Numbered from the stretch's first letter, positions 1-64,000 are shown. The stretch is 64,000 nucleotides of DNA from Guillardia theta CCMP2712 (GCF_000315625.1 NW_005434671.1:476078-540077); one strand, 5' to 3'. The notes: generated from the sequence alone by a model not told the origin. Program-made: numbers and translations.

Positions 1-919
1 CCAAGAAACATAAGGTCAGCTTGTGATTTTCTCACTTTTTTATAATGACCATGATGCGACAGCTACTCGCAGGGCATTGCGAGCCATATGAAGATTGCAT
101 CACCATCTTCCCTGCGATTGAAGCCGCTTCACCAGGATCTGTGCATGAACGTGCGTTGGTTTTACCAAGCGTTCCTTCAGGATCTTCTTAGCTCTCTTTT
201 GTTGTTCATTCAGTACAGGCAAAACTTTTCAACCCCGTCTGATATCCGATTGTTGTTGTTGCTCCGAACACCAGTGGCTTCCCGATGTGTACAACAAGGT
301 TTGCTGCAGAGAAATCTCTCAAAATTCGAGGAATATGCGCCTCATGAGTTACATAACCACCTATTGCTTGCCAAGACCGCAATCGCATCTCTTGTTCTAT
401 TCATACTGCATTATCTTGCTACATTCACTTTGTTCTCAGATCTGGCTCTTGAAGACATACACAGTAATTACAGCCTTGCTTTATTACATACCATCACATC
501 AGAGACAAATGAGATGAGATGAGACCGTTGGTGATAATTCGATGGTCCAACAAGTCCGAAGATCCGAAAGGGAGTACGTAAAGACAGTTGAAAGCAGGGG
601 GATGGTAGTATGGGAAAGACGATCTGTGTAACGATCTGTGTCAAAGGGTTGAGGGCGGGGGGAGCGGGAGGGGGGGGGGGGGGGGGCGGGAGCAGCAATC
701 GTGGAGGAAAAAGTAAAGCCAGGCTCAACAAACATCCACTACCCCCCTTTTGCTGAGTCATTATGACCGGTACATGACATTCTGAGTAGAGTACCCCAGA
801 TCTACCCTCGTTCTACCCCCGTTTCGAATACCCTACCCTCGAACGTCGATCTGTACCCCCCCTCGCATCAATTTCCACCCCTACCCCATTTCATATCGTG
901 GTGACTCTTCGCTATCAGC

Positions 920-2633
920 ATGGCGGGGAAGGGAAGGCTATGGTGGGGGGGAGGAGCGGCTGCTGCAGCGGGAGGAGCTGTGATGCTGCTACTCGTGTTG
1001 GTCAGCTACATGGCAAACTCGGTATGTGAACCATGCAATTGCTTCTTGCGCTGTCCTTTCTTTGTGCCTTTGTGTCGTTTTTGTTGTTCAACCTAAACCT
1101 TTTCTCTAGTCCTCTTATCTTCTCCTGTTCCCTTTCCTTTTGATAAGCTCCTGCTCTATTCCCTTTCCACGATGTCCCCATTCTGAACAGCTTATGTTCT
1201 CCTCAACTAAACTTGAGTTCATCTCCTGGCTGTGCACCTCTTTCTCGATGAGAGCCTTGGATGTTTTCTTCCTTGGCTTCGCGTGTTTCTCCTATCATCA
1301 ACATTCATCCTTAAGGCTTGTTTTGATCGTTTGCTGTTCCTACAGAATGTCATCAGCACGGTGCAACTCAACCCGAGGATAGCAGAGCTGAGACAGAAGC
1401 TTCAGAACACTGAGAATGCGTTGATGGGAATGTCGGGGAGAGAGGCCTTGGCAGAAGCTGAACGAGCTCAGATGCTCCAGCAGAAAATTGACAGTCTGAA
1501 ATCCGCCCAGCTCGCGCCCAGAGGGAATTTGGCAGCGTTTGAAACCTTGGCGATTGTGCATCCTCGAGGCAACCCTGGTGATCGACCCCACGTGTATCAA
1601 CCTGTGGCAGCTGGTGGGCATTACAGGACGAAGCAAGCTGAGGACTTGGCGAGGAATCTTGCCAAGGCGCACCAGCACGAGCAGCACATGATGCAGGAAA
1701 ATGCTCCCCACGTCGGGATTCAACGGCCAGCTCATGTCGCTCCTCGCAAGCAAATGAGCAAGAGGATTTCCAAGAAGGTTAATCCCTGGTCAGTCATCCC
1801 GAACAAGAAAGTTCTTCACTATGCTCGCAAGTCCCAATACATGGGGCAGTCATTTGACCATGCTGAGGGCTTTGATAGTGGAAGCGACAAGGACATTCTT
1901 GCTCGGGGTTTAAGCATCCTTTCTCAAGGTACAAAACGTGCAAGTGCGCCTGGGGGATTCGTTCAAGTCAAGACGCTTTTGCCGGGACAGAAGCTTCCCA
2001 AGGGAGCTCGTGTGCTGACTGCTGAGCAAGTGAGACTCCTTCGCGAAAGATCGCTTCCTTTGCATGCAAGCGCGAAACATACGATGTTGAACCGCGTCAT
2101 GCTCGACGATGTTGAAGGGGAGGATTCTAGCAATACAACAGCTCCATCTGAACCTGAGGTTGGGGACACGGGAATGACGGCAGCACAGCTTGATGCTTTT
2201 GCCAATGCTGAGGCATCCAAGGCAAAGTTCTTGCTGAACCAGGCTAAGACAGAGCGAAGAAATGCATATGATGAGCTGAAGGAGAGTTCAAATATGATCT
2301 CCAGGGGCTGGGACAAACACCAGAAGGGCGAAAAGTTTCTTGAGATTGCTGAGCAGCACATGCAGAACTCGACGGCATTGCTAAATAGCTTCAAGATGAA
2401 CTTGGCATCCGGACGGGCAGAGCGCGAGAAAGAATTCTCTGACAAGGTAGCCATATTTTTCTTGATTCATTCTTTTTGTGACGGAATGTGCTTAGTTGAA
2501 AAACATCTCTGAGGCCCTGGAAGCAGAGGCTAGCGAGAAACATGGCCTCTATGAGACAGCTCTCCAGGAGGCAGGAGATCTTAAGTTGACGAGTGCGTCG
2601 CAGAATTCAACTGAGACAGAGGCAGAGGCATAG
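920..2633 (+). CDS. Secreted or membrane-anchored coiled-coil protein of unknown function (probably 3 exons)
   Basis: ATG at 920 gives MAGKGRLWWGGGAAAAAGGAVMLLLVLVSYMANS (hydrophobic anchor), followed by a GT donor at 1022. A long exon lies inside ORF 1232..2512 (acceptor ~1346, donor ~2447). The last exon ends with TAG at 2631-2633. Confidence 0.6.
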
Positions 2634-2879
2634 GGAGCAGCTGTAATCGAGGGAGCAGAGGCAGAGACAGAGGGAGGTAGCTAGGAAGGCTAATCGGTGG
2701 TATTCAATTCGGATCGAGACATTCTTGTGATCATGTGTGCAAGCCGATGCCTCGGTGAGTTGTTGTGATACAGTAGAGAACGGTGCCAGTGCCTTGTTTT
2801 CACCTTTTGGTAATATGAAGCATTTTTTTCTTGTATTGTCTCATTCAAAGGCACTCTCTTCAACACTGCATCTCTAGAC

Positions 2880-3961
2880 TCAGACAACCTCGACGGGAAT
2901 CCCCTTGGCAGCGAATTTCTCATAGTTGTTGGAAACAGCCTCCCAGTTCACAACACTCCACCAGTTGGTAATGTACTCGGGTCTGCGGTTCTGTTCACCA
3001 TGTCAATTCGATCGAACGTCCAAACAAAATCAACGGACCTGATACTTGAGGTAGTAGGCTGCGTCCCAAAGCGGAACAACAAATGCAAACAAGCAGCGAT
3101 CAGCAATGTAACAGAACATGGAAGCATCAGTTACCATGCTCCCAGACATCCAGGCCAAGGACAGGGATCATCTTCTGACCCTCGCATCCTTCCATGAGAG
3201 GATTGTCTTGGTTGGGAGTGGAGGTGATAGCAAGTTTTCCCTCAGGGGTAACACCTACACATTTTTAGCCACTTCCCGATGCTGCAATCTCGAGACTACC
3301 AAGCCATGCCCATCCAGAGCCGAAGCGCTTGGCAGCCGCAGCATTGAACTCCTCCTTCATCTTGTCCATTGAGCCGAAGGATGCATCGATGGCCTTCTGC
3401 AGAGCTGCGGAAGGCTTCCCAGAGTTAGCAGCCGGTCCCATCTCCTTGAAGAAGAGGGCGTGGTTGTAGTATCCGCCGCCGTTGTTGCGGATGGCTGGAC
3501 CCGCCTTGATGGCTTCTTTCTGGATATCAGTGAGCTTGGCGGCAGGCTTTCCTTCAAGCGCCTTGTTGAGGTTCGTGAGGTAAGCGTTGAAGTGCTTGTC
3601 ATGATGCAACTTCATTGTCTCTTCATCGATGTAAGGCTCCAACGACTTGTAGTCGTAAGGAAGGGCAGGAAGGCTGAAGGCTCCCTCGGCCTTTGACTCC
3701 TTGGGAGCAAGGAACGATCCTGCAAGAAAGATAGACAGTCACTCTGCATGCGCACAAACTCACTTTGTCCCTCTCGCACTAACCGAGGAGTCCAGCGGTG
3801 ACGACGACGGCGGCCCTTCTGCTCATGGGGTTGTCGTTGGAGCTCATAGTCACTGACTCTTGGCGGAGACGAAGTGACTTGGGAGCTGAGAGGGAGGGAG
3901 CGAAGGCTGAGAACGCCTCAGCCCCTCCCGCGGCGAGCAGCGACAGCATGGCGATCCTCAT
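2880..3961 (-). CDS. sodA: Mn-type superoxide dismutase with a signal peptide + transit peptide + twin-arginine presequence (~5 exons)
   Basis: Spliced product contains [46 protein letters not shown] and LDVWEHAYY. The GGG and NQD residues are Mn-type signatures. Stop TGA at 2882-2880. Confidence 0.93.
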
Positions 3962-4358
3962 AGCGCCTACTTATATGTTTCCTTCCGGCGCGGGCCTGGT
4001 CTTTTACGCCGTCTGACACCCGGCCGGCCGTGGCGCCGGGCCGGGGCCCCAGCACTCAGAGAGAGAAACGTTGAGGTGGAGGGAAAAGGTGGGGTAGGGT
4101 CATCTACTTTAGATGACCCTACCGGTCATTACACCAGTGGGTTGGGAGGAAGATAGTAGGGTAGTCTTTTCCATGACGGGTAGTATGGTATTATACCGGA
4201 TATTTGACCTAGATTGTAGGGGTGGTCTGAGAACTTTTGGGGTGGTGAAAGATCGGAGAGTTTTAAATAGGGTAGGGTATTCGGATTCGTAAATGTAACA
4301 TGGGGGTGGGGTAGTACAATTCTATCGGGCTGTCGTGATGTGCGCGCCAGCGGCGAAG

Positions 4359-4460
4359 ATGGCGGACCTGAACAGATTGATCGAGAACGGAAGGAAGAGG
4401 TGAGTTGAAGAGAAGCACGATGATGAAGATGGAAGGATGCAGAGCAGGGAGTTGAAGAGC

Positions 4461-4492
<32 letters not shown>

Positions 4493-5222
4493 CGACCAGG
4501 CGGCCATTCCAGGGAGAACAAGTTTTCATGTTTTGGATGAACAGAGTTTTGCAGGAAAGGTTGTGAGAAGGAGAATAAGGAGAAAGTCGAATGTGATTGA
4601 AAAACGAAGAAGAAATAAATGAGTTTTAGTTGAGATGAGCAGATGATGTCACATAGATATCGGGCGCCTGTGATGAGGAAGATTTTACCGGATTTGAGGA
4701 AACTTTGAGGAAGCTCGGGTGCGATGTCTCTGATGGCTCGTCCAATCAGTGATGTCAAAAGAAAGAAATGATGTTAGAGAGGAAATAGAGGGAGCAATCA
4801 GATTCGGCTTCATGTAGGGGGACAGGGTTTAGATTCCGCTGTACCCGATTCCATTCACATTACCCTTTAACTAAAACTCGCCCTAAGATGGAAGGGCGAA
4901 GCGACCGTGACCGTCTTTGATGAGCTTGCCTTGCAGCGATCTCATTGTTCTCGAGTTCGGAAACTACATGAGTTGAGGGCAGTGGAGGTACAACACGGGA
5001 AGGATAGACACTCTGATCAAGAAGCTGCTCGAGGCAGAGTTCGCTATCCAGCTGCGCTTCGTGGATGAGCTGAGCGCCCGAGACTCCGTCAGACTGTTGA
5101 CGCCCGACGGCAAGGAGATTGCATACCACCCGGACCTGCAGAACTTCAGGAACGCGCTCGCCCTGAGGGAGAACACGGACAACCTGGTTATGGCAGCCAG
5201 GAAGGCGTACGGCAAGGTCTAG
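4359..5222 (+). CDS. Candidate selenoprotein, UPF0728/C10orf53-like, 108 aa, Sec at residue 27 (TGA 4974-4976)
   Basis: Exon 1 is 4359-4399 (donor AG|GTGAGT) and exon 2 is 4937-5222 (acceptor TTGCAG). The spliced frame reads MADLNRLIENGRKSDLIVLEFGNYMSUGQWRYNTGRIDTLIKKLLEAEFAIQLRFVDELSARDSVRLLTPDGKEIAYHPDLQNFRNALALRENTDNLVMAARKAYGKV*. A SECIS lies in the 3' UTR. Confidence 0.8.
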
Positions 5223-5245
5223 TTGCAAGAGCACGATTGTTCCTC

Positions 5246-5316
5246 GCTCGCTGATCGAATGACGTGAAGAGTCCAAACCTGCATTGCAGGAGGCTTCTCG
5301 CCGAGTACGCCTGAGC
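5246..5316 (+). promoter_or_regulatory. Eukaryotic type II SECIS element
   Basis: ATGAC at 5259-5263, an 11-nt helix II arm GTGAAGAGTCC, AAA at 5275-5277, mini-stem CCTGC/GCAGG, complementary arm AGGCTTCTCGC, and CGAG at 5302-5305. Helix I is GCTCG/TGAGC. Confidence 0.8.
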
Positions 5317-5765
5317 TTCTGATCACATCGAGGGCTCTTCCCCGTGAGCGGCCTTGATGACGGTATCCGCCTGTCTACAGACAAGGCAGTGGGCTGAGGA
5401 AACAAGTTTTACAACTTTCCAACAATGTTCTCGTAACTCATCAGTAGTATAAACTTCAACAGAACTACACCACTTTCCTATCATTCCACATGTGCGACAC
5501 CATATGATTCCTCTCTTGTTCACAGTGGAGATGTTGGCCGGGCTATGAAGGCTTCCACGGTCGGGCCTCGGACGGTCCCGGAGTACCGTACATGATACGC
5601 CGACGGTAGCTTCGGTCTGTAAGTGACCGTACGGCGGATCGGACGGCCCGGCCCGAACTTCGGAACCAGATCGGCAACCGAGTCGGATCGGACCCGGTGA
5701 CCGGGTCGGCGGGTCGGACGCGATCGGACAGACGAGTCGGACTCGCCTCAGGACTGGTCGGCACT

Positions 5766-6467
5766 ATGGCAAGGGATGACGCAGCAGCAGCGCGACCGGA
5801 GCAAGGTGAAGGGAGAGATGCGGAGAGAGGGAGGTAGAGGATAGTGATGGGAAATACTGTAGAAGAGGATGAGGACACAATCAACAGCGACAGACTTCTT
5901 CATAGGGATCTTGAACGTACGAATCGTGTGGTGGGGAATGGAAGGGCGGTGCTGGGGAGGGGGGAGGAGGTGAGGAGACGACCATCAGTCAGGATGAGAT
6001 CGTTTCGAGCACGCAATGCAATCAGGACAAAGATGAGAGGAGAAGTAGACTCTTACTAGGATTCAGAAGTAGCAAAGGAGCATTCAGCCCAAGAAGCTCT
6101 CAGCAACGCATTACTACTGCAGAATGGACAGGCGAATGCCCTTTGTTGGACCTGCTCATACGATAGAAAGGAATGTCTCGCATTGACCACCTCTGACATA
6201 TCTTCAGCACCGGCAAAGGATGAGAAGGTACAACCAGCCCTGAGCTTCAGGACAGTCATCATCCTACACGTTTTGGCTGCCATGATCATGATCTTGGGAG
6301 GGGGAGCGAGCCATCAGTGGACCAAGGAAGCCGATCTCGACCAAGTCAAGCAAGGTCTGGAGGACGTATCAAGCAATCCGATTGTTATCTTGACGGTGGG
6401 AGTCCTGCCCCTCGCCATCGTCACCGTCCGATGGGTGCAAGAGCTCTGGGCCAAGAAAGTAGACTAG
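5766..6467 (+). CDS. Small membrane protein of unknown function (multi-exon)
   Basis: ATG at 5766 is followed by a GT donor. The final exon lies in ORF 6183..6467 and encodes two hydrophobic segments. Confidence 0.45.
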
Positions 6468-6569
6468 CAGGCAGTGACACACCAGGTTTGTGAGCTAATT
6501 ACGTTGTAGTGTAATTCTAAAAAAAACGAAGGAAAAATTGAACATTCACATTATCTAGTTAGTTCGTAT

Positions 6570-8674
6570 CTAAACTCGCGCACGCTTGCAAGGAACCTGC
6601 TCTCCGAGCTTTGCTTTCCGCTTGTCCCGGTTCAGCTCAAGTTTGCGCAACGTGATCAGGTAGTCGCTGGACTTAGTCGAGCTGGAGTCGAGCAGGTAAT
6701 CACAAATCAAGTCGTCCCAATAGCATCGGATTCCACGGTCCAAGAAGATCTTGAGCTGCTCTTCAACATTCTTCTTGTCGGCGTCGCTCCACTCCATGTC
6801 ATCCTTCTCGACAAGGAGCCGACTGACAAACACGTGAGTCACTCCATCGATCATCCTCGAGAAGTTCTTCGTGACCGAGTCCCGCACTGTTCCTCCTCCT
6901 GCTTCTAACACTCGCTTGTATCCCATCTTCCTCTTGTCAGGAGCGAGCAAGATAGCAACAGTCCCTGAAAAACATCCCGTGGTCATCTCGCTCAGATTCC
7001 CGGTGGAAACGAAACACTTTCCATGGTTGTCACTGCTGCTGGCCTCTGAGTCTGAATCTTCGATGTCTCTGCAACGGTTTCTGGTACCACGCCTTGATTC
7101 CATTTCAGCAAACTTTACCTCGTAGTCCGAATCTTCGATCCATTCATATCCACGTTCGTCCACAAACTGCTCGCAACGCAGACTTTCTTCGATGTAGTTT
7201 GGTTTCAGCAGATATTTTCCCGAGGCTAAAGAACTCAGGAACTTTTCGGTTCGTAACAGTCTTCGAGCTATGACATGAGTGCAACTTGGATCATAAGTTT
7301 TGCTGGGAATCAACTCGCCGCCAAGATTCTGAATCCATGTTTTCATCTTCTCGACATGGCTATCTCCGAATCCAGTTAACAAGAACCTCTTTGACGGGCC
7401 ACGCTTCTTAAAGCCCTGTCTAGGATGACCCCTGACGTCTGACTCAGAGTCCTTGCTTCTTGCACACTTCCCCTTGCGTGACGTCTTGTCGATAATCTTG
7501 CTTCCTTTGTTCAATTGGTCAGTCCGCCTTGCCTTCTTCTGTCTTCCCATAATGGTTGTTTCGCACTTGAAATCCTCGCTCCATCCCAACGATGGTGACG
7601 ATGTATGGCCTGTCATATTCGAGTCTGCATGTGCTGCCCTCGTTATCCTTCTCTCACCGTCTTCCACTGGAGTGCATCGAGTAGCGCGTGGTCGGAGGGT
7701 CACTGGAGGAGGACTATTCCGCGTACTACTCCTCGATGAGCACCTAGATGAAACTTCAAGAGTAGATGCACTTGATGCCCTGGAATCCGATCTCGAGACT
7801 ATGCTACACAAAAACTTGCTCAACTTGGAATACGTAATCAGTGAATCCTTGTGAGTGGGAGAACTGTCGCTTCCCTTACTGGAGTTGCTTGACCGTCTGG
7901 TTTCATCTTTTTCTTTCTCCGGAGGACATGCTGCTTTTCTACGACGCCGGGCTCCAATCGTTCCTTGTTCCATCTGCTGCTGGAGCCGACGCGCAGACAT
8001 CAAAACACTCTCGGCACAGTTCGTGAGCTCCATGATCAAGTCGTGCGCGGCATCACCAGACGGCCTGTTTCCCCTTTTGTACCCGAATTTCATGTAGCAC
8101 TTGACTGCCGACACATTTGAGCTCGAGACAAATAGATGAGAACCCAAGCAGTCCACGCCTGACCTCTGATTGAGCGTCGCACTCAACAGAAGCTCCCCAA
8201 GTCCAAGACCCCTTTCACACTCAGTGACAAAGAGTTCGGCTAAGTAAAGCGAGGACTTGTTCTTAGGAGGTTTCTCATGCTTCTTCTCTGATGCTCTGTG
8301 TTTGCTATTCTTCCTCGGCGTAGCGGTTTTAGCCTGCGTGCTGGAGTGCTCACAGCAGACTCCCACGGCTCCAAGTATGAATAAGAGTAGCCAATCAACC
8401 GTTCATCCGATTGAAGTCGTCTTCCGATCACAAATAGATTCAGAGGGTCCTCTTTTGTGAGGATGTACTCCACGTCTTCATAGTCCAGTACAGGATATCC
8501 CGCATCCTCATCCGCTTCGGAGAGCTCAGCTTCCCATTGCGCCATTTCATATCTGAATGCTTGGTTTAGATTTATCAGCTGGTCAGAGTCCGTCAACACT
8601 GCCGGTCTGACAAACACTCCAAGTCTCTGTGCAGCTTCATCAAAAATTATCGAAGCCATCTCAGGATTATGCAT
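6570..8674 (-). CDS. GNAT acetyltransferase fused to tandem BRCT domains
   Basis: ORF 8240..8674 gives the GNAT N-half (VRPA...LIGY). ORF 6570..8366 gives LYLAELFVTECERGLGLGELLL and NVSAVKCYMKFGY (acetyl-CoA motifs A and B). BRCT motifs follow: CTHVIARRLLRTEKFLSSLASGKYLLKPNYIEES and RVLEAGGGTV...VTHVFV. A short intron near 8300-8365 is needed to join the two frames. Confidence 0.8.
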
Positions 8675-10133
8675 TGCACAAAGTTCTGTAACCTTGAGTC
8701 ACAATGTTCGATCTGGGTTCAGGATCCAGTTATGTGCATGTATCGTTAGTGGTATGGGACACGAGCTGGTGCTGATGCCGCACGCAATCTTGCCCAACAG
8801 ATATCCCCTACAAGCATACAGTCAGGAAAGGATCACCGAGATGTCCAACGAATTTTTAAGATACATAGGAAAAACGGGACAGTATAGGCTTGAAAGAAGC
8901 AGAGGATGAAGTGAGCAAAAAGCCAATGTCACATGAGAACAAGATAATGATTGGAGTGACATCAGCAGAAAAGTGTAGCATAACATATCCGTTGCAATGC
9001 TAGCTTGCGCACGCACGCGTTAGTGCTGACGTGCGACAAAGAGGGGTGTGTGGTTTTAGTATGTGTTCTCAACTCCTTCTGAGGAATGGAACAGCAAAAC
9101 ATCACGAAAACACAAACCGAAGACCAAACATGCACGCGACAAAGAAGGCAGTTGAAGCAGCATAGCAGGCGCAGCAGCGGCAGCGGCATTGCAGAAATTG
9201 TTGATAGGGAGGGTGGGCGGGCAGGAGACGGGCAAGAGGAACGAACGGCTTTTTGTACCACCCCCCACCCCTCAAATTTACAATCACCCCATCTTAGAGA
9301 GCAGGAGAGAGCAGGAATCCGCTGTAATCACAGGGTCATGTCCCTTCATTTGGTACCCCTACCCCCACTTTTCTCTCACCTATTTGTACGGATGTCCCCT
9401 AACCCCTGTACCACCCAGAAACTACCCTCCAGTTTATATCACCCTCCTAATCCTTTCACCACCCTACCCATAACCATTGCTCTATGTGCTGGATGAATTC
9501 TTCACCCCTACTTTCCTCTCGTAAAGTACCCACCCAACATCACCAAGATGAACTGATAGGGGGTACTTGACTACCCAACCATACCGATTTTCCAAAAGAC
9601 TACCCCCACCATCCTCCTCTCTAAACAAAAGCATTTCATGATTGACCCCACCCCTCCCTCCATCCTGGAGCATCAAAGATTTAACATCACCCTCACCCCA
9701 TATTTTCCCTCTCAATACCTCTATCTGAGAGGGTAGAGTAGTACCACCCTCTAAGCCACTGTGAATGTCAAAAATCAATATAAATTATAAAATGTTTGTT
9801 TCAATTCAATGGAGCAGTTTTGAAAACTTCAGAATTACAAACGTCCGCACAACTTGAAACAAATTTTACAAAACGGCAAATTTTGTTGACCCTTGTTTGA
9901 AGTCACTTCAACCACCCTGACCCCCTCTTAGATCATCAATAGGACCCCTACAGGAAGATTGAATCCTTGAACCCACCCAGGGTAACCTCCCCTTGTTCAT
10001 GGAGGATGGTGGGGTAGTATAATAGACTTCTGAAGTTTGATGAGGGGGTAGGGGTAGAAAACCTCAAGTCTGGAACCACAAACGATGGATGACCAGAGAT
10101 ACAACCGCGGAAGTGGCTGACCAGAGGCCGACA

Positions 10134-11731
10134 ATGGCAGATGCTGAGCAGATGCCGTGTGATGGTATATACAAGTTGCATTGAGGTAAAGCAACGAGGA
10201 GAAGCAACAGAGAGGAGGCAAAGAGAGATTTAAGAACTCTGTGGCACATAATCAAGTCCTAGGGAATGGGAGCCAGTCAAGAAATGCATTCGCAGGACAG
10301 TATCTGAACTTGGAGGAGACTCCCTGGCGTATTTTCTCAGGACTCAACTGTCAAGAGAACTGGATGAGATTCTGTTGTATCATCCTCTCTCTCATCTTGT
10401 TTTTGCGCCATTCTTCGAGCTTCTTCCTGCCTGCTCTGCTTGCTCCGCGTCCAGGTCTGGTTAGGTGGCGTTACGACCACTCCGGGGCAACAAATACGAT
10501 CTGCAGGCTTGATGGAGAGAGTCGACGTGCTCGTCCTCCTCGAAGTGCGTGCATGCGCAGGAACCATGTCCGATGAGCTCAATCCTGATCTCCCTTGCAG
10601 GCAAAGAGAGGAGGAGGCAGCCAGGACTCAAGAACCCCACTGGGACACCTCCATCCGGTCGAGCGAGTGATCCTCGCACAGGGAGGAGGGTGACCAGCGC
10701 GCCGGTTGAGACGATAGTTCTGGCGTACAACAAGCCCGTAGGATTGATCACAACCCATGATGACGAGCTCGGGAGGAAGACGGTGGCACCTGCTAGCTGC
10801 GGACGGTGTGTTCCGCATTGATCTTGGATGCAGGTGTACGATGACGTGCACGACAGCCTGCCGAAGCATCTGTGTGGCGTGTGGAGGGGCGTCTGAAGGT
10901 GCTGAAGCAGCCTTGCAGGAAGAGGCACAAGTGGCATGCGATCGGCAGGCTCGATGCAGACACGGATGGCCTGCTGCTGCTGACCAACGATGGGGTACGG
11001 TCGGCTTCGTGATGGGGCAGTTCCGTTGAGCCTGCGACAGGCTCTTGTGCATCATGCGACGCATCCCTCGTCCAAGGTGGACGCGGATGTTTCTTCATGC
11101 TCCTCCGTTGACTTCCATAAAGGTTCCGAAGACGTACATGGCACTCTGTAGAGGGATCCTACAGGAGGAACAGATTCAACAGCTGAGGGAGGGTGTCGAA
11201 CTGACGGGAGGGTTGGGGACGTCGCTGCCTGCTGAGGTGGCGATTTGATGGGTGTTCTGTTTCAGAAGTTTCACATTGCACAGATCGTGGTGGAAGGGTT
11301 CGAGGAGAACGCGACCTTGCTGAGAATCACGATCTGTGAGGGAAAGAACCGGCAGGTGAGAAACCGGGAGCGCTGAGAGATGTGAGATTGACCGATGGGG
11401 ATGAAGATCCGGAGGATGTTGTTGGCTATCAACTCACAAGTGAGTATCGGCCCGCAAGGTCATACGCTCACCTGATCGCCAGGTCTTGACACTGACAAGG
11501 TTGTCTATTGGAGATATCTCAATCGAGAATATTGACAGCGGCAGGTGAGCAAGCGATGGAGAAAGAGGGAGGAGGGAAGAGAGGAGAGGGCAGAAGCGCA
11601 GACGAAAGGAAGGAGAGAGGAAGCGTCCTGGCGTACACGTTTACAGTTTTCGATGTCTCAGGTGGAGAATGTTAACGGACAGTCAAGTGCTCAACTGCTT
11701 GAATTATAGCCCAAAGACTGCTGATATATAA
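10134..11731 (+). CDS. RsuA/RluE-family pseudouridine synthase (many exons)
   Basis: Exon motifs include LAYNKPVGLITT, IGRLDADTDGLLLLTNDG (catalytic Asp), VPKTY, EGKNRQ/IRRM and LTRLSIG. Stop TAA at 11729-11731. The start is approximate. Confidence 0.85.
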
Positions 11732-11950
11732 AGGTTTGTGTTGCCTGCTTGCCTGCTGGCCCACCCCAGCCCACCACGCTTGTATCCTACATACTCTCAT
11801 TGCCTACAACAGGATCGCCTCTGATATGTCTCGTCACCATCTATATCTTCTCCCCCCTCGCCCTCCCCCTGGACAACCTCTCCCGTTCCAGCTGCCATTC
11901 TAAAATGACGTACGCAGGATAGCCAAGGTTTGATTCCAGATTCATGTTTC

Positions 11951-13999
11951 TCATCCAAGCTTCCCGATCGTTTCCTTGTGCGTCAAGCTAGCGATCCCAC
12001 CTTCCACCATGGACGCGAAGATCCCCGAAACGGTGAAGACTCCCCCGACAATGGCGCAGAGTTTGGTCAGGAAGTGATAGTTGGACTCCCTCGACGTCTT
12101 GACCTGTCACATCAAGATAAGTGAGCGACGCCTGGCATGTGGCAGCCCTTCTTACATGCACGATGATGGGGAGGATGTCGTAGTTGATCCGAGCGGTGGG
12201 AACTTCGGCGTATCTCTGCACCTTGTTCGTGTGGACCACATAGCCGTGGGCCTCCACTGGTGGGATGCCCCAGCTGCGAGGGAGCTCGACCACGTTCTTG
12301 ACAACCTTCACGTAATGCTCCCAGACTGTCGGAGTCCTCTCCTGCGAGAAGGCGATGAGAAGCGTTAGAGGACAGAGAGGAGGAAGTGAGAATAGGGGTC
12401 CAAGGACAGACGGAATTGGCTTACCTCGCTGAGGAACTTCTTGTCGTCGAGAGAGCCTACAGCCTGCGCGATGTCTGGAGGCATCACAACCCATGCTGTC
12501 TCTGACAGGAAGGGGCCAAAGGAAAGATGGTTGACAGTGTGAGAGACATCCATAGTAGCCCAGTTGAACTCATGCCCATCTAGAAGGGAGTAGGAGAGGG
12601 AGAGGTAAGAGACCAATCATACAATGCTAGTAAACCCTACCTGAAACTGCCTGCAAGATGATCGATCCAGGAGCTCGTTGCACATGCAGCATCCCAGCGA
12701 CCTTTCAAACTTTCGTCAGATGGGATCTCGGGAGTGGAAGCACTAGGACGCAGAACACACAGTGACATGGAGCGAGCATGGACAAGATTCTCACCATGCA
12801 ACCCACTCCGTTGTGACTTTCCTTCTCGCCATCCTGTTCCTTGTCCACCACCCGGGATTTCGGGGCCTGCTCTGCTCTCATGCGCTCGTACACTCTCCCG
12901 CAGGCATACCTGGAGGTTCACTTGCTTCATCAGGTGCTCTGCCCATGACACGATGGCGTCGACAGAGCGCTCCCCATGGTACTTCTCGTGGTCCTTATCG
13001 AGAGGATCGTCCTGCCACCACCTCGTTACCATCCGCCTGAGGAGGATCGGCCTCGTGAGTCTTCACCTTGCGGAAGACCATGATGGAGGGGAAGGCATCG
13101 ATGTGGTACTTGGTGCACAACGACTCGGCTTTGTCCGAGGTGCAGTCCACCTTGGCCAGCACCAGTCGCGCGTCGTCCGGGTGGGCCTCCCCAAACTTCT
13201 TCGCTGACTTCTCCCACACCGGCTCGAGCTTTTGGCACCAGTGGCACCAGGGGGTGTAGAAGTTGACGACCAAGATCTTTTAAACAGCGTCACCGTCCTC
13301 GATCCCCCGAGCGCCCGCCCTACCTCGTGCTCGAAGCGGTGCTTGTCGAAGTCTCCTGCTGTCAGAGTGATCAGCTTCGATTCGCCTTCGTGCGGCGCCT
13401 CGTCAATCGTGTGCTTCAGGTTCTTCCTCTCCTTGTGCACCCCGAGCTGCCTCCCGTTCTTGTCCAGGTGCACCTTGGTCACCTTCGAAGAGATGCCTGC
13501 GTCGTGGGTCCCCATGAAGTTTGCAGCATCCACACTTGCGTACTCGCACGACAGATGGTTGAAGGTGAAGTTGAAGTTGATCTGCAGCAGGCTGTCTGCT
13601 CCTGTCTTCATGTGGCTGTAATGGTCGAGCACGACAGACGTCTCGCTGTTGAGCGCTCTCCACGCAAAGATCTGCGCAGGGCCAGGAATCAACAGGGCAC
13701 AGAGAGGACCAGCGGGATGAAGACCTGGGCTACGATGAGGTACACCATCAGCACACCGGTCAAGATGGAGATGATGGAGCCAGTGATAGTGCCCTCTGTG
13801 AGCTCGGCATTGAGATCGTGCTTGATCTTGCGCCAGCTGCCACCAAAGGATCAGTAAAGGATCGGAGCAAACACTCGCTCGGCTGGGTGGCGGGTGAGGC
13901 AGAGGAGGACAGGGACAGGCAAAGGGAAAGAGGGAGAGGAAGAAGGAGCAGGAGCAGGAGGAGCAGGAGGAGTTTTGCCACATTCTACCTCAGCGCCAT
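11951..13999 (-). CDS. PDI-C type protein: ERGIC3/Erv46-like with an internal thioredoxin domain
   Basis: ERGIC_N region LTEGTITGSIISI...LQINFNFTFNHLSCEYASVD, thioredoxin motif FYTPWCHWC, COPII-coated ERV region (VSHTVNHLSFG, EHYVKVV), and C-terminal ...IGKLG*. Confidence 0.88.
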
Positions 14000-15196
14000 C
14001 TGAGCTAGCGTCGGCATTGCCCGTGACGTTGCAATACAATGTACCCCCGTCCCCACTCATCCACTCATCGCCCTCGCACCCAACCAGTCAACTCAGGACC
14101 CGCCTCAGGTCGGTAAATCCGATGGGTGAGAGGAGGGAGGAGGGGCTTCATCCTACAACTGCCACCCTACCCCTTACATGCGACCCGCCACCGTTAGGGA
14201 GTGACCACCGTCACGGCAGGAAAGCACCCACCCGTATCGATTGGAAGGACCCCATCCGACGCCTCAGATCTCTGGTGATGAACAAAGAGATAAAAGGATG
14301 TCATACTTTTACTAGTGCTCTTCTTATGTTTTTCTTTCTCTTGCCATATTATGAGGGCGTCTCCAAGTTGAGACCCCCCCACAAGTCTCCATTCAAGGAC
14401 CACCCACCTGTTTCATTCACTTGCCACCCCTACCCCCTTTTCAGAACCACCCTGCACCACCGAGTAAAGTTGGAGTAATAGTACCCCAGATCGCTGGTGG
14501 TACGGCCATGGCCGTCCTGCCCCGAATTCCTTCTCTCCCCCTGCCCTCCCCCTCCCTCTCCTCTTCTCCCTTCCTTCCTCCCTCCCTCCCTCCTCCCTCT
14601 TTATATCTCATGGTCCTGTCTCCAGTTATCCTTCTCTCGACTTGTATGCCCTCCCTCCCTCCCTCCCTCCCTCCCTCCTTCCGTCCTATCCTTGAACATG
14701 CTTGAGTGGTCATGCCCAATGGCTTGCAGCTGATCATATTCCGTACTGGTGTCACGATTTCCAACCTTGGTCTTGACTTTAAGTACTGCTGTACTTATTT
14801 TCTCCTTCCTCCTGTAGCCGTTTGTGTGTCTCTCTAGCGCTTCCTAGCTCCTCTGCCCTCGCACTGCACGCTTTCATTTCTTACCACCGTGTTCCCATTG
14901 CTGCATAATGATTGTTCATCTCTTTTTCCTCACTTTGCTATACACCTGTGCGTTTATCACTGCATTCACTGCATAAAGCACATTTCTTGCACCTCGACCA
15001 TTCACTGTCCAGATGCTCGTTCTAAACTTGAAGAACCAATTTCTAAGCACTTTTTTCTTGACTGATGTGGCTTCTGCCCATTTCTTTGGTGCACACAACG
15101 CTTTTAACAGCTTTTTGTGATCAGATTTTCGTCTGCTTGCTCGTTAGCTGAGTCTTGGATCCTGCGGAGGGGGTTTGACCACTGTAAGTCTTCAAC

Positions 15197-17126
<1,930 letters not shown>

Positions 17127-17274
17127 GGCTCTTGCATCATACGCAAAGAGGCATCTTAGGCTAAGCTCGATTCTTTGTTTTATTATTTTACATTTTTTCT
17201 CTGTCAAAGCTAACTAGCTCTGTCAAAGCTAAAGTCCGTGCATGCTGCGATCCATTCCGAGATGTTCGCTGTGT

Positions 17275-18480
17275 CAAAGTGTGTCAGACCAGAGATGCGA
17301 GCGCGTGAGAGGGAACCACCTGTCTTCCTCGCGCTTGCTCGGGAAGCCGTTGAACTCAGCGGATTGTCGGTATTGGACAGGTTCCTCATCCGTATTGCTC
17401 TAGGTCAGACAGTCAGTCACCATTCACCTACGAAGGGAGAGAGATCTGACCCTCTTCCATCTCTGCCGCAGCTTCTGAAACCAGGTCCTCTTGCCGAAAC
17501 CTTTCTCAGCCTTCGGAAGCGATCTGCCGCCAAGCTCAACACCCTCTCACGACACGTCAAACAGCATACGGAGATGTACTGAACATCAGCTCTCCACTGA
17601 AGAGGCTGTTGGCATAGGCACACCATGACTCCCTAACATTCGCATCAACCGCACAGCAACAAGCGAGGGTACCGACACTCACCCGTGGTTGGGTTGTAGT
17701 TGCATTACGAGGTTGTGCTGTTCTTTCGCTTCCTCTGGACAACCTTGCAGAACGAGTAGAGCAGAGAAATGATCCAAAGTTCGGACATGCTGCGCATCAA
17801 GGGCTAGAGATTGTTGATAGAGCTCCTTCGCCCTGGCAAGATCTTCCCACACACTTTGATGCAGCAGCCCCAGATACGCCAGTGAATTGCACCTTATCTC
17901 CCGATCGCATCCAAGTTCCAGCGCCTTTCCATAATACTTGGCTGCTGCCTCATAGGCGTTGCACTCGTGTTCTAACCTCGCGAGGTTGTAAAGTGTTCTG
18001 TACATATTCGGTTGAATCGCGAGTGAGCGCACATACAGGCATCGAGCTACATCAAACATTCCCCGTTTGTGATTCAGAATCGCAAGGCCATGCAATGCTT
18101 TGATGTTATCTTGGTCGGCTTTTAAGATTTTTGTGTAAATATTGCTGGCAGCGTCCAAGTTTTTCTCCTGCATGAAGCGTGAAGCATGCAGGCAGAGCTT
18201 GTCTGCGTTTGCTTTCAGCTCTTCCTTGTCCTCGGAGTCACCGAGGAGACTCAAGAGGCTTTTGCTTGATGGACTGTGTGGACCCACCATGCCGGGTTTG
18301 ATGTTTTCCAAGTCTCCAGGTGATTCGCTCATAGCACAGGAATGTTGCTGGCATTCAATTGAGGGAGCCCCACCCTACAAGTCCTTCCTGTCCCAGAAAG
18401 GTTTCAGAAGCTGTTACAAGTCAATGAAAGAATCCCCAACGCTTGCTCGCTCGTTGGTTGACTCTCCCTCTCTCTGATCA
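17275..18480 (-). CDS. TPR-repeat protein (ends approximate)
   Basis: ORF 17679..18332 contains several 34-aa TPR-like units (ALHGLAIL..., TLYNLARL...YEAAAKYYGKALEL, LAYLGLL...AKELYQQSLALD). Confidence 0.75.
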
Positions 18481-18899
18481 ACTTGTTTGTCTCCCCCCCC
18501 CTTAATATCGCATCGCTTTGAACTTCTTCTCTGTCTGTCGGAATCAATGCAGTAGGCATCTACGTATCTACGTATGTACGGAACTATCTATGCATCTACC
18601 TGCCTCCCTCCCTCCCTCCCTCCCTCCCTCCACTCCACTCCACTCCACCACCTACTCTGCGTCCTACAAGATGCGCCTGTTTTTAACATAGGTTCTTAGT
18701 GTTCAAATGTTTCTTTTATCTTTCAAATTCTCTCCAAGAAATTCAGTTCAGCCCCACCCCAAAGGCCGGAGGAACAAGCATGCTCGGATAAACCTTTTCG
18801 ACGTAACCTAGTAGCCTCATTGATGAGTGAAGACTTCCTCTGGTCTCCCATCATCTCAGATGCCCGGCTGTTCACTGTGAACCAGCGGCTCACTCAGTT

Positions 18900-19640
18900 G
18901 CCGCGCCACCTCGCCGGAACTCAGTGAGCCTGAGCGACCGTACGGTAGAGTCAGTGACTACTAAGCCGCCCCCGGCCGGGCTGGGCCCGGCCCGGCCGGG
19001 CGCGGCGCGGCCGGGCAGCCGGGCGGGTCCCGCCGGCCCGATCACCGCACCGTCACTGCACCCGGGTTCCGCGTCACGGTCCCGGAATCATGAGGAGTCC
19101 GGCCGGGCGGCCGCGGAGTCCGGCCGGGCGGCGGCCGCGGCGGCGGCCGCGCGGGGGGGGTGGCCCTGCGGCACTTCAGTACGCCGGTACCGGCGGTCCG
19201 TCGCCGGCCTCACTGCGCCGCCGCGGCCGACCGTCGCCGGGCTCGGACTCGCCGAGACCGTACGGTCCTGAGCGCCCTGGCACGCCCTGAGCAGTGTCCG
19301 TGACGGTCCGGGTGACTGCGGCCCCCGGCCGCCCAGGGCAGGGCATCATCGGGTGTCTCAGCCTTCCTGAGGGCCGTGCCACGGCCGCCCGGGGCGCGCG
19401 CGGCGGCCCTTCCGAACTTCCCGGCGAAGTCACGCGGCCACGGTTCGGTCCCCCGGCCCGGGCCGGCGGGGCCGGATCGGGCCCCGGCCGGGGCCCCGCG
19501 GTTTGTGCCAGGCCGCCCTGAGGGCGCGGAGGCCGGGCCGCGGTCCTGACTCCCGGTCGCGGCCGGGCCGCTGACTGGGTGCCTCGGACGGTGCAGTAGT
19601 AACGGCCGCGCCGGGTGGGCGGGACCTGGGGCGCGGCGGG
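18900..19640. other. GC/CpG-rich, micro-palindromic intergenic block between divergent genes
   Basis: Very high GC with CCGG, CCGTACGG and GTGAC/GTCAC motifs. Similar blocks lie at ~4020, 5540-5760, 29210-29740, 35300-35680, 41590-42090, 43930-44520, 57130 and 60180-60530. Confidence 0.7.
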
Positions 19641-19855
19641 ACATAGGGGGTGGGTACGAGGAGGGATGTGGCCACCTTCCCAAAAGGGAAAGAAAACTCT
19701 CCGCCCCCCCGCTCCCCCCCATTCCCCGCTCGGCCCTTCCTCCACCGCCCCTCCCCCCACCCCTCCTCCTCCTCCCTTGCCGTCAGATCTATCCCTTTAT
19801 CTTCCCTTGACGCGGCAAGGCAGCTCACCACCAGTCTCATACAATCCAGGACGCC

Positions 19856-22784
19856 ATGTCGTCAAACCTGTCTTCCCCTGTTAAAGGCGCCTCCTCTGAG
19901 GTTGCGGCGACGAGCTCTCCTGCTGCTGTCAACGCCACGAGCTCACCAGCAGTCCCTAACACTCCATACTCTGCTCCTAGAACACCTGGAAGTGTTGCTG
20001 GCGTTCCGAGGACCCCCAGGAGCAACAGCGCGAGAAGGAGTGCGTCTGTACAGCCCAGCCCTTCTCGGTCCGATCTTGGCAGAAGAGGACAGCAGATCAG
20101 GGCGGATGCGGGCATCGATGCCACATCTGAGAATCCTAGAACATATATCTGGGGCACAAAGTGAGAGCATGTTTGATGTTGTTGCTCCATGCTGACATCC
20201 CTCGCCAGTATTGAGGTGCAGGCAACTAAAGAGGCTGCGAGGAGATTCTTCACGCAGTACAAGCGACCCGGATCAACAGAAAATCTTTATATCCAACTCT
20301 TGCAGCAGGTCCTTTGTGCTCTGCTCCATCTCCACTGGATGCTGACTCTGACCTCTAGGCTCATGCACGCAAGACATTTTACATCAACTTAGATTGCAGA
20401 CATGTCTTCTCTTTCGACGGCTCGCTCTACGACAAGCTTGTACAATACCCAACGGTGAGCTGGACATTCGAGCTCTCACCAGCGACTGATGGCGTCTCAC
20501 AGGAAACTATCACCATCTTCGACGTGGTCATGAGCGAACTGCATGCGGAATTGACCGCGGACGACCCCGACGCTTCGTCCCTCTCGATGCAAGTCCGCAC
20601 GTTCAACCTCATCGACACGGCCGTCATGAGGAACCTGAACCCATCGGACGTGGACAAGCTCGTCTGCCTCAAGGGCATGATCATCAGGACCAGCGCTGTG
20701 GTCCCGGACCTTCAGCGAGGGTACTTCGAATGCCTCACCTGCCAGGCAGCGGAGGAGGTGGACATCATGAATGGCCGTATCCAAGAGCCCACGAGCTGCA
20801 AGTACTGTAAGGCGTCGAACTCGATGGAGCTCAGGCACAACCGCTGCCTCTTCAAGGACAAGCAGCTGGTGAGGCTGCAGGAAAACCCGGAGGACATCCC
20901 ACAGGGCGAGACTCCGATGACTGTCAACCTCTGCGTGTTTGAGGACCTTGTGGACGCGGCGAAGCCAGGAGACAGGATGGAGGTCACTGGCATCTATCGC
21001 GCGCAGCCAATTCGCACGCAGAGCAGGACGAGGACGTTGAAGTCAGTGTACAAGACGTACATCGACGTGATCCACTTCAAGCGGACGGAGAAGTCGAGGA
21101 TGGGAGATTCTTCGTTTTCCACGGACGAGCTGCAGGAGGACAACCGCCTTGAGAAGGAGATCGAGCAGAGAGTGAGCAGCAACCTCCCTCCTCCCTCCCT
21201 CCGTCCCTCCTCCTCCCTCCCTCCCGCCTCTGACTTGCTGCCTCCTGCAGAAACAACGTGCGTTGAAGCTCGCGGCGGACCCTAACATCTACCAGAAGCT
21301 CATCGACTCCTTCGCTCCAAGCATCTACGAGATGGATGATGTCAAGAAGGGCCTCCTCTGCCAGCTCTTCGGCGGTAGCAACAAGTCCTGCAAGGGCGCC
21401 TCCTCCGGCCGCTTCCGAGGAGACATCAACGTCCTCCTCGTAGGAGACCCCGGCGTTTCCAAGTCCCAGCTCCTCCAGTACGTCCACAAGATCGCCCCCA
21501 GGGGGATCTACACGTCGGGTAAGGGAAGCTCGGCAGTGGGTCTGACGGCCTACGTGAAGAAGGACCCGGAGACTAAGGACATCGTACTCGAGAGCGGGGC
21601 CCTGGTGCTCAGCGACCGAGGCATCTGCTGCATCGACGAGTTCGACAAGATGTCTGAGTCAGCGCGTGCGATCCTGCACGAGGCGATGGAGCAGCAGACT
21701 ATCTCGGTGGCCAAGGCAGGGATCATCTGCAGCCTCAACGCCAGGACCTCCATCCTTGCGGCCGCCAACCCCATCCAGAGCAGGTACAACCCGCAGCTCT
21801 CCGTGGTGGAGAACATGAATCTTCCTCCCACGCTGCTGTCAAGGTTCGATCTCATCTACCTGGTCCTGGACCAGCCGAACCCAACGACGGACAGGAGGCT
21901 GGCCAAGCATCTGGTGTCGCTCTACCTCAAGAACCCTCCTCGCCTCGCCCAGTCCATCCTCTCCCTCGAGGAGTTCGCGGAGTTCGTGTCCTACGCCAGG
22001 AACGAGTGCCATCCTGTCCTCAACGACGATGCCAAGACGGCGCTCATCGACGGCTACGTGCAGATGCGGCGCATGGCCACGAGCAGGAACACCATCACCG
22101 CCACCCCCCGTCAGCTCGAGTCCATCATCCGCCTAGCAGAGGCGCACGCCAAGATGCGCCTGGCTAATGAAGTGGAGACGATCGACGTGGAGGAGGCGAT
22201 GAGGCTGCTCAGAGTGGCGACCCAGAGCGCAGCAACGGACCCGAGGACGGGAAGGATCGATATGGACTTGATCAACACCGGACGCAGCGCCTCCTCCCGC
22301 GTCCGTATCGCCCAGCTGGTCAACATGCTCAAGCAGAAGCTCGTCGAGGTGAGGACGCTCTCCCTTGCTTGTGCTGCTTGCTGACGTTTTCTGGCAGCGG
22401 CTGGCAACGGGGACGATGAGTTTCCAGTCGCTGGTGGAGATGGTGCAGGAGGAGAGCTCTGTGGTGAGCGACTCTTCCTCCTCCTCCTCCTCCTCCTCCT
22501 CCCCTCCTTGTCCTCTTCTCCTCTTTTGCTTCTCCTCCTTTCCTTTTTTCTCTTCTCGTTTTATGGAAGCGCCCTCCTCTCTTTCCATCCCTTGTCTCTT
22601 CTCTTCCCTCTCATCCCCTGCTCTCACATCAGCTCTCGCCCCTCGCTCGAGCCACAGCAACTGACTGCTGGAGCAGGAGATCTCCACCCAGGAACTGCAG
22701 GCTGCTATCCGCCAGCTCGCAGACGAGGATGCGGTTGTAACTTCCGGGCATGGCCACCACATGACTCTTGCAAGAGCGCGATAA
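19856..22784 (+). CDS. MCM4: DNA replication licensing factor MCM4
   Basis: S/TP-rich N-terminus, CxxC zinc finger, Walker A GDPGVSKSQ, IDEFDKM, SRFD arginine finger and ATPRQLESIIRL. Stop TAA at 22782-22784. Confidence 0.95.
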
Positions 22785-23037
22785 GGAGGAGGAGGAGGCG
22801 TTAGTGTTGATTTACCGGTTGCGTTAAAGTAGGGATGAGAAACAAATGAATTCAAACTCGTGAATCTTTCTTATACACGTGGAAAACTGATTCCCCTCTC
22901 CTCCTCCTCCTTCCCCTCCCCCTCATTTCTCAGGGAGCTCAGCAGCCGGACGACTTCCCCTCCCCCAGCCACCCCCCGCCCCTCTACTCTCCTCTCTCCT
23001 TCCCCGACAGTCCAAACGATTGAAATGTTACACGTGA

Positions 23038-24061
23038 CTAGCTCGTCACGGAGTGTTGCTTCTTGCTGTCCCTCAGCTCCCTTTGCAGGTCCTCCACCTT
23101 CCTCTTGTCCTTCCCCACCTCCACCCTCCTCCTCAGCTGCACCAGCCACTCCCGCGCGATCACGATGCCTACTAGCCACATGGTGACCAGCACGACCGTG
23201 CACAGAGCCGCGACTGTCCGCGATCCCTTCATCTTGGCGATCACCAGCCGCCCTGCGTTCCGCTCGTCCTCCTTTGCCTCCAGCCCCTCTCTCTCTAGGA
23301 AGTTCTTCACCGCGGGCTTCAGCACAGACTGCCGGCCGGGCGAGTGCTTTCCCTGCCCGGTAACCACCGTCACATTCTTGCCCGGCGGGTTGAACGACAG
23401 GCCGTACTCGAGCGCCAGGACCGACGCGTTGGGGGACATGCTGTGCAGGTCGATGTACAGGCTGCCGTCCTCCCCCGCCCGCATGCAGGACGAGAAGGGA
23501 ACGATCTTCTCCTCTAACCCAAGCGTGAACCACCTCATCGCTCCCTTCCCATCCCCCTTCGCCATGTGCCCGTCGATGAGCGCGTTGAGGACAGTCGGCC
23601 CCAGCTGGCAGCCATTCCTCCTCATCTCCTCGAACTTCCCCCCCGCCTCCTCCAGCCTCCCCGCCAGGCACAAGGCGAAGATGACGGAGGTGTAGACGTG
23701 AGACGTCAACGGCCCCCGCCTCCTCTTCAGCTCCTCGAACAGAGCCAGGGCCTTGTCCGTCTCTCCCGCACGCCCATGGGTGGCAATGAGGATCGAGATG
23801 GTACTCCCGTCCGGTGCAGCGCCTCCCCCCAGCTCCCACTTCCTCATCAAGTCCATCTCTGGGAAGTTCTTTTGCCCCCCGTCCTCCTGCTGCCCCTCCT
23901 GACTCGTCGGCGGCTGCGGTGGACTCCCCGGCTGCGGTCCTTCCCGGTCTCCACTCAAGTGCTTCTCCTTGGCATGGAAGTTCTCGTCGCACACAAGAAA
24001 GTCCAGAATCAACCTAAGGACACAAAGCTTCAATGAAAAGATCATGGTTGTATTGCATCGT

Positions 24062-24123
<62 letters not shown>

Positions 24124-25317
24124 CCCTCTTCTAATCCTGAACTCTCTCCTTCTTCCCAAATCCCAGCTTCTACCGCTTGTCTTCTGTCCGAACTTCCCTC
24201 CGACTCCCCAGCCCTCCTTTCCTTACCTTGGCTCGAACTGCGAGTCTATTCCGAAGTTGTGCATGTTTGAAATAAGGTTGTACATGTTTTGCATCTTTCC
24301 GCTCCTTGATAGAGTTCGCATGATCGCGTTAAATGCTCTCTTGTCCAACATGATCTGAAATAACCAACATCAACATCAACATCTTCACCGTCGTCATCGA
24401 CAGTAAAATTGTCATCGACAGTAAAATTTTCATCCACAACACATCCTTCATCATCGTCGTCATCATCATTTTCATCGGCATCATCATCTTCGTCATCGTC
24501 TCCTCCTTCTCTATCTCTCCATCCATCGCAACAACAGAAACAGAGCAAGAACAGGAGCACTCACCCGCTCGCTGTCCATCTCCTCGAGGATAGCCTTCAC
24601 TTCCTCGAACATGCGGAGGTTCGCGTACCTGTCGATGAGAGGAGTGTAGGTCTGGGCAGTTGCATGCAGCCCTGCCTGCTTGACCTCCCTGATTGTCATC
24701 CTCGCCTCATACAGCTTGTTCAGTCGAGTGAACATGTACACTGCTGAGTTGTACAGTACGAGATCTGGCTTCGGGTCTCTGCGCTTGAACGTGTTCCAGA
24801 ACTTCTCTGCTTCGGAGTAGCCATGGTTGCGGCAGAAGGCGTAGATGACGATCGAACGCAGATGATTGTCTCGGAGGCTGTCCCTAGCCTCCAGCTCCTC
24901 AACGATCTGACGGACTTCCTGCATTTTCCCCTCCTCCTGGTACTTCTTGAGCATCAGCGTGTACGTTGCCGTGGTCGGGGCGATCCCTCTCATCAGCATG
25001 CCCTGCATGAGCTCCTCTGCTTCACTGGCAGACGATGACTTGGATATCATCTCCGTGTAATGGTACACGTCCGCCTTGCCTTGCAAGCTGATAGACCGGA
25101 AGAATTGCATGCATTCGTGAGAGGAGAGCTGCTTCAGCTTCATCATGATCTGTTTGGACTCCGCGATCCTCCTCCTCTCCTCCTCCCCCTGCCTCCTCTC
25201 CTTCCCTTGCAGCCCGTCGGGTGCCTCAGCACGTGCGGCGCTCCCAGAGGTCATGGACCTCCACATAGAGCGCGCGAGCCAGAGTCTGCCCATGACGGTC
25301 TTTCCTCTTGAAGCCAT
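23038..25317 (-). CDS. PPR-SMR protein with an organellar targeting peptide (3 exons)
   Basis: Arg/Ser-rich N-terminus, multiple PPR motifs (PTTATYTLML, PDLVLYNSAV, TYTPLID), and an SMR domain IDLHSM...VVTGQGKHS...NAGRL. Confidence 0.85.
24064..24123. repeat. (CTCCTG)n intronic microsatellite
   Basis: Directly visible. Confidence 0.95.
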
Positions 25318-26592
25318 GAGCGACGCCTACGTTACCTTCTCGCCTTCAACCTCCTCTCCCCCTCCTCCTCTCCCCCTCTTCCTCCTCCTTCTATGCCCCC
25401 CCTCGTCGCCTTCCTCGCATTCCTGCACTGAAGTACCGTGGAGCGGAATCGGACCACCCCTTTCAACTACACCCCAAATAAAAAATTGACTACCGGTGTT
25501 AAAAAAAGATTTAATCAACAATCACCCCTCCTTTTATCTTGAAAATTGATTCATAGGAGGATTGCTTGCACAGCACTAGGGGGGTCATGACCCCCACCTA
25601 CACTCCGTACCCTTCCTCCAAATTCTTTCCCGTCCTCCCAAACTCGAATCCTACTCTACCACCACATTCTCTTCCTCTCTCCTCCTCCTCACTCCTCCTC
25701 TCTCCTCCTCTCCTCCTCTCTCTTGTTCCTTCCGATCCTTCTTTCTAACCCAGAATCGCACATCATCGTCCTCTTCCCCGTCTCCCTCACCCGTAATATT
25801 TGCTGTCCCCGCCCCATCCTGTTCCTCTTCCTCTCCTCTAGTGCTATACGGATCCAGCTCTTTCCTCTACATCCTCCATCTTCCTCGTCACTTCCTGCAG
25901 AATCGTTGCCAGTAACATCGCCATCTTTGCGCTTGCATGCTCGCTGATCGTCGTCCTCCCTCAATCCCCTGACCTCCACGTATAATTCACTTTCTTCATC
26001 CCACGTTTGCCCTCTTTTTCTTACCTCCCACTGCTTGCGTCCTCTCTGTCCTACATCGGTCCCTTGCCATGAACCCCTTTGACCTCGTCCCAAGCGCGTG
26101 CACCCCCCCCCTCCCCCCCCCTCTCCGTATTTTCACTGTAACACGTACCCTGAAATCCACCTTCTCATGATGCATTTCACCTCCATCCCTCTTTGTCCCC
26201 TCTTATTTCTTACGCTTCCCACCTTCGAATCCTCCAGGGTCTGCCCCCGCCCCCCCGCCAACCAAGCTCCTTCCTTCATCCATTCCACATGTTACAGTGC
26301 TCTTGAGGCCAACCTGGCCAAGGGAACCTCATTTCCTTCTTCTCTTCGCTCCTTCCCCATCCTCGAGCTCCTTGACTCTGAACGATTTGTTCACCTGCTG
26401 ACATCCTCCTTGCTCCGGAGCAGTCAGATCCAACAACCCAGCAAGACCCCAGCAGGCTCACAGCAGACCATGACCTTGTGATCGTAACTCCGACATGCTG
26501 CTGGACTTGAAATCAAGTAGCCTCCCTGCCTTGGCTGTTTGGGAGGCCCTGAGTTGCGTGCCAGCTTCTGAGATCCTGATCTCCTTCGCGCT

Positions 26593-27892
26593 ATGGTGGA
26601 TGCTCTACCTTGGCAGCAAGCTTGCACTCAGGTTGTCAGGTTGCTGTGGTTGTAATGCACCTTGACCCCCCTGCCCTCGGACAGGAATTTCCCAGTGTAT
26701 GTCTCCTGGGATGCGGTGACCCAATACAAAGCAAGAGGGCTCGTGCCATCTACAGGTTTGACCCGCACGTCGAGGAGGCTCTGGGTTGAAATGTCTTGCC
26801 GCTTCTTCAGTCTTCCTCCTCTTGATCGTTCCTTCTTCGATCTGGGCGATCGCCTACGATGATGTCAGTGACTTGACAACTTGCTGATGGCTGGGACATT
26901 CTGATGCTCTCGGGATGGCAGGAGCTCAAGCACATGCGCGTGACGGGGAAGACGGAGCTGTCGAACTCGATCATTGCGGTGGCGGCTGGCTACTTCATGT
27001 ACGACAGTCTCATCGTGTTCTGGCACCTGAAGCATGATGGGGTGAGACCATCATGTCGGACCTGCGACGATCCTTTGATGCCTTGCTGTTTCCTCTTCTT
27101 CCCATCAGGTCGCGTACCTGGTCCACGGAGTCCTCTGCATGTTCACTTACCTCATCGCTGTCATGTACCAAGTTTATCAGGTAGCCGAGCCCGTCGCTCT
27201 CCCTCCTGCAGACTGCAGGGGCTGACTCTGGTCGTGGCTGTTCAGTTCTACGGGCCTGTCTTCCTCTTGTTTGAATCCACCACTCTGTTTGTCAACGCCC
27301 GATGGTGAGGCGTCCACCACCACCCGCACCACCACCACCTCCTCCTCCTCCTACATCACCACTGCTACCACCACATCCTCTCCCTCTTCAAGACCTCAGA
27401 ACCCTCCAGGCTGCTCTACGAGTTGAAGATGACAAGCACGAGCCTCTACTTCTACAATGGTGATGCAAGAACCTGGTGCGGCGTCCTCGGAGTCGCTTAC
27501 TGTCGCTAGGTCTTGCTCTCCTGCTCTCCTGGATTTTCGTGAGGCTCGTCTTCGGATACACCTACTCCTACTTCTTCTGGATGGACACGGTATGCCCTTT
27601 TCCTCCTCCCCACCCCCAACGTGTATAGAGATGTGACCGGCTGATTGCAGCTCGACGCTCACAGCAAGAAGAATCTTGACTTCTTCATTATCCTCTGGTT
27701 CGCTTCCCCACCATCCCTGGAGCTCCACCAACCCCGTGCTGCAGGTACACGACAGCCAACATCGGGCTCAATTTCCTCAACACCATCTGGTTCTTCAAGA
27801 TTCTCAGGGTGCGGCTCACCTTGACCTCCCCTGGCTCCTTGACGTGTCTTGCACAGGGAGCTCTACGGGCCCTTCGGGGCAAGAAGGCTTGA
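26593..27892 (+). CDS. TLC-domain membrane protein (TMEM56/TLCD4-like)
   Basis: Exon motifs GYFMYD, YLVHG, LLFESTTLFVNARW, FVRL and LNFLNTIWFFKI. The start is approximate. Confidence 0.75.
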
Positions 27893-28024
27893 AGGGTTTC
27901 TTGTAAGGCGGCGTTGGATTCAAGAGAAAGATTTTGTAAATGAAAGAGAATCAAGGGAAAATGATGAAGGGTCGCAAGACTCGGGCATGTAGAAGGCAAG
28001 GTAAAAGCACTATCACAAAAGTCT

Positions 28025-29184
28025 TCACGCCATGGCAGCAAGCTCTGCTTCCAGAGTTTTGATCTCCTGCTCAACTGCAGCTTGACTTGCGATCTTCTCC
28101 GCCTGCTCCTGGTTGGGAGTGAGTTCACCCTTGTCGACTTTGCCCTTGAGCTCATCAATCTGCTTGAGCTTCTTCTTGAGATTTCGGATCTTGCAACCAA
28201 ACTCAGTCGCCATGGACAACAGATCGATCGTCCTCTTCTCACCCTCTTCTGGAGAGCTTCCTTGGGATCCATCGGGGCCTCCTCCGTCTTGGCTGCCTCC
28301 GCCTTCAAGCTCACCTTCTCCACTCCTTCTGCTACCTCATCGACACTCGAGCCGGCCTTGGCAGCCTCCTCCTTCCTCTTCTTCCGGTTCTCGTTCCTCC
28401 GTTGATGCTGGCTCTTGGGTTTCTGCTGGGAGGCGGCGAAGGCTTCAGGGTCCATGCCGGGCACAAACCCAGGGATCTGCTCGTCCCTCCATCTGCGATA
28501 CTTGAGCAACCAGCACAATGCCCGACAACGTCAGGGTCTCACTTGGATCCCCTCGTTTCGAACTTCTTCACCTCGTCCGGAGGGACGTACCCTTTCTTCA
28601 CCTTCACCTCCTTGCGCCAGGTCCCATCGGGACGCTGAGAGGCTGGGATGACCTGCCACAGGAAGGATCACACTAGTCCCATTAACGACCATCGGGAAGC
28701 AGCATGCGCATTTCAACGTGTTCGAGAACCAAAGACATGAAGGGACAGTGGCAGTGTGCCGAATGATGTTGGTGGAGCAGGAGAGTGATCATGGCAAGCG
28801 TTCCTGATTGGATATGTGCTCGCTATTCCATTGCAAATTGCTCACATCTCAACCACCTTGGTGAATGCAACTATCCTGTACTAGCACGACCAAATTTCTT
28901 CAGCGATATCATACTCGTCAAAACATTCTCATATCCCACGATCTTGTCGGCATCCTGAAATTCTCCACTCTCAATGGTATGGAGCATCTTGGTTTATAAA
29001 ACAAATGATGGGTCGCCGTGTCCCATTCAACTCTTGCACCCACCAAACTCTGTTGAGATCTCGGTTATCCTTATCTTCAACTTCTCTACCTTCTTCTGAA
29101 GGACACATCTCTCTTAACAACCTCGCTTCACTCTCTCCTCCCCTCCTCTCCCGAACTCACATCATATTTGTCGTCGTCTGCCAT
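28025..29184 (-). CDS. PYM1: Partner of Y14 and Mago (PYM/WIBG)
   Basis: MADDDKYD|VIPASQRPDGTWRKEVKVKKGYVPPDEV is the Mago-binding motif. The C-terminus reads IRNLKKKLKQIDELK...LTPNQEQAEKI. Confidence 0.88.
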
Positions 29185-29989
29185 TACAGAGCTGCTGGTC
29201 ACGTGGCACCTTGCCGGGGCGCTGAGATGGGATGTGGTCTAGACTCAGGGCCGGGCCCGGCCGGGGGCCCGGCCGCGCTATCCGAAGGCTTGCCGCTGAG
29301 TGCCAAAGCCCCCGGCCCAGTCCGAGCCTCACTGTCAGGCTGGCACTGCCGCACCCGCCGGGTGAACTCGGGACCCGTAACGCCGTCACGGTGCCAGGGG
29401 CGGCCGGAAACTGCTAGGGGATTAGCCCGGCGCCGCCGGCCGCCGCAGTATGCGTCCCAGGCTCAGTGTCATTCCTTCGCCGGTGGCCCGTGTCAGTTAA
29501 CTGAGTTTGCTCAATCGATAGGACAGCAGCCTGATGAGAGTAGGCTCTCCCGGCTTGCTGTCTTTTCTCTTCCGAGTCACTGAGTCTCGCCGCGCCATAT
29601 GCCATACGGCCCGGCCGGGCGCGCGGCGCCGGCGCCGCCGCCCGGCGTCCGATCGGCCGGGCCCGGCCCGGGCCTGCCGGCGCGGCCAGTGCGCCGCGAT
29701 CGGACTGAGCCCAAGTTACTACGGTGCCGTCTCAGTCCTCAGCCGATTGTCCTCGTACTGATTTTTAACTTAACTTTGAGTAAAGCTCGAAATTTATGGG
29801 GTGGGGTGGTTCGGTTTGAATGCGCGTGTAAAAACTTGGCTATCTGCGGCAGATCGTTGGAGGCGACGGCGATGAGACTTGCGAGGAAGGGAGGAGGAGG
29901 AAGGGAGGAGGAGGATAAGTTCACCTGCTAGCACAGAGCTCTTCTCCCGCCTCCTCTGCCTCCTGCCTCATCCGTGAGCGAGCAACATC

Positions 29990-35258
<5,269 letters not shown>

Positions 35259-35307
35259 CTCACTGACCTCTCTGACCTCTGCAGGTGTTGAAGCTAGTCC
35301 GATGATG

Positions 35308-38064
35308 CTCGTCCGGTCCGGCCGGGCCGGGCGGCAGGGGGCCGGCCAGGCTCCGACTCGCCATCCGATCATGCCGCCGCATGATCTCTTCAAACTATTA
35401 GTTAACTCAACCGTTCCACTGAGTGGGGCATGATCGCACCGCAGTGCCGCAGGCCCGGCGAATCTGCAAGGTGACTCACGGTGACCGGGCGGTAGACAGG
35501 GCCGTGTCACGGCGTCCCGGCTCCGAGCAGCCGCCGCTGGCAGCACTTCGGTGAACCGGTCACCGTACTACCCCGGAGCGGGCAAGCTGAGCGGCCGCGC
35601 CGATCGCCGCACTGTCCGGTTCTGTGACCGTCCGGTCACTCAGCGGCCTCCGGACCGTCACGGTCAAGCCTCCTCGATCATAGTTCAGGAGAGTCTCCTG
35701 ATTATCCTCGTACTCAGTGATTTTTAACTTCACTTGAAGATGAGTAGATGTGCAGTCCCGTGTCCCGTAGTCCGTCACACTGGCAGTAAGATTGCACACC
35801 GTGGCACCGTCTGAAAGCCGCACTGATCAGGGTCGGAGAGTCACGAAGGCCGCTGAGCCGCCGGGTTCTCCGGCGGACGGCTGGGACAATGCAAGGGATT
35901 CGGAGCAGGGCGGCAGACTCGGATGCTTTCTAGCAGACTGATGAAATCAGTGAAGCTCCTTCACTGTAGGCCCTGACTCCAGCAGTAATAGTGAACTCAG
36001 TCGCGCCGTCAAAGCATAGTATCCACGGCCGGCCCGGCGTGCCAAGGATCATTGTATTTCCAAAGTTAGTCGCATGATGTCTTGCAATGGCGGCCAGTCC
36101 GGGCCGAGGCTCTCTCATTCTACTGAAGTTTCAATACGTACTTTATTCCCCTCCCTCGCTACGGTGAGCCACTGTTACCATTGACACTGGATACACAAAC
36201 ATCACAAGCATGCAACAGGTCTTGACAGTCATGGGCCACAGTGTTCGCAGTAAGAGTCGTTTGACCAAAGGCGATTATGGTACGATATTAAGATGCTTCA
36301 GTACGAGCCCCATCGTCCTATTCAATTCATCTAACTTGCCGTCCATTTTCTCGAACTTGCCGTCCATTTTCTCGAACTTGCTGTCGACCGTGTTCTTCAG
36401 ATCCTGCATGACTCCAAAGATATTCCTGTACGGAGTGTACATCAAAAAGAACGGTATCCTGGCAGGTTCCACCATCGGTTCCAGATCATACTTGGTGTCA
36501 GAAGCCAGAGAAAAGAACTCCCTCATACACAAACTGACTATCTCAAACTCCTCTCTCTTGCCGTTCATCAACAAGCCCATCGCCGCGATCTTTGTGTCTG
36601 CACCAATCATGTCGTCCTTCAATACATTGTACAGCCGATTGACCTGGAACAGCTTCTCAAAGACCTTCCCTGGCTTCTCCGTGATCTCAAAGCAGATGTA
36701 CTCCCCCTTTCTAATCTCAAAGTGCTCATACGAGACTCCAGGCTGTCCGAATATCTTCACGTCCGCAGCGGGTTGGTCGATCACGTCCTTGAAGATGGTT
36801 TCAAGATCCGTGTCCTCGTCAAAGCTCACGCACAGGTCGGCTTGGAATTCTGTTACTTTTTCTATGTTTTGAGTTTTAGCAGCCAATCGACTGATTGTCA
36901 AGCCACTCTCATCATGGCATTTCTCCAAGCGTTTGGTATACTTATTGCAGGCGGCGTCGACCGCAGCGTTAAACCTCTTCATGTAGTCCTCAGTGAGAAC
37001 GCCACTCCCTGTGAGCTTGTGACTCATACCCTTGTCCACTCGGAGTTTCTCCCGTCGTGTACAGCCTGGACTCGCACATCTGCTGAGGATAAGACTTTCA
37101 AACGCTTCCAAATGATGCTCGAGGTCGAGAGGAGATCTCAGGCATTGATAGTCAGCCTTGCCTGATGGATCAGGCTTGCTCGAGCTGAGCATGCGGTAGG
37201 GCCATTGCAGAAAGCTGTGCATGCGGTACTGAGGCTTGCGTCTCATCCAGCCTGGACTCGCACATCTGCTGAGGATAAGACTTTCGCCATACGCGCCCAT
37301 ATGATGCTCGGCCTTGCCTGATGGATCAGGCTTGCTCGAGCTGAGCATGCGGTAGGGCCATTGCAGAAAGCTGTGCATGCGGTACTGAGGCTTGCGTCTC
37401 ATCCAGCCTGGACTCGCACATCTGCTGAGGATAAGACTTTCGCCATACGCGCCCATATGATGCTCGGCCTTGCCTGATGGATCAGGCTTGCTCGAGCTGA
37501 GCATGCGGTAGGGCCATTGCAGAAAGCTGTGCATGCGGTACTGAGGCTTGCGTCTCATCCAGCCTGGACTCGCACATCTGCTGAGGATAACACTTTCACC
37601 ATACGCGCCCATATGATGCTCGGCCTTGCCTGATGGATCAGGCTTGCTCGAGCTGAGCATGCGGTGGGGCCATTGCAGAAAGCTGTGCATGCGGTACTGA
37701 GGCTTGCGTCTCATCCAGCCTGGACTCGCACATCTGCTGAGGATAAGACTTTCGCCATACGCGCCCATATGATGCTCGGCCTTGCCTGATGGATCAGGCT
37801 TGCTCGAGCTGAGCATGCGGTAGGGCCATTGCAGAAAGCTGTGCATGCGGTACTGAGGCTTGCGTCTCATCCAGCCTGGACTCGCACATCTGCTGAGGAT
37901 AAGACTTTCGCCATACGCGCCCATATGATGCTCGGCCTTGCCTGATGGATCAGGCTTGCTCGAGCTGAGCATGCGGTGGGGCCATTGCAGCAAGCTGTGC
38001 ATGCGGTAGCAGCACCTATGTAGCGACTTGACAGTAGTATTCATGTCCTGATTGTCCTCACACT
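35308..38064. repeat. Segmental duplication, copy 1
   Basis: Near-identical to 41700-43706 apart from the 156-bp repeat expansion and small indels. Confidence 0.95.
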
Positions 38065-38080
38065 GATCGTCCTGAAGCAA
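36275..38080 (-). CDS. Hypothetical protein: 52-aa tandem repeats + putative PD-(D/E)XK nuclease-like domain + heptad coiled-coil tail
   Basis: Uninterrupted 601-aa ORF with motifs EFQAD...FEITE...EKLFQVNR and C-terminal KFEKMDG repeats. A paralog lies at 42688..43686. Confidence 0.65.
   Translation of the reverse strand: MLQDDQCEDNQDMNTTVKSLHRCCYRMHSLLQWPHRMLSSSKPDPSGKAEHHMGAYGESLILSRCASPGWMRRKPQYRMHSFLQWPYRMLSSSKPDPSGKAEHHMGAYGESLILSRCASPGWMRRKPQYRMHSFLQWPHRMLSSSKPDPSGKAEHHMGAYGESVILSRCASPGWMRRKPQYRMHSFLQWPYRMLSSSKPDPSGKAEHHMGAYGESLILSRCASPGWMRRKPQYRMHSFLQWPYRMLSSSKPDPSGKAEHHMGAYGESLILSRCASPGWMRRKPQYRMHSFLQWPYRMLSSSKPDPSGKADYQCLRSPLDLEHHLEAFESLILSRCASPGCTRREKLRVDKGMSHKLTGSGVLTEDYMKRFNAAVDAACNKYTKRLEKCHDESGLTISRLAAKTQNIEKVTEFQADLCVSFDEDTDLETIFKDVIDQPAADVKIFGQPGVSYEHFEIRKGEYICFEITEKPGKVFEKLFQVNRLYNVLKDDMIGADTKIAAMGLLMNGKREEFEIVSLCMREFFSLASDTKYDLEPMVEPARIPFFLMYTPYRNIFGVMQDLKNTVDSKFEKMDGKFEKMDGKLDELNRTMGLVLKHLNIVP
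37155..38007. repeat. 156-bp coding tandem repeat, about 5.5 copies
   Basis: The unit encodes RMHSFLQWPYRMLSSSKPDPSGKAEHHMGAYGESLILSRCASPGWMRRKPQY. Copies are nearly identical. Confidence 0.95.
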
Positions 38081-38369
38081 CCTGCCGCAGCTTTGGGGGA
38101 ACTGGGGCTTTTATAAACTGATTATACAAGCCTCTTTTTAAAACCGCCCAGCCCTACCACACTCTACAACCTTTTTTGGAAACCTCCATACGAATCTCTG
38201 TACCGTGTCGAGCCCATCCTGACAAAGTTTGCTAGGGCCACACGACCTCCCCGTACCTCCCGGTCTACCAGTTGTACCGTGACCTCATGTGTATATAAGA
38301 GCTCCAGTACCTTGCAGTGTACCAAGAAATTAGATATCAACCTCGCCTCGTACAAACCCCTGCGGCGCT

Positions 38370-38790
38370 TCATGCGAGTGACTACCCGTGCTCAACTGCT
38401 GAGCCCTGAGTCAACAGCAGGGGTGGGGAGCGTAGTGTTTTTTTTTTTTGTTGCCGCCAACAAACTTTTTGACCGAACTGAAGTTTCCCGCCAGAACTCG
38501 GAAGCCGCGTCCGACTCGGACTCCGAGTTCCCGCCTTTAAAGATTCCCGCCAAAAATCTCTGTACCGTGTAGAGCGGCGCCGCTCATGCGAGTGACTACC
38601 CGTGGCTCAACTGCTGAGCCCTGAGTCAACAGCAGGGGTGGGGACTCCCCCGGAGCGTAGTGTTTTTGACCGTACGGTAGTACTCAGTGACTACCAAGCT
38701 GAGTTCCCGCCAGAACTCGGAAGCCGCGTCCGACGGACTCGGCCGCGCGGACTCCGAGTTCCCGCCTTTAAAGATTCCCGCCGGCAAAAA
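38370..38790. repeat. Degenerate ~200-bp direct repeat, two copies
   Basis: The sequence TCATGCGAGTGACTACCCGTG...CCCGCCTTTAAAGATTCCCGCC occurs at ~38370-38552 and ~38584-38782. Confidence 0.85.
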
Positions 38791-41700
38791 AGGCGAGTCA
38801 CGAGTCATAGCGTTGTCGGGTCAAGGAACTTGCTGACAATTGGGATTTGTACCAGATCCAGGCGTTTTCCAGTACAAAATTGTGTGTGAGTAAAAAATCC
38901 AAGGATTGGAAGGTTTGAAAATCCATTTCCAGCGCTGCAAGTTCAACGGCAACCGGGGGTAATTGAGAGCTTAGATAAGTAAACAGTTGTTCCTATTGCC
39001 TTTGCATAGGATCACTTAGGCCCTTGTATAGTGGAGTAATGATTTGTACCAGAACCTGATGGGTAGGCGTGGTAGTATTTCAAATGATTCGAACCCAACG
39101 GACGCGACAGGGGGGTGGGGGGTACAGGTCTTGCTCTGGTACTGTAATGGGTACCTTTTAAAATACATTTAGCAGAGGGTGTCTCCCTCCCCATCTCCCT
39201 GCCCTCCGCACTTGCGCATCCCTATCCTTCCCTGTCCATGAGTCTCAGACTCTCGTCAGACCTTCCCTGATGACCCTCAACTTTCTTTGACGCTTCTGTC
39301 TGCCTTGTCCTTCCTCAACTTGCTGGAAATTCAAACTCTGAAACCATGCCCATGAGTTGACAAGCACTGAGTTTCTCAGTTTGAATGCGGGAGGAAAGAT
39401 GATTCATGGAATGTAACTCAGGTGTGCATATTTCAAGCTGATGGATACGAGTTGTATAGCACTGGCAAATGACTGTCATTTTACTTCTCAATGATACAGC
39501 ATCAAGAACTTGCTCTCGATCCATCAGTACTTGCAAAGGGTCATTTTTCAGACAGAACTTCGAGTTCATCTTTATTTTGCGTTGATCCACACGATGACAT
39601 CTGTTTGATACACTATGTTTGATGAATAGTAAGAAAGAAAGGCTGAACTGTGCACCGCTTGACTGAATTTTCTACAATACTCTTCAATTGTGTAAGAGAG
39701 CATGTCACATGTAATCATACCAGGCAAACAAGTCACAGTATCGCTCCAAACCGCGTTGTGCTTGAAACTGAGACTCTACATGAAGATGTTATCGGACTAG
39801 TCGAATGATGTACAACTTTATGGTGATACGTGGTTTAGAACTGTTGCAAAGCGGACATGGGAATATGTAGCGGCCTAGGTGATGTTTTCAACGTACTTCA
39901 ATAAAACAAAGCCAAGTTGTTGCTAACAACATCATCATTTCTCCATGAGCCTGCATGACCTGATGTACATGTTAGAGAAGTCGATGCTCATTCATCAAAA
40001 GAGTGGTTAGACAAGAAATTGGTAGATACTTCTGCGCAGCATTCTTGTGTATGTGGAATCGTGCACACTCACCGTCGTGTGGAAGTGTTTGCACATTCTT
40101 CTGCGCAAGTCTCATACATTGTCCTTATCATCTGGAATGGTTGACTTTCGCTGCAAGTAATATGAGCAGCGCAAAGTTGGCAAACTTATCCATATGGTTG
40201 GAATGCCGGCGATGTATTGCAGGCTGCATAGCACCTGAGCGCTTTGTTCCACTTATCGCTTGGTTCCAAACAATTGATGATATCGCAGCATGCAACTCGC
40301 ATTGGCCCAAGGATGTCAAGCGAGGAAAAGATCAGGATGATGGAAGGGCGAGAATGCAGCGAATAAGAAAAGCTGGTCAGGCTCAGTTTACTTTGTGTAA
40401 GAAAATGCCAATGCTTTGTACATGTGAGGTTACAAAGAAAGAGGCAAGAAAGCTCTGGTATGAGAAGAAAGATTTATTCAAAAGGGTATGTCCATTTTTG
40501 TCTGCATGATTCAATCGGATCCAACATCAATTACCTGCTCCTGATACCATGTCAGTCTAGTCAAAACAAAGATATCAGCACCTTGAAAATTTCTTGCTTC
40601 GACTCGAGGTGAAGGAAATGAAATATGATTTACAATGCTATAAAGGGTATCGTTTTGTCGCTCAAAAGCGTCTTGATTGTAAGTCATCAAATGGAACACG
40701 ACATGCAATCAATTTGCAAGTCATGCCTTCATGTGGTACCTCATCACTGCCATTTGATGAATGCACTGGTATTCCTTGCAACTCTTTACATGCCTTGGCA
40801 ATACTCTTGCATATTGCTCAGACCGCCCTCAAGCCCGACTCTTTGCAGCAGATTCCTATGAAATAAGTATAGATCATGCTGTCTCCGTGACATGCTTCAT
40901 GACTTCCTACTAATTGCTCATGTCAATGTCATCCATCGTACAGCGCCACTAGCGGACGGTCCGTGCGGAGTACTCCTTATTCAAGCTGCTAAAATCTATG
41001 ATGATCAACCCTCTTTACATGTGTTTGCAATCACAGAGATGTTTTCAGACTGCTGCGCTCACACCAGATTCTGCAGGGATTGCCTCTGCTTGTCCTCGTC
41101 TGAGCTCTCCTGCTGCAGATGAGTCACGTCTGCGTAACATTCACTTGCTAACCTTGGATATGCAACCAGGGAAGGGAAGGGGTAAGGCTTGAGAGCTCCC
41201 TCTGATCTACAAGGGTGGTCTATGTTGGTTGGAGGCAGGGTAGGGTCCAAAACTTGACCCCATCGAAGAAGACACTTTCACTGGGAAACAGGTGGGTCCA
41301 ATGCAACATAGTTTGAACAGGGGAGGTACCGCATAAACTATTTTGGTACAAGTTTTCCTAACAGTACCCGAATATGTACCATAACATTGGTACTGTTGGT
41401 ACAATTATTTGCTACCAGAAAGTACCCTACCCCCTTAAACAGGTCCCAACAAATTTGAATCAGCTCCCAGCCGTCTGACCCACCCCAGACCCCAACTGCC
41501 ATTTGCTATTCACATATGTGGAAGGATACCCCCACAGAAAACTATTGGAAACCAGAGGGGTCAGTTGAGAGCGACAACGCTCAGCCGCTATGAGTCCGCA
41601 GGGGCCACGCCGGCACCGCCGACCGGGACTCCGGAAAGCCTGAAGGGGTGTCGGACGGTCGGAAGTGGTCAACCGTGCCGTGGGCTACACAAACGGAGGC

Positions 41701-42687
41701 TCGTCCGGTCCGGCCGGGCCGGGCGGCAGGGGGCCGGCCAGGCTCCGACTCGCCATCCGATCCGATGATGCCGCCATGATCTCTTCAAACTATTAGTTAA
41801 CTCAACCGTTCCACTGAGTGGGGCATGATCGCACCGCAGTGCCGCAGGCCCGCCCCGGCAAATCTGCAAGGTGACTCAGTGACCGACCGGTAGAGGCAGG
41901 GCCGTGTACGGTCACGGCGTCCCGGCTCCGAGCAGCGGCCGCTCAGGGCAGCACTTCGGTGACCCGGTCACCGTACCGTACTACCCCGGAGCCTCCGCGG
42001 GCAAGCTGAGCGGCCGCGCCGATCGCCGCACTGTCCGGTTCTGTGACCGTCCGGTCACTCAGCGGCCTCCGGACCGTCACGGTCAAGCCTCTTCGATTCA
42101 GGAGAGTCTCCTGATTATCCTCGTACTCAGTGATTTTTAACTTCACTTGAAGATGAGTAGATGTGCAGTCCCGTGTCCCGTAGTCACACTGGCAGTAAGA
42201 TTGCACACCGTGGCACCGTCTGAAAGCCGCACTGATCAGGGTCGGAGAGTCACGAAGGCCGCTGAGCCGCCGGGTTCTCCGGCGGACGGCTGGGACAATG
42301 CAAGGGATTCGGAGCAGGGCGGCAGACTCGGATGCTTTCTAGCAGACTGATGAAATCAGTGAAGCTCCTTCACTGTAGGCCCTGACTCCAGCAGTAATAG
42401 TGAACTCAGTCAGTCGCGCCGTCAAAGCATAGTATCCACGGCCGGCCCGGCGTGCCAAGGATCATTGTATTTCCAAAGTTAGTCGCATGATGTCTTGCAA
42501 TGGCGGCCAGTCCGGGCCGAGGCTCTCTCATTCTACTGAAGTTTCAATACGTACTTTATTCCCCTCCCTCGCTACGGTGAGCCACTGTTACCATTGACAC
42601 TGGATACACAAACATCACAAGCATGCAACAGGTCTTGACAGTCATGGGCCACAGTGTTCGCAGTAAGAGTCGTTTGACCAAAGGCGA

Positions 42688-43686
42688 TTATGGTACGATA
42701 TTAAGATGCTTCAGTACGAGCCCCATCGTCCTATTCAATTCATCTAACTTGCCGTCCATTTTCTCGAACTTGCCGTCCATTTTCTCGAACTTGCCGTCCA
42801 TTTCATTGAACTTGCTGTCGACCGTGTTCTTCAGATCCTGCATGACTCCAAAGATATTCCTGTACGGAGTGTACATCAAAAAGAACGGTATCCTGGCAGG
42901 TTCCACCATCGGTTCCAGATCATACTTGGCGTCAGAAGCCAGAGAAAAGAACTCCCTCATACACAAACTGACTATCTCAAACTCCTCTCTCTTGCCGTTC
43001 ATCAACAAGCCCATCGCCGCGATCTTTGTGTCTGCACCAATCATGTCGTCCTTCAATACATTGTACAGCCGATTGACCTGGAACAGCTTCTCAAAGACCT
43101 TCCCTGGCTTCTCCGTGATCTCAAAGCAGATGTACTCCCCCTTTCTAATCTCAAAGTGCTCATACGAGACTCCAGGCTGTCCGAATATCTTCACGTCCGC
43201 AGCGGGTTGGTCGATCACGTCCTTGAAGATGGTTTCAAGATCCGTGTCCTCGTCAAAGCTCACGCACAGGTCGGCTTGGAATTCTGTTACTCGAGTTTTA
43301 GCATCCAATCGACTGATTGTCAAGCCACTCTCATCATGGCATTTCTCCAAGCGTTTGGTATACTTATTGCAGGCGGCGTCGACCGCAGCGTTAAACCTCT
43401 TCATGTAGCCATCAGTGAGAACGCCACTCCCTGTGAGCTTGCGACTCATACCCTTGTCCACTCGGAGTTTCTCCCGTCGTGTACAGCCTGGACTCGCACA
43501 TCTGCTGAGGATAAGACTTTCAAACGCGTTCGCATGATGCTCGAGGTCGAGAGGAGATCTCAGGCATTGATAATCAGCCTTGCCTGATGGATCAGGCTTG
43601 CTCGAGCTGAGCATGCGGTAGGGCCATTGCAGCAAGCTGTGCATGCGGTAGCAGCACCTATGTAGCGACTTGACAGTAGTATTCAT
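42688..43686 (-). CDS. Paralog of the 36275..38080 gene, with a single N-terminal unit (332 aa)
   Basis: Intact ORF, nearly identical to the C-terminal part of the 601-aa ORF. The indels (21 bp and 12 bp) are in frame. Confidence 0.65.
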   Translation of the reverse strand: MNTTVKSLHRCCYRMHSLLQWPYRMLSSSKPDPSGKADYQCLRSPLDLEHHANAFESLILSRCASPGCTRREKLRVDKGMSRKLTGSGVLTDGYMKRFNAAVDAACNKYTKRLEKCHDESGLTISRLDAKTRVTEFQADLCVSFDEDTDLETIFKDVIDQPAADVKIFGQPGVSYEHFEIRKGEYICFEITEKPGKVFEKLFQVNRLYNVLKDDMIGADTKIAAMGLLMNGKREEFEIVSLCMREFFSLASDAKYDLEPMVEPARIPFFLMYTPYRNIFGVMQDLKNTVDSKFNEMDGKFEKMDGKFEKMDGKLDELNRTMGLVLKHLNIVP

Positions 43687-43706
43687 GTCCTGATTGTCCT
43701 CACACT

Positions 43707-43930
43707 AGCGAGACAGCCTGGAGGCCACGGTCCTGCGGCTGACGATGGAGCTGGGGAGGATGAGGGTGAGGAAGACTTCGACCCCACGGAAGGAGGACTC
43801 GGGAGGCAGCAGGGGACCGCAAGAGTCTCACCAGCCTGGCAGCACCATCGGGCCCGCAGCTGCGAAGGAGGAGCAGGAGGCCCCTGAGGAGACAAGGAGC
43901 GTCTGTCCAGAGGCAGCGTGCTCCAAGAAG
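43707..43930 (+). pseudogene. Captured fragment of the last kinesin exon
   Basis: Copy of 34870-35078 with frameshifting 7-bp and 8-bp insertions. Confidence 0.85.
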
Positions 43931-44879
43931 GGCCGTGTGTCCGGCGTGACGGCGTCCCGGCTCCGAGCAGCCGCTTTTAAGGCTTTCGGAGTACCTAATA
44001 AGAATCCGCTGGCAGCACTTCGGTGACCGTCACCGTACAACCCGGAGCGGGCAAGCTGAGCGGCCGCGCCGCCGATCGCCGCACTGTCCGGTTCCGAGTG
44101 GCGGCGTGTGAGTCCGAGTCGGTGGCATGGGCTGATCCGACTCGATGAAGCCACTCACGGTCGAGCCTCCATCACGGAGCCTCGTCACGCTGTGTACGGT
44201 GGGCAGTGACGCCCCCGGCCCGGGCCCGGCGCCGCGTACCGTACCGTGCGTACCAGGCCCTACCGTAGGTCACGCCGGTATTCGGTCGGAGCCTAGTCCC
44301 GCCGCACTCGGAGGCTCCCGGACCGTCCGATCATGAGTCACCGCCAGGCTGATTCATGTCCTATTGACCGACTCGTTTGCCAGTCACCGAGTCACAGCCT
44401 GTGCCACTGGTGGCGTGAGCGGGCCGCCGGGCGGCGCCCGCCGCCGCGCCGCCGTCCAACGGAAGTTATGGGCCGAGGCTCAGTGCCGGGCCCGGCCGAG
44501 TGGCCAGGGTGGCCGAGGTGGGCTCGAAATCATCAAGGAGAAAAATTCTAACAAGATATATACCCCCTGTTTATATGGGAAAGCACCGGTACTCACAACC
44601 ACCCCTTACCCTCTTCAAATTGCGACTACGTAAGCATAGCTGGGATCACCCACCCATGGATACTCCAGAGAAGAACACTATCAAGTACCCCTCTAAAAGT
44701 ACACCCCACCCTGCTTCTACTCCCCCATTTGCAGTTTTCAATTACACTACCCCTATCATCTCCATCTTCTTGAAGAGGGGGTGGAGGTGTGACGGTAGTA
44801 TAGGTCTCGACAGGGAGGGTAGGGGTAGTAGGGGTAGGAGGGGTAGGAGGGCGGCAGAAGGGGCGCAGGACGCCGCGGA

Positions 44880-45394
44880 ATGGATACTGTCAGCGACAAG
44901 TGGAAGTCATGGCAGCGCTTCTCTAATGCCGTGTACGGCGAACGCGTGAAGCCATGGAGTTCCAGCGACATTGATCGCTTCGCTAAGGTTTACCCTCAAG
45001 CAGCCAAGGATCTCAGGACCATGAGAAGTGCTGGCGTCTGGTGTGTTGGGGGAGCAGTGGCAACGGCTGGTTCTGGCGCTGCTTTCTTCTTCAGCAGGCC
45101 TGGAACTCTCAATGGCAAGTTGATTTCAGGAGCTCTAGGTACATGTTTGATTCATAGTCTTGTTTTAATTTTCGCTGGGGCGTTTGTTTTCTGTCCTTTG
45201 CAAATGGTTTGGTTTTGCTGACTTTGTTTTTAGGAGCTGTAGCATCATACGTCGTTGGTTATCTTGGCACGACTAATGTGGTCTGCTACACGCACCAACT
45301 CTACAAGATAGACCAATACAAGGTTCAGATCCAATTCATGGAGTGGTGGAAAGAGAACGGTGGGAGAGGTGGCAAGCCATGGGAATACTGGTGA
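44880..45394 (+). CDS. SDH6: SDH6-like mitochondrial complex II accessory subunit (2 exons)
   Basis: Motifs PWSSSDIDRF and QLYKIDQYKVQIQFMEWWK, with two Gly/Ala-rich helices between them, match plant SDH6 as recalled. Intron ~45139-45233. Confidence 0.75.
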
Positions 45395-45701
45395 ACGAGT
45401 GTACATGCGTTGCAAACTGTTGATCTACTTAGATTGCGAGCGCAGTCACTGAGAGTAAAGTCAAAGTTTTCTCTGTGACATGTTATAGCCCTGTTTCACG
45501 TCGATGTCGAGAAGTCCTATCGTAATGGAGAGATTCGAAGGGTTGATGTTTGCTCTTGAGGATACCATATTCTTTAACTCCTTAATTCAATATCTCCATA
45601 CTCAAATAACTGGAGTAACAGCGTTACATTATACATACAGGGAGCATGGACTTTCATCATGCATACGACTCAGATGCGATGAAGGGAATGCGTCAAACTT
45701 T

Positions 45702-46295
45702 TTAAAAAGAGAAAGATGATTCTTTCCGGGCCTGATACCATTGGACTCCAACTGCAGAACCGTAGAAAACAAGGGATGCCGCAATGCTCAAAAAACAGTT
45801 CCCAAGTGCGATGATTTTGCTGTGGGCGAGGATAGCTGGAATACCGAAGCTTGCAGTGGTTATCCAACCAGTAGTGAAAAATGCCCAGTAAGTTGCCATT
45901 CCTCCGTCACTTCCCTGCCACGACGTCACACACTGAAGCTGCCTCTGCAAAGAAAGAAAACCTTGCTGAAAAGCACCAAAGGAAATGGTGCTATGGCGTA
46001 GGTTGCCACCACAAACATGGGCCACCTGGAAGGAAAAAGGTCAGAGCCCTTCCAGCACCATGATATAGAAAGAAAGAAGTGTACCAATTCGCTGAGATGC
46101 CAGAATCCGTTGTGATCACGCAGGCAAGGATAGAGAGGACAACAGCAAGCGTGCACAGAAACGCTGCTACAACCATTTCTGCGCAGAAAAGGTCATTTCG
46201 AACCGTCTCGAGCGCCATCGCAAAGGTTTGATGGCAAACCGTCGAGGTAGACAGCAGGCACTACAACATAAGTGAATACCTGACGCCGACGCCAT
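45702..46295 (-). CDS. VPS55: Vps55/LEPROT family protein
   Basis: Motifs LSILAC, NW(W)PMFVV..Y..APFP and FFTTG....SFGIPAILAHSKII. Confidence 0.85.
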
Positions 46296-47626
46296 CTTCG
46301 AGATGTATGAATTCGCCTTCGCTTGATTTGAAACCTTTTAGCGCCAAGCTTGAAAAAAGATCAAAAGGGAGTCGGAATCGATTTACAGCAAATCTACTGA
46401 TAAGGGATCCTATCAGCTTTAGGATGTTTCAGGATTTTTCTAAAACTTCTTCTATACATTTTTTGCTGCTACTATTCGGCAAGAATATTTGGAATAACAC
46501 ACACACATATACACACACACAAGGAAAATACGGAAATACGAAATGGTGAGTTGGATTACGTTCACCAATATCAGCTGAAAGTGCGAAATTTATGTCCTCA
46601 AGACGAAATACACGTCAGTCCACCGCATATCAGCTGTCGGGCAAACTATTAAAAACGGGTCGAGCTCACGGCCAAGGTCGAATGGCCTTTTCTGGCAAAA
46701 CAAGCAAGAAAGAATGGAGCAGCAACGGGCATGAGTCCAGCACTTGTCTAACTTCGGCACTGCCTCCTCTTGCACTGTCCTATCACCTTCTGATCGCTTT
46801 CCTTCGACCCGCTCTCTGCCCTACAGCAAGGGATTTGCCAGCATTTGCAGCGCTGCTTCAATATCCGTTGCATGATCGTTACTGAGTGGTTACATATTCA
46901 CAGGTCGTTTGTAGCTGCCAGGCACGAGTGTAGTGATGAGATGTGGATGCAGGGGTAGGGTGATTGAGAGACGAGGGTAGGGGTATATCGACCGTTCAAA
47001 GTAGGGGTAGTTTTTAGGATAAACATTGGGGTAACAGTAGCACACACTATGTCTTCTATCGGGGTGGGGTACATACCTGTGTTGTATCATGGATGAAGGG
47101 GTAGGTGGAATGAGGTGGTGGGTGGGTGGCAGCGCAGGGGCGACCGAGGGGCAGCAATGCAGCGGGAGAAGCAGGACAGGGAGAGATGGGGAGAGTAAGA
47201 AGCAAAGTTTGAGGAGGTGAAGAGAATGCGAGCAAACCATGTGAGATGTATGATCAGGAACATGTGCAGAGAAATGAAAAGAGGAAGGATCGTCCCAGAG
47301 GGCTCAATCAACTGGGGTATACATGCAAAATTTGCTAGGATCCAGCGGAGATGAGAGAAATTCAAGTTTGTGAACTGTAGCAGATAGGACAAGTGTATAA
47401 TTTGATGAAAATCATGAAAGAGGAAAGTGCTTCCCTTGAGCACGCAAGATGACGTAGAGGGAGGAACTGATGCATGTGCATTGGCATCCTAACTAGAATT
47501 CTGAGAGTTTGACTTGAAACATCTCAAATGTATAATTCGATTTTGACCTCTTCTTTCTTACTTTTCTCCCAGATCTTTGTTGAATCTGAGATTGTTGAGG
47601 CTGCTACGTGCTGAGCAGTTATCAAC

Positions 47627-49105
47627 ATGCCTCCACGGCAAGTAGCTGCTGTGCCCGATGGATTGGAAAGTGGAAAAGATTTCCCCATTGTCTGCGACGT
47701 CTGCCTTGGGCCAAATCCCTACATCCGAATGATCAAGCAAGTGAATCATAAGGAATGCAAGGTATCGGGCCGCGTCTTCACCTCCTTCCGCTGGCGCCCG
47801 GGTGCCGGTGCCAGGTACAAGGAGACAGTGATCTGTCCTGAGGTTGCCCGTGCAAAGGGAGTTTGTCAGTGTTGCCTGATGGACATGGAGTTCAACTTGC
47901 CGGTTGGTCTCCGTGACGCATTGCTGCGAGGCACCGATGAAGGCGACAACTTCGCCCCTCAGTCCGGTGTGAACCAGACCTACCACTATGACCAGGTTGC
48001 CAAGGCGAACAGGGAAGATGTTGAAGCCAGCTATGGGAAGATGGCGAATGAGAAGTTGTTGAAGATGGCGAGAACCAGCCCGTATTATGACAGAAATCTT
48101 CCAAAGCTCTGCTCGTTCTGGTTGAAAGGTCAGTGTACACGAGTCGTGGAGAACACATGCCCCTTCAGACCGTGCTGCGGGTCGTATCGTTTCCCAGAGT
48201 TGGCCGGAAGCAATCCAGAAGGAATGAAGACCCTGATAGCAGCGTTGGATCAGCTGGGTCCGTTGAAGGTGAGCGAGAGCTGCGGCGCCTTCTTGTTGAT
48301 GTTGGCTCTGATTCTCTTGTGAAAGGTGATGAAGGACAACTCACAAGAAATGGAAGAGATCAAGGAGCAGCTCAGATCTTCTCAACGTGGAAGTCGCGAT
48401 CAGAATATTCGCGACAGATACCACGGAGTTGATACGCTGACACAGAAATACCTCGGCAAGGCCGAGCAGCTCGGACTCGAACCTCCAGAGGACAAAAGTA
48501 TCACGACGATCTGGGTCGGGTTGGTTCCAGGAAACCCAGTGACAGAGAGGGATGTGATGGATCAGTTCTATGCATACGGAGAAGTGAAGTCTGTTCAGGT
48601 CTGATACTCCAATATCCTTATTCCCATCTCTGATTCAAAATACTCCGCAGATCGTACTGGACGCCAACTGTGCTTTCGTCACCTACACCACCCGCGAGGC
48701 GGCGGAACAAGCGGTAGAGAAGCTGCACGGCAATCTGACAATCAATGGCTTGAAGCTCAAGATCCAGTGGGGCAAACCTCAGCGAGCAAGAGGACCGGAG
48801 GGCATCGGTGGCGTTCCTCAGCTCCCCACTGCTTACCCGATGGCTCCTGTTGCCCCTGGAGCTCCGATGCCCTACATTGCGCCCTATCCTCAGTCGAATT
48901 TGCCTCCTCCGCCCCCTGGCAAACCTCCTCCTCCCCCTCCTCCTGGGTCTGGAATGCCGAGACCGGTCTATCCTTCCATGGATCCGTCATTTCATGGGAC
49001 GGTAAGAATTCGCTGTCGCTGCCTGCGAGATACTGATCGGAATGTTCTCAGCGACCGGATCGTCTGCCTCCTCCACCTCCGGGAAGGCCGCCTCAAAAGA
49101 AGTGA
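47627..49105 (+). CDS. RBM22: Pre-mRNA splicing factor RBM22/Slt11
   Basis: DFPIVCDVCLGPNPYIRM, FRWRPG, PYYDRNLPKLCSFW (CCCH-like), RDQNIRDRYHG, an RRM (PPEDKSITT...CAFV) and a Pro-rich tail. Confidence 0.92.
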
Positions 49106-49459
49106 AGGAACTTCTGCTCCCAGAAGGATGCGGATCTCACTTGATCTTGCTTGATTACTCTCTCCCTTCCTCCTCCACCTTGGAACGACATGGACGGAGA
49201 TTTCCTGGCAGAGGGATCTTCCGCTGTGTATATTATGTTGTTTCCACGTGCGAATGTATGCTCAGGCTACGTTGAACGGTAGGAATGCACGTGAAACTTG
49301 GACAGGAGCAGACTATCATGATTTCTTCAATTTTTTTTTTCGAAGTAGATGTTCAGAATTTGGGAATAATTTAAATCTTCTACTGCACATATCACCTCTG
49401 TTCACGTTTCACCTCACTCCAACGATCTCTTACCCCTCCCCTTCCCGTCCCTGTGTCTC

Positions 49460-51168
49460 CTACAATGCCTGCGCACTTTTCTCCAATCTGCGTTGAAACT
49501 GGCAGCATCCAGTCACGAAGGTCTTGGCTATGCACCTGTCGTCACCAAGGGTGGCAAGGAGGAAAAGCTTCTCCTGGAGCGTGCTTGACAGGCTGACCCG
49601 ATGGCGGAGGAGGGCAGTGCTTCCAGGATCAAGAACAACAAAATCTGCCTCCTTGCCCGGGAGGAAGTTCCCTATCCTGTCATTCAAGGAAAGAGCAGAA
49701 GCTGAGCCCAGAGTGAGGAGATAGAAGGCGCTGAGGGGATCCAGCTTGAAGCCCGAGAGCTGTCCAACCTTGTAGGCCTCGTTGAGGGACTGGAGCTGGC
49801 AGAAGCTTGTTCCTCCTCCCACGTCCGAGCCGAGGCCACAGCGGATTTTATGCTCCTTGACCGCATGCAGGTCGACAAGGCCGCTGCCGAGAAAGAGGTT
49901 GGAGGTCGGGCAGAAGGCCATGACGCTGTCGGTTGCCTTCATCTGCTTCCACTCCGAGTCCTTCATGTGCACGCAGTGAGCGAAGACCGAGCGGGGGCCG
50001 AGGAGCTTCGCTTTGTCGTAGATGGAGAGGTAGGACTCTGAGCCATGGATGGAGGTCGCGAGCTCGATCTCTGACTTGTTCTCGTTAAGATGCGTGTGCA
50101 TGTAAACCCCGTCATGTTGGTGATCGCCGAGCAGCTGTAGAGCGTCAGCTCAGCATCGCAAGCTTGAAGAGAGCGCAAACCTTTCCGGCGAGCTGGAGCT
50201 CTTCCGGGGTGGAGGTGATGGCGAATCGAGGAGTCACAGCATACAGACAACGTCCTCGCTTGTGCCACTTGTCGATCAGCCGCTTGCTCGCCTCGTAGCT
50301 CTTGACCGCGTTCATCCTGAGCTGCTCAGGAGCGTAGGGATCCGCGTCCATCAGCACCTTCCCGGCGATCATGAGCATGTTCCGCTTGCTGCTGGCCTCA
50401 AAGAGAGCATCAACTGACTCCTCGTGCACAGTGCAGAAGGTGAGAGCTGTGGTCGTCCCGCTCCTCAACAGCTCCTTCACGAAGAAGTCCGCCACCTGAA
50501 TGAGTTTTCAGCGCAGCGCAGACGCGAGGGAGGAGAGCAGCAGGAAGAGAAGCAGACCTGGCTTGCATGCTCGTGGTCGCCAAATTTCGCCTCCACCGGG
50601 AAGACGTAGCTGTCGAGCCACTCCAGGAGCTGCTCCCCGTATGCAGCGATCATCTCAGTTTGCGGATAGTGGACATGGCAATCGACGAAGCCCGGGACGA
50701 TGAGGTGGGGAGTGTGATCTTCGATCTCTAAGTGTGGATACCGAGACTTCACGTCCTCAGCATCGCCGCAGTGGACGACCTTGCCATGCTCGACTACCAG
50801 GATGCCGTCTTCGAAGTACTCGTATGCCTGACCTTCACCGTCCTGCAAGCCAATGAGAGGAGCGAGAGAGAGAGGTGAAGGGGGGGGGGGGATGGTGAGG
50901 CATGAGACACGTTACATGATCGGAAGGGTCTCTCAGGAAGTGAAGGACGGATCCTCGGTGCCCCTTGATGGTGCCTGCGTCCTGAAGGTGCAACAGTCAG
51001 GTTGCAACAAGAAACTTGAGCGCGGTCGATGCGGATGGAGCATGGGAGCATAAACTTCATCGGGCGATCATATCTGTCCTCTCCTCTTCATCTATCTTAC
51101 TCACATGCCCGCCAAAGTCGCCGCTGCCGCCAGCATGCCCGTCGGGTCTTGTGTGTCCCACCACCATG
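49460..51168 (-). CDS. guaD: Guanine deaminase (start approximate)
   Basis: Motifs PGFVDCHVHYPQ, GTTT, YAVTPRFA, HTHLNEN, AHCVH, FCPTSNLFLGSG and GSDVGGG. Confidence 0.93.
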
Positions 51169-51651
51169 TCGGGGAGGGGAACTGCTAGGACCCTTACACC
51201 CCTACAGCTATACTTGAGACATTTACTATGTGTGACACTATGTGAACTTTCACATGCTCGCACCATAGCAGCTGCAACAAGTTGGGGGCGTTTAATAGTC
51301 AAAATAACTGCCATGTAACGGACAAGCAATAAGGCTCCCTGGATTTGGGTAGGATCCTCCCTAGCCCAAGGGAAGGAGAGCGAGGAACAGAGGAGAGAGA
51401 AAGAGAAGAGGGAGAGGGGAGGGAGAGGGTAAGAGGATGGAAGATGATCGGCCCGACGTCAGCTCCTCATGAAGCCAAGGCAGCGCAAGTCTCTTACGCG
51501 CTGTCGAGTTGGCCCTTGGCAAGGAAACTGGCTGCGAGAAATCGTTTGGCTTGCTTTATCGGCTTGAACCTTCTACTCGGTGCGTGAGCTGTCTGTCGAC
51601 AATCTCACCCGACTCGTGTTTTAATCGTAAAGGGCAGCACCAACTCTGGCC

Positions 51652-54245
<2,594 letters not shown>

Positions 54246-54419
54246 TGAAGAATGAACGTTCGTTATCATTCTGCTCCTTTTCATTTCAGCTCTCTATGAC
54301 CGAATCGAAACGCTTTGCAACCCCTGAAGCACTCAAATTCGAATGGAGTTGTTTACTGGCTAATCTAACGCTCTGCATTCATACAAATCAATTGGAGAAT
54401 AACATTTTTGCATTGCTCG

Positions 54420-56480
54420 GTGTCTTCCAAGGTAACTTTGGGCGTATGGCACTGAAGCAAAGAAATCAGATTTGAGGATCATTAGGAATGGGGCGAACCT
54501 TGAAGGTATGCTAGAAACACAGGCGGCACTGGGAATGACAGGGGTAGATGCTCGGGACCTTCCTTCTTTGATCCTGTTTCATACATGTTAGTCCCTTACA
54601 GGTAGGGAGGAATCACCCACTTCTCGATCAAGGCGCCAATCCTTGGATCTACCGGATCTACGCCTGGGAGTCCAAGCAAGACGCTCTCAACGAATTCAGC
54701 ATCCTGTGATGCCCAATTAGCACATTATCAAGCGATAGATGCACATGCCTGCATGGCCAGGGTGAGAGCTTTTGTCGATACAAATTTGCACGGAGAATTG
54801 CGCTTGACAGAATTTGAAAAAGCTGAATCTAATGCAGAATGTGCTCCCTCAAACACAAAGGTCTAGCAGCAAAATATCACAGCATGAAATACATTCCCTA
54901 AAACGCACCTGCTTGTTGTTAGCAGCCCACTCGGAGAAAACGAAAGATCTTCGAGAAGGCGTTGTAGGGGTTGATGGAGTTCTTGGCGGGTGGAATACAA
55001 AAGGTGAGGTAGGATTGGAGTTGCGGCAAGTCGTAGCCCTCGAAATGAATCCAGGTGAAGCCTTTGAGAACATGTTACATACATCGAATCGACAGAGATG
55101 GTAGTTACCATCGACAGGTCATGTGCTGATGACAAGGAATCGCCCCCTGGAGAAAACGATCTCCGAGAAAATGAGGAGACCGAGTTTCTTGATGGAGAAC
55201 CGTAATCCATAGGCACTGTGGATCTTGAAGGCATTCTATCACGCTCATCGCTCGAGTTTGAAACGTGTGAGGATAAAGATGGCTGTACACTTTGTTCTAC
55301 ACTTCTGCTCGGACTCAGTGGATGTTGAGTGCAAGCATATCCCAAGTCGATCCCGACCGACGGCCTCCCCGTGTCTGATACACCCAGCAACATCACTCTG
55401 ACCGCATCTACGTCCCCCCCAGTGCTGTCGTTGTGAACTCCGTGTGAACGCAAGCGCGATCCGCACTGGTCAAGTGATATGCAGCTGGGAAGGTGGTCAG
55501 CACCGTCGTCACACCCCTGAGAGAAGATGAGGTCTGGAAGTCTGTCTCCCTATCGGACGACAAGTCAGTGCAGACCAAGGAGTTCACTTCTCCTAGCGCG
55601 AACCTGATTATCTGGGTTCCAGTCTCCATCATCGTAGATTGGATCGCCCGAATTTCGGTCAGTCAGTTGATCGTCCATGTTCCAATCTTCAAACCCTTCC
55701 AGATCTGCGCAGCCTGTATCATGTACACCATAATCTTGCCTGTATATCCTTACCATCCTCATATTCACCATTGTCAATGTCATCCGCCGCATTGTAATCA
55801 TCATACTCTTCACTGACATCGTCGTCTTCATCATCCTCATCTTCGTAGTGATAACCTGGGTCCATAAGCCGTCACTGCACCAGAAATTGCACGAATTGGG
55901 AACTCACTTCGGTGATCACTCATGTTTATCAGGTTCGTTCTGTCGGAATCCGTGTAATTTTCAAGCATATAAATGTGTTCCAGTAATTCCCTCGGATCGA
56001 GTTTTCAGGCCAGACACGATAAATCTCCGGTCAAATCGACATGCGCTCACGTTCCCCTCTCGATACCCACACTCTAACGATTCAAAGCACTATCAAGGCT
56101 TCACAGCATCTAGTCAGCCTTGCTCTTGCTCGAAATGTATGCCGAGCACACATCCGTCCTGTTCCGCAAAAAGATGAGCTCTTCTGAGGAGTGGCGACAG
56201 AGAATGAAGAGTGTGACAATACATGTGAGCACTAAACTTGGATACTGCGGAGAAACTAACAAAGCTGAGACATCCTCACACAGGCATCATCTAAGTATGG
56301 ACAGATTGAGCGACGGATGCACATTGGTGAACAAACACTGGCCTTAGGTGAGGGCTGCGCAAGAGGGTGCAGAATGTGAGGTGCTTGCGAATCAAGAAAG
56401 GACAAGAGTTGGGAGGAATACGTATGGCGGGGAGCGAAGGAAGCCATTGCTTCTTGAGGCACGCGCGCAGTCATCGCATG
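54420..56480 (-). CDS. Hypothetical multi-exon acidic/Ser-rich protein with an Rpn10-like C-terminal motif (ends approximate)
   Basis: An exon at ~54620-54704 encodes DAEFVESVLLGLPGVDPVDPRIGALIEK. Open Ser-rich and acidic reading frames lie upstream on the same strand. Confidence 0.45.
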
Positions 56481-57531
56481 CCTGACGTACCATCAGCCGA
56501 TAGCTGCAGCTGCATCCCGCGGCGGTTGCGTGATATGGGGGCAGGGGTAGTGCTGGACTTAGGGGTACCAATTGATGGGTAGGGGTATTGATGCTGAGGC
56601 GAGAATGGGTGTAGAAGGGGTTCGGAAGGCGAATAGATCGACAAGTACCGGTGTGACAACAATTGGGGTGCAAAAGGGGGTGGTGAAACAGGGCAAACTC
56701 GGGGTGAACATGGACAGTGCTGGAGTATCGTTAGAGGGTGGGGTTGCTGCTGGAGGGTAGGGGTTGAAAGGGAACCACAGTCCAGGGTGGGGTATCTTGG
56801 GGTGAGGTAGGGGTGGTGGCTCGATAGAGAGTTGGTGGTGGGAGAAACCACCCCGCCATTACTACTGCGCGTTGGGGGCCAAGGAAGGAGGGGGTGGGGT
56901 AGTACCACCCTCCTGGGTATCGGAGAGTTTGGAGTATCTGATCTGGGGTGGTCACAAGGGGTCCTGTCAACAATCCACCATGGTAGTCCAAGGGGTTGTG
57001 ATCTGGACGATGGTAGTAAAGGAGGGGTCCTTTCTTCCAACAATGTGCTGGTATTGAGGGGGTGGGGGTCTGTGTCGGGGTAGTCAAATCGAGGGGTGAG
57101 GGGGGATGAGGGCTCCGCTCTTTCGCAAAGCGACTGGGCCGGGCCGGCGAGTCACGTTGGCCGGGCCGGCCCGCCCCGGTACGCCGGATGCGGAATTGAA
57201 TCCATGTGGGGTGCTTATACGAGAATTTGTGAGGTAAAATGGGGGTAGGGTGGTGTTGATGGAGTGACATTTCATGCTTTCAAGGGCCAGAAGTGGGGGT
57301 GGGGGTGGGGGTTGGTGGCGGTGGATGGGAGACGAGATGACGGGGCAGGGAATGTGGCAATGGCAGGGAAGCGAGGAAGAGGTTGAGGCAATGTGAGGAG
57401 GGGGAAAGAGCAGAGCAGAGAAAGATGGCGAGAGGAGATTGCTCCAGGAAGAAGAGGATGTAAACACAGGATTGGAAGACAAGACTCAGGTCGGAAGTTG
57501 TCACATATCAAACTAGGGGGGGAGGTCAAAC

Positions 57532-60102
57532 ATGTACGGTCCAGCCTCAGCCCCGGGGATGCGGACTCGAAATGTGTCCATATTGAAGTATCTCTTCAAG
57601 CCAAAGAAGCCGAGCAATGCCGAGATATGGCAGCCTGAAGATGAGGAGGAAGAGGGGGAGCTAGGCGAAGGCAGGACCGGTTCCATGGCTTCAGAGATTT
57701 TGCCAGAAATATTGGAACGGATCCCGAAGCTCAAGTCGCAGGATGTGGGGGAGAGTGCCGAAGCCGCGCAGGAGATTGTGTCGCTCACCAACAGCACGAG
57801 CAACGAGGAGGACAAGTTGATCGGCAAGACGGGCGTGATAGAAGTCCTGGCGCAGATCATGATGAAGGGGAGTGATGCAGGGAGGCTGTCCTCGGCGAAC
57901 GCGATTGCCAACCTGGTGGCTAACTGCGAGTCGAACAAGGTCGTGGACCCTCCCCTGCTGCCCCTGCTGACCTTGGCCCCTTGCAGATTTTGCTGTGCAA
58001 CATCCCAGGTTCCTTGAGCGCTCTAGTCTCGTTGGCTTCCGTCTCTGATAAGGTCCCTCCTCCTCCTCCTGCAGAGGACGTGCGTGATCTCTTGAACCGA
58101 ACAGGGAGCGTCAGTTGTTGCTCGTGCCATGCTGAATCTGGTGGCAAACAAGGAGCTTGCTGTCGCCGTGTGCAGGACGGCTGGGGCTCTAGAGACTGTT
58201 GCTGGTCTTGTGCTCAAAGGCCACATGTCAACCAAGGAAGATGCAGCCCACGTGCTTCACATCGTAATATCGCAAGGAAAAGACAACGCGGTGATGGTCG
58301 CAAACACGGAGAATGCTCTGCAGGCGCTGAAATCGGCGGCGAGAGCTGACAACTGCACCGACGAAGCAAGGCTGTGGTCGATTTCTGCTCTGCAGGGGCT
58401 GTCCCGATGCTCAAAGCTCAGGATCTCGTTGCTTCGCTCCAAGATCATCGAGGATGTCTGTGTGCCGCTCCTCTCGCAGCAGGACACAGCAGGCGCATGG
58501 CAAGAGGCGATCCAAACTCTTGCAGTGATCACGGCGGCTAACCTGACCGGATGGTGTGAGGATACCGTGCTGGTGAACCATAGGGAGGAGGTTGCTAAGT
58601 TGGTGCATGTGATGGCGATGGCTTTGACCTCGAGAGAGTTTGGGAGCTACAAGTTCAAGAACTCACAAGTGCTCCTGGCCCTCTGGAGTCTGTCGCCCAA
58701 CGACTCGTTCAAGTCCGAGCTAGTGAAAGCGAAGCTGCTGGAGCTGTGCATCGACATGATCGCACTCGCCGAGTCGCCAGAGACTTCGGGGCCCCACAAG
58801 GGGATGAATCTGCACATGCTGCTGGAGATGGTGTATCATTTCATGTTCCTCGAGGCCGGAGCCGCCAAGTTCAAGGAGCTCCAGGGCAAAACCATCTTGG
58901 AATCCATCGCGAGGAGGGCGGATCCCCTTGCCCGCAAGCTTGCGCGAGGAGCGCTCTGGCAGATGGGCTACCGGGACGTTTGCCCGCAGCAAGAGGCTGG
59001 GAATCACTTATTCGTGTCGTTCAGCAAAGAGGATGAGGGCCGAGTCAGGCAACTTGTCCGAGCGCTGAACAGCAAAGGGCTGAGCACAATCCTGAGCGGC
59101 GAAAGGATGCAAGCAGATGGCAAAAAGAACGGCAAGAAGGAGTCTCACCTGTACGCCATGTCACGGGGCATCTCGTCGGCTGCTGCTGTGCTCGTCTGCA
59201 TCTCCGAGTCGTACAATATCTCGGCGGCCTGCCGCACTGAAGCTCAGTATGCTGAGGAGGTGGGGGCTACGGTCATCCCTCTGCTGCTCGATGACTCCAA
59301 GCCTGCAAAGCATCTTGCCAACATCGCTTCCCTCCTCGACTGCATCGATGCTACCGATCCTTCGTCGCTTGACCTTGTCGTCATGGAGATCACGGAGGAG
59401 CTCAAGCTTCAAGGCAAAGCCACAGGCGACGGTCAGGGACAGGCTTGGAACGGCTTCAATGGAGGTCCACCAACCATGGCGATGACGAACTTGAGAGGGG
59501 ACAAGGCGACGGCGGATGAGGAGGAAGAGCCGCGAGACCAGTCGCACGCACACGTCACCATCCCAGACGCAGTGAGCAGCCCGTGGAGTGCGTATGACTC
59601 CTCCTTCATGCGTGGGGCCCAGATGGATGACAGCTTGCAGTCCAGCAGAGGGAGGAGCGACTGGGAGGGGGAGGGGGAGGGGGAGAGCTACGGATTTAGC
59701 CGACATGCCGCGTTTCCCGTGGAGATGCTCGAGGGCTTCGTGGCGAAGATCGTGTCAGAGCGAACCGTGAAGCTGCAGGCTAGGATCAGCTTCCTCGAAG
59801 ATGAAAACAAGCTCATTCGGTCGGAGCTGGAGAGTCTGAAGAATCTGCACCTGGCAGCAAAGAAGGAAACGTCAAGGGAAGATCCCTTGGCCAGTGCAGA
59901 ACGACAGTTGACATCGCAACCTCCTCTTCTCAACGGCCATGTAGTCGACAAGTCCTCCGACCTGATGCCAGTGATGCACTCGGAAGAGAAATCACAAGGC
60001 GAAGAATTTGTTGGAGGATGCGAGGAAAACGAAGATCCAAAGGTTGGACTTCAGGAGCTGGCGCAGGAGCAGAAGGAGCAGGAGCAGGAATCGAGTTCAT
60101 GA
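57532..60102 (+). CDS. Armadillo-repeat + TIR + coiled-coil protein
   Basis: ARM-like units (NKELAVAVCRTAGALETVAGLV and others). A TIR_2-like domain at ~59002-59400 reads LFVSFS...MSRGISSAAAVLVCISESY..SAACRTEAQYA...VIPLLL. Confidence 0.8.
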
Positions 60103-61563
60103 CTTACTTCGCTAGTTGACGAGCCCAACTTTCTGGCTCAGCAGAATGAAACCATTACAGTAAATACTTTAGCGACTCACTGTGGCCGTGATCAAACTCG
60201 GTAGTCAGTTGCCTGGCGCGGCACTGGGGGCCCGTCCGGTCCTCCCAGAGACCGGCCTGTGCGGCCGTGCCAGCCATGCGGAACCGCGGCAGGGCCTTCC
60301 GAGCCGCGGGCCGGCTGCAACCGGCGGACATCCACTGAAGTGGAAGTTCCGAAGTTGTACGGCCCAAGGGTGACTAGGTTGCGGGCATCATACCATTGCT
60401 CTCAGTACTTCTGATTGAGGGTCATGCCCGTGGGGTCTGTCACAATGACATCGTGCGGCACTGAAGATCGGCCGGCTCACGGCAGCGGGGCCCTCTCCTC
60501 ATAATGACTTAGTGGCCCGGGCTATCGTGACCGCATGCTTGCAACAGTTCTTGTCGGTAGCCGAAGAGACAACAAAAAGAAGCAGAAAGCGACGAGTCCA
60601 GCCAGCTTTCTCGTGGGCTGCTCGGCAACTTCATCTATCTCCTTGGGCAACATGAGCAGAGATCGTTCCTGTTGTATCTTGGACTTGCGTTACCAGATCG
60701 TTCCTGTTGTATCTTGGACTTATGTTAATAGCAGCTCGCTGGCACCGTCAAGTCTCAGGGCGGTGACAGGCTGGGTCCGAGGCTACGGTCAGGCTGATAT
60801 GATAGAACCGTCAGGAACTTGAACCAGCCTTTCAGTCCCGGCCGTTTCCCACTTCAGCTGCCTCCCACCTGCGATTGTTGTGCTACAGCTTTAGATCCAT
60901 CGGCGGCAAGCAGCGTCTCTCACCTGGCCAAATGTCGTCATCGAGCAGCTCTATGGACGACTGCGCATGAGCAATGTACTGTAGCTCTCAGCGACATCTG
61001 CTGGGAGGCTGACATGGTTACGCTGCTTCATCAGCAAGGAGTTCGGCACACCCGGACCCACGTCCCTCAGCATGGCCCCACCATCAGACACATGGGCGAC
61101 CTCTGGCTCTCTGGCCCTTTCCAATCCGATGATCGTGAGTTGAAAAAGAGCAGGCGGTGGGATCTCATGCTTGTGCAGACGTTCGTTCGTCTCCTATCGT
61201 CCTCGACCTTTCTTCCTTTCTTCCCTGCCCTCTGCTGGGCTCCGAATCTGAAATTCTGGATGAAATTATCACACCCCGTAACCGTCTGTAGACTTCTGAG
61301 AGCCTCGAGCTCCCTGCCAACGTGACTGCCATCTTCTCACCCAGCCTTCCGCCCCCCCCCCCCCTTCTTTCGGCGCTATAGCCATTGTTTGGTTCACGGT
61401 TAAAAACAAAGTCACGCCAAATATTGGGGTGGGTGGTCTGATCTGAGATATAGGGGTAGTCGATGTGAGAGGGGGGTGGGGGTGGGGGGGGAACTTTCAG
61501 AATCCGTTGCTACAAAGAAAGATATTGAACCGTCGGTGTAACGGTTATCATACAGGCGCTAAA

Positions 61564-63023
61564 ATGGCTGATATCCGAGTGCGGACCACCGAGGTAAGAG
61601 AAGAGCAAGAGGAGAAGAGAGAGGGGAACAGGCGGAGCATAACGAGACATGGGAAATGGAAGACTTGATGGAAGTGGATGGGAGAGGAGAGGAGAGGAGA
61701 GGAGAGGAGAGGAGAGGAGAGGAGAGGAGAGGATGGGCCAGTAGAGCAGGTTTAGAGGTGGAGCAGCGATCTAGCAGCAAAGGAGGAGATCAAGAGTTCA
61801 CGCCCTGAATGGGGAGGATAGAAGATGAGTAGGTGACAAGAGAAGCTTCAGAAGTAGAAACAGGATGGACCAAGGCAGGTCAAGACGGAGGAGGTGCAAA
61901 ACACGAGCAAATACGAGCGAAGCCGAGCAACCAGTCCAAGGGAAGGATAGGAGAGCAATGATGATGTAGGAGATCCAACAGATGGAACGAATTACTCTGC
62001 AAAACCAAGGAGGTGCTCTTCATCAATACCGGAGAAGGAATGATAGAGAGGCGGGGGAGATAGTTGCATATAGGCACCCCACTGAAGGGTCAGCTGATGT
62101 AGAGAGCGGGTCATTCTGTTTGCGTGGTCGTGGACGAGAGTCATTTGCGGTCTCCTCAATCTCTGCCACCGATGACCCTGGGACAGGACCGAGAGATCAG
62201 GATATGCCTGCCGTCCGATGCCACCGTTGCGCACCTGGCAGAGAAGGTCAAGGGAACGCGTCTGGTGGGCGACTGCTGAAGTGGCGCAGGTTCTAGAGCA
62301 CGAGGACGCGTCTCTGAATACAATGATAAGGCTGATTTACGGTGGACAGCTCCTCCTTCCTGGTCTTGACTGCATCGCCCCCTTCCCTCTTGGATTCTGA
62401 CTTTGATGCCGCAGCAAGGTCAGTCAGGTCGTACAACATCCGAGGGGTAGTGCATGCCGTGATGTCCGAGGCACCAGCTTCGATGATGGCAGGGCGGCCG
62501 CAAGATGGTGTGCATGGGCAGGTTGAATGGGATGATTCTGACTGCTCTTTGCTGCTCAGGTGCAGCTGCGCAGCAGCAGCAGCCTCACGCAGTTAGCGGA
62601 CAGAGCAGGCCACAGAGTTCACTGGGGGAGGAGATCCAGGGGGAGCTGCTAAATCAGCTGATGATCAAAGTCCCTCCCGGGCTCCTTCTGTTGCTGGGTT
62701 GGCTTGCCTTCATCCAGACCAACGGCGAACTTTTCTCTCGCTTCTCCACTCTTGTCTTGTTGTTCCTGACCGCCGAGTACCTTCACTTCGTCTTCCCTCA
62801 CTTCCTGTTTTCTCGCTCCGAGTCCTCGTCAAGAAGGACAAGAAGCCAAGGCAACGGGGCTCAGGTGGATTCCTGTCTGCCTATCTACCACCCCTCCATC
62901 CCGTCCCTTGACGGTCCCACCCCCCCTGCATCCTTTCCTGTCCCTTCCTTTGCTGACTCACTTAGCAGCTCATGGAGAGCTCTCATGGGTCAGTCGGGGG
63001 GTCCTCGGGCTCTTTCCCAGTAA
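61564..63023 (+). CDS. Ubiquitin-like domain + transmembrane protein (TMUB/Dsc3-like)
   Basis: MADIRVRTTE, ATVAHL, IRLIYGGQLL and YNIRGVVHAV, followed by two hydrophobic helices. Confidence 0.65.
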
Positions 63024-63270
63024 TCTCATGGCTGGCGCTCGGGGCAGTGTCGGTGGGAATGTTCGCAGTGGTTTTACAGCTTCAGGCATGAGCCTTGGAT
63101 GATTTTTTTTGGGTCGGGCCGATGGGTAGGAGGGAGGGTGGGGAGAGGCTATCCGGAGAGTGAGTGAGAGTGAGTTTCCAGAAGATTGTACATTTATTTT
63201 GTTGTTGTCAACAAGACAAACTACATACTTTGATGATTCGAATTCTGTTCCCTCTGTAGAGTACTGTATC

Positions 63271-64000
63271 TCACAAGCTCTCCTTGATCTGTGTCATGAC
63301 CTTGTGACGATCTCTATCCTTGACCCTGTTCCTCGCCTTCCTCTTCCAGTCTGCTCCTTCACCATTCTTCGCTGCCCGGCTCTTGACATCCTGGTTGCCC
63401 TTGCTCTTGCTCGTCGACGGCTTCCCACTGAACCGCCAGGCTCGTCGGATGTCATTGTCTCTGTCATATTGCGATTCAGCTGCGCCATTAGCAGGACGCA
63501 TTACGCTCTCCTGTTCCTTGCCCTGCTCCGCTCCTTCCGCTTCTTCCGCTTCCTCTCCTTCGCTTTGCGCGTCAATGGAAGCCAGCTCGGGCATGTTCTT
63601 GCCATCTCCCTCGCCCGTCTCCTCAACCGCACCATCCTCACCGTCTTCTCCATCAGCCGCTTGTAGCTTCTGGAATTCACTTCCTCCAAACGAAATCTTC
63701 TCGGTTTGCCTCGTTCCGTCCTCAGCAACATCGCTGTAGGCTCTCTCTTCCTTATCTCCACCTTCTTCCTCCACCGCCTGCCCCTCCTCCTCCTCCTCCT
63801 CCTCCTCCTCCTCCTCCTCCTCCTCTTCACCGCTGCTTCTGTCTTCACCAGCATCCATGTCATCATGGGCGGACTTCTGACGGTAACTTTCCATCGCTTC
63901 ATCGAACATGTTCGTCTCTTCCCTTGAGAATCCACTGGCCGCAACCAACTTGTCAAGGTCCATGACACGGACTCCACAGTCAGCCAAGCTGGGGATTGAG
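63271..64000 (-). CDS. RIOK2: 3' end of a probable RIO2 kinase (truncated by the window edge)
   Basis: LDKLVAASGFS followed by an acidic tract and a basic RNRVK tail resembles RIO2 C-termini. The kinase domain would lie outside the window. Confidence 0.55.
   Translation of the reverse strand, partial: SIPSLADCGVRVMDLDKLVAASGFSREETNMFDEAMESYRQKSAHDDMDAGEDRSSGEEEEEEEEEEEEEEEGQAVEEEGGDKEERAYSDVAEDGTRQTEKISFGGSEFQKLQAADGEDGEDGAVEETGEGDGKNMPELASIDAQSEGEEAEEAEGAEQGKEQESVMRPANGAAESQYDRDNDIRRAWRFSGKPSTSKSKGNQDVKSRAAKNGEGADWKRKARNRVKDRDRHKVMTQIKESL

What the first reader, a model, noticed from the sequence alone, without database searches (positions are those of the whole stretch)
4359..5316. Hidden selenoprotein gene: UPF0728/C10orf53-like protein with in-frame UGA and a canonical SECIS
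Seen in sequence: a clean two-exon model (donor AG|GTGAGT at 4400, acceptor TTGCAG at 4936, matching phase) gives 108 codons with one in-frame TGA at 4974-4976, in the context VLEFGNYMS-TGA-GQWRYNTGRI. Coding-like sequence continues 82 codons to TAG at 5220. A textbook type II SECIS (AUGAC...AAA...mini-stem...CGAG) starts about 25 nt later. Recalled knowledge: the UPF0728/C10orf53 family has the pattern [VI]xLxYGPYxxxG....TxRLxxLxxxL, and many members carry Cys just before the Gly. That is where the UGA falls, which is the Sec/Cys pairing typical of selenoproteins. Inference: this is a Sec form of a family I do not know as an established selenoprotein family, and it implies a redox role for an uncharacterised protein with a human homologue. 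The ORF track misses the gene, and standard annotation probably would too.
Basis: partly seen in the sequence, partly recalled or inferred. Interest (0 to 1): 0.95.

Follow-up and report, generated by a model that had tools for sequence, protein, structure and literature searches.

The report
Selenocysteine form of UPF0728/C10orf53 in Guillardia
This is a real, expressed two-exon gene of the alga Guillardia theta. Its in-frame UGA is read as selenocysteine. It belongs to a selenoprotein branch of the uncharacterised UPF0728/C10orf53 family, whose mouse member is a ciliary radial-spoke protein, which gives that family its first chemical clue.

Summary

**Gene and transcript**
- The window is Guillardia theta CCMP2712.
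- A transcript contig joins 4399|4937 (GT..AG).
- All transcript contigs pass the TGA at 4974-4976 unchanged and end at about 5418-5467.
- The public model GUITHDRAFT_132153 avoids the TGA with exons that have no coverage.

**Conservation**
- The same TGA, at the same column (Y-x-x-U-G), is present in a second Guillardia paralogue (contig C64) and in about nine other protist or metagenome homologues.
- The SECIS hairpin 5251-5312 is also conserved: 86% paired, 12 of 15 pairs with compensatory changes, and independent covariance-model hits.
- The genome has a tRNA-Sec.

**Family**
- One orthologue passes Pfam's UPF0728 threshold.
- hhalign against vertebrate UPF0728 gives 92% probability.
- The AlphaFold model matches mouse C10orf53 in radial spoke 3 (9d2f_V, Z 9.0).
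- The Sec column is Cys in lizard, snake and frog UPF0728, and Val in mouse and the other mammals aligned.

**Correction**
- The start is probably ATG 4338, not 4359, giving 115 codons.

**Not shown**
- Function is inferred, not shown. I propose a redox-active axonemal protein.
- I found no paper calling UPF0728 a selenoprotein.
- Earlier notes of this scan reported other new selenoproteins elsewhere in this genome, but not this one.

The parts
4324..5467 (+). Approximate transcript span
   Evidence: The 5'-most transcript contig starts at 4324. Contigs end at 5418, 5454 and 5467. Raw 3'-biased RNA-seq depth stops by about 5475.
4338..4399 (+). Exon 1 coding part (MCAPAAKMADLNRLIENGRK + 2 nt).
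   Evidence: Sequence. The paralogue on C64 starts MCAPASKLADLNKLI.., with Leu where this gene has the second Met. The N-terminal Cys and the x-L-N-x-L motif are conserved in homologues.
4400..4936 (+). Intron, 537 nt, GT..AG, phase 2. It contains a (GGGTGA)n repeat and an in-frame ATG at 4920.
   Evidence: A contig of run X1 skips 537 nt with GT..AG ends, at depth 36. An intron-retaining contig has depth 6. The paralogue has an intron at the same codon position.
4937..5222 (+). Exon 2 coding part, up to and including TAG at 5220-5222
   Evidence: Translation. Homologues in other organisms match the 81 residues after the TGA, at E from about 1e-9 for single-sequence searches down to 1e-31 with the family profile.
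4974..4976 (+). UGA read as selenocysteine (codon 34 of the 115-codon model)
   Evidence: TGA sits at the same alignment column in L001/L002, L003, L005, L013, L014/15/17, L018, L025, L026/27 and the paralogue L023. In L004 the codon is split by an intron (x|GA). No difference at this position in any RNA contig.
5251..5312 (+). Type II SECIS element in the 3'UTR. AUGA 5259-5262; helix II 5264-5273 with 5292-5301; AAA 5275-5277; mini-stem 5278-5282 with 5286-5290; GA 5303-5304.
   Evidence: Rfam SECIS_1 gives 22.3 bits, below threshold. The minimum-free-energy fold is SECIS-shaped. Covariation across 6 orthologous 3'UTRs. Model R1 scores 62.7 bits here and this is the only hit in the window. 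Non-training hits: paralogue 41.4 bits, and L025/L026 15.6-17.4 bits.

Best explanation
This is a two-exon nuclear gene of Guillardia theta. The CDS is 4338-4399 plus 4937-5222: 115 codons, about 13 kDa.

The UGA at 4974-4976 is decoded as selenocysteine. Decoding is directed by a type II SECIS hairpin in the 3'UTR, 285 nt downstream.

The protein belongs to a selenocysteine-containing branch of the UPF0728/C10orf53 superfamily found in protists.

The AlphaFold model of an orthologue shows a small thioredoxin-like (SelW/Rdx-like) alpha/beta fold: beta1, hairpin, alpha1, beta2-4, alpha2. The Sec-Gly pair sits at the tip of the beta-hairpin between beta1 and alpha1.

Shown here: the gene structure, expression, conservation of the UGA and the SECIS, the family relationship, and the Sec/Cys column.

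Inferred, not shown: like mouse C10orf53, the protein sits in the stalk of radial spoke 3 of the flagellar axoneme, beside CFAP91 and the malate dehydrogenase module. There its exposed selenol would act as a redox-reactive or redox-sensing group, for example by forming a selenenylsulfide with a partner cysteine.
For: Gene model
- The splice junction 4399|4937 is in a transcript contig at depth 36.
- The TGA is retained in all RNA contigs.
- The JGI middle exon has no coverage in run X1, the only run whose contigs reach that side of the gene.

Coding on both sides of the UGA
- Between the two Guillardia paralogues pN is 0.20 upstream and 0.21 downstream. pS is 0.67 and 0.77.
- Both paralogues have 115 codons, the same intron position, and TGA at codon 34.

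Conserved UGA
-.

SECIS
-.

Sec machinery
- tRNA-Sec at 72.9 bits against a cut-off of 47.
- 14 selenoproteins were already reported in G. theta (PMC7539508).

UPF0728 link
- Pfam 29.6 bits against 27 for the orthologue P0025.
- phmmer against PDB: top hit 9d2f_V, E 0.006.
- hhalign 92.4%, E 5e-7.
- Foldseek: top hit 9d2f_V, TM 0.56/0.60.
- VIA-align: Z 9.0, 87 of 92 residues, the only chain with Z of 8 or more.

Sec/Cys column
-.

Fold
- AlphaFold2 model: pLDDT 88.9, pTM 0.82.
- SelW-related proteins at Z 6.3-6.9 over their full lengths.

Radial spoke 3 context
- Mouse C10orf53 is placed in the radial spoke 3 stalk, contacting MDH1B and CFAP91 (bioRxiv 10.1101/2025.05.19.654877).
- Guillardia encodes CFAP91, 156.6 bits.
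Against: - There is no direct evidence that selenium is incorporated.
- Rfam's SECIS_1 model scores the hairpin below threshold.
- The Guillardia protein itself gets no Pfam UPF0728 hit on its C-terminal 81 residues. A six-frame PF15092 search of the genome found nothing. The family link therefore rests on an orthologue, a profile-profile comparison and a modelled fold.
- Similarity to C10orf53 is remote (about 20-27% identity). A shared location in radial spoke 3 is therefore not assured.
- Within the protist branch, the two non-Sec homologues have Arg or Gly rather than Cys. This is unusual for a catalytic Sec.
- Mammals have Val at the column, so the protein can function without a redox residue there.
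- The SECIS candidates used for the covariation count were picked by a scan that demanded pairing. This inflates the paired fraction, though not the hits on sequences outside the training set.
- Runs X2 and X11 show only intron-containing or internally started contigs.
Confidence: 0.8

Rival explanations
1. The protein is a genuine selenoprotein of the UPF0728 fold, but it is not an axonemal component. It would be a soluble SelW/Rdx-like thiol-selenol oxidoreductase in the cytosol, and the mouse radial-spoke location would be a later specialisation.
For: - The structural neighbours after 9d2f_V include SelW and bacterial SelW-related proteins, at Z 6.3-6.9 with 14-20% identity over full length.
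- Sec lies between beta1 and alpha1, as in Rdx proteins.
- The protist branch has its own N-terminal extension and a distinct DLQHNRNY motif that vertebrate UPF0728 lacks.
Against: - There is no CxxU/CxxC motif (it is Y-x-x-U) and no Pfam Rdx hit.
- Z values of 6-7 are in the range of common arrangements (note).
- The clearly best match is the radial-spoke protein.
- The named source organisms, Guillardia and Cryptomonas, are flagellates. Guillardia has CFAP91.
Confidence: 0.3
2. The main product comes from transcripts that start inside, or retain, the 'intron'. Translation would begin at the in-frame ATG at 4920, giving a 100-codon single-exon selenoprotein (MSLPCSDLIV..) without exon 1.
For: - The contig of run X11 starts at 4879. 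The contig of run X2 covers 4501-5418 at depth 63 with no spliced contig reported.
- ATG 4920 is in frame and is preceded by an in-frame stop at 4908-4910.
Against: - In run X1 the spliced form is about 6 times deeper than the intron-containing one.
- Exon 1 encodes the N-terminal Cys and the x-L-N-x-L motif, which are conserved in the paralogue and in distant homologues.
- The paralogue has the same exon 1 and intron position.
- Assembled contigs can represent unspliced pre-mRNA.
Confidence: 0.08
3. The public model GUITHDRAFT_132153 is right: a three-exon gene whose splicing removes the TGA, so that there is no selenocysteine.
For: The model is in NCBI/UniProt. It keeps an open frame through an extra exon at about 4430-4483 and an acceptor at about 4982.
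Against: - In run X1, the only run with contigs upstream of 4501, the extra exon has essentially no coverage (depth 0 over 4405-4455 and 0.73 over 4456-4506).
- Contigs run uninterrupted across 4935-5027.
- The observed junction is 4399|4937.
- The residues that the model deletes (..VLEFGNYMS-U-GQ) are the most conserved block of the family.
Confidence: 0.02
4. The UGA is an ordinary stop. Only a 33-residue peptide is made, and the downstream conservation and the hairpin are unrelated to decoding.
For: - UGA is normally a stop.
- Rfam scores the hairpin below threshold.
Against: - The frame stays open and under purifying selection for 81 codons after the UGA, in phase with the upstream part. 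This holds in at least 10 distinct sequences.
- Vertebrate relatives encode one continuous protein, with Cys at that column in lizard, snake and frog.
- The SECIS co-occurs with the UGA in nearly every homologue that has 3'UTR sequence.
Confidence: 0.02

Closest known systems
UPF0728 / C10orf53 (Pfam PF15092); mouse homologue solved in radial spoke 3 of respiratory cilia (PDB 9d2f chain V)
   Same: - Same length class (about 90-115 aa) and the same order of secondary-structure elements.
- Collinear motifs: [VI]-x-L-x-[YF]-G-x-Y-x-x-[U/C]-G .. T-x-R-[IL]-x-x-L .. V-x-L .. D-L-[QE].
- Best sequence and structure match in the PDB.
- One orthologue passes the Pfam threshold.
- Lizard, snake and frog members have Cys where this gene has Sec.
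   Different: - Uses selenocysteine.
- Carries an N-terminal extension of about 20 residues with a conserved Cys near the start and an x-L-N-x-L motif.
- Has H-P-D-[LM]-Q-H-N-[RK]-N-Y in place of the vertebrate D-L-E-F-G-G-D-G-K-L-D-P block.
- Only about 20-27% identical.
- Its cellular location has not been determined.
Rdx family selenoproteins (SelW, SelT, SelH, SelV; Pfam PF10262)
   Same: - Small thioredoxin-like fold, beta1-alpha1-beta2-beta3-beta4-alpha2.
- The Sec, followed by Gly and an aromatic residue, lies between beta1 and alpha1.
- Structural Z of 6.3-6.9 to SelW and bacterial SelW-related proteins.
   Different: - No CxxU/CxxC motif: Tyr stands at position -3.
- Sec sits at the tip of an extra beta-hairpin, about 7 residues before alpha1.
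- No Pfam Rdx hit.
Other SECIS-dependent selenoprotein genes of Guillardia theta
   Same: Same decoding system: in-frame UGA, a type II SECIS with AUGA/AAA/GA in the 3'UTR, and gene models that are truncated or re-spliced by standard annotation.
   Different: In the papers I could search, this protein family is not among the named selenoprotein families.

Membership tests
Eukaryotic SECIS-dependent selenoprotein gene | In-frame UGA with conserved, selected coding sequence on both sides | tested here: met
   pN/pS is about 0.28 both upstream and downstream of the UGA between the two paralogues. Homologues align on both sides of the UGA.
Eukaryotic SECIS-dependent selenoprotein gene | UGA conserved in orthologues and/or aligned with Cys in homologues | tested here: met
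   TGA at the same column in about 10 distinct sequences. Cys at that column in Anolis, Candoia and Pyxicephalus UPF0728.
Eukaryotic SECIS-dependent selenoprotein gene | SECIS element in the 3'UTR: AUGA/GA quartet, helix II of about 10-12 bp, unpaired AA(A), apical loop or mini-stem | tested here: met
   Anatomy. Covariation: 86% paired, 12 of 15 pairs with double changes, 0 of 500 shuffles as good. Model R1 hits sequences outside its training set. Caveat: Rfam SECIS_1 gives only 22.3 bits against 35 here, and 34.1 bits for the L004 orthologue.
Eukaryotic SECIS-dependent selenoprotein gene | Sec-decoding machinery present in the genome | tested here: met
   tRNA-Sec (RF01852) at 72.9 bits, above the cut-off of 47, on contig C65. 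Selenoproteins were previously reported in G. theta (PMC7539508).
Eukaryotic SECIS-dependent selenoprotein gene | Selenium actually incorporated at the UGA | not testable with these tools
   Needs 75Se labelling or mass spectrometry.
UPF0728 (PF15092) | Pfam HMM match above the gathering score | tested here: inconclusive
   The Guillardia C-terminal 81 residues give no hit, and the six-frame genome search gives none. That piece lacks the N-terminal third, which carries most of the model's signal. The orthologue P0025 scores 29.6 bits against 27. P0003, P0008 and P0010 score 12-15 bits in register.
UPF0728 (PF15092) | Profile-profile homology to bona fide members | tested here: met
   hhalign of the Sec-family alignment against 10 non-primate vertebrate UPF0728 sequences: probability 92.4%, E 5.1e-7, 62 columns.
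UPF0728 (PF15092) | Same fold as the solved member (9d2f chain V) | tested here: met
   AlphaFold2 model of the orthologue (pLDDT 88.9). Foldseek rank 1, probability 1.00, TM 0.56/0.60. VIA-align Z 9.0, rmsd 2.9 A, 87 of 92 residues, the only chain with Z of 8 or more.
UPF0728 (PF15092) | Location in radial spoke 3 of the axoneme | not testable with these tools
   Known only for mouse. Guillardia has the CFAP91 scaffold, but nothing places this protein on it.
Rdx family (SelW/SelT/SelH, PF10262) | CxxC/CxxU motif directly after beta1 | tested here: not met
   The motif is Y-M-[SN]-U-G, with no Cys at position -3.
Rdx family (SelW/SelT/SelH, PF10262) | Pfam Rdx HMM match | tested here: not met
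   No Rdx hit at E up to 10 for any member scanned.
Rdx family (SelW/SelT/SelH, PF10262) | Thioredoxin-like beta-alpha-beta-beta-beta-alpha fold | tested here: inconclusive
   Z 6.3-6.9 to SelW (2npb) and bacterial SelW-related proteins (2obk, 2p0g, 2fa8, 3dex) over their full lengths. These values are within the range of common arrangements.

The most novel reading that the evidence does not exclude
UPF0728/C10orf53 is ancestrally a selenoprotein subunit of radial spoke 3. An exposed Sec at a hairpin tip would give the axoneme's metabolic hub (malate dehydrogenase and adenylate kinases) a selenol-based redox switch that tunes flagellar beating. The series Sec (protists), Cys (amphibians, reptiles), Val (mammals) would record its stepwise loss.
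Probability: 0.3. Interest if true: 0.85.

Novelty: new member of a known kind. Interest (0 to 1): 0.68.

Why it matters
UPF0728/C10orf53 is conserved from protists to humans, yet no biochemical function is known for it. It was only recently placed in the stalk of radial spoke 3 of mouse cilia.

Sec is used almost only at redox-active sites. A branch of the family in which one position is selenocysteine, paired with Cys in lower vertebrates, therefore marks that hairpin tip as a likely reactive centre.

This turns 'function unknown' into a testable idea: redox control at the radial spoke. It would also add a family to the catalogue of eukaryotic selenoproteins.

On the practical side, it corrects a wrong public gene model (GUITHDRAFT_132153). 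It also adds two genes to the Guillardia selenoproteome: this one and its paralogue on contig C64.

Tried and rejected
- Pfam on the 81 residues after the UGA gave no UPF0728 hit.
- A six-frame PF15092 search of the whole genome gave nothing, and its control genomes also gave nothing, so it is uninformative.
- The ESM Atlas feature search for P0025 gave no usable hit. The Atlas fold search returned only generic thioredoxin-like folds.
- The search for related loci with the broad alignment A1 failed for lack of a conserved stretch. It worked with the narrower alignment A2.
- MAFFT misplaced the short N-terminal pieces (A3) and one SECIS (A4). I did not use those alignments.
- SECIS elements in two homologues are weak or missing. 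L018 has the TGA, but neither R1 nor Rfam found a convincing SECIS. L013 has only a weak one, at 12.9 bits.
- The raw RNA-seq run X20 was 3'-biased and too thin over the junction to confirm splicing by itself.
- The supplement of PMC7539508 held no sequences to compare. I therefore could not rule out that this family hides under 'Hypo' or 'hypothetical protein 1-3' in the published lists.
- The bacterial promoter/terminator scan is irrelevant for this eukaryote.
- Complex prediction was not used, because the protein cannot be passed through its stop codon.
- Primate UPF0728 sequences returned were left out of all alignments.

Full report
**Source and public model.** The 81 residues after the TGA match hypothetical protein GUITHDRAFT_132153 of Guillardia theta CCMP2712 at 99% identity. 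That 118-aa model shares exon 1 with my model. It then inserts a different middle exon and resumes at WRYNTG, so it splices the TGA out.

**Observation.**
- ATG is at 4359.
- The donor AG|GTGAGT follows 4399 and the acceptor TTGCAG| precedes 4937.
- TGA is at 4974-4976, followed by 81 sense codons and TAG at 5220-5222.
- The hairpin has AUGA at 5259-5262 and a 10-bp helix II with one A.C mismatch.
- It has an unpaired C-AAA at 5274-5277, a 5-bp mini-stem with a 3-nt loop, and GA at 5303-5304.
- Rfam SECIS_1 finds the hairpin at 5249-5315 but scores it below threshold (22.3 against 35 bits, E 0.29 for 2 kb).
- The minimum-free-energy fold of the 68 nt is SECIS-shaped, though not unusually stable (z -0.4).

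**Expression and gene model.** I laid four runs on 4150-5650, which is 1,501 letters and so within the operators' limit.
- A contig of run X1 joins 4397/4935 with GT..AG ends (cut +2, so 4399|4937) at depth 36.
- An intron-containing contig in the same run has depth 6.
- Contigs from three runs cross 4974-4976 with no differences and end at 5418-5467. The SECIS is therefore inside the 3'UTR.
- The JGI middle exon (about 4430-4483) has essentially no coverage in X1. The other runs' contigs start at 4501 or later and do not test it.
- Runs X2 and X11 show only contigs that start inside the intron (4501 and 4879). An in-frame ATG at 4920 could serve such transcripts, and I keep this as a minor rival.
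- Raw reads of run X20 are 3'-biased and too sparse to add much.

**A paralogue refines the model.** A search of the genome found a second copy on contig C64, 61% identical.
- It has the same two exons, with the intron at the same codon position.
- It has TGA at codon 34 and a SECIS 60 nt after its stop.
- That SECIS scores 41.4 bits with my model, although it was not in the training set.
- It begins MCAPASKLADLNKLI.
- I therefore place the start at 4338, which gives 115 codons in both genes.
- Between the paralogues the synonymous sites are near saturation (pS 0.67 upstream and 0.77 downstream of the UGA). pN is 0.20 and 0.21.
- Both sides of the UGA are therefore under similar purifying selection.

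**Conservation elsewhere.** An exhaustive HMMER search and a profile search found about 30 short homologues, nearly all unnamed metagenome or transcriptome ORFs. One is from Cryptomonas paramaecium. Most start just after the Sec column, as expected if an upstream TGA ended the called ORF.
- Wherever the DNA covers the Sec codon, it is an in-frame TGA: L001/L002, L003, L005, L013, L014/15/17, L018, L025 and L026/27.
- Two apparent exceptions are artefacts. 'FAGSW' in P0004 and P0011 is a read-through of an intron acceptor placed right after TGA-G.
- 'GGQW' in P0010 follows an acceptor that leaves x|GA, and that contig has the best Rfam SECIS of all, at 34.1 bits.
- The 'W' in P0025 is written for a TGA.
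- Only P0003 (Arg) and P0008 (Gly) appear to be truly non-Sec. I could not see their DNA.

**SECIS conservation.** Six orthologous 3'UTR hairpins align with invariant AUGA, AA and GA.
- Under one structure, 86% of cells pair and 12 of 15 pairs change on both sides. None of 500 shuffles reaches these values.
- Slid controls pair at 37-48%.
- I chose these hairpins with a scan that required pairing, so the paired fraction is biased upward.
- The covariance model R1 hits only 5251-5312 in the whole 64-kb window.
- It also finds elements it was not trained on: in the paralogue, in L025/L026/L027 and, weakly, in L013.
- The genome has a tRNA-Sec, and 14 selenoproteins were already reported for G. 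theta (PMC7539508).

**Family.** The Guillardia C-terminal piece alone has no Pfam hit. The link to UPF0728 comes from four other results.
- Three homologues that include the N-terminus give sub-threshold UPF0728 hits in register.
- P0025 passes the gathering score, 29.6 against 27 bits.
- Its best PDB sequence match is 9d2f_V, 'UPF0728 protein C10orf53 homolog' (E 0.006).
- I collected vertebrate UPF0728 sequences (primates left aside). hhalign of the Sec family against them gives 92.4% probability and E 5e-7 over 62 columns.

**The Sec column in UPF0728.** In the joint alignment the Sec column is Y-x-x-[U]-G.
- Anolis and Candoia have Y-R-S-C-G, and the frog Pyxicephalus has Y-M-N-C.
- The mammals I aligned have Val there. 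The newt has neither Sec nor Cys.

**Fold.** An AlphaFold2 model of P0025:21-119 was built with this alignment (pLDDT 88.9, pTM 0.82).
- The order of elements is beta1, a beta-hairpin with Sec-Gly at its tip, alpha1, three strands, and alpha2.
- Foldseek ranks 9d2f_V first.
- VIA-align gives it Z 9.0 with 87 of 92 residues aligned. It is the only chain at Z of 8 or more.
- SelW and bacterial SelW-related proteins follow at Z 6.3-6.9.
- The fold is therefore thioredoxin-like and closest to the Rdx type, but the CxxU motif and the Rdx HMM are absent.

**Function (inferred).** A cryo-EM preprint places mouse C10orf53 in the distal stalk of radial spoke 3. There it contacts the N-terminal domain of MDH1B, CFAP91 and AK9, in what the authors call a metabolic and regulatory hub.
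- Guillardia is a flagellate and encodes CFAP91.
- My best guess is that this selenoprotein occupies the same position and that its exposed selenol is redox-reactive.
- The protist branch also has a conserved Cys at residue 2-4, and many members have a Cys in the last helix. Either could be a resolving partner.
- None of this was tested. A soluble SelW-like oxidoreductase is the main functional rival.

**Novelty.** No paper in the searchable library mentions UPF0728 together with 'selenoprotein'. None links radial spokes with a selenoprotein of this kind.
- The published algal lists contain unnamed 'hypothetical' families that I could not compare by sequence.
- Earlier notes of this scan describe other new or hidden selenoproteins elsewhere in this genome, but none at this locus.
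- I class the finding as a new member, at family level, of a known kind of gene.

Noticed in passing
G000:C64:473291-473530 (L023: exon 1 at 959-1020, exon 2 at 1461-1746, TGA at about 1498-1500, SECIS at 1798-1860): A second Guillardia selenoprotein gene of the same family. It is 61% identical, with the same exon-intron structure, TGA at codon 34 and its own SECIS. Synonymous sites are saturated, so the duplication is old.
   Followed up: yes
window 4998-5027 joined to 4324 (run X1, record 1): One 134-nt transcriptome contig begins with 30 letters identical to 4998-5027, continues at 4324-4397, and then splices to 4935-4964. This is a 'backward' join at depth about 36. Neither side has splice-site dinucleotides. 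It could be an assembly-graph artefact, template switching or a head-to-tail molecule. It remains unexplained.
   Followed up: no
window 4879-4936 and 4501-4936: Contigs from two other runs start inside the intron. An in-frame ATG at 4920, preceded by an in-frame TGA at 4908-4910, could give an N-terminally different isoform (MSLPCS..).
   Followed up: partly
window 4338-4346 and the N-termini of homologues (L005, L013, L014, L018, L025, L026, P0003): Nearly all members of the protist branch start with Met followed within 1-3 residues by Cys (MC, MSC, MAC, MSCC), and then an x-[LI]-N-x-L motif. This could be an acylation site or a resolving Cys. P0008, which has Gly at the Sec column, also lacks this Cys.
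   Followed up: partly
window 4270-4279, also 829-838(-) and 41423-41432(-); L023 770-800: GGGTAGGGTA-type G-rich repeats lie upstream of both paralogues. The exact 10-mer occurs 3 times in the window, against 0.03 expected. The window gene also has (GGGTGA)n in its intron (4463-4490). It could be a shared promoter element or just a common Guillardia repeat.
   Followed up: partly
window 3265-3961, minus strand: An Fe/Mn superoxide dismutase-like ORF with an N-terminal presequence lies head-to-head upstream of this gene. Another note of this scan already describes it.
   Followed up: no
P0003, P0008, P0018 (JGI metagenome 3300059473 and others): A sub-branch has Arg or Gly at the Sec column, both one base away from UGA. 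It also has a long Gly/Ser/Asp-rich C-terminal extension that ends in a conserved ..LLRAYYSSKY motif. Close Sec-containing relatives of this sub-branch exist (L025, L026).
   Followed up: partly
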